Source: Vezdaea acicularis (Eukaryota). Taken from it: a stretch of 55,293 nt of DNA. A program made the translations under genes and the position numbers. Shown here piece after piece: positions 1 to 55,293 of the stretch; positions within the stretch are counted from its first letter, which is position 1; the number at the start of each line of letters is the position of its first letter. The notes beneath the pieces are model-generated. The model was not told the origin of the DNA and did no database searches. It was given only the letters and a program-made list of their open reading frames with translations. The stretch spans positions 62,001 to 117,293 of the forward strand of contig JAPEUI010000050.1 in assembly GCA_026025075.1 (NCBI GenBank), in the 5' to 3' direction.

Positions 1-2205
1 AGCTCTTCATTCTCTGCGATGAGCCCAAGTGTCTCAAGCACCTTTACAGCGGAGAGCGAAGATGATGTAATGGAAGGCCTTCATCTTCCCGATGGGCCAC
101 TGAACTTCAAAGATATCCTAGCAAGACGTCAACGAAACGAAAGTCCCGACCCGGCCAATCATTCTGTCGAGCGGCAATCTACAAAGCAGGCAGGTGTGAA
201 GGAAGACTTTTTTTCTGGTATTGAGATTGGTGATGGGGACGTTTTTGATTCGGGGAAGTTGACATTAAATCGCAATATTAAGCACACAACTGGCCGGCCC
301 ATTAGCCCAGCAAGGAGGACCGCCGTTACGCTGACTTTCACCAACAAAAACTCGGCAACGGATACACGATTACCACGACCTCGGAGTGGAAATGATCGTA
401 CTCATGGCTCGAAGCTTGAATCAGTGTCTGAATCGAATGATCCAGTATCGAAAGTTCCCCGACCGCAATCGCGTGCTGCTCGAAACTCATGGGGTAGAAG
501 CGGTATTCCAGCTCCGTCTACCCCTTCGTCCCGGAATGCTGTTTCGACGACTCCCAACAGACAGAAAGCGATTGTTACTAGGCCTTCAATGAAAGCTTTA
601 CGAGGCGAGCCAACCACTACTAGCGCACAACTGCTCAAAGCAAAGAGATCACTACCGGCATTGCGTGGCACGGAGAAGTCCCCAGCGAAAACCTACACAT
701 CCTCCCAGCGGCCTCCTTCACGTGGAGACGGCCCTCTCAGAAATAATATATCTCAGCGGCCACCTTCGCGTGGGGATGGTGCTCACAGGAATATTGTGGT
801 CTCTCGTCCAAAGACACCAACAGATCGCCCCCGAGCGGAGTCAAGCCTAGCTAAGGAAAGGCGTCCTCCTGTACCCTTCCTTCCAGCTGGTATTGCTCAG
901 TCTCACCACATCACTACAAAGACCAGGAGTAACTTCCGCCGACATGACTCAGAATCGTCTGCCGCCAGCAATGAGCACCGTCCCATTTCCCGAACCGCAC
1001 TCTCTCGCACTGGTCTCCGCTCTCCTAGTCCCATGAAGCGTAGGGAAATGGCACCAGCAGCACTAGCAAGAGAAGCTGCATCAAAGCGTACGCTCACACG
1101 CCCTAATCGGACTCGGAACTTCGGCAATGGTACGGAGTTGGAGATCTTTGACGATCTTCCGACTTCCTTGAACGCAGAATCTAAATTTGTGAAGCAGCCT
1201 GTGGGTAGAGGACCACCAAAGGTGATGCGTAACAAGGCAACTTCCAACCAGCTTCACCCAGATCGCACCGTGACTCCAGCTCCAGCGCCGGCTACTACGC
1301 CTACCCCTATCTCTCCGTTGAAGACTGAATACACTCCACGTTTTGCTCGCGACACAAACGCCAGTCGTATTGCACGAGAGCAACGCACTGGAGCCGCAAC
1401 CCCGGCCTTAGCGTCTAGTATCACAAATTGGAAAACACAAAGCGGGGGCCGTCATGGTGCGGTCACCAGCCCCACTGCATCCAGAGGCAAACGTCGCCCC
1501 GAACCACGGCGCAAACCTCTCCTGATCAAGCCCCTAGGAAATACACACCAGAACGCAAAGACCGAAAAAGGTATGCATTACAATCCGGCGCTCTATCGCT
1601 GGGAAGGCAATGAAAACGCGCTTGCTCCCTTCGACGCTCCCATAAACAATGGTAACGGCCTCTCAAATTCGCCTATGCACGGACCGACTTCGACCACTAA
1701 GTCCGGAATGCAATCAGGCCCCCGCCAGATGCCTGGCCTCCTCCGCCATCTTGGGAACAACGCAATTGGTGGCGTTCAGCGTGAGGGTAATATGTTCTTC
1801 GACCCCACCCAGTTAAAGTGGTTGAAGCTCGCGCCGCATGAACGCCAGCAAAGCCGAGCATCGAATGTCTCTAATCCGCTCAGTCTGACCTCTGCGACTG
1901 ATGATGACAGCGACGATCCGTTTGCGGGCATGGACGATCTGGATGACGCGCCTAAGAGCAAGGGCAGTAGACCAGGGACGGCGGGGAGTGCAGAACCGAG
2001 TACTAAAAAAGAGGCATCGCATGATGACGATTGGTTGGTTGGTGAGGAGTTCGATGTTGGTCCGGAGTTCATCAGGCGACAGAGAGAGGAAGAAGAGCGA
2101 TGGAGACGGAAGACGGAGATGTGGATTACCGGTGGGGAACGAGAGCTCCACGAGGGCAGCAAGTGGGGTGGTATCCGTGGTTTAATCTCTGGCCGTCAAG
2201 GCTAG
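1..2205 (+). CDS. byr4: Byr4/Bfa1-like cytokinesis (SIN/MEN) regulator, 5'-truncated by the window edge
   Basis: Frame is open from base 1. Ser/Pro/Arg-rich protein with the FGNGTELEIFDDLP motif, two C-terminal Byr4-type repeats (GMHYNPALYRWEGNE; NMFFDPTQLKWLK) and a WLVGEEFDVGPEF tail. Confidence 0.8.
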   Translation, partial: SSSFSAMSPSVSSTFTAESEDDVMEGLHLPDGPLNFKDILARRQRNESPDPANHSVERQSTKQAGVKEDFFSGIEIGDGDVFDSGKLTLNRNIKHTTGRPISPARRTAVTLTFTNKNSATDTRLPRPRSGNDRTHGSKLESVSESNDPVSKVPRPQSRAARNSWGRSGIPAPSTPSSRNAVSTTPNRQKAIVTRPSMKALRGEPTTTSAQLLKAKRSLPALRGTEKSPAKTYTSSQRPPSRGDGPLRNNISQRPPSRGDGAHRNIVVSRPKTPTDRPRAESSLAKERRPPVPFLPAGIAQSHHITTKTRSNFRRHDSESSAASNEHRPISRTALSRTGLRSPSPMKRREMAPAALAREAASKRTLTRPNRTRNFGNGTELEIFDDLPTSLNAESKFVKQPVGRGPPKVMRNKATSNQLHPDRTVTPAPAPATTPTPISPLKTEYTPRFARDTNASRIAREQRTGAATPALASSITNWKTQSGGRHGAVTSPTASRGKRRPEPRRKPLLIKPLGNTHQNAKTEKGMHYNPALYRWEGNENALAPFDAPINNGNGLSNSPMHGPTSTTKSGMQSGPRQMPGLLRHLGNNAIGGVQREGNMFFDPTQLKWLKLAPHERQQSRASNVSNPLSLTSATDDDSDDPFAGMDDLDDAPKSKGSRPGTAGSAEPSTKKEASHDDDWLVGEEFDVGPEFIRRQREEEERWRRKTEMWITGGERELHEGSKWGGIRGLISGRQG

Positions 2206-2518
2206 CAATACATAGGTGCGAGGCACTAGCGACTTGAGAATCTGTCTCGGTGTGGGCAAAATTCAACCGACCATCTCTTGACATTGAAGCATGAGATTCA
2301 TAAGAGATTTGGATTGCGAGGTGGGTGAGCATCTCGTTCCTCCGAGCATTGCATACACATCTACCTACGCACAGCTGCCTGGTGGAGTGTGGGAGCTTTC
2401 TTTAATACGGCGTTGCATTTACGGGGGTTTTTACTATTTACAGGGGTCACTATTATGATGATGATGTGGAATGCGAAATGCAAGTAATAGACCTTATTTA
2501 ATACACTTGAATCCCGAT

Positions 2519-4895
2519 TCAACCATATGCTACTTGTGGATTTGGCTCTCCGGGCGCCATAAAGTTTGTTTCGGCGTTGCCGGCTTCTTTAGCCGCCGAA
2601 CAGCGGGCCATTGTCGGTGAACTAATCCCTTATTTAGCAACTCTTGGATCACAATGGGATCAGTGGCGAGACATACCTCCTTGAAATGACATCCGTAAAG
2701 AACCAATTTTCAATAACCTTCTCCAGCGGCTTTCCACTTATCTTACTTCCCTTATTTTGATCCAGGAGCTGCGTCTTGCTCAGGGCCGGCAAGCCAGCCG
2801 ACTCCACCAAGTCGTATCTCCTCAGCGTAGGAGAGATCTCCTCCATGCGGTCTCTCAGCGCCTCGACATGATCGTACGCCAAAGGCGCTCCCAGGTACTC
2901 GCTGGCAGCCCGTATAATCTTCCAGTCTTCTCTCGCAGCCCCTGGGAGTGAGGTCGCTGCTCTTGTCATCTGCACTCGACCTTCGGTATTGACGTACGTG
3001 GCGGCCTTCTCGGTGTACGCTGCAGCGGGAAGGACGACATCAGCGAGTGAGGCGCCGACGTCGCCATGGTGACCCTGATAGACAACAAATGCCCCCTTGG
3101 GGATGTCTTTTGCTGATATCTCGTCCGCACCAAGCAGCCAAATGAATTTCGGTGTCGCGTTTGCTACTTCTGTTGACGGGACGGTGAAGCCAACCTCATA
3201 CGCGCCGGTACGCGATGCGGCGCGTTGCAGAACGTTATACCCATTCCAGGCGTCCGATGCGAAGTTAGAAGCGTTTCTCTCAACGAAGCTAGCTACAATC
3301 TCGTAGATCGCTTTTGCATCGGGATGTTCTGTCACTCCGCTACCAACAATGATCATCGGTTTCTTGGCCTGCGTTAGCTTCTTACCGAAGGGACCAGATA
3401 GAGCTTTTTTGAGAGCGGACGCGTCGTTGCCGAGGTGTTCGTATTCGAAGGTGCTTTCGAAGTTTTCGCCAATAAGGCCGACTTCGAGGTCGGATCGTAG
3501 CCACTGCTTGCGTATCCGTGCATTGAGGCCCGCGGCTTCGTGACGGGGGTTTGTACCGACCAGGAGTATAGCGTCAGCTTCTTCGACGCCATATATTTTC
3601 GAGTTGAAGAGGTAGTTGTAGCGTACATCGACGCCGTGGGCGATGGGTTTGTCGCCGTTAGGCATGTCGAGGGCAAGATTGTCGGATCCGAGTTTGTTTG
3701 CAAGATCTTTCATGGCTACGAGAGACTCGACTTCGGTGAGCTGGCCGGCTATAGCTTTAAACTCATTGCCCTTGGGAGCAATCTTGTGGAAGGCATTTCC
3801 GATTGCGCTCAGGGCTTGCTCCCAGCTGGCAGGTGCAAATTGGTTGTCTTGTCGGATCAAAGGAGTCGACAGTCTTTGTAATCTGAGCCCATCACAAGCG
3901 AACCTCGTCTTGTCATTGATCCACTCCTCGTTGATATCGTCGTTCAGCCTTGGGAGAATCCTCATGACTTCGAGCCCTCTGGAATCTACTCTTATGTTTG
4001 ATCCTAGTCCGTCCAAAACGTCGATGGATTCGGAATGTCTCAGCTCCCAAGGCCTCGCTCGGAACGCATATGGTTTTGAAGTTAATGCACCGACTGGGCA
4101 GAGATCAATGACGTTCCCAGACATCTCCGTATCGAGGTTCTTTTCGAGATAGGTGCCGATTTGAAGGTCGTTACCTCGTCCAGTTGAGCCCAACTCTGGG
4201 GCGCCTGCAACATCATTTGCAAACCGAATACACCTCGTGCAGTGAATACAACGGTTCATAGAAGTCTTAATGAGCGGCCCTATGTTCTTGTCTTCAACTG
4301 CTCTTTTCCCACTCACTTCATGGAAACGTCCCCGATCTGCCCCATATCGCATTGATTGATCTTGTAAGTCGCATTCTCCACCTTGGTCACAAATTGGGCA
4401 ATCTAGAGGGTGATTCTAGGACAGTTAGTATCTGAGCCGGTGGGAATCGAGACTGGAAGTGCTTACGGCTAGCAAGAATTCCATGATTCCTTCTCGCGCT
4501 TTGTGCGCTAGTGGCGAATTTGTCTTGACCACCATCCCCGGCTGTACAGGCCATGCGCACGAAGCCACAGGCTTTGGGGCTCTCTCTACTTCGACCAAAC
4601 ACATCCGACAATTTCCTGCGATCATAAGTTTCCTAGCCCGTCGTTCAGTAATAGCTTATAATGAACCTGTTGGGAAGTCCTACTCATGATAACAAAAACG
4701 TGGGACCGTTGAGCCGGCCTTTTCGCAAGCTTGAATCAAAGCCGAACCAGCTTCTACAGATACCTTTTTCCCGTCGACCGTGAGCTCCACCTCCGCCGGC
4801 CTTGACGAGGTCGAGGTAAAGGTTCTTAAGGCATTGAAGCTCGTACGCCTTCTTGCTCGTAGAGCAGATCTTGCAAGCTGGTGCCGGATCATCAT
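2519..4895 (-). CDS. nuo78: NADH:ubiquinone oxidoreductase 75/78 kDa Fe-S subunit (NDUFS1/NuoG), multi-exon
   Basis: Mitochondrial presequence, then [54 protein letters not shown] and DLCPVGALT Fe-S motifs. GT-AG introns. Last exon reads [11 protein letters not shown]...VAYG*. Confidence 0.97.
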
Positions 4896-5382
4896 AGGAG
4901 GATCTCGTCGGCGTAAATGTGTTGATGGCAAAGGAGGAGCGGCGACTGCGACGATATTGACGTTGTAGATATGTTTCGCTAATGGACGGATCAGGATTAC
5001 GCGCTCAGTGATTGGCTGAAAGTACGAGTGGGACCGAATAGGCGAGGTTTTCACTCGCGAAATTTCCAGATCTTTTCCTTTCCTTTTCATACTCATTCGG
5101 GCACGACTTATTGTAGAAGGATGTGGAAGCTTTACGGCATATCCTACCATTTCTTTTCTCTGCTACGTGTCCCAAGATCACAATTTACAGGGCGCCGTAG
5201 TTGGGGCAAACGAGGGTAAATGCTCGATGAAATTCTGTCTCTTACCGACGGCCGCTACATTCCACCGTGCCCCATCATTCACATTAAGGTGCCATGGGAT
5301 TTCAAGAGGGCCAATTACTTTTCAAAGGCCTTTTTGCGTTACTATACAGCTATCTAAAACTCTCATTACTACATCGTCCGGC

Positions 5383-7431
5383 TTACGAGCTACACGAACA
5401 TTGCATTGCTCGACCTAATCTCGGGACATCACCACACCATCTCTCTTCTTCTTCAGCATTGCCCCCCCAGCTTTCTCGAAATGGATCTAAAGCCATTCTC
5501 ATGATTCTTGGCAGGATTTCCCTGTCATTTTCATGCTCGACTTTTTGAATTATTTCGTCCAGTATCCATCCTCTAGGAATGAACTGATGATGATAGCATT
5601 AGAAGACCACTGTACATATATCTTTGGCAGGATAATTGACGCTTACCTTTGGGTTGACTGCTTTCATTGCCGCTTCACGCTCATGATCGCCCTCCGTACC
5701 CCAGTCCTCTAGCAGACGGGTATACCATATTTCAAGCCAGTCTCCTATGCGATTTCGTGCTGATTCTTCAGTATTACCAATCCCAGTCACTCCTTCATGA
5801 TGGAATAACCGGCTTGCGGAGTTTGATCTTTTTTCTTCCGTGTCCATATCGGAAAGCTTCACGCTGCTTAGCTTTCGGAAAAAGTGGTTGAAGTCTAATT
5901 CCAGCGCTTCCATAGTATCTAGGAGCTCACTGAATAGGACCTCAAAATCTTGTTTCTTTTGCGATTTAAGACCTAAGCGACTCGTCATTAGACGCTTGTA
6001 TTCTCCCAAGAATACTGCTTGATATTCTTCTCCAGCTTTCTCAATTAGTGTCTCAGCCCGCTTAATGAGTACAGGCGCAAATTCTTCTTGGACGCCTTTG
6101 CTTTTGAATTCCTCTTCGTCACAATGTTCGCCTGCCCCAATGAGCTCTCCCAAACTTTCACCAAGCCTAACAAGATTCCACCAGATGACAGTCGGCTGAT
6201 TTCGATAGCTGTATCGAAGCATATGGTCATCATGATTGGGTGTGTAATTCGGATCAAAGTTATCAAGGAAAGCAAATGGGCCATAATCAATGCTTAGACC
6301 ATATACAGAAGTATTGTCGGTATTCAATACACCATTGGTAAAGGCATATGCCTGCCATGCGGCAACAGTCTTCGCATTTCGCCGTACTATATCTCGATAT
6401 AACCGTGCGAATCGATTCTCGACCTCTTCATTCTCGCCCTCTATTGTGCTTGCCGAAACCCCAGTTCCATTATGAGCTGGAGCTACGTCTCTCACATCTC
6501 CAGAGGGAAGCCTCGAAGGTAATGTTTCCCACCCTCCAAAGACTTCTTCTGCAATATATGTTGCTAGCTTTCGAGTTAATGTGCGCTCGCCGCGTGCGCG
6601 GAGGAGATCGAAGGTCCCTATTCGAAGCCATGATTGAGCGAAGCGGGCGACGATTGCTCCAGGCTCTGTTCGTTCACGACGAACCTTCTCCTTCGGCAAT
6701 AGTGTAAGAGCAAGCGCTCGCGTGGTAGGTATGTGAAGAGCGTTCAGGGCTGCCATGACTGCAATCAGTATACAGAATTTGAGCGGTTGTGTAAAGATTT
6801 TACCTTCTGATACAATGAATTCCCTTATACTACTCCTAAGCACCGCTTTACCATCTGCAAATCTGGAATATGGTGTTTTCCCCGCACCTTTTAACTGAAG
6901 CTCGTATCTCCTTTTGGTAGAAGGGTTCGTTGACTCAAATAGAGATATTGCCCTACCATCCCCAAGTTGACCGGCCCATGAACCGAATTGCCACCCGCCA
7001 TAACATTGCGCCCAGGGATACGCTCCATCCTTCTGCCCCTCCTCCCAGCCCAATATCTTGTTGCCAGACATCAGCTGTTGAAACTCCTCCGTCTTCTCCT
7101 CTCCTTCCCTTAACCCAATGTCCCTCATTGCTGCAGAACTCACGGCTAATAACTCTGGGCTCTCCGTAGCCTCTGGCCTGACATACGTGAACAGCGCGCC
7201 CTTTACTAATCGCGGGCCAAGGGTCTCTCGAGGTGCCTTGTGAGAATCTACAGGAGTAGGGAAGGCTGGATCTGGAGGTAGCTTCGAAGTGAAAACGCTC
7301 GTCTTCGGCAACTCTGCGAGCGATACACCTGCGAATGGGGCGCCATTGGCGCCGTTCGTGAGATGATTCGCCATCTGCGGAAGACGGCTGAGAAGCTTCG
7401 TGGCTCGACGCGGGATTCTGGCACCTCTCAT
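5383..7431 (-). CDS. FMP40: Protein adenylyltransferase SelO/Fmp40 (YdiU/UPF0061), Cys form, multi-exon
   Basis: Motifs YGGWQFGSWAGQLGDGRA, LKGAGKTPYSRFADGKAVLRSSIRE, NGVLNTDN and DYGPF. Spliced last exon ends ...MQCSCSS* (TAA 5383-5385). Confidence 0.95.
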
Positions 7432-8594
7432 ATGAAATGAAAGTGTAATTAGAATGATATCATAAGTGATTATTAGGTTGAGGAGAGAATTCTAACCAGT
7501 CAAGCTCTGCGGACGTCTGTTACTTTGACCTTGTGGTCGCTACTTTGGTATGCGCTTCGTCACGGTAGAAATATTTTAGTGCTGTTCGACGTCATCGCTT
7601 TCTTCACAAGCACTATTAGTTTGATCAGAAGGCCCATAGCATTTTTTGAAGATCCATGATTATCGGCTTTTAAGACTATCTACAGCTCTGATATTGTCTT
7701 CACCTATATGAGATGAGAGAACTCACCCTCAATGGGTATCTCTCGCCATATAAAATGATCCTTCGATGAACCTCTCGTTAGGTAGCTACCATGCTGCTGA
7801 TATGAACTTCGATCCGCTCGGTGGCCTTAGAAGTCTGGATTGAAAGATTAGAAGCCAATCGCCCAATCCTTTGGCCTTGATCAATCCGAGTCTGTATTAT
7901 TTGCCGTGTTACCTAGCCTATATAGATGGATCACTTTTCAGCCCAATGCTTCGATAGGCCACCCTTTATAGTCTCTAATGCATAATTGTTTTATGTTTTA
8001 CTTGATAATCTATCACTTGAAAGATTTATTCGTCCGGTCTCTCTAATGTGCTGGGTCTCCTATTCCTAGTCCTAACCCAACACCTCAATTGGTCAAAAGG
8101 ACTTGTAACAACAAGATGTATGCTCCATTTCACTTTAAGGATAGACTGAAAGAGCTATCTATACTAGTCGCTCTTGCGCACAACTTTTCGGATAGTGCCA
8201 CTAGAATAGGTATCGCCAGGGAGGCAGATTTGGTATCAAGACGTGCAGTGGTAAGTTCTACTGACCTCCTGTAAAATGCAGCTCAGAAGACGTTGGACTG
8301 ACGGAAGACTAAACAATGACATGGATCCTGAGGCACTGACTTGCGTGATACGGAAGGGTTGTGAACTTTCTATCTAGAAATAAGATAAAGAAAATGGCTT
8401 GAGCGCTATTGGACCAAAAGCGGCGGAGAATCTAGCGATGACTTATTAGTTACTCAAAATGGTATCAGCTGCTTCTGTCGATCATCCTGTCCTGTTCTAC
8501 GCGACCACGCTATCTCAAGCTCCAGCAGCATCGATAACAACCAAGCTGGATGGAAAGCCCATTATTCTGGCCATTCATTCTCGCTTGATTGCTA

Positions 8595-9074
8595 TTAAAC
8601 CGACGCCGTGGCGATAAAGGAGGCACTATATACACCATAAGCGTCCATAACGTAGGGCCCATTTTCTTCAGAGCCTTACGCTTGAATCACAGAGAGTATC
8701 ATGCCAGCGGTCCGAAGGCTGTCTGACGCCTTGGCTGTTACGGGCTTTGAGAGGTCACTGTGTGCGCCCTTAGACAAGATAATTATGTTGGCGATCCAGG
8801 CGCATGAGAGCATTGAGTTGACCACAACGCTTTTAGGCCCATGTGGATGGCGTTTTCCGGCTTGTGTTACCATGCTGAGTAGAGCTATAGGGATGGTACT
8901 AATGCAAATTACGTAGAAGGCGATCATAACACCTGGGGGGAGCTCCCAGCTGTTGGGATTGCTCATGGCAACTGTTATTAAAATGATTATGATGAACGCA
9001 TTGACTATTTGGATGGCATGGATTACTGCAATACGATTCTCGCAGATATTGGGGTAGGTGAAAGTTTTCGGCAT
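8595..9074 (-). CDS. Small multi-pass membrane protein (about 4 TM, MARVEL-like layout), uncharacterised
   Basis: ATG at 9074 and four hydrophobic segments. A GTAAGG donor after IQA and a TAG acceptor near 8626 give a short last exon AASFIATASV*. The branch site is weak. Confidence 0.5.
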
Positions 9075-10602
9075 GTTGGCTATTACTAAAGAGGGTTCTC
9101 GAGCTGAGGCTTGCATATATATATCTTCTTGGCTTGGTAAAACATAAAAGCTGTATGAGCGAAGGTAGAGTGAAAGCAACGAAAGCGAATGATGAAGACA
9201 TATGTTGAGAGAAACAGCGAGAGCTCAGCTTAAATACGAAATAAAACCCAAAGCAGGAACGAGGCCGTTCTTTCAGAAAGACATAATAGAGGGGGGCTCT
9301 ATCTGCATGCGTCACTCCGAAGGAACAAGAGAAGTTGTCTTAAGTATCTTCGGAACTTTGAGAAGGTGCTCATGGCCTGCTCAAATGTGCATAGCATTGT
9401 GATTTTGGAAATGCTGTTGGGTTTCGCTCCGAGTCGTCATCCTTTCCAGCAGTAGATATGAGCTCCTGCCTAAGTATTGAGTGATCGATGGAAAGGACCC
9501 CACATCGCATCTACCTTAATGGGCCACCACATATTCTAATCAACGCAGATGAGGCTACCCTCCATGAGCCTCAAAGGTAGGAGGACCTTGGGGGACTTTG
9601 AAATTGTGGAGAGCACTTGAGCGATTGGCTAGCGCAAGCTGAACAAGTCTCCAAGGAGGCAGCTGAGGGATTCGCGTAGTGTTAGAATAGATAAACAGAG
9701 CACTACTGTGGCCAAACAACGGATGTGGTGTCACCGTCCTAAGCCGTTTTTAAATCAAGGAAATGTCTTTGAGGTTTGGTATGAAGCAGGTTATGTAGTA
9801 TATTGCGGTACGTGTCACGCCTTGGTACGTAGCGGGACCTATCCATATGTGTAGATAGGGTGAGCCCAAATGCCGTCGCGCAACTATCTAGAGTTTTGTG
9901 TGGTGAAGGGTGGGGATCCGGGGGATTTGACCTTGCAGTGATTACGCTCCAAACTCGTCATTTAATGGTCGCGCCAATCTGAACTCCCGAGCGTAGATGG
10001 GATGAATTGATTGGTCCAAAGCCTAGTAGCAAAAAGCTAATCGCGCCGGCGGCCATCGATTGGAATATTCCGGTTACACTTGGCTCTCAGCCAAGGGACG
10101 GGCGTCCTTTGTCCAACCCATCGAACGCGTAAGGCCAGTGCTCAATTATTGATTTGGACCTTCATCCTCTTTAGGCTGGTGGTGGCGTGGCGCTGAGTTC
10201 TCAATGGTCTCAGCACTGTCTCCCGTGCATGAGACTTTCCTTGCTAATGAGGAGAAGGCGCGCCCGCTGGCTTGTGACATGCAAGGTGGACAACCCTTGA
10301 TTCAGCGCGGCTGACTTCGCGCCAAGCGTTACACTCAACTTCTTCAATGCAACTTTCTGCCCGCTGAGTTTTCACTTTATCTTTGCCCTCGTCCTCATTT
10401 GCCTCACTCGTTGCCCACGCAAGAACAACCTTCTCTAAAGTTGGTCTGATCAGTCGTTCTGTTTTCGCCTTGCCCGCCATCACTTCAATGAGCTTGCAGC
10501 TGGGGTAGCGAGTACCATCATCCCACTGAACATAATATTTCGGACGATCGCGGGCGATTGATCAACAATACGGTTCAGGCTTGACATTCGCTGCGCAACA
10601 AC

Positions 10603-11781
10603 ATGGTCGGAGGCCAGCCATATGTGCCGCACCGCAAGCCGGTGCCGACACCAGGAGCAGCTCCCATTTATCAGCATACAGAAATTGTCCCCGACCAGGA
10701 CACACAGAATCAAACGCAATCCGCTACGAACGCTGCCAATACCCATAGCAGGACACGGACTTCCTCCTCGTCCGTACTACCCTACATGCCTCAAAAGTCC
10801 ACAACATACTCTCCAATCCAACAGACAGCTTCCCCAACAACATACCAGACCACGATGAGCACCTACAACCCCACGCGGCGGACATTATCCAACGCGACGA
10901 CCTCAACCTCTACCACTGGAACTGGTGGGGGCTTAGTGCCCGTGAGGACAGGCTCGTCAGCATCCATTACCCTTCGAAGATCGGGATCCGCGAGGTCAGG
11001 AGGAAACCCTGGCGGCTATGTAGCCCTATTACGAAAGCAAAAGGCCACGGTGTGGTGTGATCGAGCGCAACCAGAAGACCCACGGCATGTTGCAGCTCGA
11101 AAAGCCGCAAAAGCGAAAGCTTTAAAAAACCTCACGGGCATAAGTGCTATCAGCGGTCATCCCTCAATGTCTGGATCGGGAAGCTTTCCGAACAGTAGCA
11201 CAATGTCTCGAGGTTTCATAAGACACTCTGGCAGGACAAACACTGCAGTAGGCTTAACACCTGCCGAACTTGTCAGAGGAGTCGGTGGTCAACCTTCTAG
11301 GCTAATCTCTAGCGAAATTGGAGACGAGGATAACGGCGATTATGACTACGGAGGATTCGCAGGTCATCAACGGAACGGCAGCGGAAGAAGCTCTATGGGA
11401 TCTGCCAAAAAGCAACCCGCCACGAATCTACGGCCTCTAAACTCTGGAAGTCATCGACTAAGCCACGGGAATAGTGCAGCGAGTGCCACTGGAAGTAGTC
11501 CAGATGATGGGGCGGACGAAACACCGATGCCAAATAGCAAACAAGGATACTTCAACGAGCCAACTCATACAGGTATATCGGCTGGGAGTGGCAGCTCAGG
11601 GGAACGAGAGAATAGCTTCGGGAAGATCGGGATTTTGTCTCAGAAACAAACCCCCAATGTTCTGCCTCGACAAAAGAGCGCTGGTGGAGTGGACGACCTT
11701 AAGCGGCGGGGCAGTGTTGACGATCGGACGATGACACTGGGAGGGGGGAGGCTCTTCATAGCTAATCCGGATGTTGATTGA
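10603..11781 (+). CDS. Ser/Thr/Gly-rich, likely disordered fungal hypothetical protein
   Basis: 392-aa intronless ORF with a YVALLRKQKATVWCDRAQ block and a C-terminal RRGSVDDRTMTL...LFIANPD. Confidence 0.85.
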   Translation: MVGGQPYVPHRKPVPTPGAAPIYQHTEIVPDQDTQNQTQSATNAANTHSRTRTSSSSVLPYMPQKSTTYSPIQQTASPTTYQTTMSTYNPTRRTLSNATTSTSTTGTGGGLVPVRTGSSASITLRRSGSARSGGNPGGYVALLRKQKATVWCDRAQPEDPRHVAARKAAKAKALKNLTGISAISGHPSMSGSGSFPNSSTMSRGFIRHSGRTNTAVGLTPAELVRGVGGQPSRLISSEIGDEDNGDYDYGGFAGHQRNGSGRSSMGSAKKQPATNLRPLNSGSHRLSHGNSAASATGSSPDDGADETPMPNSKQGYFNEPTHTGISAGSGSSGERENSFGKIGILSQKQTPNVLPRQKSAGGVDDLKRRGSVDDRTMTLGGGRLFIANPDVD

Positions 11782-12167
11782 TGATAGCAGGTTATGGGAT
11801 TTGCTTGGTACGGTGTATGGGTTCGGTCCTTGTTGCCATCGGTACTTTTGTCGCCTTGTAGCCGTCACAGTCATGGTCGTATGATTTCGCAAGCGTAATT
11901 CTGCATACTGGCACTCTGAATACTGGGCGGTTTGGCGTCACTCGGCATGTTGTCCATCTTCATTAGTGCATGGTCATGGGTTTCTCATATCGGACATTAG
12001 TAGGAGAAGCAAAAACAGATATCCTTGATGTGATTTTGTGTTGCCGGCCAATAACCACAGCGGTATACCAATGCATTATGATCTACCAGAGACGATAATA
12101 TTCAGACTCCTATCCTTTGCACTGTAGCCAAGCTGGAATGAATCTACAACTGGAGATGGTGGAGCGT

Positions 12168-12241
12168 TGACGTCACACGGCAAGAAATTACATCGCTGCT
12201 GGACCCTGGTTCCTGCTTAATATCGGCACAGGTCACACCAC
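12168..12241. promoter_or_regulatory. Candidate CRE (TGACGTCA, 12168-12175) and SRE-like (TCACACCAC, 12233-12241) sites upstream of ERG7
   Basis: Exact palindromic ATF/CREB motif and a TCACNCCAC match within about 200 bp of the ERG7 ATG. Both motifs are short and could occur by chance. Confidence 0.3.
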
Positions 12242-12361
12242 GCCGGCATTGATCGACCCGCATTCGCGACCCCTGCATGAACGGGGCGCGTTAACCGAAA
12301 GAGGCAATCTGATGTTGGAGTAGCATCTAACCCTTCCAGAGCAACGTCGTGGATCCTCAGC

Positions 12362-15300
12362 ATGCTGAATAGCATAGAACAGAGCACAGTGATGTCGCAA
12401 GGAAAGATCGAAGATTGCGTCACATGGTCTGTTGAGGACTTGGGGGAGAGCTTCGGCGAGAAGGTGCCAGCATTGACAGATTTCGCTTCATCCGAACAGA
12501 AGACCGATTACTCAAGATGGAGGTTACTAGACGAGGCAGGGCGCCAGACCTGGGTATATCTTGCGACAGACGACGAAGTTAAGAAGTGGCCCCAAAGTAT
12601 AGCGGATAAATTTCATCTAGGTCTCCCAACGGTGAGAACCCTTGTCTTGCGCGCAATTACTTTGCTGAATGTACCTTCAAGGGCCTCCCGAAGCTGTCCA
12701 CCCCGACCACGCCATTAGAGTCCGCCCTAAATGGCCTTACATATTTTTCCCATCTACAACTCCCACCAGGGAACTGGGCCTGCGAGTATGGTGGTCCAAT
12801 GTTCCTCCTCCCCGGGCTGATCATATCGTCGTATATCACGAATACGCCCATACCGGAGACGCATGCAATTGAGATAAAAAATTATCTATTCGCACGACAA
12901 AACGAAGATGGGGGTTGGGGCTTACATATTGAAGGTCCAAGTACAGTATTCGGGACATCTATGAACTACGTCGTCATGCGCTTGCTGGGTGAAGATGCGG
13001 ACCATCCACAGATGGTGAGGGCAAGGGGGACGCTGCATAAACTTGGGGGCGCTGTGTATGGACCGCATTGGTCAAAGTTCTGGCTGAGCGTGCTGGGTGT
13101 TGCGGAATGGGATATCGTTAATCCAATGCCACCAGAATTATGGTAAGGTTATGAACACTTCGCACGAAGAGCGCATGTCCTTCTCGCACTGTCTCACCAT
13201 GTATCTGCTAACACTCTGTTCAAGGCTTCTTCCAGACTGGGTCCCAATAGCACCGTGGCGATGGTGGATCCACATGCGCCAGGTTTTCCTACCAATGTCC
13301 TTCATCTATTCACATCGTTTCACCTTTCCCTTGACCCCTTTGACACGTCAGCTCCGTGACGAGCTCTACACTCAGCCCTACGACTCTATCGACTTTCTGG
13401 CACATCGAAACAGCATCTCGTGGACAGATAACTTCCATCCGAAAACCTGGGTTCTGAACCTCGTCAACTGGATATTGGTCAACATCTGGAACCCTTATCT
13501 GAGAACGAAAGCTATAGCGAAGAGAGGGGAAGACTGGACCTGGTGGCTCATTCAGCAAGAGGACGAAAATACCGACTTCTCTAATCTTGGACCTGTTAAT
13601 GCGCCTATAAATCTACTTTGTTGCTACATCAAAGACGGAGAAGGGAGCTACAGCGTAAAAAGACACCGCGAGCGCTTGTACGACTTCCTTTGGATGAAGA
13701 ACGAAGGAATGCTCATGAATGGCACGAATGGCGTACAAACATGGGATACCGCTTTCCTGGTCCAAGCAGTAGTCGATGCTGGATTTGCTACGGACCCGAA
13801 GTGGAAGGATATGCTCTTGGGCGCCCTTCGCTTCCTTGAGGACCAGCAGATCCGTGCTGACTGCCCCGAGCAAGCCAAGTGCTATCGGCAAAGGCGTAAG
13901 GGAGCTTGGGCATTCAGCACCAAAGATCAAGGGTATACAGTCAGCGACTGTACATCTGAAGCGATGAAAGCAGTGATGATGCTCCAACGTCTCCCTGGTT
14001 TCCCGACACTTGTCTCTGATCAGCGCCTTGAAGACGCAATCGATACGCTCCTTACGATGCAGAATCCCTCGGGAGGGTTTGCGTCGTATGAGCCTACGCG
14101 AGGTTCTAAGTACCTCGAATGGCTCAATGCAGCAGAAGTGTTCGGACGAATCATGATCGAGTACGATTACCCCGAATGCTCAACCGCAGTCGTCACTGCG
14201 CTCTCACTCTTTTCGAAGTACTATCCCAACTACCGGCGAGCGGAGATCGATAGGATCAAGTTGCGCGCAGTGGATTACATTCGCAGAGCGCAACGTCCAG
14301 ATGGGAGTTGGTACGGAAGCTGGGGCGTCTGCTTCACGTATGCCGGGATGTTCGCGATAGAGAGCTTGCGCAGTGTAGGTGAAACTTACGAGAATAGTGA
14401 GCGAGTAAGGAGAGCATGCGAGTTCTTCTTGGGGAAGCAAATGGAAGACGGCGGCTGGGGCGAGAGCTACAAGGTACTTCTCTTCCCCTACCGCGGCGTA
14501 ACGCATCGCATTCTGATAATGTCCCGCCTCGAATAGGCCTGCGAAACAGGCGTCTGGACCGATCACGAACAATCGCAGATCGTGAACACGGCATGGGTCT
14601 GCATTGCGCTCATGGAAGCAGAGTACCCGCATAAAGCGCCCATCGAGCGCGGCCTGAAGATGATCATGTTGCGACAGGCTGAGGACGGTAGCTGGCCACA
14701 AGGAGCCATCGAGGGGGTCTTCAACAAGAGCTGGTAAGTCGCATTTTCTTTACTTGTAACCCGACCGCTCCAGGCTGGCCCCAGAGATCTCAAGAATCGA
14801 TCTACAGAATAGACAATGCCTCGGAGAAGTCAACGAGTAGGGTTTGTTGGTGCCCGTCCGCCCACCATTGATCAGTTGGTTATCGGCATGCTCATCGCAG
14901 AGCGCGGCAGACACTCATAATCGGTGTCGACCAATCACACTTGGCCGACTTGCTCGTTTCTAGTAAGAATCCGATCGAAAATTTGCGGTTATAAGCAATG
15001 TCAGTTCTTCAGTCAGTACATTCGACCATAGGTATCGGAATACTGGGCATCCCGTCCGCTCTGCCATACATAAGCCGATAACCGACTGATTAGTAGTTGG
15101 GTGGGTGACCACCAGCGAATCCCAGTTGTTGAATGTTTTTGGCTTTTCTCTTTGGTCGTCATTTTTCATTGCCAATCTCATCTGGAAACCTCCAAACAGG
15201 ACCCTTGGCTTTTTTGGAGTGAGCACATCACTTGAGGACTGTCGTGAGATAATTCTTGGTCCTAGCAGAATCGTCGCTGGGTCGGGGACGAAGCGAGTTT

Positions 15301-15425
15301 TTTTGAGTAGGCGAGCTAACCGCGTGGAAAATAGCATGATCTCCTACCCGAACTATAAATTCATCTTCCCCATCAAGGCACTGGGCATGTTCGCAAGAAT
15401 ATGGGGAGAGGACGGTAGCTCATAA
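12362..15425 (+). CDS. ERG7: Lanosterol synthase (oxidosqualene cyclase), 5 exons; last intron 14734-15334
   Basis: Motifs [21 protein letters not shown] repeats ([31 protein letters not shown]), [10 protein letters not shown] and catalytic VSDCTSE. Splice TG|gtaagt...gctaac...atag|C joins NKSC to [17 protein letters not shown]. Confidence 0.97.
14830..14928 (-). pseudogene. Degenerate inverted (antisense) copy of the 5S rRNA sequence inside the ERG7 intron
   Basis: By hand alignment, 14830-14904 matches the reverse complement of 15057-15132 at 54/76 positions. This includes a 16/17 run (ATCAGTTGGTTATCGGC vs ATCAGTCGGTTATCGGC) and GCAGAGCG. A weaker match continues to about 14928. Confidence 0.7.
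14990..14994 (+). promoter_or_regulatory. TATA element about 28 bp upstream of the 5S rRNA gene
   Basis: TATAA at the position expected for dispersed filamentous-fungal 5S genes. Confidence 0.55.
15018..15136 (+). rRNA. 5S rRNA: 5S ribosomal RNA gene (dispersed copy), nested in the last intron of ERG7
   Basis: 119 nt, ACATTCGACCATAGG...CCCGTCCGCTC...TAGTAGTTGGGTGGGTGACCACCAGCGAATCCC...GTTGAATGT, matching Pezizomycotina 5S. Helix I (ACAUUCGAC/GUUGAAUGU) and helix II (GGUAUCGG/CCGAUAACC) pair. A T-run follows. Confidence 0.96.
15136..15140 (+). terminator. RNA polymerase III oligo-T terminator of the 5S gene
   Basis: TTTTT directly at the 5S 3' end, with further T-runs downstream. Confidence 0.75.
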
Positions 15426-15757
15426 GGGTACTTATGGCGGTTTCAAGGGATGTACGAGCGACGTGCATCTCATCCTCATAGGGACGCTGCCATGGAGAGC
15501 CTTCGACCGTGAGCACTTAAAGAATTATCAGTAAGACGAAGACAGGTGAAATGATTCAAGGCGACGTGATAGACTTAGAAGTTTTAGATATGCTTGGGCT
15601 TTCGAACACTAGCTATAGATCAGCCTCTTCGGCTCTTGCTAACTAGAAGACGCTTAATATCAAACTCCAGCATGTATGCTCACAAATCGGAGTCCATACT
15701 GAATCCTCCCTTACATCTTCTGAGCTCCCTGATCCCCTATCTGCGCCAATTGACTAT

Positions 15758-16999
15758 TTACTCTCCCCATCCCTTCGCCTCCATCCCGTCCGGGGGGCTG
15801 GTCTCCACCTTCCCCTTTCCCACATCCGCCCAGTTCGTACTCAGCGCCGTCCCGTTACTCTCCTGGAAGCTTTTCATCATCGCACGCCTTGTGTCCGGAT
15901 CTGCATCTTTGTATATCTTCTTGAAGAAAGCACTGGCCGGGTCGCCGCTCTCGTCGTCATCCTCGAGAGGGTTTGAGGCGGTTGGGGGAGCGTTAGGGTC
16001 AGATGTTTCTTGGGGTAAGGACGCTTCGAGCGGGAGGGTATCCCAGTTCTTGGGGCCTTTGCGGGAGGAGGTTGGGTAGGAGGGAGGCTTATCTAGGGAA
16101 GTTGTTGCTTGTGGAGTGGAGGTAGTGGAAGGAGCGGTGGTGATAATGGTAGAGTCAAAGGAGGAGGATTCGAGAGCGTGCCATTTCGTACCTGCTTGGC
16201 TCTTCTTGAGGACGATCTCGATCTTGGTAGAGAGCACTTTGCTTGTCGAGGCTGTAGGGTCGATAGGGTGCGCCAGAGGGGTGAGCGTAAAGTCGTAATC
16301 TGTACTTGTATTTGAGGGGAGGGGAAAGTTGACGCTGAGGGAGTTGGCTTGGATGTCAATGCTAGTCTTCTCCTTACTGACCCCTTTTACGAAGAGGGAG
16401 ATCACCACGTCGGTAGGGGTTTGGTACCATTCGTGTCGAACTTTCGTTGAGGCTGTGGCTGATGGTGTTTCCGAGGCTGTAGTAGTTGTGGTGTTCTTCT
16501 CAGCGACCTTTTCTATAGGCTTGTCATCCGGTATCTCCTTCACCTCCTTTGTATCAACTTCCATTTTCCCCTCCGTCGCCTCCTTCACCTTCCTCTCCCA
16601 AATCTCGAACCCTGATACACCCTTGATGCCCTGCGCGCCGTAGTTCTGATGAGCTACATCTCCAGGCTTCCAGCCCCCACCCATGCGTTTCACGAACTCG
16701 AAGACGGTCTTGGCTTCCCATATCTTGCCAGAGCCGAAGAGGGCGATTCCCCGTCGCATCTGGGCTTGGGCGATCAGCTCTTTGTTGCCGCGCTTGTGGG
16801 CCAGGACCACCGCATGCTCGGCGTCGGCAAGAGCAAGGTCGTGGGAAGGTGGTTTCAAGCGCTGATATGCGGTTGAGCGCTTAATGTAGTAGTCTACCGC
16901 AGTTGGTATTTGAGCAATAGCGGAGGTATAGAGCTCGATAGCTTTGGGATAGTCGGAGATGGAGATGGCAGCCGCGCCTTGCGATGCTAGGGTTGCCAT
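15758..16999 (-). CDS. SGT1: SGT1 Hsp90 co-chaperone (TPR-CS-SGS)
   Basis: N-terminal TPRs, CS domain (VRHEWYQT...SKVLSTKIEIVLKK) and SGS domain (YPTSSRKGPKNWD, FFKKIYKDADPDTRRAMMKSFQESNGTALSTNW). Confidence 0.96.
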   Translation of the reverse strand: MATLASQGAAAISISDYPKAIELYTSAIAQIPTAVDYYIKRSTAYQRLKPPSHDLALADAEHAVVLAHKRGNKELIAQAQMRRGIALFGSGKIWEAKTVFEFVKRMGGGWKPGDVAHQNYGAQGIKGVSGFEIWERKVKEATEGKMEVDTKEVKEIPDDKPIEKVAEKNTTTTTASETPSATASTKVRHEWYQTPTDVVISLFVKGVSKEKTSIDIQANSLSVNFPLPSNTSTDYDFTLTPLAHPIDPTASTSKVLSTKIEIVLKKSQAGTKWHALESSSFDSTIITTAPSTTSTPQATTSLDKPPSYPTSSRKGPKNWDTLPLEASLPQETSDPNAPPTASNPLEDDDESGDPASAFFKKIYKDADPDTRRAMMKSFQESNGTALSTNWADVGKGKVETSPPDGMEAKGWGE

Positions 17000-17283
17000 G
17001 GTGGGAAGGCTTCGAGAGATTCTGCGAAATGTAGGGAAATATAGGGGTCTTTCAGGTGGACAGATCCAAATTCAGAGGATCTACTGATCTGGCCCTAGAT
17101 ACATGGTGGTAACTTGGCTGGGAAGGTGTTTAGGCAGAAGCCAAAAACCTTAAGCCACGTTTGGCTTGAAGTTCGAGAAGGGCGGAACGACCCCGCCCCC
17201 ACCAAAGGAAAATTGTGGAACATTCTCCGCCCTGGCTTGACCATCCTATCATCGCACAGGTCGGAACCTCATGTCTGCACGCA

Positions 17284-18663
17284 ATGGAGCAATCCCAAGC
17301 TCCAGCACCAAGTCAGAGCAGGCTAAAGCCTTTGAAGACAATACTAGAAGTCAATCCGCCAAAGGAGACAGGTGTGTACTCCAGTCGGCACTCAGCCATG
17401 CCGCGTCTGACACAAGCACATAGTAATTTGAGCAGTGGAGGTATACGTCTTCAGGATCCCTACCAACTGCGCACAATCTGTGATCAAGTAGTCAACTAAG
17501 TAACCCTGTATATAGACTATTGTTGATTATTCTATAGAGCTTTTGATGCGTCCCTCCCTGAACCTCAAATAGACCTCCACCATCTCCGCCGCATTTCCAC
17601 CTCTAAGCATCTACCCCCACACCTACGCTCAGAATGGGTGTGTCCACGCCATGTTACTATATCTCAAGAACTGTTCGCGAACTCGCTCTTTCTTCTCGCC
17701 GCCCCAACGAGCACAATCTCGGAAGCAACCCTCCTTGAGCTGCTCAAATCGATTGTTCCTCACGATAGTCATTACGACCACTACACCATACCTGTACCTC
17801 TTTATGCACCAACATCTGAGCTCCAAGCAGAAGAGCTCTCTGAAAAATATTGGCCGACAGTCTACAAGCGTAACAATCCCTTCGGTCCCCACCCAAGCAT
17901 CGTCTCTCGAACCCAGGAGGAGCTGGAGCCATGGGTCGCAAGATGGATGGAAATCGCTGCACGCGTTGCGCTGTATTCTGGGAGTTCTTTGATTGGGGAA
18001 AAAGTGGGCGTCGTAATATCTCAAGAGCTTAATCGTGAGCAGAAACCCATCGTAACAGCAGGAGACGCGCGGTGGTACAGCAATAAGAACAGGGAAGGGC
18101 CTGGCAATGTCATGGGTCATGCCACCATGCGCGCCATAGGCATGATAGCACGAAAGCGTCGCATTCTCGCAGGTGATGAGCAAAAGCCTGACTACCCTTC
18201 TTCGCGGAACTCGGACCCTGAAGTAATTGACAACGCTTCCTTAGATGAGCCAATGACCTCGGAAGAGAGGTCTATATTTCAATCGACAAATTTAGCCCCT
18301 GAGGGGTATCTGTGCACTGATCTAGACATCTTTCTGACGCACGAACCTTGTGTGATGTGTTCCATGGCCATCTTACATTCTAGGTTCCGACGAATAGTTT
18401 TTGGAAAGCGAATGCCTAAGACCGGGGGAATGACGGCAGATTTTAGTGATTCCAATGTGTTGCCGGAGCTGGGGGGCATCACTCATCCTGGCCCTGCCGT
18501 ATCAGGTAAAGTTCCACAACAATCAGATACACGGCGAGCCGACAAAAGATATGGGATGTTCTGGCGGAATGAGCTGAACTGGAAATTACTAGCCTGGGAA
18601 TGGGTTGGAACCGATAAAAATTTCGAAGCTGAGATGAGAATCGATGACGATATACACGCTTGA
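17284..18663 (+). CDS. TAD3: tRNA-specific adenosine-34 deaminase, non-catalytic subunit Tad3, 3 exons
   Basis: Spliced N-terminus gives DLHHLRR. Further motifs YWPT, HATMRAI (catalytic Glu absent), GYLCTDL, HEPCVMCSMAILHSRF and LNW. Confidence 0.92.
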
Positions 18664-18825
18664 TATTCTTGGTGCTAATTGTTTCCGGCGGTGCTTCCCC
18701 ACAGTCAGGAACAGCTTACTCAGGCTCACGGTCTAAGGAAATCGCTCTGGTCCGGTCCGAGCATTGCACAGGATTCCTCTCATCCTTCCCTAGTGATAGC
18801 GCAAGGCCATGGCGAGCCTCGTTCG

Positions 18826-20171
18826 CTAGATCTGCGTTCCTAGGAAAGCCCAAGCAATCGCCACAACGGCTATAGCGAACATTACGCGGAGCAAAAGCAA
18901 AACGAACATAGCTTTACGAACTAGATCGTAGTACCCATCTAACATGATGCCTACAGCACTTTCCGTCGGTACTTTATACACCATTGAACCATGGATTGAC
19001 TCAGCGGGGTCTTCATTCTTGGAGCTCTCGTCCACATTAAGAGACGTGTGGCCTTCAACCATAGAAAGAGAACGTTGCTTGTGCTTTCGGAATTTATAAG
19101 TCACAGCCCATACGACGAAGCGAGCATCGAAAGGTGTGAAAGTCGGGTACGTCCAGAGCTTGAGCGCATCATGGGCCGGTAGAAGCTGGAGGAAGTCTCC
19201 GATAATACCAAGTGTTAAGCCCCAGAGCAATAGTCTGGCCTTTGGATCTGTGGATTCCGTGTAAGGGGATAGCTGAAAGGACTTTCTCATCTGCTTCTCT
19301 GCATAATTCAAGCGATGGTGGTAGCCAATACTCGAATAAAGTGTTTCCGATGGTATGAGACATACTGCGGCAAAGAGCATCTGGCCTAGGAATGCTCGGA
19401 GTAACTTCCGCGCTACCGGACCGCCTCGTCTTGCGAGTCGATCTGCAACGTCTACATGCTCGTAGGTCCGAAGAGAAGATGACAGAAGGGCGGATATTGG
19501 GACCCAGTGAGCGGAGGCTACCTCACTTGGTTGCAGTCTCAAGGGCAGATGAGTTGGGCGGGTCAATACAAATACAAACGGATTCAGAACCATCAGGCTA
19601 GCTCAAAATTAGCTTTGGAAATATTACAGGACGAGTTTCATCTCGAAGGAAGATTTACTAACGGGACTTTTCCCCATGAAGCTGTTACCACCCTCCCTGG
19701 CAAATTGCCAACGTAAATGGCGTTATGCCCATCTAAACGTAACCCTACCTCTTCAGCAGCTTCTCTCGTGGACGTCTCCAGATCATCTTCATCTTCTGGA
19801 TCCCGCTGGCCACCAGGCAGAGCTACATGGTTATTCCATCGATCACTTGTTCGGGCAGCTCTCTTAATGAAAAGTATTTCAGGATCCGCAGTCTGCACCC
19901 AAGGAAGTCCGAAGAATTGTCTTAGAGAGTGTGCTCTTTGCCCTTTTGCCGACTCATCTTTCTGATCGGACTGCCATGATATCTCATGTTTTGGCCAGTT
20001 CCTGTAATGTGGATGAAGCCGGATGATAAGCGCTACCGAAGCACGTTTCGGGCAGCCTGGCGGACTCGCTATTTCGGGGCATGGGTGTGCGTAGATGTTG
20101 AGCAGGACATCTCGAAGGTCCGCAGTGAGTTGAGATGGCGCGACGGACCTGTTGCGTCCTCTGTTGGACAT
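18826..20171 (-). CDS. NUDIX hydrolase with C-terminal TM anchor, 2 exons
   Basis: Motifs KRASVALIIR and EILFIKRA, Nudix box GGQRDPEDEDDLETSTREAAEEVG, LQPSEVASAHWVP and LLWGLT. Hydrophobic C-terminus. Confidence 0.88.
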
Positions 20172-20528
20172 CCAGGCGGTCGCCTTGAAAATTATGAGGT
20201 TCAGTTGAGAAATTTGTAGATTCGACTGGCGATCTTACTTCCAGTAAGCCGAGGTGATCCAGTTGGCTCTCCAGGGTTCGTGGTGCCCGTGGCTTTATCC
20301 GGTTAGCGCCGAAGTGGAAGTCTCCAGTTAAAATACGCGGACTGGAATGTGGGGTTTTCACTGGGCAGAAAGTCTATTTGCTTGCTGGTAGCTCTAAGAG
20401 GTCAATGGGTGGAGCTCGGCTGCAGTGGGGCATCACGGACCTCTCCTCGACGCATCCGCTTCATTTACATCACTTTAGCACGACAACAATACATCTCTGA
20501 TCCTTGAGGCAAAGGCTGCAGGCCCAAC

Positions 20529-22999
20529 ATGCGTTTTGGAAAAACCCTTCGTACTTCTATCTATCCGCCGTGGAAGGATCACTATATAGAGTATTCAAAG
20601 CTTAAGAAGCTCCTGCGAGAGGAGAAGGCGGCATCTTCACCGAGCTCAGCAACACCCGACACCAAGGATGTAGATGCTGATGAGTGGACTGAAGAAGACG
20701 AGAGGGTTTTTGCGGAGGAATTGCTTGGGGCCCAGCTGGAGAAAGTGAATAATTTTCAGTCTTCGACATACCAGAACCTCCGCGATCGTACCTCGCGATG
20801 CGAGGCTGAATTAGAGAAAGTAGCCGACAACGGCAAAGACAGTGGGGAGCAAAAGCAAGGCCTGATATCTGCAGACGCAAGGAAGAAGCTACTAGAAGAT
20901 GTCCAACAGCAGTTGGACAGCATCACCAAGGAGACGAATGAGCTGGAAAAGTATAGTCGGATTAACTTTACGGGTTTCCTTAAGGCAGTCAAGAAACATG
21001 ATAGGAAAAGAGGATCTAATTATAAACTCAGACCCGCGCTCCAAGTAAGGCTTGGTACATTGCCCTTCAACTCGGAGGACTACTCGCCCCTTCTCTTCCG
21101 ATTATCTGCGATGTACTCTTACGTGAGGGAGAATCTGAGTGGGGATGCACCACCTCATCCCCCTCCTCCGGAAATCCAAGTTCACCCAGGAGTGGACACA
21201 TACACTTCCCAGAAATTCTGGGTGCATCCTGACAACCTGATGGAAGTCAAGACGTACATTCTCCGGAGACTTCCAGTTCTTGTATATAACCCGCAATCAT
21301 CGAAGTTTGCTGAAAGTTCGCAGAACGACCCAACCATTACTTCCATATATTTTGATGATCCCGAATTTTCTCTATATACCCAAAAAGTTGATCGCGCAAC
21401 AGATGCCTCCTCGCTCCGTTTACGATGGTTTGGACAGCTCAGAGGAGATATCGAGCCGGAGATAATGCTCGAGAAGAAGACTATTGCGGGGGATGAAAGT
21501 AGCGAGGAGCGCTTTCCCATAAAGAACAAATACATTATGCCGTTCATCAAAGGCGAGTATAAGATGGAGAAGACGATTCAAAGGATGCAGGATAGGAAGG
21601 GCTCGAGAAGCGGAGTTGACAAAATTGACCAATATGAGAAGACCGTGGACGATATTCAGAAGCTCATCCAGTCGAAAGGCCTCCAACCAGTCCTAAGAGC
21701 CAATTATGCACGGACAGCTTTCCAGATACCCGGTGATAGTCGTGTGAGGGTATCACTAGACACGAATGTTGCACTAATTCGAGAAGATGCTCTAGATGAG
21801 GATCGGCCATGCCGTGATCCTGAGAAATGGCACAGATCTGACATAGACGACGCTAAGATGGAATACCCGTTCTCAGCCATCAACAAGGGTGAAGTTGTGC
21901 GCTTTCCATACGCTCTTCTAGAGATCAAAACTCGTGATGGTGCTCGTAAGAAGAACGATTGGGTCTCCGAGCTGATGAACTCACATTTGGTAAAAGAAGC
22001 CCCCCGTTTCTCAAAATTTGTCCATGGGGTCGCAACATTGTTCGAAGATTACGTGAACAGCTTCCCTTTCTGGCTCAGCGAGGTCGACAAGGACATAAGG
22101 AAAGACCCAGATGAAGCTTTTGTGGAAGAACAGGAAAGAAAAGCGAAACAAGCGCAGGACGAACTCGCGGTGGGAAGCTTCATCGGATCCAAAGGAAGTC
22201 CAGCTTTCAACAAAGCAATCGGCTCCCCAGTTGGTAAAGCCCATCATTTGGCAAGCAGTCCTCGTAGCGCATCACAAATCTCGCACAAATCTTCGAGCGC
22301 CAAATTGCCTGCCAAACCTCGGCCAGAAGTAGTAGAAGAGGACTCCGATGAGGAAGAAGTGCCCTCTCACACCGAAGCTGTATCGAAAGGGCTTCAGTCG
22401 ATGTTTCCCATGTTCACGTCGAAATACGGGCGTTCTCATCAGTACGGAGGCGTTCAATTACCTCCAGGGGTGAGACACCCCGGGCAGCTTATCAAAGATT
22501 CGGGACCAGTACGGGTAGAGCCAAAGGTATGGCTAGCAAATCAACGGACTTTCATCAAGTGGCAGCACATATGCGTTCTCCTTGCTTCGTTATCACTTGC
22601 TCTTTATAACTCAGCCGGCAAAGACAATGATATTGCCCGGAGCCTAGCAATTGTCTATACCCTTATAGCTGTTTTTGCTGGAGTGTGGGGGTGGTCTTTA
22701 TATATATACCGGAGCACATTAATAAGAGAAAGGAGTGGCAAGGACTTGGACAGCTTGTGGGGTCCAATCATAATATGCATTTCCCTCGTTGCGGCTTTAT
22801 GTTTAAACTTTAGCCTCAAGGTAAACACCTAAACAGCCGGAGATTCTAGTGGGATGCTAACTGAGGGGGGTGTTTTTAGTACCAAGCTGTCCTTCAAAAC
22901 AGGGAAGCATCTAAGAACCAGATGATACCCTCTAGCAACACAACGGCAACGGTCCCTAATATTGCTTCAGAAGCTCTTAGGATGCTAAAGCAATCCTAA
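20529..22999 (+). CDS. VTC2: Vacuolar transporter chaperone subunit Vtc2/Vtc3 (SPX-VTC-DUF202)
   Basis: SPX domain (MRFGKTL...YIEYSKLKK, NFTGFLKAVKKHD), VTC domain (KFWVHPDNLMEVKTYILRRLP, FPYALLEIK) and VEPKVWLANQRTF plus 3 TM. A short last exon follows intron 22821-22879. Confidence 0.93.
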
Positions 23000-23427
23000 C
23001 GACCGAGTGGTGGGAATTATTGAAGAGAACTAGGGGGGGTGAATTGAAGGCTCTCTAGTTTGCACTCCCTTTCTGGCCTTAGAAAAGGCTGGGCCCTTCG
23101 CTGAGAGTCAGGTAGAAATCAAATACACGAGTCACAACGCATATTAAAATTAGCAGTCGCATTCATAAAATGATTTCATTGAGCCATATGATATAGCAGA
23201 GGCGATCTCAGATCCGAAAGAGTAGCTCCATGGTATCATGCAGACCCGTACTTGCTAAAAGACCAGCGCCTCGCTTTTCTTTGCAAGAGACATAGAGTGA
23301 GCAGCATCAAATGCAATCTTCCAGGAAGCAGCCGCCATTCAATTCAACACCATTGTCAACACCGTCGTAGCTCATGAGTCTCAAGCAGATTAGCCTCCCG
23401 TGGATGGTCCATACTGTCGATAATGAT

Positions 23428-25858
23428 TCAGTTTTGGCTGGAGGACTGGTCGTCCGTGGTCCCAGTCCCTGTACTCTCATCTTCATCCCTCTCCCTCCGA
23501 TCCACTTCCTCAACTTCATCATCCTGCCTCCCCTCCGTGAAGATGACCACGCTGACACACGCCGCATATGCCTCCCTGACAGCACAGGCGACGCACGTCT
23601 TATACACATTCCCCGTAATGGCACTCAAGCCCCATCGTGCGCACCAAGCTCTCGCAAAGACTTCATTATCCGGAGCGCCAAAGGCTTCGATCAAGAGCAC
23701 CTTCTTGATATCATTATAATCGAAGTGTTCATCCCGAGCGCGCCGCGCTTCTGGCCCGACCATCGCTCTACGCTCGCAGTTGCCCCAGTTCTCGATCTTG
23801 GGAAGATCGGCGATGCGGACGGTTTCGAACTCGTAGTCGTAGAAGAGGACGTGCGGCCCGAAGTGGCACGGGAATGCAGTGATGAAGCTAACGTCGTAAG
23901 TGAGCGCTAGAGGGTATGACTGCCCTTTTAGAGCGAATATGATGGATGCATCAAAGATGAGTGGGTCGGGGTGTGAGGCTGGCATGTTCCGTGGGTTATC
24001 GGGAGAGAGGTTGAAGGCCAGCTTTTGGAGGCGGATGTCCTCGGTCACTTCGTTCATATCTGGGTTGATGAGCTCGTAGTCTTCCACAGGGTAGTGATGA
24101 TCTGGCGCGCCGAGCGGATCGCTCCTTAGCTCCATACTCTCAACATCTTTCACTAGCAGCTTTTGGCTCAGGGTCCGTTGGGTTACCCGGGCTATTTCAA
24201 TCCGCTTCAGATCTGGAGAGTAGTGACATGGCCCAATCCATCCTGCAATCTGCTTGACTCCTTTTGCGGCGCCCAAAACCTTACCAACGATACATTCCCA
24301 GGACCAGTATGTATTAGCTCGGTATTGGAATCCTGAGTTTGGGTAGATATGGGTCAGTGATGAGAGAAGAGCATTGGTGTCCCGATCACAGTCAATGAGA
24401 GTGTTCATGATCAGCCATGACATGCTCTTGCCTGGAAGTACGACTCCGGTAAACCATGACATGGCATCTGCGCTCCGATCTTCGACGGCAATCTCTTTTG
24501 GATCATGCTCTTTCAATATATATTCCACTTCGGGCATGTTAGGCCACCTATCACGGCGCAATTAGATGAGAAATCTCTGAGGGGAGACGTAAGACAAGAG
24601 CGTGTGTCAGCTTACTTTAAGGTCCAGGCAAAGTTCCGTAGTGCGTCGATTTGTCGTCTCTTGTTTAGTAGCTTGAAGTTAATTGAGCTTTTCCCGTCGC
24701 TCGTCCTAGGTCGTTCTATAGCCATGTTCTCAAGCCAACGCTGAGCCACGGCGAGATCCCACGCTATCTTAGGTGGTAATTGCGGCAAAATCTTTGTCTT
24801 TGCCCAGTCACCGCTACATTGCATCCGTAAATGTAGCTCTACCGCCAGAAGTAATTGAAAGAAGAATTGATGATATCGCATCTGGTTTTTCGTTGTGAAA
24901 AACTTGGCAACGACCTGATTTGATTCATGGCTGAAATCAATCCAATCTCGACGGCTGAGTACGGTAATAAGATCTGATATCTGCCGATCAATACTGAAGT
25001 GGGGGTTGGTTTTCTTCTCCGGGTCATAGATTAGATTATCATATAGGTCCTTGTAAAGAAGGTCATCATCGTCATCGAGACCGCGCTCGAGCCATCTTAA
25101 GCGGTCTAGGATTCCCATCAGCCCCGGTTTCCTGAGTTTAACGTCCGATTCGGCCTCTACGGGTGGATATATACTACCCGAGATGCCGATCCAGTAGTTC
25201 AGGCATACTGTTCCAGGGATTCTACCAAAACAGAACGCCATACTTGGCTGCTCTAGTGTCTCCCATGGCTTGGTAGCTTCGGTGGTTCCCATGAGACGCA
25301 ACGAAATGTTCTTGAAGGTCTCATTCTGGAAAGCAGCCCTATCCGTGTCAGGATCGGCCCTCTTCCCCGCAGATGCATAAAATCGAGTGTGTTCCTCGTT
25401 CGTATGCGGAACGACCTCACAATATCCATGGAATATGGAGGCACCAGAACATATGTAATCCTCTGCTTCCTTGGCGGTCATGTCCGCCGGGGGTGTAAAA
25501 CCCTGCGGTGGCCATTCTGGTATATATGCACTCCCAACCCGACGACCTGAAGGGCGACGGCTTGTGTGAATCTCTTCATCAAACCCTGAGGAAGGCGGGC
25601 GCCCCTCAAGGTCCTCCGTTCCATCGTGTGATCTTGTGAAACTATTACTTCGACGGCGCAACCTTTGGTGATGAGGAGAATGGCTTCTACTAGAGTGCTC
25701 TACACCATACCATTCGTGCTGCGGAGAGTTCAAAGGTCAGCAAGTGGTCGGTGCTACGGGAAGCGCACGAGCCATACTTCATCGAAATCAGCTTCCTGCC
25801 GAGCAACAGCACGGTCATCCCTCCGTGAGGTACTCCTTGATCTGTTGCCCCAGCTCAT
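23428..25858 (-). CDS. Fungal hypothetical protein (about 770 aa), 3 exons
   Basis: ATG at 25858 (MSWGNRSRS...). Intron gtatgg...gctgac...cag joins the 373-aa ORF, and a gtaagc intron joins the 377-aa ORF. Globular-looking blocks WETLEQPSMAF, YWSWECIVGKVL and ARAWCARWG...CVACAVREA. Confidence 0.85.
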
Positions 25859-26454
25859 GCCTGTGTTTTTACCTGGCCAACGCTACATTTGCGAAGCTTG
25901 AGAAAATTTGCTGGCGGTGTGGGCTCTCATGCGGCAGTCTGGCCGTAAGGCTGAAGGAATGCGGGCACGACACGCGTTGCTAAAATAGGCCGCCTTAGAA
26001 CCTCAATATCACAAAATCCTAGTCTTAAGTGGAACTCAATTCAGGCCTCAAATTTAACCCTCGTTTGGCCTTATCAGACGGTTGATAAGGAGTAATTGCT
26101 TGACCTTTACATTACTTGGTGAGTTAGGGAGAGGTTGGTTTCTTCCGCAGGCAACGCTCTGCCGAGGATGTTGACGAAATGCCGTCGAAGGTCCGCAAGC
26201 ATTTCTGGAAAACATAATTTGCACTGAATGCTCGAGATCTTCTCCCCCTCCAGCACTACATCCCAAGTCAGGCAAATCTATAAAGCAGTGTAACAGAAGC
26301 CCTCTAAGCCTTGTGAGACGACATTTCGGCTGTGTCTGACCTGTATGTCCATCGGTGCCTGAGAATATGACGGTTATATGAGAATTCGAAGGTCATATCT
26401 TCGGTCTCACAAATGCACCGACTGTTGTAGGCAGTGTAAATAAGGTCTCAGGTA

Positions 26455-28108
26455 ATGCATGGAGCTCCAATGGTAGCTTCATTGGATGCTGGAAATGATC
26501 TTCAACTGAAACTGGCGATGATCATTGGTGTAGCCTGCTTGATCTGGTACAGTGCCGTTGTCTTGGTCTGCGGGATTGGCTACATACAACTGTGAGACCC
26601 TTTGCTGTAACAGCCCTCAAGCATTTCCATGTACTAACAGAGTTTTATGAAGACAGCGCTACTATTCCTCAATACCCAAACCTTCAATCTCTGCCTCTCT
26701 CCCCATTAGTAGAGTCCCGCATGTCACTATACTTCGACCAGTCAAGGGCGTAGAACCAAATCTATACGAGTGTCTTGGAGCGACTTTCCGTCAGCAATAC
26801 CCTCGAGAAAAACTCACAGTTTACTTCTGTGTAGCATCCCGCCATGATCCAGCTGCGCCGATCCTTGAGCGCTTGCTCGAAGACTTTCCAGGATTCGATG
26901 CCAAAGTACTCGTGGAGGAGGAGGATCCAAACCTTCAGAAGGGGGGGAATGGTTCCAGAGGACTCGGACCGAATCCAAAAATAAGAAATATGAGCCACGG
27001 CTATCGTGAAGCTAAAGGAGACCTCATTTGGGTTATTGATTGCAACATCTGGGTTGGTAAAGGGGTTGCCGGTAGGATGGTCGACAAGCTTTGCGGCTTT
27101 GCTCCAGCAGGAGTAAGAAATATGCCATACAAATTTGTGCACCAGCTCCCACTAGTTGTCGAGACAGCAGGTGGTAACCAAAGCGAAGAAGCACGAGGAG
27201 CTCTGGGTTACAGCAACGGCCATGCGAATGGAGTGCAAATGGGTTCCAAGACCATCGATTCTAAAACGAGCTCAATACTGAGACGTGGCGGTGGCCGTTT
27301 GGAAGAGCTTTTCCTGTCTTCCTCGCATGCCAAGTTCTACACCGCAATCAATACAATCCTTCTCGCCCCCTGCATAGTGGGCAAGTCGAACATGTATCGG
27401 CGCTCGCACCTCAACTACCTCACATCCTCAAACCCAGCTCGCAGTCCTGGGATAGACTTCTTCTCTGACTTCATCTGCGAGGACCACCTCATCGGAGACC
27501 TCCTTTGGAAGCAGAAAGTGCCAGAAGAAGAAAGTGGAGAGGTATGGGGCAAACACGCTCTTGTTTTCAGCGATCTGGCCATCCAGCCTATGGCGGGCAT
27601 GAGCGTCTCAGAGTACATCGCAAGACGAATGCGTTGGCTGCGCGTCCGCAAGTTCACGGTCACCCTCGCAACGCTAGTTGAACCTGGCACGGAGAGCTTC
27701 CTATGCTCTCTATACGGCGCCTTCGCTGTTACAAGCGTACCGTGGTTCGAGAAAACCCTCTCCGTTCCACCCACATGGTCATTCTTCTTTCTTTTCTTCC
27801 TCGCGAGCGTCTCTATATGGGCATTTGTGGACTGGACGGTCTATCTTCTTCTGCACTCAGCGTCATCCATCGAAGTCGACGAGCATACCCCATCTTTTGC
27901 GCAGCCATTGAAGACGAGGTCGAGGCGCCCCTTTAGGGAGTGGCTGCTAGCGTGGCTGGGGAGAGAGGCGCTGGCGCTCCCAATTTGGGTCTGGGCTGTG
28001 TTTTGCGGCACGACTGTCGTTTGGAGGGGGAAGAAGCTTTGGGTGGGCATGGATATGCGGGTTCATGAGGTGCCGGCGGGTGAGAACGTCAAGACGCGAA
28101 TAGATTAG
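26455..28108 (+). CDS. GCS1: Ceramide glucosyltransferase (glucosylceramide synthase, GT21), 2 exons
   Basis: N-terminal TM exon, then [45 protein letters not shown] and [10 protein letters not shown]. Start codon is approximate. Confidence 0.93.
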
Positions 28109-28275
28109 AGTCTTTAGACATTCTAGACACAGGTTTGTGCATATTGTGCGTCCACGCGAAGCTTGCTAATATCTGCCTACGATGTGTTCGTCGCTGTGAG
28201 ATATCCGCCCCTTAGCCAAAAAAGATAATCCCACCGTTTGCAAGCCGCGAATCGGAAGATGTGTCAATACAGACT

Positions 28276-29790
28276 CTACTTCGAGGTCCTCTCCAGAGAC
28301 CTTGTCATGAGTGGAGAGTCCATGAGCCTGTTCCAGTCGTGCAACATCAGAGCATTCTGCTTTGATGAGATGACTTCCTCTGCGCCTCTGGGAACGAGCT
28401 CTTCATCGTACTCGCCAATTACTTCGGCAAGACTACTCTCGCCCTTGTGTACTTTTACCAGCGCATTCACGAAGTGATCTGCGTCACATATTGCGTGGTT
28501 TAATCCCTGTCCGCGATCTGAATCATAAAAGTTAGCGACTACAGGCCATTGAAAGGGAAGATAGGTTATTTACGAGGGGGCATTGGATGGGCCGCATCGC
28601 CAGCGAGGGTCACTCTGCCGCCATGATTGTCCCAGGGGATAGTAGCCCAGTACGACAGCCGATCGAAAGAGATCGGAGTACCCTCGGGAATCCATAGATT
28701 AGCCGATTTGAAGGGATCTGCCAGCACCGACGCCTTTTTCTTTACAAGCGCCAAGCCCTCCGCGCTGCTCAAAGCAGTGTCTGGCGTTCCTAGCCACGAG
28801 GTCACCAGCTGGAATTTCCAATCTTCTGGTTTTTCTGGATCAGGGACTTCCTGTACTAAAGGATCGTCAGCTGTCTCTTTCAACACCAAATTTCAAGGGA
28901 AACTCCCTACTTGAGATAAAAGAAAAGACCTCAGGATGGAGCATCATTGAGAAGACCGGGTGCGCAGTTCGAACGAACTTTGCTTTCTCAGCATCATGGT
29001 AGCAAACACTGAGGTTAGCGTGAACAAGGGCCATTGCTTCGGCCTTTCCCTTCTCTCCCTCCAAAAGCAAGCTTCGGACGGTGGACTGTGGTCCATCAGT
29101 CCCGATGATGATGCTGCCAGAGGTCTCCGAGCCATCGGCGAATTTAGCTACAACGCCCTTCCCGTCCGAATCATAAATGATGTCTGCAACAACTTTATCA
29201 TACTATCACAGTCATAAGTATATAATGGATAGAAAATTTCGTCCGTTGCTGCTTTACCTGAACATCGATCCCCTCCGTTAGGAACTTCCGCAGCTTTCTT
29301 CTTGAAACGCGGATGATCTTCCCCATTGGCAATGCTTTCAAGACTTCCCCACTCTTTCCGCTGTACATTTGGAGTAGATCACTATCCTGAGGCTCGTAGA
29401 AAGGGTCATTCTGGGTCTCGCGCAGACGAGAAAACAAGTCTGCCGGCAGAAGTTTCTCGAGTAACGGCAGAGACCAATGGATGCCCATGCTCCATTCTCT
29501 CGGACGATACTGCTGTGCAGAGACCTCCGCTTCGTAGATACTGAAGCTGATCCCAGCCTGAACACAGAGTCAACGAAGTCCCCTATATGGTCTAATGAGC
29601 AATTTTTCGCGCATTCCCACCTTTTTCAAGCCGTGTGCGACCAGCAAACCCGTTACTCCTATGCAAAGGTAATCAGTTTCCACAATGAATACTTAACATG
29701 GAATATCCACGAAGCTAAGGGTCCAGTACCAGCGCCAATCACAATCACGTGAAGTTTGTTATGGGCAGACGGCCCGTTGGTGCTGGCCAT
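28276..29790 (-). CDS. FAD-dependent monooxygenase (aromatic-ring hydroxylase family), multi-exon
   Basis: Spliced HVIVIGAGVTGLLVAHGL (GxGxxG), IIGTDG, and RVTLAGDAAHPMPPHRGQGLNHAICDA. All introns keep the frame. Confidence 0.9.
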
Positions 29791-30387
29791 CGTGAACCGG
29801 AATGGCGGGTCAATGCGATTTGAGACAGAGTAAGTGTCGATGGATGTGACCGATCAGTCGGGTGAGGGCATCGATATGTCCAGAGCTCGAAGTGGAGATC
29901 GAAGGGAGGGGGGAGGGGATTCGACTACTAATATCTGATTGTGGAGCGTTGGCGGGCGAGCGTCAACGGCGGGGTTGTCCAGAGACGCCGCCATTGCGCG
30001 CGGCGCTGATTGGGCGCACACCACCTATCGTGAGAGGGCCACGGTCTAAAGCACGTTTCTCAGACACACAGACGCAGGATGCCCGGGCCGACGCCATCGT
30101 AGGGGCCTGGCCGCGGCGGAAGAAAAAGGAAAATGTGAATGGAAAAGGAGGAGGGAGGACGGCGTGGGTGATCCTGCGACTTCCCTTCGGCGCGATCACG
30201 ATATCCGTGTTCGCATGCGCTCCGAGGCGAGAGGATCAAGGGGAAAAGACGGCCGGTCACGCCGTCGCCCACGGCCCGACGTGAAATAGAACCGACCTCC
30301 CCCTCACATCGGCCTTGCCGTCTACCGTCTACACCTCCTCTGCGATCGCCAGCCGTCGCAAGAGCGCGCTCTCCACCAGTCGCCGTC

Positions 30388-31859
30388 ATGGATAACACTC
30401 CACCAACCACTAGCGAAAGCGCCGAGCCCGCTCAGGCTCAGGCGCCGAATCCGCTCACCGCGCATCACAAGTTCAGCCCCGCGGAGCTAGGCGATAACCC
30501 TAACGTTGAGAAGGCCTCCGAATCTGGCAAAGTCGAGATCTTATCACTAAATGACGAAGCGCATCCGTATCTCGGCCAACAGCCAGCCCAGCTCCTCACG
30601 CACGATCATCTTGCGAGCGTCGGAGCAAATGCGCCGATCGTTCAGCCAACGTTCGAGGTCGACGAGGACTATGATGGCTCGTCCACCTTTGACTTTTCCG
30701 ACTCGTCCAGCTTCGTGAGCTCGTTGTCGAGCAAGATCACAGACTACCAATGGGACAATGGCCGGAGATATCACGCCTACAAGGAGGGTCACTATCCCTT
30801 GCCGAACGACGAGACAGAGCTGGACCGTGAGGATATGAAGCACCATATGATGATGCTGATCACGAACGGGAGACTTCACCATGCGCCCATCCCGAGCAAG
30901 CCAACTAAGATATTAGATCTGGGCACAGGGACAGGCATCTGGGCGATTCAAGTGGCAGAGGAGTATCCGTCCGCCGAAGTCATTGGCACTGATCTATCTC
31001 CCATCCAGCCAGAATGGTAGGTTCCGTGTCCAGAACGCTCCGCCAGATCTTCAGTCTTAATCACTGTGGCAGGATCCCCCCAAACTGCATCTTTGAGGTC
31101 GACGATCTCGAGAAGGAATGGTTGTGGGCTTCCGACAGCTTTGACCTTGTCCACGTCCGCTTCATGTTTCTTGCGATCAGAGACTATCCGAAGATGCTGA
31201 AGGAGGCGATGAGGTAACTTCGGACCGTTCTTACGCCCTTCAAGTCATCCTGCATGGCATCTTATCCAGCAATACTGACGAGAGAAGGGTCATAAAACCC
31301 GGGGGATATTTCGAGATAGCCGAGCTCTACTTCTTCCCCGAGTCACCAGACAATTCCATTCCGGAAAACAGTCAGGTGGTGGCTTTCCTTACTTACCTCA
31401 CGGAGGCGGCGGCGATGATGGGCTTCGACCTGAAAGTCTCCAAGCGATTCAAAGACCTAGTCATCGACGCTGGCTATGAGGAGGTGACGGAAGAAACTAT
31501 AATCATCCCATGGAGCAGCTGGCCCAAAGACCCGCGGCTGAAGGCTGTGGGAACATTCCAAGTTGGTATGAGGCCTTGTTCTGGCTACTTCTAAAATCCG
31601 ACTAACTGCTTCTAGCACAACTCCGTCAGGGACTGCAGGGTATTTGCATGAAGCTATTCACCAAGTTCCTAGGTTGGACACCCGCGGAGGTCGAAGTGTT
31701 CCTCGTCGGAGTCCGGAGGGAGCTGGACGACAGATCCATACACATGACGAACGAAGCGTACGCTAGCCTCTATTCCCCCTTTCTACGCAAAATATCATCA
31801 TGCTAACAGCGAATGGCAGGCGTGTCGTCTATGGTCGCAAACCCTTGCACAGCGTCTAG
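30388..31859 (+). CDS. LaeA-like SAM-dependent methyltransferase, multi-exon
   Basis: Motifs NGRRYHAYKEGHYPLPNDETELDRED, ILDLGTGTGIWA, VIGTDLSPIQP, FEVDD and FDLVHVR. Last exon reads VYGRKP...*. Confidence 0.9.
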
Positions 31860-32317
31860 TGCGGCCTTTGGAGGAATGTGGGAGGAATATGTTCGAACTT
31901 AGCGTAGCATGGACGATTTTGGATTTTAGATAGGCGCCAATCAGGAAATCGATCAATTCAGAAATTATTTGTTCGGTAGATTTGCAATGTTGTGGACGTA
32001 CCCCACGATCCGCAGAGCCGATGACGACACCTCCGGGATGGGCCATTGGTGACGGCCGAATCGACTTGATACACACTTGATGCATAACACTTCCCCACTA
32101 TATGCTTATAACTCATTAAGTTCGTTGGAACAGGACCATCTGTCGACACTTCACATATGTGATCCTCTTCAAGACTGGTCTGCCTCCCAGCAGTGTCTGG
32201 CATACACTGAGGATTCGCAGAATATCCAATCGGATCTCCACTCCACAGCCCTAGCTGTCCCGAACGGAGAGTCCGTCCCCCAATTCAGATTCCCCAATTA
32301 CCTCCCTTCACCCAGCC

Positions 32318-33046
32318 ATGGCGCCTGACGCTCTCTTCCCCACCACCAGGGACCACCCCTCCGACCGCGAGACCTACATCCGCACGACCTCCCGCTCCAT
32401 CGACGGTAGCTACCCTCTCCTCGACGTCCTCTCGCTCCATACCGTCTCTGGCTCCATCAACACGACTGTAACCCCCGCCGCCGCTGCCCCCGACTTCCCC
32501 GAAAAGCCCGCCAGTTTCAACGCGCAGACTACCAGCGGGAGCATCCGCGTGCGGTTCCCACTTCAGCCAGATGAGCTGCCGGAGAGGGTGTACCACACGC
32601 TCGTGTCGAGTAGCGTGGGGAGTGTAGGAGGCTCGTACGTGCTCGGAGCCCGCAACAGCTTCAGGACGGAGGCGGGCAGCGTCGACGTGGTGCTCCTTGC
32701 GCGCGAGCCCGCGATGGAGATACCGGTAGTCATCGAGACGCAATCCGGGCGGATGTCTGTCGACGTGAGGGTGTCTGGTGAGCGGGGGACGGTGATGGGT
32801 AGGCTAGAGGCGGGGTTCAGGTCGAATGCAGGGAGTGTCGATGTGCGGTATCCGGAAAGTTGGGCGGGGGAGCTAGTCGTGCGCACGAGGAGTGGGAGTG
32901 TGGATGTGGTGGGAGAAGGGGTGAAGGTCGTGAGGGACGAGGTAGATGGAGGGGGCGAGCGCGTCGTTAGGGCATTTAAGGAGGGAGGAACTGGGCGGAC
33001 TGAGATCAGGACCGTGGCGGGGAGCATAAGATTTTCTGCTGGGTAA
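32318..33046 (+). CDS. Beta-repeat protein (DUF4097/adhesin-like TxSGSI/V repeats)
   Basis: Recurring units HTVSGSI, QTTSGSI, SSVGSV, TEAGSV, SNAGSV, TRSGSV and TVAGSI in a 242-aa intronless ORF. Confidence 0.7.
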   Translation: MAPDALFPTTRDHPSDRETYIRTTSRSIDGSYPLLDVLSLHTVSGSINTTVTPAAAAPDFPEKPASFNAQTTSGSIRVRFPLQPDELPERVYHTLVSSSVGSVGGSYVLGARNSFRTEAGSVDVVLLAREPAMEIPVVIETQSGRMSVDVRVSGERGTVMGRLEAGFRSNAGSVDVRYPESWAGELVVRTRSGSVDVVGEGVKVVRDEVDGGGERVVRAFKEGGTGRTEIRTVAGSIRFSAG

Positions 33047-33647
33047 AGGGTTTGTAGGATGGGTGTTGGGTAAGATACGGTGTTTGGGAAGAGCTGAGGT
33101 CGCCACTCTCACGATGAGATCTTGCCCGTCTGATGAGAGATTTTTTCGTGGAATGAAGGCGATGACACATGTGATGACGGTTTTGCCTTCTGGCTAGAGC
33201 TTGTCCTTATAATGAAGAGTTATACGTGTATGAGAGACCGCCTATAGTGGAGGATTACTCATAGAATGCAAGCTTGGACACGGCGTGCCTTTCCTCCAGA
33301 ATGGCTTTACTGACCTTTGTGGTCAGACACCAAAAATGCCAGCTACTCACGCAGCTTCAGCCACGAGTGGCGGTCTTCTCCATTCCTCGACAGGAGCGCA
33401 CATTACGTCTAAGGACGTTTCGAGCGCTCATGTTGCTGCAAACACAGCCTGTAGCTTATCAAAGAGCAGGATCGTTGACAAAAGCCGCTAAATGTGGTCT
33501 GGTCTATAGGACTTTGCCGTGATCTTGGGTAATCGCCTCGAAACCTTGACATTCCAATATGGTACCCTGGAAGTATTGGCCCAAATTCCTACCTGTCCCT
33601 ACATCGAGTGCCGCTAGCTTAGAGCAGCGATAATCGAAAAAAGGCAT

Positions 33648-35444
33648 TCATTTCTTTGGCTTTTTCCTAATCGCGCTAGACCCCAACAAATTGACCCCAA
33701 GTGGAACAGATTCGGCAGATGGACCGACATTTGCACCAACCTTCGCTTCTGCGGTGTCGCTGAGCTTTGGCTTCTTTCTTAGCAAGCCAGCTGAGAGGGA
33801 GCTGATAGAAGGCTTGGCTCGATCGTCAAGAGCATTGTCCTCGTAGTTTCTCTTTCTTGTAGCAAGCAAGTCGATGCTCTTGGATGTAGAAGTCGGGTTT
33901 GCCGTTCCATCATCTGCTGATCCATGAACAGTAAACGTAGGCTTCTTGTCTCCAGAGATTGTAGATATTTCGCTAAACCAACGTTGCGTACTCGCCACGG
34001 CCACCCTTGGGGTTGCGAAGTCAAGCCGAAGGAGTAGGTCGTTGACCCTTTTGTAATCTTTCTCAGATATTACAATCTCCCCACGACCTGGCCCTTCAGG
34101 CCATGTATAATACGGAGATTCGCTAGACTGCTTCTGCATGGGTGTGTCTATCTTAGAATTCTTTAACTTTGGTCGACGTGGTATTATGGGCCCTTTCAGC
34201 TTCTTCGACATCGACTTCTTAGAGGATCGCGGGCGCTGAGCACGCTTGATAGACTCCATTTTCCCTTTCTGTGATGATGAAAGGGACTGAGACTCGGCCT
34301 GAGACGGCGATGTCTCCCGTGGGGATGTTGCAGCCGGTATGGCTTGCGATTGTGAATTCTCTGGAGTAGGAAGGAGGTCGTCCTTCCGGACATCAATCTT
34401 CCTCACAAATGGCGAGAATAAGATCCAGAAAAACCCCACTAGCCGTCCAGCTGAACACTCCTGCCTGAAGGCCATCATCTCCCAAAACTGTTCCAATGAC
34501 TTGACGCTCTTCCATTCTGACGGGCCCTGTGAGGTTGAATTTTGACTGTGGGACTTCTCAGAAATTTCGTCGTCTAACTCGACAAGGTAACGAGATTTGG
34601 GGTCGTCAGGAAAATGCGGTATCAAACATCTAGGTGGTAGGCCTTGGTCTGGGCATAGCAATTGAAGTGGATGGCCATTTTTCCAACGTTTCCTGTCTAT
34701 TGGGTCTTCCCTTACAGATCGTGGGAACATGGAGAGTGTCTCATATCTGTCAAATCCCGGCACAATCAGGTAAGCCTTGCTCGAGCATGTTGTCCACAAA
34801 CCCTTGTCCTTCTCTTCTTCCGTCTCCAAGGGCTGCTGCATATCCTCGGGGCATCGCCGTAAAATTGGATCCAAGACTCTACCCCACCATTTCACCAAAC
34901 CCCGATCATCCAGGACATGCTTCTCAGGATTCTCGATACTACCTGGGAAAAGGTATTGATCCTGTGCGCGAGCAAAGAGAGAGATCACCAATGGGATTGA
35001 CGGTCTTTGCCGATTCTCTGCCAGATATGACAGGAAAGTTGTAGATATTGTTTTGACGATCGAAGAGGTACCAGACCGATTCGTACGCCCGAGAAAGCCC
35101 GTAGAGTCTGCTTTGGATACGAAGAGAGTTGTAAGTGTTGTCGTAGTGAAGACCAACACTTCAATCGCAAATACTAAGATATCTTGTGAAGCTTGCTGAC
35201 CAGTAGATTTTCCCTCGGTTTCGGTAATGTTAGCAGACTCTGAGACTGCAAGGAAATGGCTTTCGCAATATGTTCTCTGTGCTTTCGAACCGGGTGGGGC
35301 AGAAAAGATCGCGGGGCACGTGGATGGTGGTGTCGAGAGATGGCATAGATTGAACGTGGATTTCAAAGGCAGCACTTGCTCAAGTTGAGTGCCGAGCGAC
35401 CGCTTTAGCTTTACAGATTCAGCATAAGAGATTTTAGGATTCAT
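33648..35444 (-). CDS. RTT109: Histone H3-K56 acetyltransferase Rtt109
   Basis: Motifs HLSTPP, FAIEVLVF, FVSKADSTG, SLFARAQDQYLFPGS, HVLDDRGLVKWW, PHFPDDPKSRY and FWEMMAFRQECSAG. Confidence 0.95.
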   Translation of the reverse strand: MNPKISYAESVKLKRSLGTQLEQVLPLKSTFNLCHLSTPPSTCPAIFSAPPGSKAQRTYCESHFLAVSESANITETEGKSTGQQASQDILVFAIEVLVFTTTTLTTLFVSKADSTGFLGRTNRSGTSSIVKTISTTFLSYLAENRQRPSIPLVISLFARAQDQYLFPGSIENPEKHVLDDRGLVKWWGRVLDPILRRCPEDMQQPLETEEEKDKGLWTTCSSKAYLIVPGFDRYETLSMFPRSVREDPIDRKRWKNGHPLQLLCPDQGLPPRCLIPHFPDDPKSRYLVELDDEISEKSHSQNSTSQGPSEWKSVKSLEQFWEMMAFRQECSAGRLVGFFWILFSPFVRKIDVRKDDLLPTPENSQSQAIPAATSPRETSPSQAESQSLSSSQKGKMESIKRAQRPRSSKKSMSKKLKGPIIPRRPKLKNSKIDTPMQKQSSESPYYTWPEGPGRGEIVISEKDYKRVNDLLLRLDFATPRVAVASTQRWFSEISTISGDKKPTFTVHGSADDGTANPTSTSKSIDLLATRKRNYEDNALDDRAKPSISSLSAGLLRKKPKLSDTAEAKVGANVGPSAESVPLGVNLLGSSAIRKKPKK

Positions 35445-35635
35445 AACGAGCAAAAGAGCAATGCTACATTGAAGAAACGAGCACAAGAGCTGAGTAGTGT
35501 GCGCTGCGAGGCAGGAGTAACGGCAGACGCGACGCGAGCTAGAATTTCCGGATACAGTCTAGCCTCAAAATCGTGAAGTTATTACTAGCTCCAGTTTTTC
35601 CCAAGTCTTTACATCGACATTCGAAAGCACGACAT

Positions 35636-36514
35636 ATGGCTTCTACGCTGCTAGCCAGATCGTTTGCGATCATTACTCGACCCACTAGAAGGCGCGTGTG
35701 CCTGAATCGAGCTGTGAAATGTAGGGCGCAACTCACTCAATCCAGTCAATTCATGACCCAGTCCTCGGAAGTCAAAGATGTTCCTCGATGGAAACAGACT
35801 CCCCCCAGAATGGCCGCGCCTTTTAAGCATCGGCCCAATCGGGTTGACTGGCCAGTCAACAATGATCCTGTAAAGCTAGACAATGCGTATAGCCGACTGC
35901 TAGGTCATGGAGGGGAAACGCTCTTGAGTGAGGACGTTAAGTGGTTAGCGGTAACGCACAAGAGCTTCGATCATGGACGGAGGGGGTTCTTCGATAGACT
36001 GGCCTACCTTGGTATTAGCTACACTCCTCTCAACAAGCAGAGTCTCGGGTTTTCGATATGCTAAGACGAAACATAGGCCGCCGGATTGTCGACTTACAAG
36101 CCTCGCTGATGCTTATCAATCACCGTAACGAAATGCAACCTCCCTCTCAAGACACATCCGATCGAGAGACATTCACTCATCCTGCGCTCGAAGGTCTGAC
36201 GCAACTGACTGATGCTTCGCACAAGGCCGTGATAGACGTCAAAAGACTGTCGGCATTAGGACAACAGCACGGTGTCGATCAAGTTCTGCGATGGAAGCCC
36301 AGACTCGTAAGATTGAATGCCATGCAATCCTGATTGGGAGCCCTTATTTATTTTTTACCATATCTAGTCGCACAAACTCCGCGAATCAGGGCTCGATACA
36401 GTTCTGGCGGAATGTATATTCGCAATTATAGGGGCAGTCGCCTTACAAAGGGGCGGGGAGGTGGCCACCAGGGTTACGCGGGAGAGGATACTACGTCCTC
36501 TAGGGATTATATAA
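35636..36514 (+). CDS. MRPL15: Mitochondrial ribosomal protein mL57/MrpL15 (RNase III-like), 3 exons
   Basis: Presequence, then PRWKQTPPRM, WLAVTHKSFDHGRRGF, LRWKPR and SGLDTVLAECIFAIIGAVALQRGG. Confidence 0.9.
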
Positions 36515-36975
36515 TACCACTTCACCCTAAACTTTTATACAACTAAGTACAATTCCATTTAGCATGGCGTTCATCGGCGGCAAGTAAATCTTCGGCTGTG
36601 GCTGGACATTCCAGTGTACACATTCCATAAGTCTTGGGCTATCACACTTCATCAGGACTCTTTTAGCCGCCTATTACTAGCCATTGCCTTTACCGAGGAA
36701 TGCAACCACCGTCTGATAGCCACCTTAACAGCAGCCAGTTATCAGCCTCCCTTTTTCCTTTCATTTTCCTCCAGCCTTCAACATGGCACTCTCTATATTG
36801 TACTTGTTAGAAGGCCCTCCGTGGACACTTCATAATGATCTCACTCCCATATCTTTACACCTTCTGACATTCAATCTTTGTCCCTCACAAACTTCCATGA
36901 AAACACATACTGTCACTCGGTAGTCAGTCAGGTGCTCCGTCACTCACAAATCCATAAAAGGAGTCTTGCTACGTG

Positions 36976-38441
36976 ATGGTGCTCACAGGAGACAAGCCAA
37001 TCGCAAGAAATATCTCAAAATCTCGACGACCCGTAGTCGTAATAAATTGTTTCCTCTGCACCCTGGTGGTCATTGCTTTCGTGGGCTTTCTTATTGCGAT
37101 ATACCTCTTGGGTGCCAAGCTGTCTGACCTGTCGATTGGGTCCACCGAAACCCTCTATGTAATTTCAGTAAGTGCACTCGGCAAGACTATAATGGATATA
37201 GACTGATTGCTTTAGTCAATACTCACTTTCATTCACGTGGGGTTGCATTTGTTCACAGCTTATAGCAAGCCTCTAGTTGTTGGTGGAATTGCTCGAACAA
37301 GGGGATCTGAGACAGCTTGTTTCGTACTTGCGAGATTTGTCGCTGCATTCTGGTTTGGAACAGCTTCAGTCGGCATCTCGATCTCGTCACATCGGCCTGT
37401 CTGCCTTCCGGCAGCAGAAGGCCTACAGCCTTGGCAGACAGGGCCGAGCTGCATCTTGCATAGAGTAACTACGGCTTTCGCGACTCTGAATTTGTAGGTA
37501 CTCCAACTGTCGTTACACCATCATCATCATACGCCCAATATGCTCACTATTGTAGTCTAAACGCTTGTGCACTCCTCTGTACATTGGAAATGACGGAGAA
37601 ACCTTTTGACCCTTGCTTCGTAGAAGAGGATGATTGCGAAAAAGCGAGCGTTTCTCACGAAAACCTATCCCACCAAAATTCAATACTCGATAAGACCGCA
37701 GAACTTGATGCTGAGAAGTTCCAAGACTTGACTGAAAGCTTATCAGACGCTGGATTGAAGTTGGGTCATGTCTCACAAACGCCAAGTTGGGGTTCGTCAT
37801 GGGCAAAAATCTTGAACCAACAGGGGCAATCGCACTTCGAGGTCAAGTCACTGGCTTTCTACGGCGGCAGCCCCGTCTTTGGTTCACCAAGTGGGCAGAC
37901 TGCTTCGCCAGCCATATCGGAGGTCAGTCAACAGTGGGTTCCAGGAAGTTCACGAGACAAGTATATTGTCTCTGCGGATGTCAGCCCTTGGGGCACAATT
38001 CACGGCAGCTCCCCGTTATCGAGCATGAGACGTGCTGATGACCCCGATATCGTCGTAAGTCCTGTCAGCAAAGTCGTCAGGAAGAGACTACCTTCAGATT
38101 GGACTTTGCCGAGTCAACTGGTCGCTGGAAAGACAGTTCTTTCGACTTCAACAAGCATGTTAGCGCCACAGACATCGCCTATAGCGGACGCTGTCGAATC
38201 ACCGATTGAGAAGTCAGCAGGCCCGCAGCGCGATGTGGCGGTGGAAAATCTACCTCTGGGTCTCTCAAATACAGAAGGGCCTAGCAAGTCGGACAGGGTC
38301 GTAGAGGGTGATGTCGATCCTGCTAGACGGCCTAAGCAGGCTAACATTGTAAGGTGCAATGCTTTGGTGGTAAGGAAGAATCTAGCGAGGTCGAAACGGA
38401 AGTCAAAGGCTGAGTTGGCCCATGGCACCATCAAAGCGTAA
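36976..38441 (+). CDS. Hypothetical membrane protein (N-terminal TM bundle, disordered Ser-rich tail), multi-exon
   Basis: Hydrophobic exons at 36976-37167 and about 37216-37493, with GT-AG introns linking to the 285-aa ORF that ends at 38441. Confidence 0.6.
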
Positions 38442-39051
38442 TGCCCGCTTGGGTTGTCTTGTAGATAGCATTTCATAATAGAGAGATCCCCCAAACGCAG
38501 AGAAATATCCAGACTTGGTCTTTACAATCGTGAGTGCCTAGTGAAGCCTAGTATGTAAATGGCAAGCACATGCTGCAGCAAATAGCTAGCTAGGTTCGAG
38601 AAAAGGGGCAAGTCCTAAGTCGAGAATGGTGGGCTGGTGATGATAGAAGTACCATGGCTTTGACGATGCGACGGAGATCTTCAATTCGAATACCTCTTGA
38701 TAATGATTTCCCAGCTCTGGCTACATTCTATGCATTCCTTGGCATTGATATAGCCAAGACCGGAATGCACGTGTCATGGGGATTGGAAAGGCGGGGCACC
38801 TCTGGAACCATCGCCGGGAAATCTGCTCGGCAGGGATGTCATGCGGGGTTGTAGTTCCACCCACCGGTAGCCTGGCGCCATGCACCAAGACCACGCAGCC
38901 TTGGCCCTGAACTTGCGGGGTGCAGCCCAGAATAAAAAGCTCAGGGACAACCACGGGCATCGTCCCCGCTCTTCCAGCACATTGTTTGCAGCTTCGATCA
39001 TTCTCTCTGAACTCATAGATTATCCTGAAGAACTTCCCTTATATATCCAAG

Positions 39052-40426
39052 ATGCCCATTCCTACAGAAGTTGTCGGCTCCTTGCCCCGCCCTACATGTG
39101 ATACTATCCAATTCCACTGTTTGTGAGCTCTCTAAACCTCTGACAATATCCAGACCTCCAAGAAGCCTACGCCAACTACGACGCGGGGAAGATCCAGCGC
39201 GAAGATCTTGTCAAAGCGCAAGATAAGGCGGTCGAGGACTCGCTTAAGCGCATGCAAGAAACGGGCTCGCCCCTCATCACTGATGGCGAGCAGAGAGCCA
39301 GCTCGTGAGTCATGAACCCTAGGACAAGGAATTGACTGCTCGCTGACTATCTTCCAAGATTCGCAACCTACCCCATTACAGAGTGCGGACCCTTTACCCC
39401 AGAATCATATCCACGTACTGAACCTCCTTTTTCCCAGTACCCTTGCTGGCACTGGCCTCGCGGACGGTCTCGCCGGAGACGGGCAATACTTCGTACATTC
39501 CCCCCTTTCCCCCTCCTTCTCCATTTCAAGCCCTTTCCGCCCCCTGACGCATCCAGGCCATCTTCGACGACGGGCATCACCGCCAACTCCCACGCCTCAC
39601 GAATGGTCCATTCCGGTACAAGAACTACGCCTACGAGAATCTCAAGCTCTCGCTACCATTCGCGAAAGGGCACCCCGTGAAACAGGCCGTCATCGCCCCA
39701 TCGATGCTGTATCTACTCTACCCCCTGAACGGAAGCGTCGAGGGGTACCCCAAGGAGGAATTCGTCAAAGACCTAATCAACGAGTGCGAGAAGGACATCC
39801 GGGGCTGCTTCGCCGCGGGCGCGCAGCGCGTCTCCATCGACTTTACCGAAGGGCGCCTGGCGTCCAAGAATGATGCCCGCAACCCCTGGACGGGCGCGAA
39901 CCTCCTCCAAACCTTCATCGACCTGAACAATGCCGTCTTGGCGCGCTTCACCGCCGCAGAGAGGACCAATATCGGCGTACACACGTGTCCCGGTGGAGAC
40001 TGCGATAGCGTGCACAGCCACGAGGTGGACTACCACTCGCTGCTCCCGTCGCTGTTCCAGATCAACGCTGGCTATTTCCTGATCCAGCTCGCGTCCGAGA
40101 GCGACAAGGAGAAGGTGTACAAGGAGATCGGGCGGACGATCCGGCAGGACGCGCAGGGGGTGAAGCAGGTCGCATTCGTGGGGGTAACCAATCCGCTGGA
40201 TCCACGGGTGGAGACGGTGGAGGAGGTCGCGGAGGCTTTAGTCAAGGCGGCAGAGTCCATTCCAAAGGACCAGCTGGGCGCGACGGACGACTGCGGGTTC
40301 AGCCCGTTCAGTATCGACGTTAAACCCAAGCATGGAAGCCCGGATTTTGCGAGGGATGTGGCTTTTCAGAAGATAGCAAATCGAGTCAAAGGGGTGAAAT
40401 TGGCGAGTGAGAAGCTGGGGATCTGA
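39052..40426 (+). CDS. Single-domain cobalamin-independent methionine synthase-like (MetE C-terminal barrel) protein, 381 aa, 5 exons
   Basis: Exons 39052-39097, 39154-39304, 39359-39382, 39438-39492 and 39557-40426 splice in frame. Motifs TEVVGSLPRP, ITDGEQR, Zn-site HTC and DDCGF. Confidence 0.88.
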
Positions 40427-41017
40427 GGACATGAGCGTCGATGTCAAGTCGGGGGACGGTGCAGTTCTTCTCGGCTCGTGTTTCCTTTCAGACAGCGGAT
40501 GTCTTGGCTTCCCTGCATCTCCCTCTAAGTTGGAGCGGCTCTCTCAACGGAGCCATTCAGGGGCATTGTCAGCCTGGGACAGACGTTATGGGGTAGATGA
40601 AAGCAAGCTTCAACATTGCGGCATCGATCCCTTTTATGTAACCTGAGGCGGATCAAATTAGTGCAATCGTCAGCAGGTTGATCAAGAGTATTCGAAATAA
40701 AAAACATCAAGCAATTGATGGAGACAAAGGTGAGATCTGCTTTGATTCTCGTCGTTTGGTCAGTTAGCTCAATCTCGCACAAGCGCAGGGTCGCTCCCAG
40801 GACCCGGATGATAGTAAAGTTTTCCATTTCCACTGGATAACCTCGAGGTACTAAGTCCTTCTAGAGGGGTTGCTGATTCGGGCCAAAGAGAGATACATAC
40901 ATGAAGCAAAGCGCTTCTCCCTCGCAGGGTGTTATTTTATGGCATACGCGCATTCATTGCGACAGGCCAGCCATAGCAGAAAAGTGCAGCAAATCTTTAA
41001 TTACACACGCTCTCACT

Positions 41018-41946
41018 CTAGTTCGGGTTGCCGTCCTCTTCGTCCATTGCGTCGAGCTCTTCGGGGTGTCTGCCGTGCACACATTAGTAAACCTGAACCA
41101 TAGACTGCTCTGTAGGGCATTGACAGAGGAAGACCCACCCGAGCAAGCCCTTCACGTCTCTCATCTCATAATGCCGCTTCCGCATCTCCTGGAATTTCTT
41201 GTGCTTCTCATTCTCTTCACCCTCCCCATGTTCTCCCTCATCCATGTCACCCGCAGTCGGATCCACGATCACGCTCTTCTCGCCCTTGATGCTGCTTGCG
41301 CTACTCGTCCGATCTCGCTCCGGAATCGCTTCTTCCGGCTCGCCAAGCTCCAGCCCCGGGATGTCGTCCTCGCGCTGTGAACTCTTCTTGCTGACGCGAT
41401 CCAGCTCGTCAACCACCAAGTCATCCGCGTCGAGTGTGCGGAACTCGTCTTCGTCCTCGGTGGGGTCGTACCGCTTTGCGTAAGGTGTCTTGGGCTCGTC
41501 GATCTTCATCGTGGAACTCTTCTCCTGCTCTGTAAGGTAGAGATTCGCCTCGTCCCACTTCAGGCGAGGCGAACCATCCTCGCCAACCTCTGAGGAGCCG
41601 GAGGAGGGCTGCTGGCTGGACTGTCGCCGAGCGCCCAACGGCCGAGCACCGGAGGAGCTGCGACGGTGGCCAGCGTTTTGAAGAGTGTTCTGAAGTGTGA
41701 GATCTTTGTCGCTGAGTTCGCGGGCTGGGCCATCCGGACGAGGACTGATTTGAGGAGCCTGCACTATGGTGGGGGATATTTGGCGAGGCGGAGAGGTGTG
41801 TGAAGGATTCTTGAGGATGCCTGGAGCGTGGATGCTTTAGTGACGAAGTCATAGTTTTGGAGCCTTTTCTTGGACTCACCTTTCGGCCTCTTAGGGCGGT
41901 CAGTGGCTGATGAAGTTGCCATCGGGCGTTGTGTCATGGTTGCCAT
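41018..41946 (-). CDS. GLC8: Protein phosphatase 1 inhibitor-2 / Glc8, 3 exons
   Basis: Spliced KGILK motif, [19 protein letters not shown] and [11 protein letters not shown]. Confidence 0.9.
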
Positions 41947-43275
41947 GATCTCAAGGTTCCGAAGTAGTATTATATCTGCAAGAGGTACGAGGTAGGGTGA
42001 CAGAATACAAGTCGAAGGAAGGAAGTCAGGTCAGTAAGTATGAGCGTTCTAAAAGTAAAGCAGGATGATTGAATCGTATAGGGCGAGAGCGGTGAGATTA
42101 TATGGCCCTTGCCGACCTTGTACGAGTCGGCAGTACAAGTCACTCGTGATGAGTCAAGATACGAAGGAAACGTCGAAAACAGGCGGGGAGCAGATGACAC
42201 GGTTTTATGGGTGTCGCATGGCATTCACTACGGCGTGATGAGAGGGACGTGTCTTGCTCGCATGCGTGTGATCGTCAAAATGCTAATTGGTATCTCGGTA
42301 TCTCTCTCTCTGGTCGTCGTGTTAGCTATTGCTAGCGGAGGAAAAGAAAAGAGCCATCAACGTGGTGCCAGGTTGATTCGTAGATTTGGATGGAACTATG
42401 CAGAAGGGAATGTGGGGAAGGAAGGGGAGAAAAGATGGCTGGCTACTGTCGTTGGACAAGTGGGGAGGAGGGGCATGGGAGTGGGTGAGCAGGACGACGA
42501 GAGGTGAGGGCGCGCGCGAGGTGGCAGCGTCTGTCTCGGCTGAGCCTATGACGTTGGGGATGGCCCGGGGTGGGCGCACGCGGGTGGCCGGGTCCGCCGA
42601 AGTCTCCTCCCTCTCTCCAACGGTATCGCCTGCATCTCTGCATCTTTCATCTCACTTTTGTCCTATCCATCTCGACTTTCCCGCTCCGGACTTCTCGCCT
42701 AAGATCCGCAATCTGCGTCCTCGGCCGTATTCGAGCGCACCGGCCGTTTCACGAGCATTTTTGACGCCTCCGCTTCTTCGGCGTCGATGCGGCGCTGACG
42801 ATCTATGCGGCTCCCTTACATCCACATCTACGTCCGACCCCATCCTTCGCCGTCTGGACGAGCACATCGGGAGAAATCGCGATGCGAGGGCGGGGCACGC
42901 CGCCCGTTGGATCTTGTAGGGCTGCCTGAACCGTCGCATTACGATCAATGCTCGTGCCCCGAAAGATGAGATCATCTCCTCCGTATCAAAGAAGGGAGAA
43001 ACGCCCGATAATCCTCCGTTTCAGATATTGCGGGCCCCGCCGTCTTTGACTCCATGCCGAGGGCCGTGACCAGCTGTTGGTGGGCCGCCTTGGTATGCTG
43101 GCTGCCTCCAGCTGGACTTTCACCGTGAACGTTCGCGGACCCGCGAGCACGGTTGAGACTCTGTCTGATTCGTATCTGCTGCATTTCTCACTGAGCGGGT
43201 CCCCTGTTCGCCGGCTACGTCAAGAGGAGAGGATAAGCGGTCGACGAGAAATTTTTGATTCGATCAAAGAAATGC

Positions 43276-43317
43276 CTCTCTCTCTCTCTCTCTCTTTCTC
43301 TCTTTTTCTCTTTCTAT
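43276..43317. repeat. (CT)n / pyrimidine-rich microsatellite
   Basis: ctctctctctctctctctctttctctctttttctctttcta. Confidence 0.85.
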
Positions 43318-44225
43318 CTGCCTCACACGGTCTCGATTTTTTCTGGTCGTTCCTTTTTGAAATAGTGGATATCTTTCTGACCGCACGGCGCCCCCAACGT
43401 GGCAGGCGGCGCTTTGATGCCGAGCTAGAGCTACAGTCGGACCTGGACCAGCGCCAGGCGGTGACGGTCGACCAGCGTGGCGTTATGCTAGAGCAACGGT
43501 TGAGTGCTTCAGAAGGGCAAAAGGCTACGTGACTCGAAGTATGGAGAATGGGACGTTGCTTCACAGAGCCCAGGCTTCCCTTCCCTAGCATCCGTGTTCC
43601 CACGAGATGCTTCGGGCCGCTCCTCCCCACCGCCGTGGCGGAATGTGAGCTATCAATTGCGCTGACTTCATTCGGGCAGTTCCTCGATAGGCCCGTCGTC
43701 TGCGTGCTTTTTGGTCAAGGGTCGATGCCGAGCGAATCTCAGACCTACGCACACGTAGCGGTTGCATCGGGTGATTTGCACATGTCAAAAGCGGACGGAG
43801 CTGCATGGAAGAATCAGGAAAAAGCAAGCAAGCACCGCTGCTCAATGGACAAGTGATACTATGGTCTACCTGCCGGGAGCCAAACGTATGGGGTTCAGCC
43901 CCACCGCACTGCAACCCCACAACATACCCTGCCGAGGCTGGACCAAATCGCCATCGTCATCAGTCGTAGCTTGGGGGATTTAGATTTGCTTGCCAAGGAA
44001 CAACCGTGCTACTCTATCCATACGCTTGACCCGCCCACGGTCCGTACGCCGCCATCTCGGAATCCCAAGCGGCGTCCCCTCCCACCTAGGGGGCACAGGT
44101 GTAATGTTGCCCGCCCAAGTCGAGGACCTTCTCCCTCTATATGCTGCACGATCGAAAGAAGCTGGGATCTGGGGTTCTGGGGGAAACGAGATCTATGCTT
44201 GATTGAGAACGAATTATGAGATGGA

Positions 44226-44285
44226 AGGTGCAGGTGCAGGTGCAGGTGCAGGTGCAGGTGCAGGTGCAGGTGCAGGTGCAGGTGC
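44226..44285. repeat. (AGGTGC)10 hexanucleotide microsatellite
   Basis: Ten perfect tandem units. Confidence 0.95.
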
Positions 44286-44648
44286 GAATAAGAGCATAAA
44301 TGAATTACATGCTCGACGCCCGGGGTATTATCAACTCCACTGTGCAAAAATCGCTGTGATTCCATACCCGACATCGCGAAAAAAAATCTCCCAACGGCAG
44401 TCATCAGGGCCATACACCAAACGACGTCTATTACATGCTCTCTAGAACACCATGCGTCGCTTTACACCCCTTGCATTTCTCGTGAACAGTCGTTTTCACA
44501 TCAAGCAGGGCGATGCCCGTGCAATGCAGACCCGCTATGCTGCGCTAATATACCCCAAATTCATCTGTATGTGTCATCAGATCGACATTGAGATCCTCGT
44601 CGTATGTTTTGCAGACGTCTTTTTTCATTTTTTTTCCAAATTTGTAAG

Positions 44649-47600
44649 TTAAGGGATCGCATCAAGTCCCGCTCGATCGCGGAGATACTTGGACGCCAGG
44701 TCGTCGCCGCCGTGGGCAGAGAGCTCCATCCAGTGGAAGGCCACGCACATGGTGGCCGGATCCAGCCTGCTCGGATCTTCGTTGCGTTGCATCATGCCGT
44801 GCGCCTTGAACGTATCCTTTGGTTGTGAGAGGGGCTGGATGGTGCGTCGGAGAAGATCTGGTTGGGTGAGATAGAAGGTAGCTAGTTCCCTCTCAGCGGC
44901 CGGATCCCCTTCCTTGGCGGTAATGGTCAGCATCTCGGCCGCGTTTTCCATGCTGCGTTGAGCAATCTCATCGCTGGAGCTGGTCCTCTTGGTTGAGAGC
45001 TGGCCACGATTTTTGATGTTGTTGGCCACAATTTCATCCGCCATCTCGACCATGGTGTGACAGACGCTTTGCTTGAGCCCAAGCGCTGCTAAACCAGCAT
45101 CCCAGAAAGCTTTACCTCGCTCAGTCTTGTCGAGGATTGATGCCGGAACGAACGATGCCACAAACTGGAGGTCACGAAAGAGGCCCTTAGGACGAATGTT
45201 GGCGTCTCGAAATAAGCCTTGTAGGACCTCGACCACCATGTCCTGGCTTGCCGAAGCATAGGGCGACCTAGTGCCTCCTCCACGTGATGGCGAAGTATAG
45301 TGACGCATGGTGGATGTCCTCCTTTCTTCGCAGTTGGCGATCTGCTCATCCAGGTTCTTCGCTTTTCTAACTTGCACTCCTGGCTCTCGTGAACTCAAAT
45401 GACCCATGGCTGCCAACGTTGGCGATGGCGGAGCCGCAGGCAACACGTCCTTACGACTACCAAAATGTTTGCCCGAGCGGGAGCTGAGTCTTGCGATGAT
45501 CAGCATCTCTAACTCGTACAATGCATCCAACTTCCAGAAAGGATTTGGGTGTGTAGAGAACCTGTTGAGGAGCCGTTGAAATGCAATGTTGTAGGGAAAT
45601 TCGAATAAGCCATTTCTTGTCGCAACAGAGAGACCCGAAGACCTCGCTGTAGCATCACTGGAGGATGACGTTTCCTCGGCAGAATGAGCCCCGGGTCCAG
45701 TATGGGCCATGTTGGTAGCAGGTTCAGCTGCTAGACTGCGAACATCCGTTTTAACGCTGCGGAGTGACTTCATGCTCCGCTTCTTCGCCAGCTTCTTACG
45801 TCTCCGATCTTGCTCTTCTTTCCGTTGGATGCATTCTTCACCAAGGGGACCTGAAAACCAGATGTCCGTTTCGCTACCTGTGCTCCACACCATATTCCCA
45901 AGCTCACTAAGCAAAAGGCCAGTTAAGGTCTGCTTCAAGGCAAGCAAGAACCCACGTTTGTCCCGATTGACGCTATGAGAATATTTGAGCATAACAGTCT
46001 CGTTTGTAGAAGAGGCTGTCCTTGGTCGGATGCTTGAGTCGTTAGACTGCATTTGGACTTCCGTCTGGAAAGGAGACCAGAAAGTCTTGGTCGAATCGAT
46101 ATTTAGCACAGGACTCAGTGGGCCAAATTGGTCGTGGAGCTCTGAGCCGTCCGTCATGGCACTGCCTCGAGCAGTCGACCACTTGCCAGAATCGAAGCTT
46201 TGCTGTGAGACATTGAGAGTAGAAATAGCGCGAAGACCTTGAGAACCAGGTCGGCTTGTTGCAGTAGAGCTCGTGTAGTTGCTTCTGATAGCATCCGTTT
46301 CGTACTCCTCATCGCCTGCGATGCTCAGCGTTCCCACGCCAGTCAAGAACAGATCTCCCTTTTGGCGGCCGCTATCCAATATGCGCTTATCTCTAAAGTA
46401 GAGCTCGCTCGACCAAAGCACGGGTCCGTCGATCATGTCGTTCCCAACAATCTTGTTGACACATTTGTCGATTTCTAGACAGAATCGATGGATACGCTCC
46501 TCGCCTTTACAGAAGTTTTCAACGCCGTACTGAGATAGGTACTTGACAGTCATCTCCGTTTGCTCGTCGGACAATTTGTAGGGCCCGCCTTGTTCTTCAC
46601 TCGCAGTCATGAGGTTAACGATTTGAGCTTCAGTCTGTCGGAGAAAGCTGTTGGAAGTCGGCTTCGAGGTAGGTCGAGATCTTGTCTCCGGCTGCGTCTT
46701 CGAGGTAGGAGTACGGCCCATTGCTTTCAATGCCTTAGCAACGTTCTTGGCCTCTTCATAGGGCGCCGAGTTCTTGACATCCCTCACGTACCACATCTTG
46801 TCACGGAGATGGTTGAGACCCTGCATCATCTCTTCGATAGCTGCGTCATGCCTTTCTTGAGACTGCTTCAACCAAACGAACCAGGCCTCAAACTCTTCAA
46901 TTGCACCAGAAGCTTTGCCCAAGGAATCACGCGGACCTCTGGAGAATAAGTTGAGGAGTTGAGCATATCCATTTTGCTTCAGAGATTCCTCACGGAGGCT
47001 CAAAAGTCGCATTAGGGTCATATAGTACGAATGAGCTGATGTGTACTCGGCGCGTGCTTGGCATTGAGTAAAGGCGGTCTCCAGCATTGTCAACAGGACC
47101 GAGGGTTGTTCACGAAGTTCCCGCAATCGATGTTCATGGGCGCTACTGCTCCGAGCGTGCTGGTGATGACGATGGCGCTCTGGGACGGCCTCTCGTTGTG
47201 GTGCAAGCATCGACGTCAATTGACTTTGGCTACTATGGTAGGGGTTGTTCGATCGAGTAACTTCAGCGGCAGCTTGCGTTCTTTGATATGCGACTCGCTG
47301 CGCTCTTCTCTGAATGGTCGAGGCTCTATTGCTGAACTCTTTCGACTCGCTCTCAGGGGCGAGCTCTTTCGGGATTTCATACTCCTCAACCAATTTTATG
47401 GTCGCTTCTTTAAGCAGATTATACTCTCTTGAGAGGTCTATCTTGTCACTGGGACCCTCGTCCTCGCTATCACTGTCGGGTGAATCATCTTCTTCATCGT
47501 CGTCATCATCCCAATCTTTTCGCATTCTAGTCAGGAGATCTTTCCCGTCAGCGGAGACGTATAGTACAGCCCATTTCTCCGCACAAGGGTGGCATGTTCC

Positions 47601-50012
47601 TCTTGTGGTATCGGAACCAAGTTCGCGAGACATTACGGTGATACTCTCTCTGAGTTCTTGACCGAATGTCTCCATGGAGATGGCCTTTGAGCCCAGCGAT
47701 GCGAACTCTCTTGAGCTGAACGACGTCGCAGTGGATCTGCCATCTGCGCCATCTAGAAGGGGCTCGCGAGACGTTACGTCGCTTGTCATCGATGAATCAC
47801 TTTGGCTAAGTAGGGAAGCGGAATCTAGACCCGTTCGAGAAGCAGGGGTTTGCACGGATAGGGATAACCCAGAAATTGAAGAGGCGGCCGATTGCAGTCC
47901 CTTGATGTGAATACCCTTTTCTAAAGAATCCGAGGCCGGCCGATGCTCGGGGAAAAGTGTGTTTACCAGAGTAACGATATCAGATGGACACAAAACAAGG
48001 AATGGCTGAACCTCCACCGTCTCACGTGGCGATGTGATCGCTTTCGCCGGAAGAAGTACGGGCCTTGAGCCATGCGATCGAGGATTCTTGAATCTCAAGA
48101 TGATTTTATCAATGTGCGCCCGAATCTCAGGAAGGACTGAAGCAGATTGCTTTCTATAGAGCCAAGGTTAATTACTTGAGGTGTGGAAGAGTCAAGATAA
48201 CTTACAAGTTCGAAGTGACGTCCAGTACGTGCTTCTGTGCCCTGATAGCTATCTGCTTCAAGATTTTTTGCCTCGCGAACTCTGTAATATGATGTCCGGT
48301 CATCATTCCTTGGGACTATATCTCATCAGCATCGGTCGATACACGAACTCAGATGGGACTTACTTCGGGGTGAATGATGGCATTTAAGAGGAAGTTTGAG
48401 AAAAACCATCGAGAAACGATGAAAGTTTGAGCAGCGCGTTGCTTCTTCGGCTCTTCAAGCTTCTTGAAGATCGCATGCCCAAGCTCCAAGACTCCTTCGG
48501 GGATACCTCCGGCACTAGGCTCATCATCGATAACTTCGAAGAGTCGCTTCACGGCCCGGTCATAGAACTCCACTGCGAGTATGTCGTCCTTACTGTTGCC
48601 AGAGCGAAACTCCACGGGGTTCCGACTGGAGGCAGTTGACTCCTCAGCGGTGTCAAGCAGGAACGCGCCATCCTGTAAGATCTTCATCAAGTAAAGTTCC
48701 AGGTTCGCTCTGCCTGGCCACTCACGCATCGCCGCCCAAGAATTCAGGACTGTGCCCACGAAAGCCTCGCCGCCGACTTTGGATTCAACGATGAGCCGGG
48801 CGCATGCAGTCGACCAGACCTCCGTCCTGCGAAGGTCTTCGGCAGAATCAGGGCCAGAGGAATTTGCAAAAACGTTGTAAAGAAGCGCAGAGAGGGGATC
48901 GTGACGTTGAAAGGACAAGAGCCGTTCGACTGGGGTTGGAATATGACTGGCTGTACGACTGGAGTTTGCCCCCAGTGTCTTCCCACGGGATTTCCCTGGG
49001 CCTCCCATCACCGTCTCAATGAGGCCTTCTGTCTGATGAAAGTCTGTAAGTGCGCCAAGTTCGGAGGTGGAAAGGCTCGCGATACGTCCGGCAACAAACT
49101 CCGGATTGGTCCTAATCTCCGTCAAGAAATGGAGAAAGGTATCGCGGACCTTCGAGGGTATATCTTGCATGAAGCCAACTGCGGACTTTCGGTCTACGGG
49201 AGAGACGGCAGACCTCCCGGAGATCAAGTTGGGCTCCAGCAATGCGTATTGGCGAGTGGCATCACATGAGTTCCGGACATCATGGATTGCATTGTAGAGG
49301 TTGGCAAAGCCTTTCTTGTCATCCGACCTGAAGCTTTCGGCCAATGCTGTCCGGCGTGCCAGCTCTCCGCAGCGTGCCAGACGCGCCGATAAACCGCTTG
49401 CGACTAGCCATCTATTAAGACGAACCCTCAATTGAGCCCGTCTCTGTTCGTTATAAGATTGTAGTCGAACGACGTGGGCAAGCTCTGCGAGTGTCGTCGA
49501 AGAGGCGGTTACGGCTGCGGAGGGAACGTATGAGTCTGTGTACTGCGATCTGTCGTGAAGCAGCCGCGGTATCTTGCCTACTGGCGCAGAGATGGAGGGC
49601 GCCATTGCCGGGCGCTGTTGCACGGATACTTGATCCTCATGATCCCTTCCATGGCCACCTACCATCTTAAATGGTTCTGCAGAGGGCGACCGCGGTCTCG
49701 GAGGACTGTGGGAGTGACGAGAAGATGCGGGCGTGGGCTCATCTTGAAGATCAAGATGGGATGGGGTCTGACTTCTAGAAGAAACCCGGGTGACGGTCGG
49801 CGAGAAGGCTTCATTCGTCGAATTCGTTAGCGGGATCAACTGATGCCACCTCATCATACAGTACTTGATGCAGAGGAAATGGAGCTGTTCCAATTGGGTA
49901 GCAGCAACGACGATGCTCTATGGGCTGCTCAACAAAAAGAATATCAGGTACACATACGAGGAGAATGATGGGCCGGCCCTGGCGGCGAAGAGGAGAGTTG
50001 CCCCGGCATCAT
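44649..50012 (-). CDS. Large (about 1700 aa) fungal hypothetical protein, possibly RasGAP-like/VPS9-like with a C-terminal Sel1-like segment, multi-exon
   Basis: The 514-aa and 1149-aa ORFs are joined by GT-AG introns. An upstream exon MMPGQLSS...HSP splices in frame via intron 49809-49957. The start and any 5' UTR exons are uncertain, and the domain names are inference. Confidence 0.8.
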
Positions 50013-51486
50013 CTCGCCATTTTCCAGCTTCTCGCTATATAATAGAGGGCATTTGAGCCTAGGCGCCCACCGGCCGGTTCGAATGTAGGGTTTCCCTCTA
50101 AACAAAGCAGAACCGATGTCAGTCTGGTTTTAAAACTCCATGCCCTGTCGGAAGAGCAATACATCAAGGAACCCAGGATTGGGCCAGTACTCACGAGTTC
50201 TCAAGGTCCACGATGCCCACCGGAGTCTCGTGAGAGGCTAAGGGCAACTGGATCAGCCCGGATGGCTCTGGCGAAGATCTGTCGAAGGTCTGAGGGCGAC
50301 GAAGTCGTGTGTACAAGCCAGATTGGATGGTGAGAGGTGAGAGAGAGATGGTTTGGTCGGTTCGAGAGGCGGCGTCGCAAAAGGGAAGAATGGGGGACGC
50401 ATTGGAGGGTCGACGGTGTAGATTCGTGGATCGATTTCGCAGATGCGTGCCAGCGCAGCACCGAGGAGTGGCGGGGATTGGGACGGAGCGGGCGAATCAG
50501 CGGCGGAAGTAGGGCGCGAGACAGAGCCCATCCCGTCTGTTTCGAGCGAGGTACAGACGCCGGGTCGTGCAACAGCAGCATTCCTTGAGACCCTACCTTT
50601 GACACTTTGCTGTTCCTTAGTGGTAGGGACACGGCCTCCTCACTAGTCTGTTGCGACCTAGATTCGAGCCTCCAGAGGGGGAGCTTTTCCTGTGTGCTCA
50701 TCCGGTGCTTTTCCTGTGGTTTTCTTGTTCTTCGTGGCCTCCAAATGGAACGACCTCGACAAGCTCGTATAACCAACCGATCGCGAGATTCCTCCACCAC
50801 GAGCGAATGAAGGCGCTGCCGCATCACAACAATATGCCGCCATAGGGATAGGCGTGTTTGGTCAATGGCGTGGATACAGCCAGAGCTTGTTCGCGGCCAC
50901 TGACGATGAACAGCCTACCAACGAATCCCGCACCTGCTGATGCCCTCACCGAACATGTTCTCCTGACTCTTTCGCGCGCGGTGATAGGCACGGCAACTAA
51001 CTTACAGAGAACATACAGCGCAACGACGCAATTGAGATCAGTCGAAGGGCCGAGTGATCGACAGTTCTGACGGCGATAGAGCAGGCACTTTTGCACGAAA
51101 TTCGCCAGGGCCCGCGGGCGATCAGACAGTCGTGTTCAATCTCGCTCCGAACGATAGCAAGGACTAACACGACGATGAGCTACACCGCGGTTTCCTCCGT
51201 GCGGATATATGTCCGGTTTGGAGTGGCGTCCTCTGGTACTCGCTGTTGCCGCAGTACCGCCTCTCATAGGGCCATGTTCATGTAGAGAGGAAGGGTAAGA
51301 CCCTTATAGCGAGCTATCGTCGCAGCAGCCCGTCAAACATTGCAGAAAGCCCCGTATTCGGCATACAGCCAAAGCGAAGGGTTGTGGGTGCTGCCCTTGC
51401 CCTTGCCCTTGATACGGCGTGCGGGCGGACGCATTCGATGGGCGACTGGCTCGACCGTCTGCTGCAGCCTTGGCCGGCGGGAGCGC

Positions 51487-51526
51487 GACGGCGACGGCGA
51501 TGGCGATGGTGATGGCGATGGCGACG
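51487..51526. repeat. Imperfect (GGCGAT/GGCGAC)n microsatellite
   Basis: gacggcgacggcgatggcgatggtgatggcgatggcgacg. Confidence 0.75.
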
Positions 51527-52357
51527 CGATGAGCTGTTCGTGCATATGCATCTTCGTCGCCTCTCGCACGGACTGCAACACCGTCCAACCCCCTCAGGCC
51601 ATTTGCTCCCATGTCCCTACAAGACGGCGTGCACCGCGGCCAGCTTGCCCTCGACCTCACCAATCCCGATTAAACTCTATCCGCTTCTCCCTTTTCCCGT
51701 TGGCTCGTATTGACTTGATTTTGCCTCAACGCGCGCCCCTTCGCACAAACGTTGTCGCTACCCAATCCTCTAGGCCGGGTCGTTGAGAAACTACCCCCTT
51801 TAGCCATCTTCTGTCCTCCTATTCTCTCCGACATGACCGGCCATACCTCGTACAGCATCACAATGTTCCAACCATTCTACGTCTGGTCTGAAACGTGTTG
51901 GTACCCCTATGGCCTTGGCTACTGAAATTATTAAGGGCTACGCGAAGCTGAGATATCTTTCCGTCTTCAAGAAAAAAACAATCGATCTCGTCCAAAGAAT
52001 GGCGATAAGATTTCAAGCCATGTCTGCTCAGTGGTAGCAAGCCGAGGAGCCGCAATTCCGAGGGCTTGGGCCTGCATGCCAGGTCATTCGGTCAAATTTG
52101 AAGGACTTCGAAGATCCAATTCGTTAGAAAATCGTAGTGATATTCATCACGACGACAAATGCCTCCAGATGGATGAGTGGCTGTTGTTCAGGCCACCTAG
52201 GAAACGATGGCCTCCAGGTCCCGCTCGAAGCAAACGGTCTACCTTCCGCACCATGGCCACGCTGATACCGTAGTGCTAAGAAATCCTATGAAGCTGCTCA
52301 GAGTCTTGGAAACCCAAGTACGCCTTCACACACGTTCGATCAACAACCAGGAGACTG

Positions 52358-52624
52358 ACGAAGCTGTGGACAAATTCGATGGCGCATAAGCGAATAATGG
52401 GCATGTCCACCCATCGGCATGCGTTACGTTCAGCAGTTTCGACATCGTTGGCAATCAACGATGATTATTCTTGATATTAGCTCAACAGTACTACGCCATT
52501 GCTCTTGCTAGATTCTTATACTACAGGTTATATCCGCAGCCTGCCAGGGTCGTTTTATGCGTGAAGCATTTACCTATGGGGGAGCCCCCGTTTAATGCGC
52601 CATCAATTTTGTCCCCAGTTTCGT
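52358..52624. mobile_element. MITE-like element, copy 1 (about 267 bp, imperfect terminal inverted repeats of about 36 bp)
   Basis: 52358-52392 matches the reverse complement of 52589-52624 at 30/36 positions. A second copy lies at about 54933-55186. No clear TSD. Confidence 0.55.
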
Positions 52625-53315
52625 GAGGGTCGTAGGGCAGTCCGCCTGTGGGATGGCCCGTGCCGACTGTAAAGTAATTGAAACTTAACCTGCCCGCAAC
52701 GCGCAATGCTAGCCGCGTGAGCTCTGTACCAAAGTCGAGTCCCGGCGAACCTTTCCTTGTCGTTGTTGATCCGATCCCTTAGGGATGTGCGGTACGATTT
52801 TGGGACTATGTTCCGAGCTTCTAGACTCCTCGCCCTTAGAGCCTCATTTTGATGCATGATGATAGCATCTCCATCTAAGCCAAGGCTTACGCATACTCCA
52901 AGTCCGTGATGAGGCGTCATTTAGCCTGATCCCGCGGTTTCTGTTGCCTGTTCAAGATCGGACGTTGGCACGTGCGCCTTGTTCCCGAGCTCGCGATAAT
53001 AGAGCGTCGGGAACGCTCCATCCTGCTGTGGAGCGTATCGGATCCTCTGAGCACACCGCTCACGAAGCATAAGATACATGATATCATGCAGGATCAAAAG
53101 GAAGAGAGGCTGTTCCCTGGAAGTTTGCCTACCTTGATCAAGGCGAACCCAAAATTGCCTTATATAGTGATATGAACCCTTCATCTTGCAATAAAATCTC
53201 CACAAGTTTCACTTGAGCAATTTTTCTTTTTCACGATCGTGAACACGCTTTACACTTCTTCAATTCAGCCTTGTTTCTAGAATAGTCTTTCGCGAATCAC
53301 AATCTACGTATCGGC

Positions 53316-54832
53316 ATGAAAGATTTCAACTCATCCGCGATGCCTCAAACTGACAGAGGAGAATTGGTCCCAGGACCATACGATGTCTTCATAGACCACA
53401 GCAGCGCCACACGGGTTGCTACTGAAGTAACGATCCTGCACGCTATCAGACAATCACACCCTAGACGCCATGTGTCTGTCACTGATGGCGGCTGTGATCT
53501 TATTGCGTACGCCTCTGCGGGAAAGGCGAAGGCGACCTTGCAAGCAGAGGGAGATAAGCTCTACAGCGAGCGTATTTTCCAAAGTCCTGGTCGTCGATCT
53601 GAACGTTCCTCTGGAACTCTAAAAGATAGAGTAATGTTTGGGGAATACGCTTATGAATGGGAAAAGAATGACTTCACAGTCTTTTATGCTCAATGGGTTT
53701 TACCATTCCGGGGCTCCTACACTCGATACTTCATCATCGAGAACCAGCAAGCCCCATGGCTTGCCCAGAACAAAGGCAGTGTTACGGATAAGCTCATCTC
53801 CGCTGCTACATTGTGGTGCAACGAGATCCATGATGAAATTTATGTCTATGACCAGAGCATGTGGACGAAGAGTAAGGATCTGTGGAAGAGTGTTCAGAAG
53901 TCAACCTGGGAGGACGTCATCCTGGACGAGCCAACAAAGCAGGTTCTAATGCATGACATCGAGGGGTTTTACGATCGCGAAGACGCATATGAAGAGTTTG
54001 GCGTGCCCTGGAAGGTATTATTGAATCTCCGCCATTCTCTGTGACAGATACCGTTTCACCTATTTCAACTAACGTGACCTAGAGAGGCGTCATCTTGCAT
54101 GGATCTCCGGGGAATGGAAAAACAATCTCGATCAAAGCGATAATGAACTCCTTATCGAAGAGGAAGGACCCGATCCCTACGCTATATGTCAAGTCCTTCA
54201 CAAACTGTCATGGCCCAGAGCATTCTATAGCCGCAATTTTTATGCATGCCCGTAATATGGCCCCGTGTTTGCTCGTCTTTGAGGACCTTGATAGCTTGGT
54301 GACCGAGAAGGTTAGAAGCTATTTCCTAAATCAGGTTGATGGGTTGGAAGCCAACAACGGGGTTTTGATGTTAGGGTTAGTCGACCACTTCCATGATTTC
54401 CCGCATTCTTACTGACCTGCACAAAGCTCTACGAACCACTTAGATAGGTTAGATCCAGCTATTGCGAAACGACCAAGTCGGTTCGACCGAAAGTACCATT
54501 TCAAGCTTCCAGCAGAAGCTGAAAGAACTGCCTACTGCGAATTCTGGAGAAAGAAGCTCACTAAGAATAGAAAAGTCCATTTTCCTGCGGAACTTTGCCC
54601 CGCAATTGCGAAGATAACTGAAGGCTTCAGTTTCGCCTATCTCAAAGAGTTGTTTATTACGGCTTTACTTATCATTGTTGGCGATGGAGAGGCTGGGAAT
54701 AATAGCGCCAAGTCTCACGAGCTTGCCGAGACGGAGAAAGATCCCTTGGACGCCTGTTCGCTGGGCCGAGTGATGAAAAAAGAGGCTCAAACTCTTAAGG
54801 ATGAGATGAATAGTATCAAAACTGCGTCTTAA
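53316..54832 (+). CDS. Single-domain AAA+ ATPase (fungal accessory type), 3 exons
   Basis: Walker A GSPGNGKT, Walker B LVFED and SRH STNHLDRLDPAIAKRPSRFD. Two GT-AG introns keep the frame. Confidence 0.9.
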
Positions 54833-54932
54833 GTGGCCAGGAGAGCGTAGGGGGCGCTCTAAATGAGGAATTGACTAACGGAAAATCTCAAGAAAGGCAA
54901 TTCCATCACACAGAGTTGAGCTAGGATAAAGT

Positions 54933-55186
54933 CGAAGCGGGGGACAAAGTTGATGGCGTATAAGCGAATAGTAGGCCTCTTCATCCATCGACATGCGTTA
55001 CTTTCAGCAGTTCCGATACCGCTGGCAATCAGTGGTGAACATTCTTAGTATTAGCTCAACAGTACTACGCCATTACTCGTTAGATTCATATATTACAGGT
55101 TATATCCGCGGCCAGCCAGGGTCGTTTTATGTGTGAAGCATTTAGCTATGGGGGAACCCCCGTTTAATGCGCCATCAATTTTGTCC
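54933..55186. mobile_element. MITE-like element, copy 2 (direct orientation to copy 1; right end merges into the tandem array)
   Basis: Collinear with 52359-52614 at roughly 80-90% identity by eye, mostly transitions. Left TIR reads CGAAGCGGGGGACAAAGTTGATGGCGTATAAGCG. Confidence 0.55.
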
Positions 55187-55293
55187 AGGACCGTTGTGTA
55201 CCTTCGAGTGTGAAGCATCTAGCCATGGGGGAACCCCCGTTTCATGCGCCATCAATTTTGTCCAGGACCGTTGTGTACCTTCGAGTGTGAAGC
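55131..55293. repeat. 77-bp tandem repeat array, running off the window end
   Basis: Units 55131-55207 and 55208-55284 differ at 3 positions, and a third unit starts at 55285. Each unit contains a GGGGG-AA-CCCCC palindrome. Confidence 0.95.

Follow-up and report, generated by a model that had tools for sequence, protein, structure and literature searches.

A full-length 5S rRNA gene in the final intron of an ERG7-type cyclase gene of Vezdaea acicularis

The last intron of an ERG7-type gene in Vezdaea acicularis carries a full-length 5S rRNA gene which lies in the same direction as its host and is accompanied by the decayed remains of a second, inverted 5S copy. We consider it likely, with a probability of roughly 0.7, that this is an ordinary dispersed 5S copy which RNA polymerase III (Pol III) transcribes independently of the host gene, and which the host gene tolerates. 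In what follows the window is the whole stretch of DNA that was analysed, 55,293 nucleotides in length, and all positions refer to it.

The host gene and its last intron

The host gene was modelled with five exons, the boundaries of exons 1-3 being read from sequence alone.

12362..12631, + strand: exon 1, open frame; the start ATG is 12362 or 12392, with a GTGAGA donor at 12632
12632-12681, + strand: intron 1, 50 nt
12682..13142, + strand: exon 2; Pfam SQHop_cyclase_N on 12610-13146 (E 6.1e-24)
13143-13224, + strand: intron 2, 82 nt, contains TGCTAAC
13225..14473, + strand: exon 3; Pfam SQHop_cyclase_C (E 1.4e-31) and TIGR01787
14474-14536, + strand: intron 3, 63 nt
14537..14733, + strand: exon 4; human lanosterol synthase 1w6k is matched over its residues 636-699 (E 2.5e-13)
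14734..15334, + strand: intron 4 (the last), 601 nt, phase 2, with a GTAAGT donor and a TAG acceptor
15335..15425, + strand: exon 5, the last 30 codons and TAA, aligns to residues 702-725 of 1w6k

Counted from the start at 12362, the exons add up to 2268 nt, i.e. 755 codons and a stop. Cyclase domains extend over the full length of the protein, NCBIfam model TIGR01787 is matched with 402 bits (cut-off 322.7) and the best PDB matches are to human lanosterol synthase; a further model, TIGR03463, is matched with 374.9 bits on one exon only, which is under its whole-protein cut-off of 851. Judged by these domains and matches, the host is an oxidosqualene/lanosterol cyclase gene of the ERG7 type.

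The segment 15336-15422 of the last exon aligns to residues 702-725 of 1w6k with an E value of 0.069, which is weak when taken alone. Residues 700-701 are filled by the split codon TG/C together with ATG, with none missing and none extra, and since the alignment to human lanosterol synthase runs free of gaps across the junction, the limits of the intron are fixed at 14734-15334. A preliminary description of this DNA had given the last intron the same limits and the same length of 601 nt, and the gap-free homology bears this out. The word GCTAAC, which is canonical for a branch site, is found at 15315-15320, 15 nt before the acceptor. Retention of the intron would lead to an immediate stop (TGG TAA) and to the loss of the conserved last 30 residues. 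As the flanking exons are predicted to join, through canonical splice signals, into a conserved protein, the 5S gene described below may be regarded as nested. By blastn, no counterpart of the intron flanks was found elsewhere in the window, or among the 80 ERG7 loci surveyed below, except for the intron's own inverted relic, and the only other hit of the intron is one chance match of 21 nt in locus L043 (E 0.29). Flanks made of repeated or mobile sequence were rejected, as the intron matches only itself, its relic and this one chance match.

The 5S rRNA gene and its inverted relic

The following features were located within the intron.

14828-14916, - strand: decayed inverted 5S relic, corresponding to 5S positions ~28-117 (nhmmer E 1.1e-5)
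14990-14995, + strand: TATAAG, at -28 to -23 relative to the 5S start at 15018
15018-15137, + strand: 5S rRNA gene, RF00001, 77.9 bits, full length, with a three-arm fold
15136-15140, + strand: T5 run resembling a Pol III terminator, read from the sequence
~15161, ~15210 and ~15299, + strand: additional T5-T7 runs in the downstream part of the intron, read from the sequence

In all 55,293 bases cmscan returned a single Rfam family at or above its gathering score, namely RF00001, which is the 5S rRNA family; it scored 77.9 bits, the threshold being 38 (E 7.1e-15). The match spans model positions 1-120 of 120 without truncation, and 29 of the 34 model pairs are standard and five non-standard, as counted from the NC line of the covariance alignment. 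Both the MFE and the centroid fold have a 9-bp helix I which closes the ends of the molecule, and two arms, which is the three-helix junction shape of 5S rRNA. The folding energy is ordinary (z -1.26, with 20 of 200 shuffled sequences folding equally well), and because it is no better than that of shuffles, the case for a 5S gene rests on the model match and not on thermodynamics.

The preliminary description had recognized here, in the same sense as an ERG7-type gene and within its last intron, an intact-looking 5S gene of 119 nt with TATAA at about -28 and a T5 run. The cyclase domains, the exon alignments and the Infernal/Rfam match all agree with this; the difference from the 120 nt of Rfam is no larger than the uncertainty as to where the 3' end lies, and both signals of a type 1 Pol III gene, an upstream TATA near -28 and a T-run, are present. 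No tRNA gene was found by ARAGORN in the whole window. Matches of other RNA families to the intron were below threshold and at the level of chance: IRES_APC with 16.3 bits and two of the snoRNA type, sR34 with 14.8 bits (E 9.1) and sR55 with 13.1 bits (E 5.7). A 5S-derived SINE or a retroposed copy was also considered and was rejected, as the match is a complete 5S which ends at the T-run; direct repeats which would bracket the 5S as a target-site duplication were not found.

The relic on the opposite strand, which the preliminary description had not noticed, aligns locally to the 5S gene with a score of 30.5, where the best of 2000 shuffles reached 17, and is 71% identical to the intact copy over 76 nt (blastn). 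The two, which lie 100 nt apart, were also detected as an inverted repeat (I1). At the 3' strand of helix II the relic carries the same word as the intact copy, which suggests either a local inverted duplication or descent from a common subfamily. When the intron RNA is folded, the relic is predicted to pair with 5S positions ~40-115 in a long hairpin, and the predicted energy of -204.3 kcal/mol compares with -176.9 +/- 5.3 for shuffled sequences (z -5.1), none of 20 shuffles folding equally well.

Distribution in close relatives and in more distant loci

Six DNA runs from three studies cover part of the stretch, and four of them were aligned: X1 and X2, labelled as moss metagenome and possibly the source of this DNA, X5 from another study, labelled “organism A”, and X6 from the third study. 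In X1 and X2 near-identical contigs reach the 5S from both sides, covering 14300-15033 with 7 letters other than those of the window, and 15112-15600 and 15088-15346 with none. Run X5 contains a contig of 11,457 letters which aligns to 14300-15046 with 70 other letters, and one of 14,815 letters which aligns to 15112-15546, where it differs in 55 letters and has 3 gaps. Pieces from X6 cover 14673-14973, with 30 differing letters, and 15213-15546, with 39. The X5 and X6 alignments mean that relatives which are about 9-13% divergent possess the exon, the long intron, the start of the 5S and then its end, the remainder of the intron and the last exon. The relic region is covered by contigs of both runs as well, which places the origin of the relic before their split.

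Since the 5S is repeated, contigs break inside it. Among the contigs listed none ties 15047-15087 to unique flanks, and for its middle part the gene depends on how the window was assembled, a sequence in which the two strands of helix II match each other. An artefact of assembly was rejected, as the sequences on either side of the 5S are parts of a single gene, and as in X1, X2, X5 and X6 independent contigs run from unique sequence into the 5S, from both sides.

Several sequence variants of 5S coexist in the same samples. At the locus itself position 14995 reads A in X1 and X5, which turns the upstream word into TATAAA, and other 5S copies in X1, X2 and X5, seen at loose contig ends, have TATA-like words at the same distance. 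At the 3' strand of helix II the other copies in the runs read TCAG and the window copy GATA (15077-15080); the 5' strand of the other copies differs correspondingly, so that both versions pair, and we read this difference as a compensated variant rather than as decay. The variant of the window differs from the 5S copies of higher depth in the runs and may represent a minor type. Depth in X5 amounts to ~720 over the 5S and 11.5 on its flanks, a ratio which is not to be taken as a copy number.

A survey of ERG7 orthologues had been proposed in the preliminary description as a means of dating the insertion. Metagenome contigs were searched with the 408-residue exon, and 80 ERG7 loci with 50-77% amino acid identity were obtained. 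The upstream neighbour gene is common to the window and 40 of the 80 loci and the downstream one to 14 of the 80, which indicates that many of them are true orthologous loci. With nhmmer no 5S was detected in any of the 80 distant loci and their flanks within about 4 kb; the control search on the window's own stretch recovered both the 5S and the relic. No Rfam family was found in 16 representative loci chosen from the 80. The last exon was located by tblastn in 75 of the 80 loci, with 54-95% identity, and among these 75 assessable loci an intron is present at the same codon in 56 and absent in 19. The 56 introns are 50-119 nt long (median 59) and represent 38 distinct sequences; AG ends all of them, and a GT start was seen in 52, the others being two with GC (L054, L055) and two which were mis-anchored (L050, L051). 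It follows that the intron site is old and that the intron there is normally short and, when the survey is taken together with the relatives, that an old short intron was enlarged to 601 nt in a narrow lineage. By these comparisons the 5S insertion is recent relative to the evolution of fungal ERG7 genes, yet it predates the split from relatives which are about 10% divergent.

Probable origin and activity of the intronic 5S gene

The course of events which we favour is the following. A 5S gene of the dispersed family would have entered a pre-existing short ERG7 intron by duplication or insertion at the level of DNA, and the intron would thereby have widened from roughly 50-120 nt to 601 nt. 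Pol III would transcribe the 5S independently, making use of the internal control region and of the TATA at -28, and would stop at the T5 run, and RNA polymerase II (Pol II) would read through the 5S, after which the spliceosome would remove the whole 601-nt intron and so restore the conserved C-terminus. The host gene would tolerate the 5S because both genes run in the same direction. The neighbouring inverted copy, on the other hand, would not have been maintained and would have decayed. The contrast between the intact copy on the + strand and a relic of 71% identity, the compensated helix II and the retention of the upstream word as TATAAA all point to a copy which is maintained, and the copy is probably active, as far as can be judged from these features. 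That the arrangement is restricted to close relatives appears more in keeping with a recent and tolerated insertion than with a regulatory design which has been conserved.

An alternative which we find clearly less probable, but which is the most serious one, is that the 5S looks intact and is nevertheless silent, i.e. it is untranscribed or its product is unused, either because the copy is young or because it is silenced by chromatin, and that it is heading for the fate of the relic. The difference from the high-depth 5S copies at 15077-15080, the five non-standard pairs among the 34 of the model and the dead sister copy which adjoins it are all in keeping with such silence, and passage of Pol II could in principle disturb the binding of Pol III factors. 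A silent copy is, however, harder to reconcile with a full-length 5S that has promoter-like and terminator signals, with a helix II difference that is compensated, with the far better preservation of the + copy than of the relic, and with an arrangement which has outlasted about 10% of divergence in the flanking sequence.

It is also conceivable, though in our opinion improbable, that an effect on the host gene is the reason why the 5S and its antisense relic have been retained, so that the supply of sterols and of ribosomes would be linked and the output of lanosterol synthase would depend on Pol III activity and on the state of growth. Two routes for such an action are possible: a stable complex of Pol III factors could act as a brake which slows Pol II before the last exon, or the predicted hairpin of ~300 nt between the relic and the 5S could affect splicing by shortening the effective intron, or could feed the production of small RNAs. 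Retention in at least two diverged relatives would agree with coupling of this sort, as would the long hairpin predicted for the intron RNA, which none of the 20 shuffles equalled in energy, and the fact that a nested Pol III unit can lower the expression of its host, as is described in the accessible part of one study of a mammalian gene (PMC5358760). But a neutral insertion would persist equally well over about 10% of divergence, and the absence of the 5S from all 80 of the more distant ERG7 loci argues against a conserved design. The preliminary description had gone further and held that placement inside an essential Pol II gene implies interference between the two polymerases or their co-regulation; the observations made here lend no support to this, and for the precedent the accessible text reports “no measurable effect” of a Pol III unit in the sense orientation (PMC5358760), the orientation which the 5S has here.

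The least credible of the alternatives, and one which we would set aside, is that mature 5S is trimmed from the spliced ERG7 intron. Intron-encoded snoRNAs have no promoter or terminator of their own and are freed by the trimming of introns, and the position of the 5S inside an intron, in the same sense as the host, would permit a similar route. An intron-processed RNA of the snoRNA type was nevertheless rejected as an identity for this gene, the TATA at -28 and the T5 run both being present. The same signals, which resemble those seen in the runs at other 5S copies, make release of 5S from the excised intron unlikely, contrary to what had initially been suggested, and in the predicted fold of the intron positions ~40-115 of the 5S are paired with the antisense relic and do not take up the 5S shape. 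A precedent for such a release was not found in the literature searched.

Comparison with known systems

The 5S family of Neurospora is dispersed and heterogeneous. The ERG7 5S resembles the dispersed 5S genes of filamentous ascomycetes in being a single 120-nt unit, with no tandem array and no linkage to rDNA or tRNA genes, and it shares with the Neurospora type the TATA at -28, the T-run terminator and the coexistence of variants. It differs from known dispersed 5S genes in that it sits in the intron of a protein gene and is accompanied by an inverted twin which has decayed. Neurospora 5S genes depend on a TATA box together with three elements internal to the gene (Tyler 1987, cited in PMC6204057), and a TATA-like motif near -28 is given for 5S genes of the Neurospora type in the accessible part of the latter paper (PMC6204057). 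In the literature searched, in which a minority of the subscription journals was included, no description of a fungal 5S gene within an intron was met with.

The nearest parallel for the position is found in mammals, where a Pol III unit, a MIR SINE, lies antisense within the first Polr3e intron (Yeganeh et al. 2017, PMC5358760). According to the accessible part of that paper an intronic Pol III unit lowered the expression of its host only when it was antisense, as tested in a reporter (PMC5358760). As far as this source can be compared, the two cases have in common a Pol III unit which is wholly enclosed by an intron of a Pol II gene and has been kept in more than one species. They differ in that the Polr3e MIR is antisense and of type 2 (A/B box), with interference demonstrated, whereas the ERG7 5S is in sense, of type 1 and known from its sequence alone. 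Unusual placement of a dispersed fungal 5S is itself not new: in Yarrowia lipolytica and its relatives 5S genes are fused 1-3 bp behind tRNA genes and are co-transcribed with them by Pol III, as stated in the accessible parts of two reports (PMC2566860, PMC13130702). The ERG7 5S is similar to these fusions, as described there, in having an unusual location that may alter transcription, and dissimilar in having no tRNA gene in the window and a TATA of its own upstream. With intronic snoRNAs it has in common that a small stable RNA gene lies in sense in an intron, and it is set apart from them by promoter-like and terminator signals of its own.

We can conclude that the case adds an example to two phenomena already known, the dispersed 5S genes of fungi and the nesting of Pol III units within introns of Pol II genes. 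Its simplest explanation is a tolerated insertion confined to close relatives, with coupling to the host gene or release from the intron as improbable alternatives, and as it stands now it is a lineage-restricted curiosity with no sign of a new mechanism. Should the copy be active, it would provide a natural fungal test case of a type 1 Pol III gene which is read through in sense by Pol II, with a housekeeping gene as the host of the 5S. It also illustrates one route by which a short fungal intron may grow tenfold, through capture of a 5S unit, apparently as an inverted pair, and it serves as a warning for annotation that an outlying long intron may hide an RNA gene.

Sequence features of the last ERG7 intron

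The last intron of the ERG7-type lanosterol synthase gene (window 14734-15334) carries a second 5S-derived sequence beside the intact 5S rRNA gene:

14828-14916, (-) strand: decayed inverted 5S copy, in the same ERG7 intron, upstream of the intact 5S gene

The 5' ends of this relic and of the intact gene point toward each other, with about 100 nt between them. For the RNA of the whole intron a long imperfect hairpin is predicted, in which the relic is paired with 5S positions of approximately 40-115 (z -5.1; 0 of 20 shuffles).

At window position 14995, A is present in runs X1 (near-identical to the window) and X5 (a more divergent relative) where the window has G, which changes TATAAG to TATAAA. 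The TATA word upstream of the intronic 5S is thus retained in both, the near-identical strain as well as the relative, which is about 10% divergent. Helix II of the intronic 5S (window 15030-15083; 5' strand ...ATCGG, 3' strand CCGAT...) is, in all four runs compared, unlike the higher-depth 5S copies on both strands. These higher-depth copies may come from the same fungus or from other fungi of the samples.

The last ERG7 exon and the downstream gene

In the last ERG7 exon, A at window position 15359 is replaced by G in three runs (X2, X5 and X6), a synonymous change of AAA to AAG, which is consistent with this small exon being coding in relatives. The last ERG7 intron of two more distant metagenome loci, L054 and L055 (at about 5417-5473), apparently starts with GC and not GT, as read from the first letters of the intron only, and the orthologous intron there is possibly of the GC-AG type. 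Beyond the last exon lies the following gene:

15758-17071, (-) strand: downstream neighbour of ERG7, convergent with it

The stop codons of the two genes are about 330 nt apart. No match to the neighbour was found in the NCBIfam search; judged by eye, its predicted product looks like a TPR/CS/SGS (SGT1-like) protein. Its homologues are situated close to ERG7 in 14 of the 80 more distant loci.
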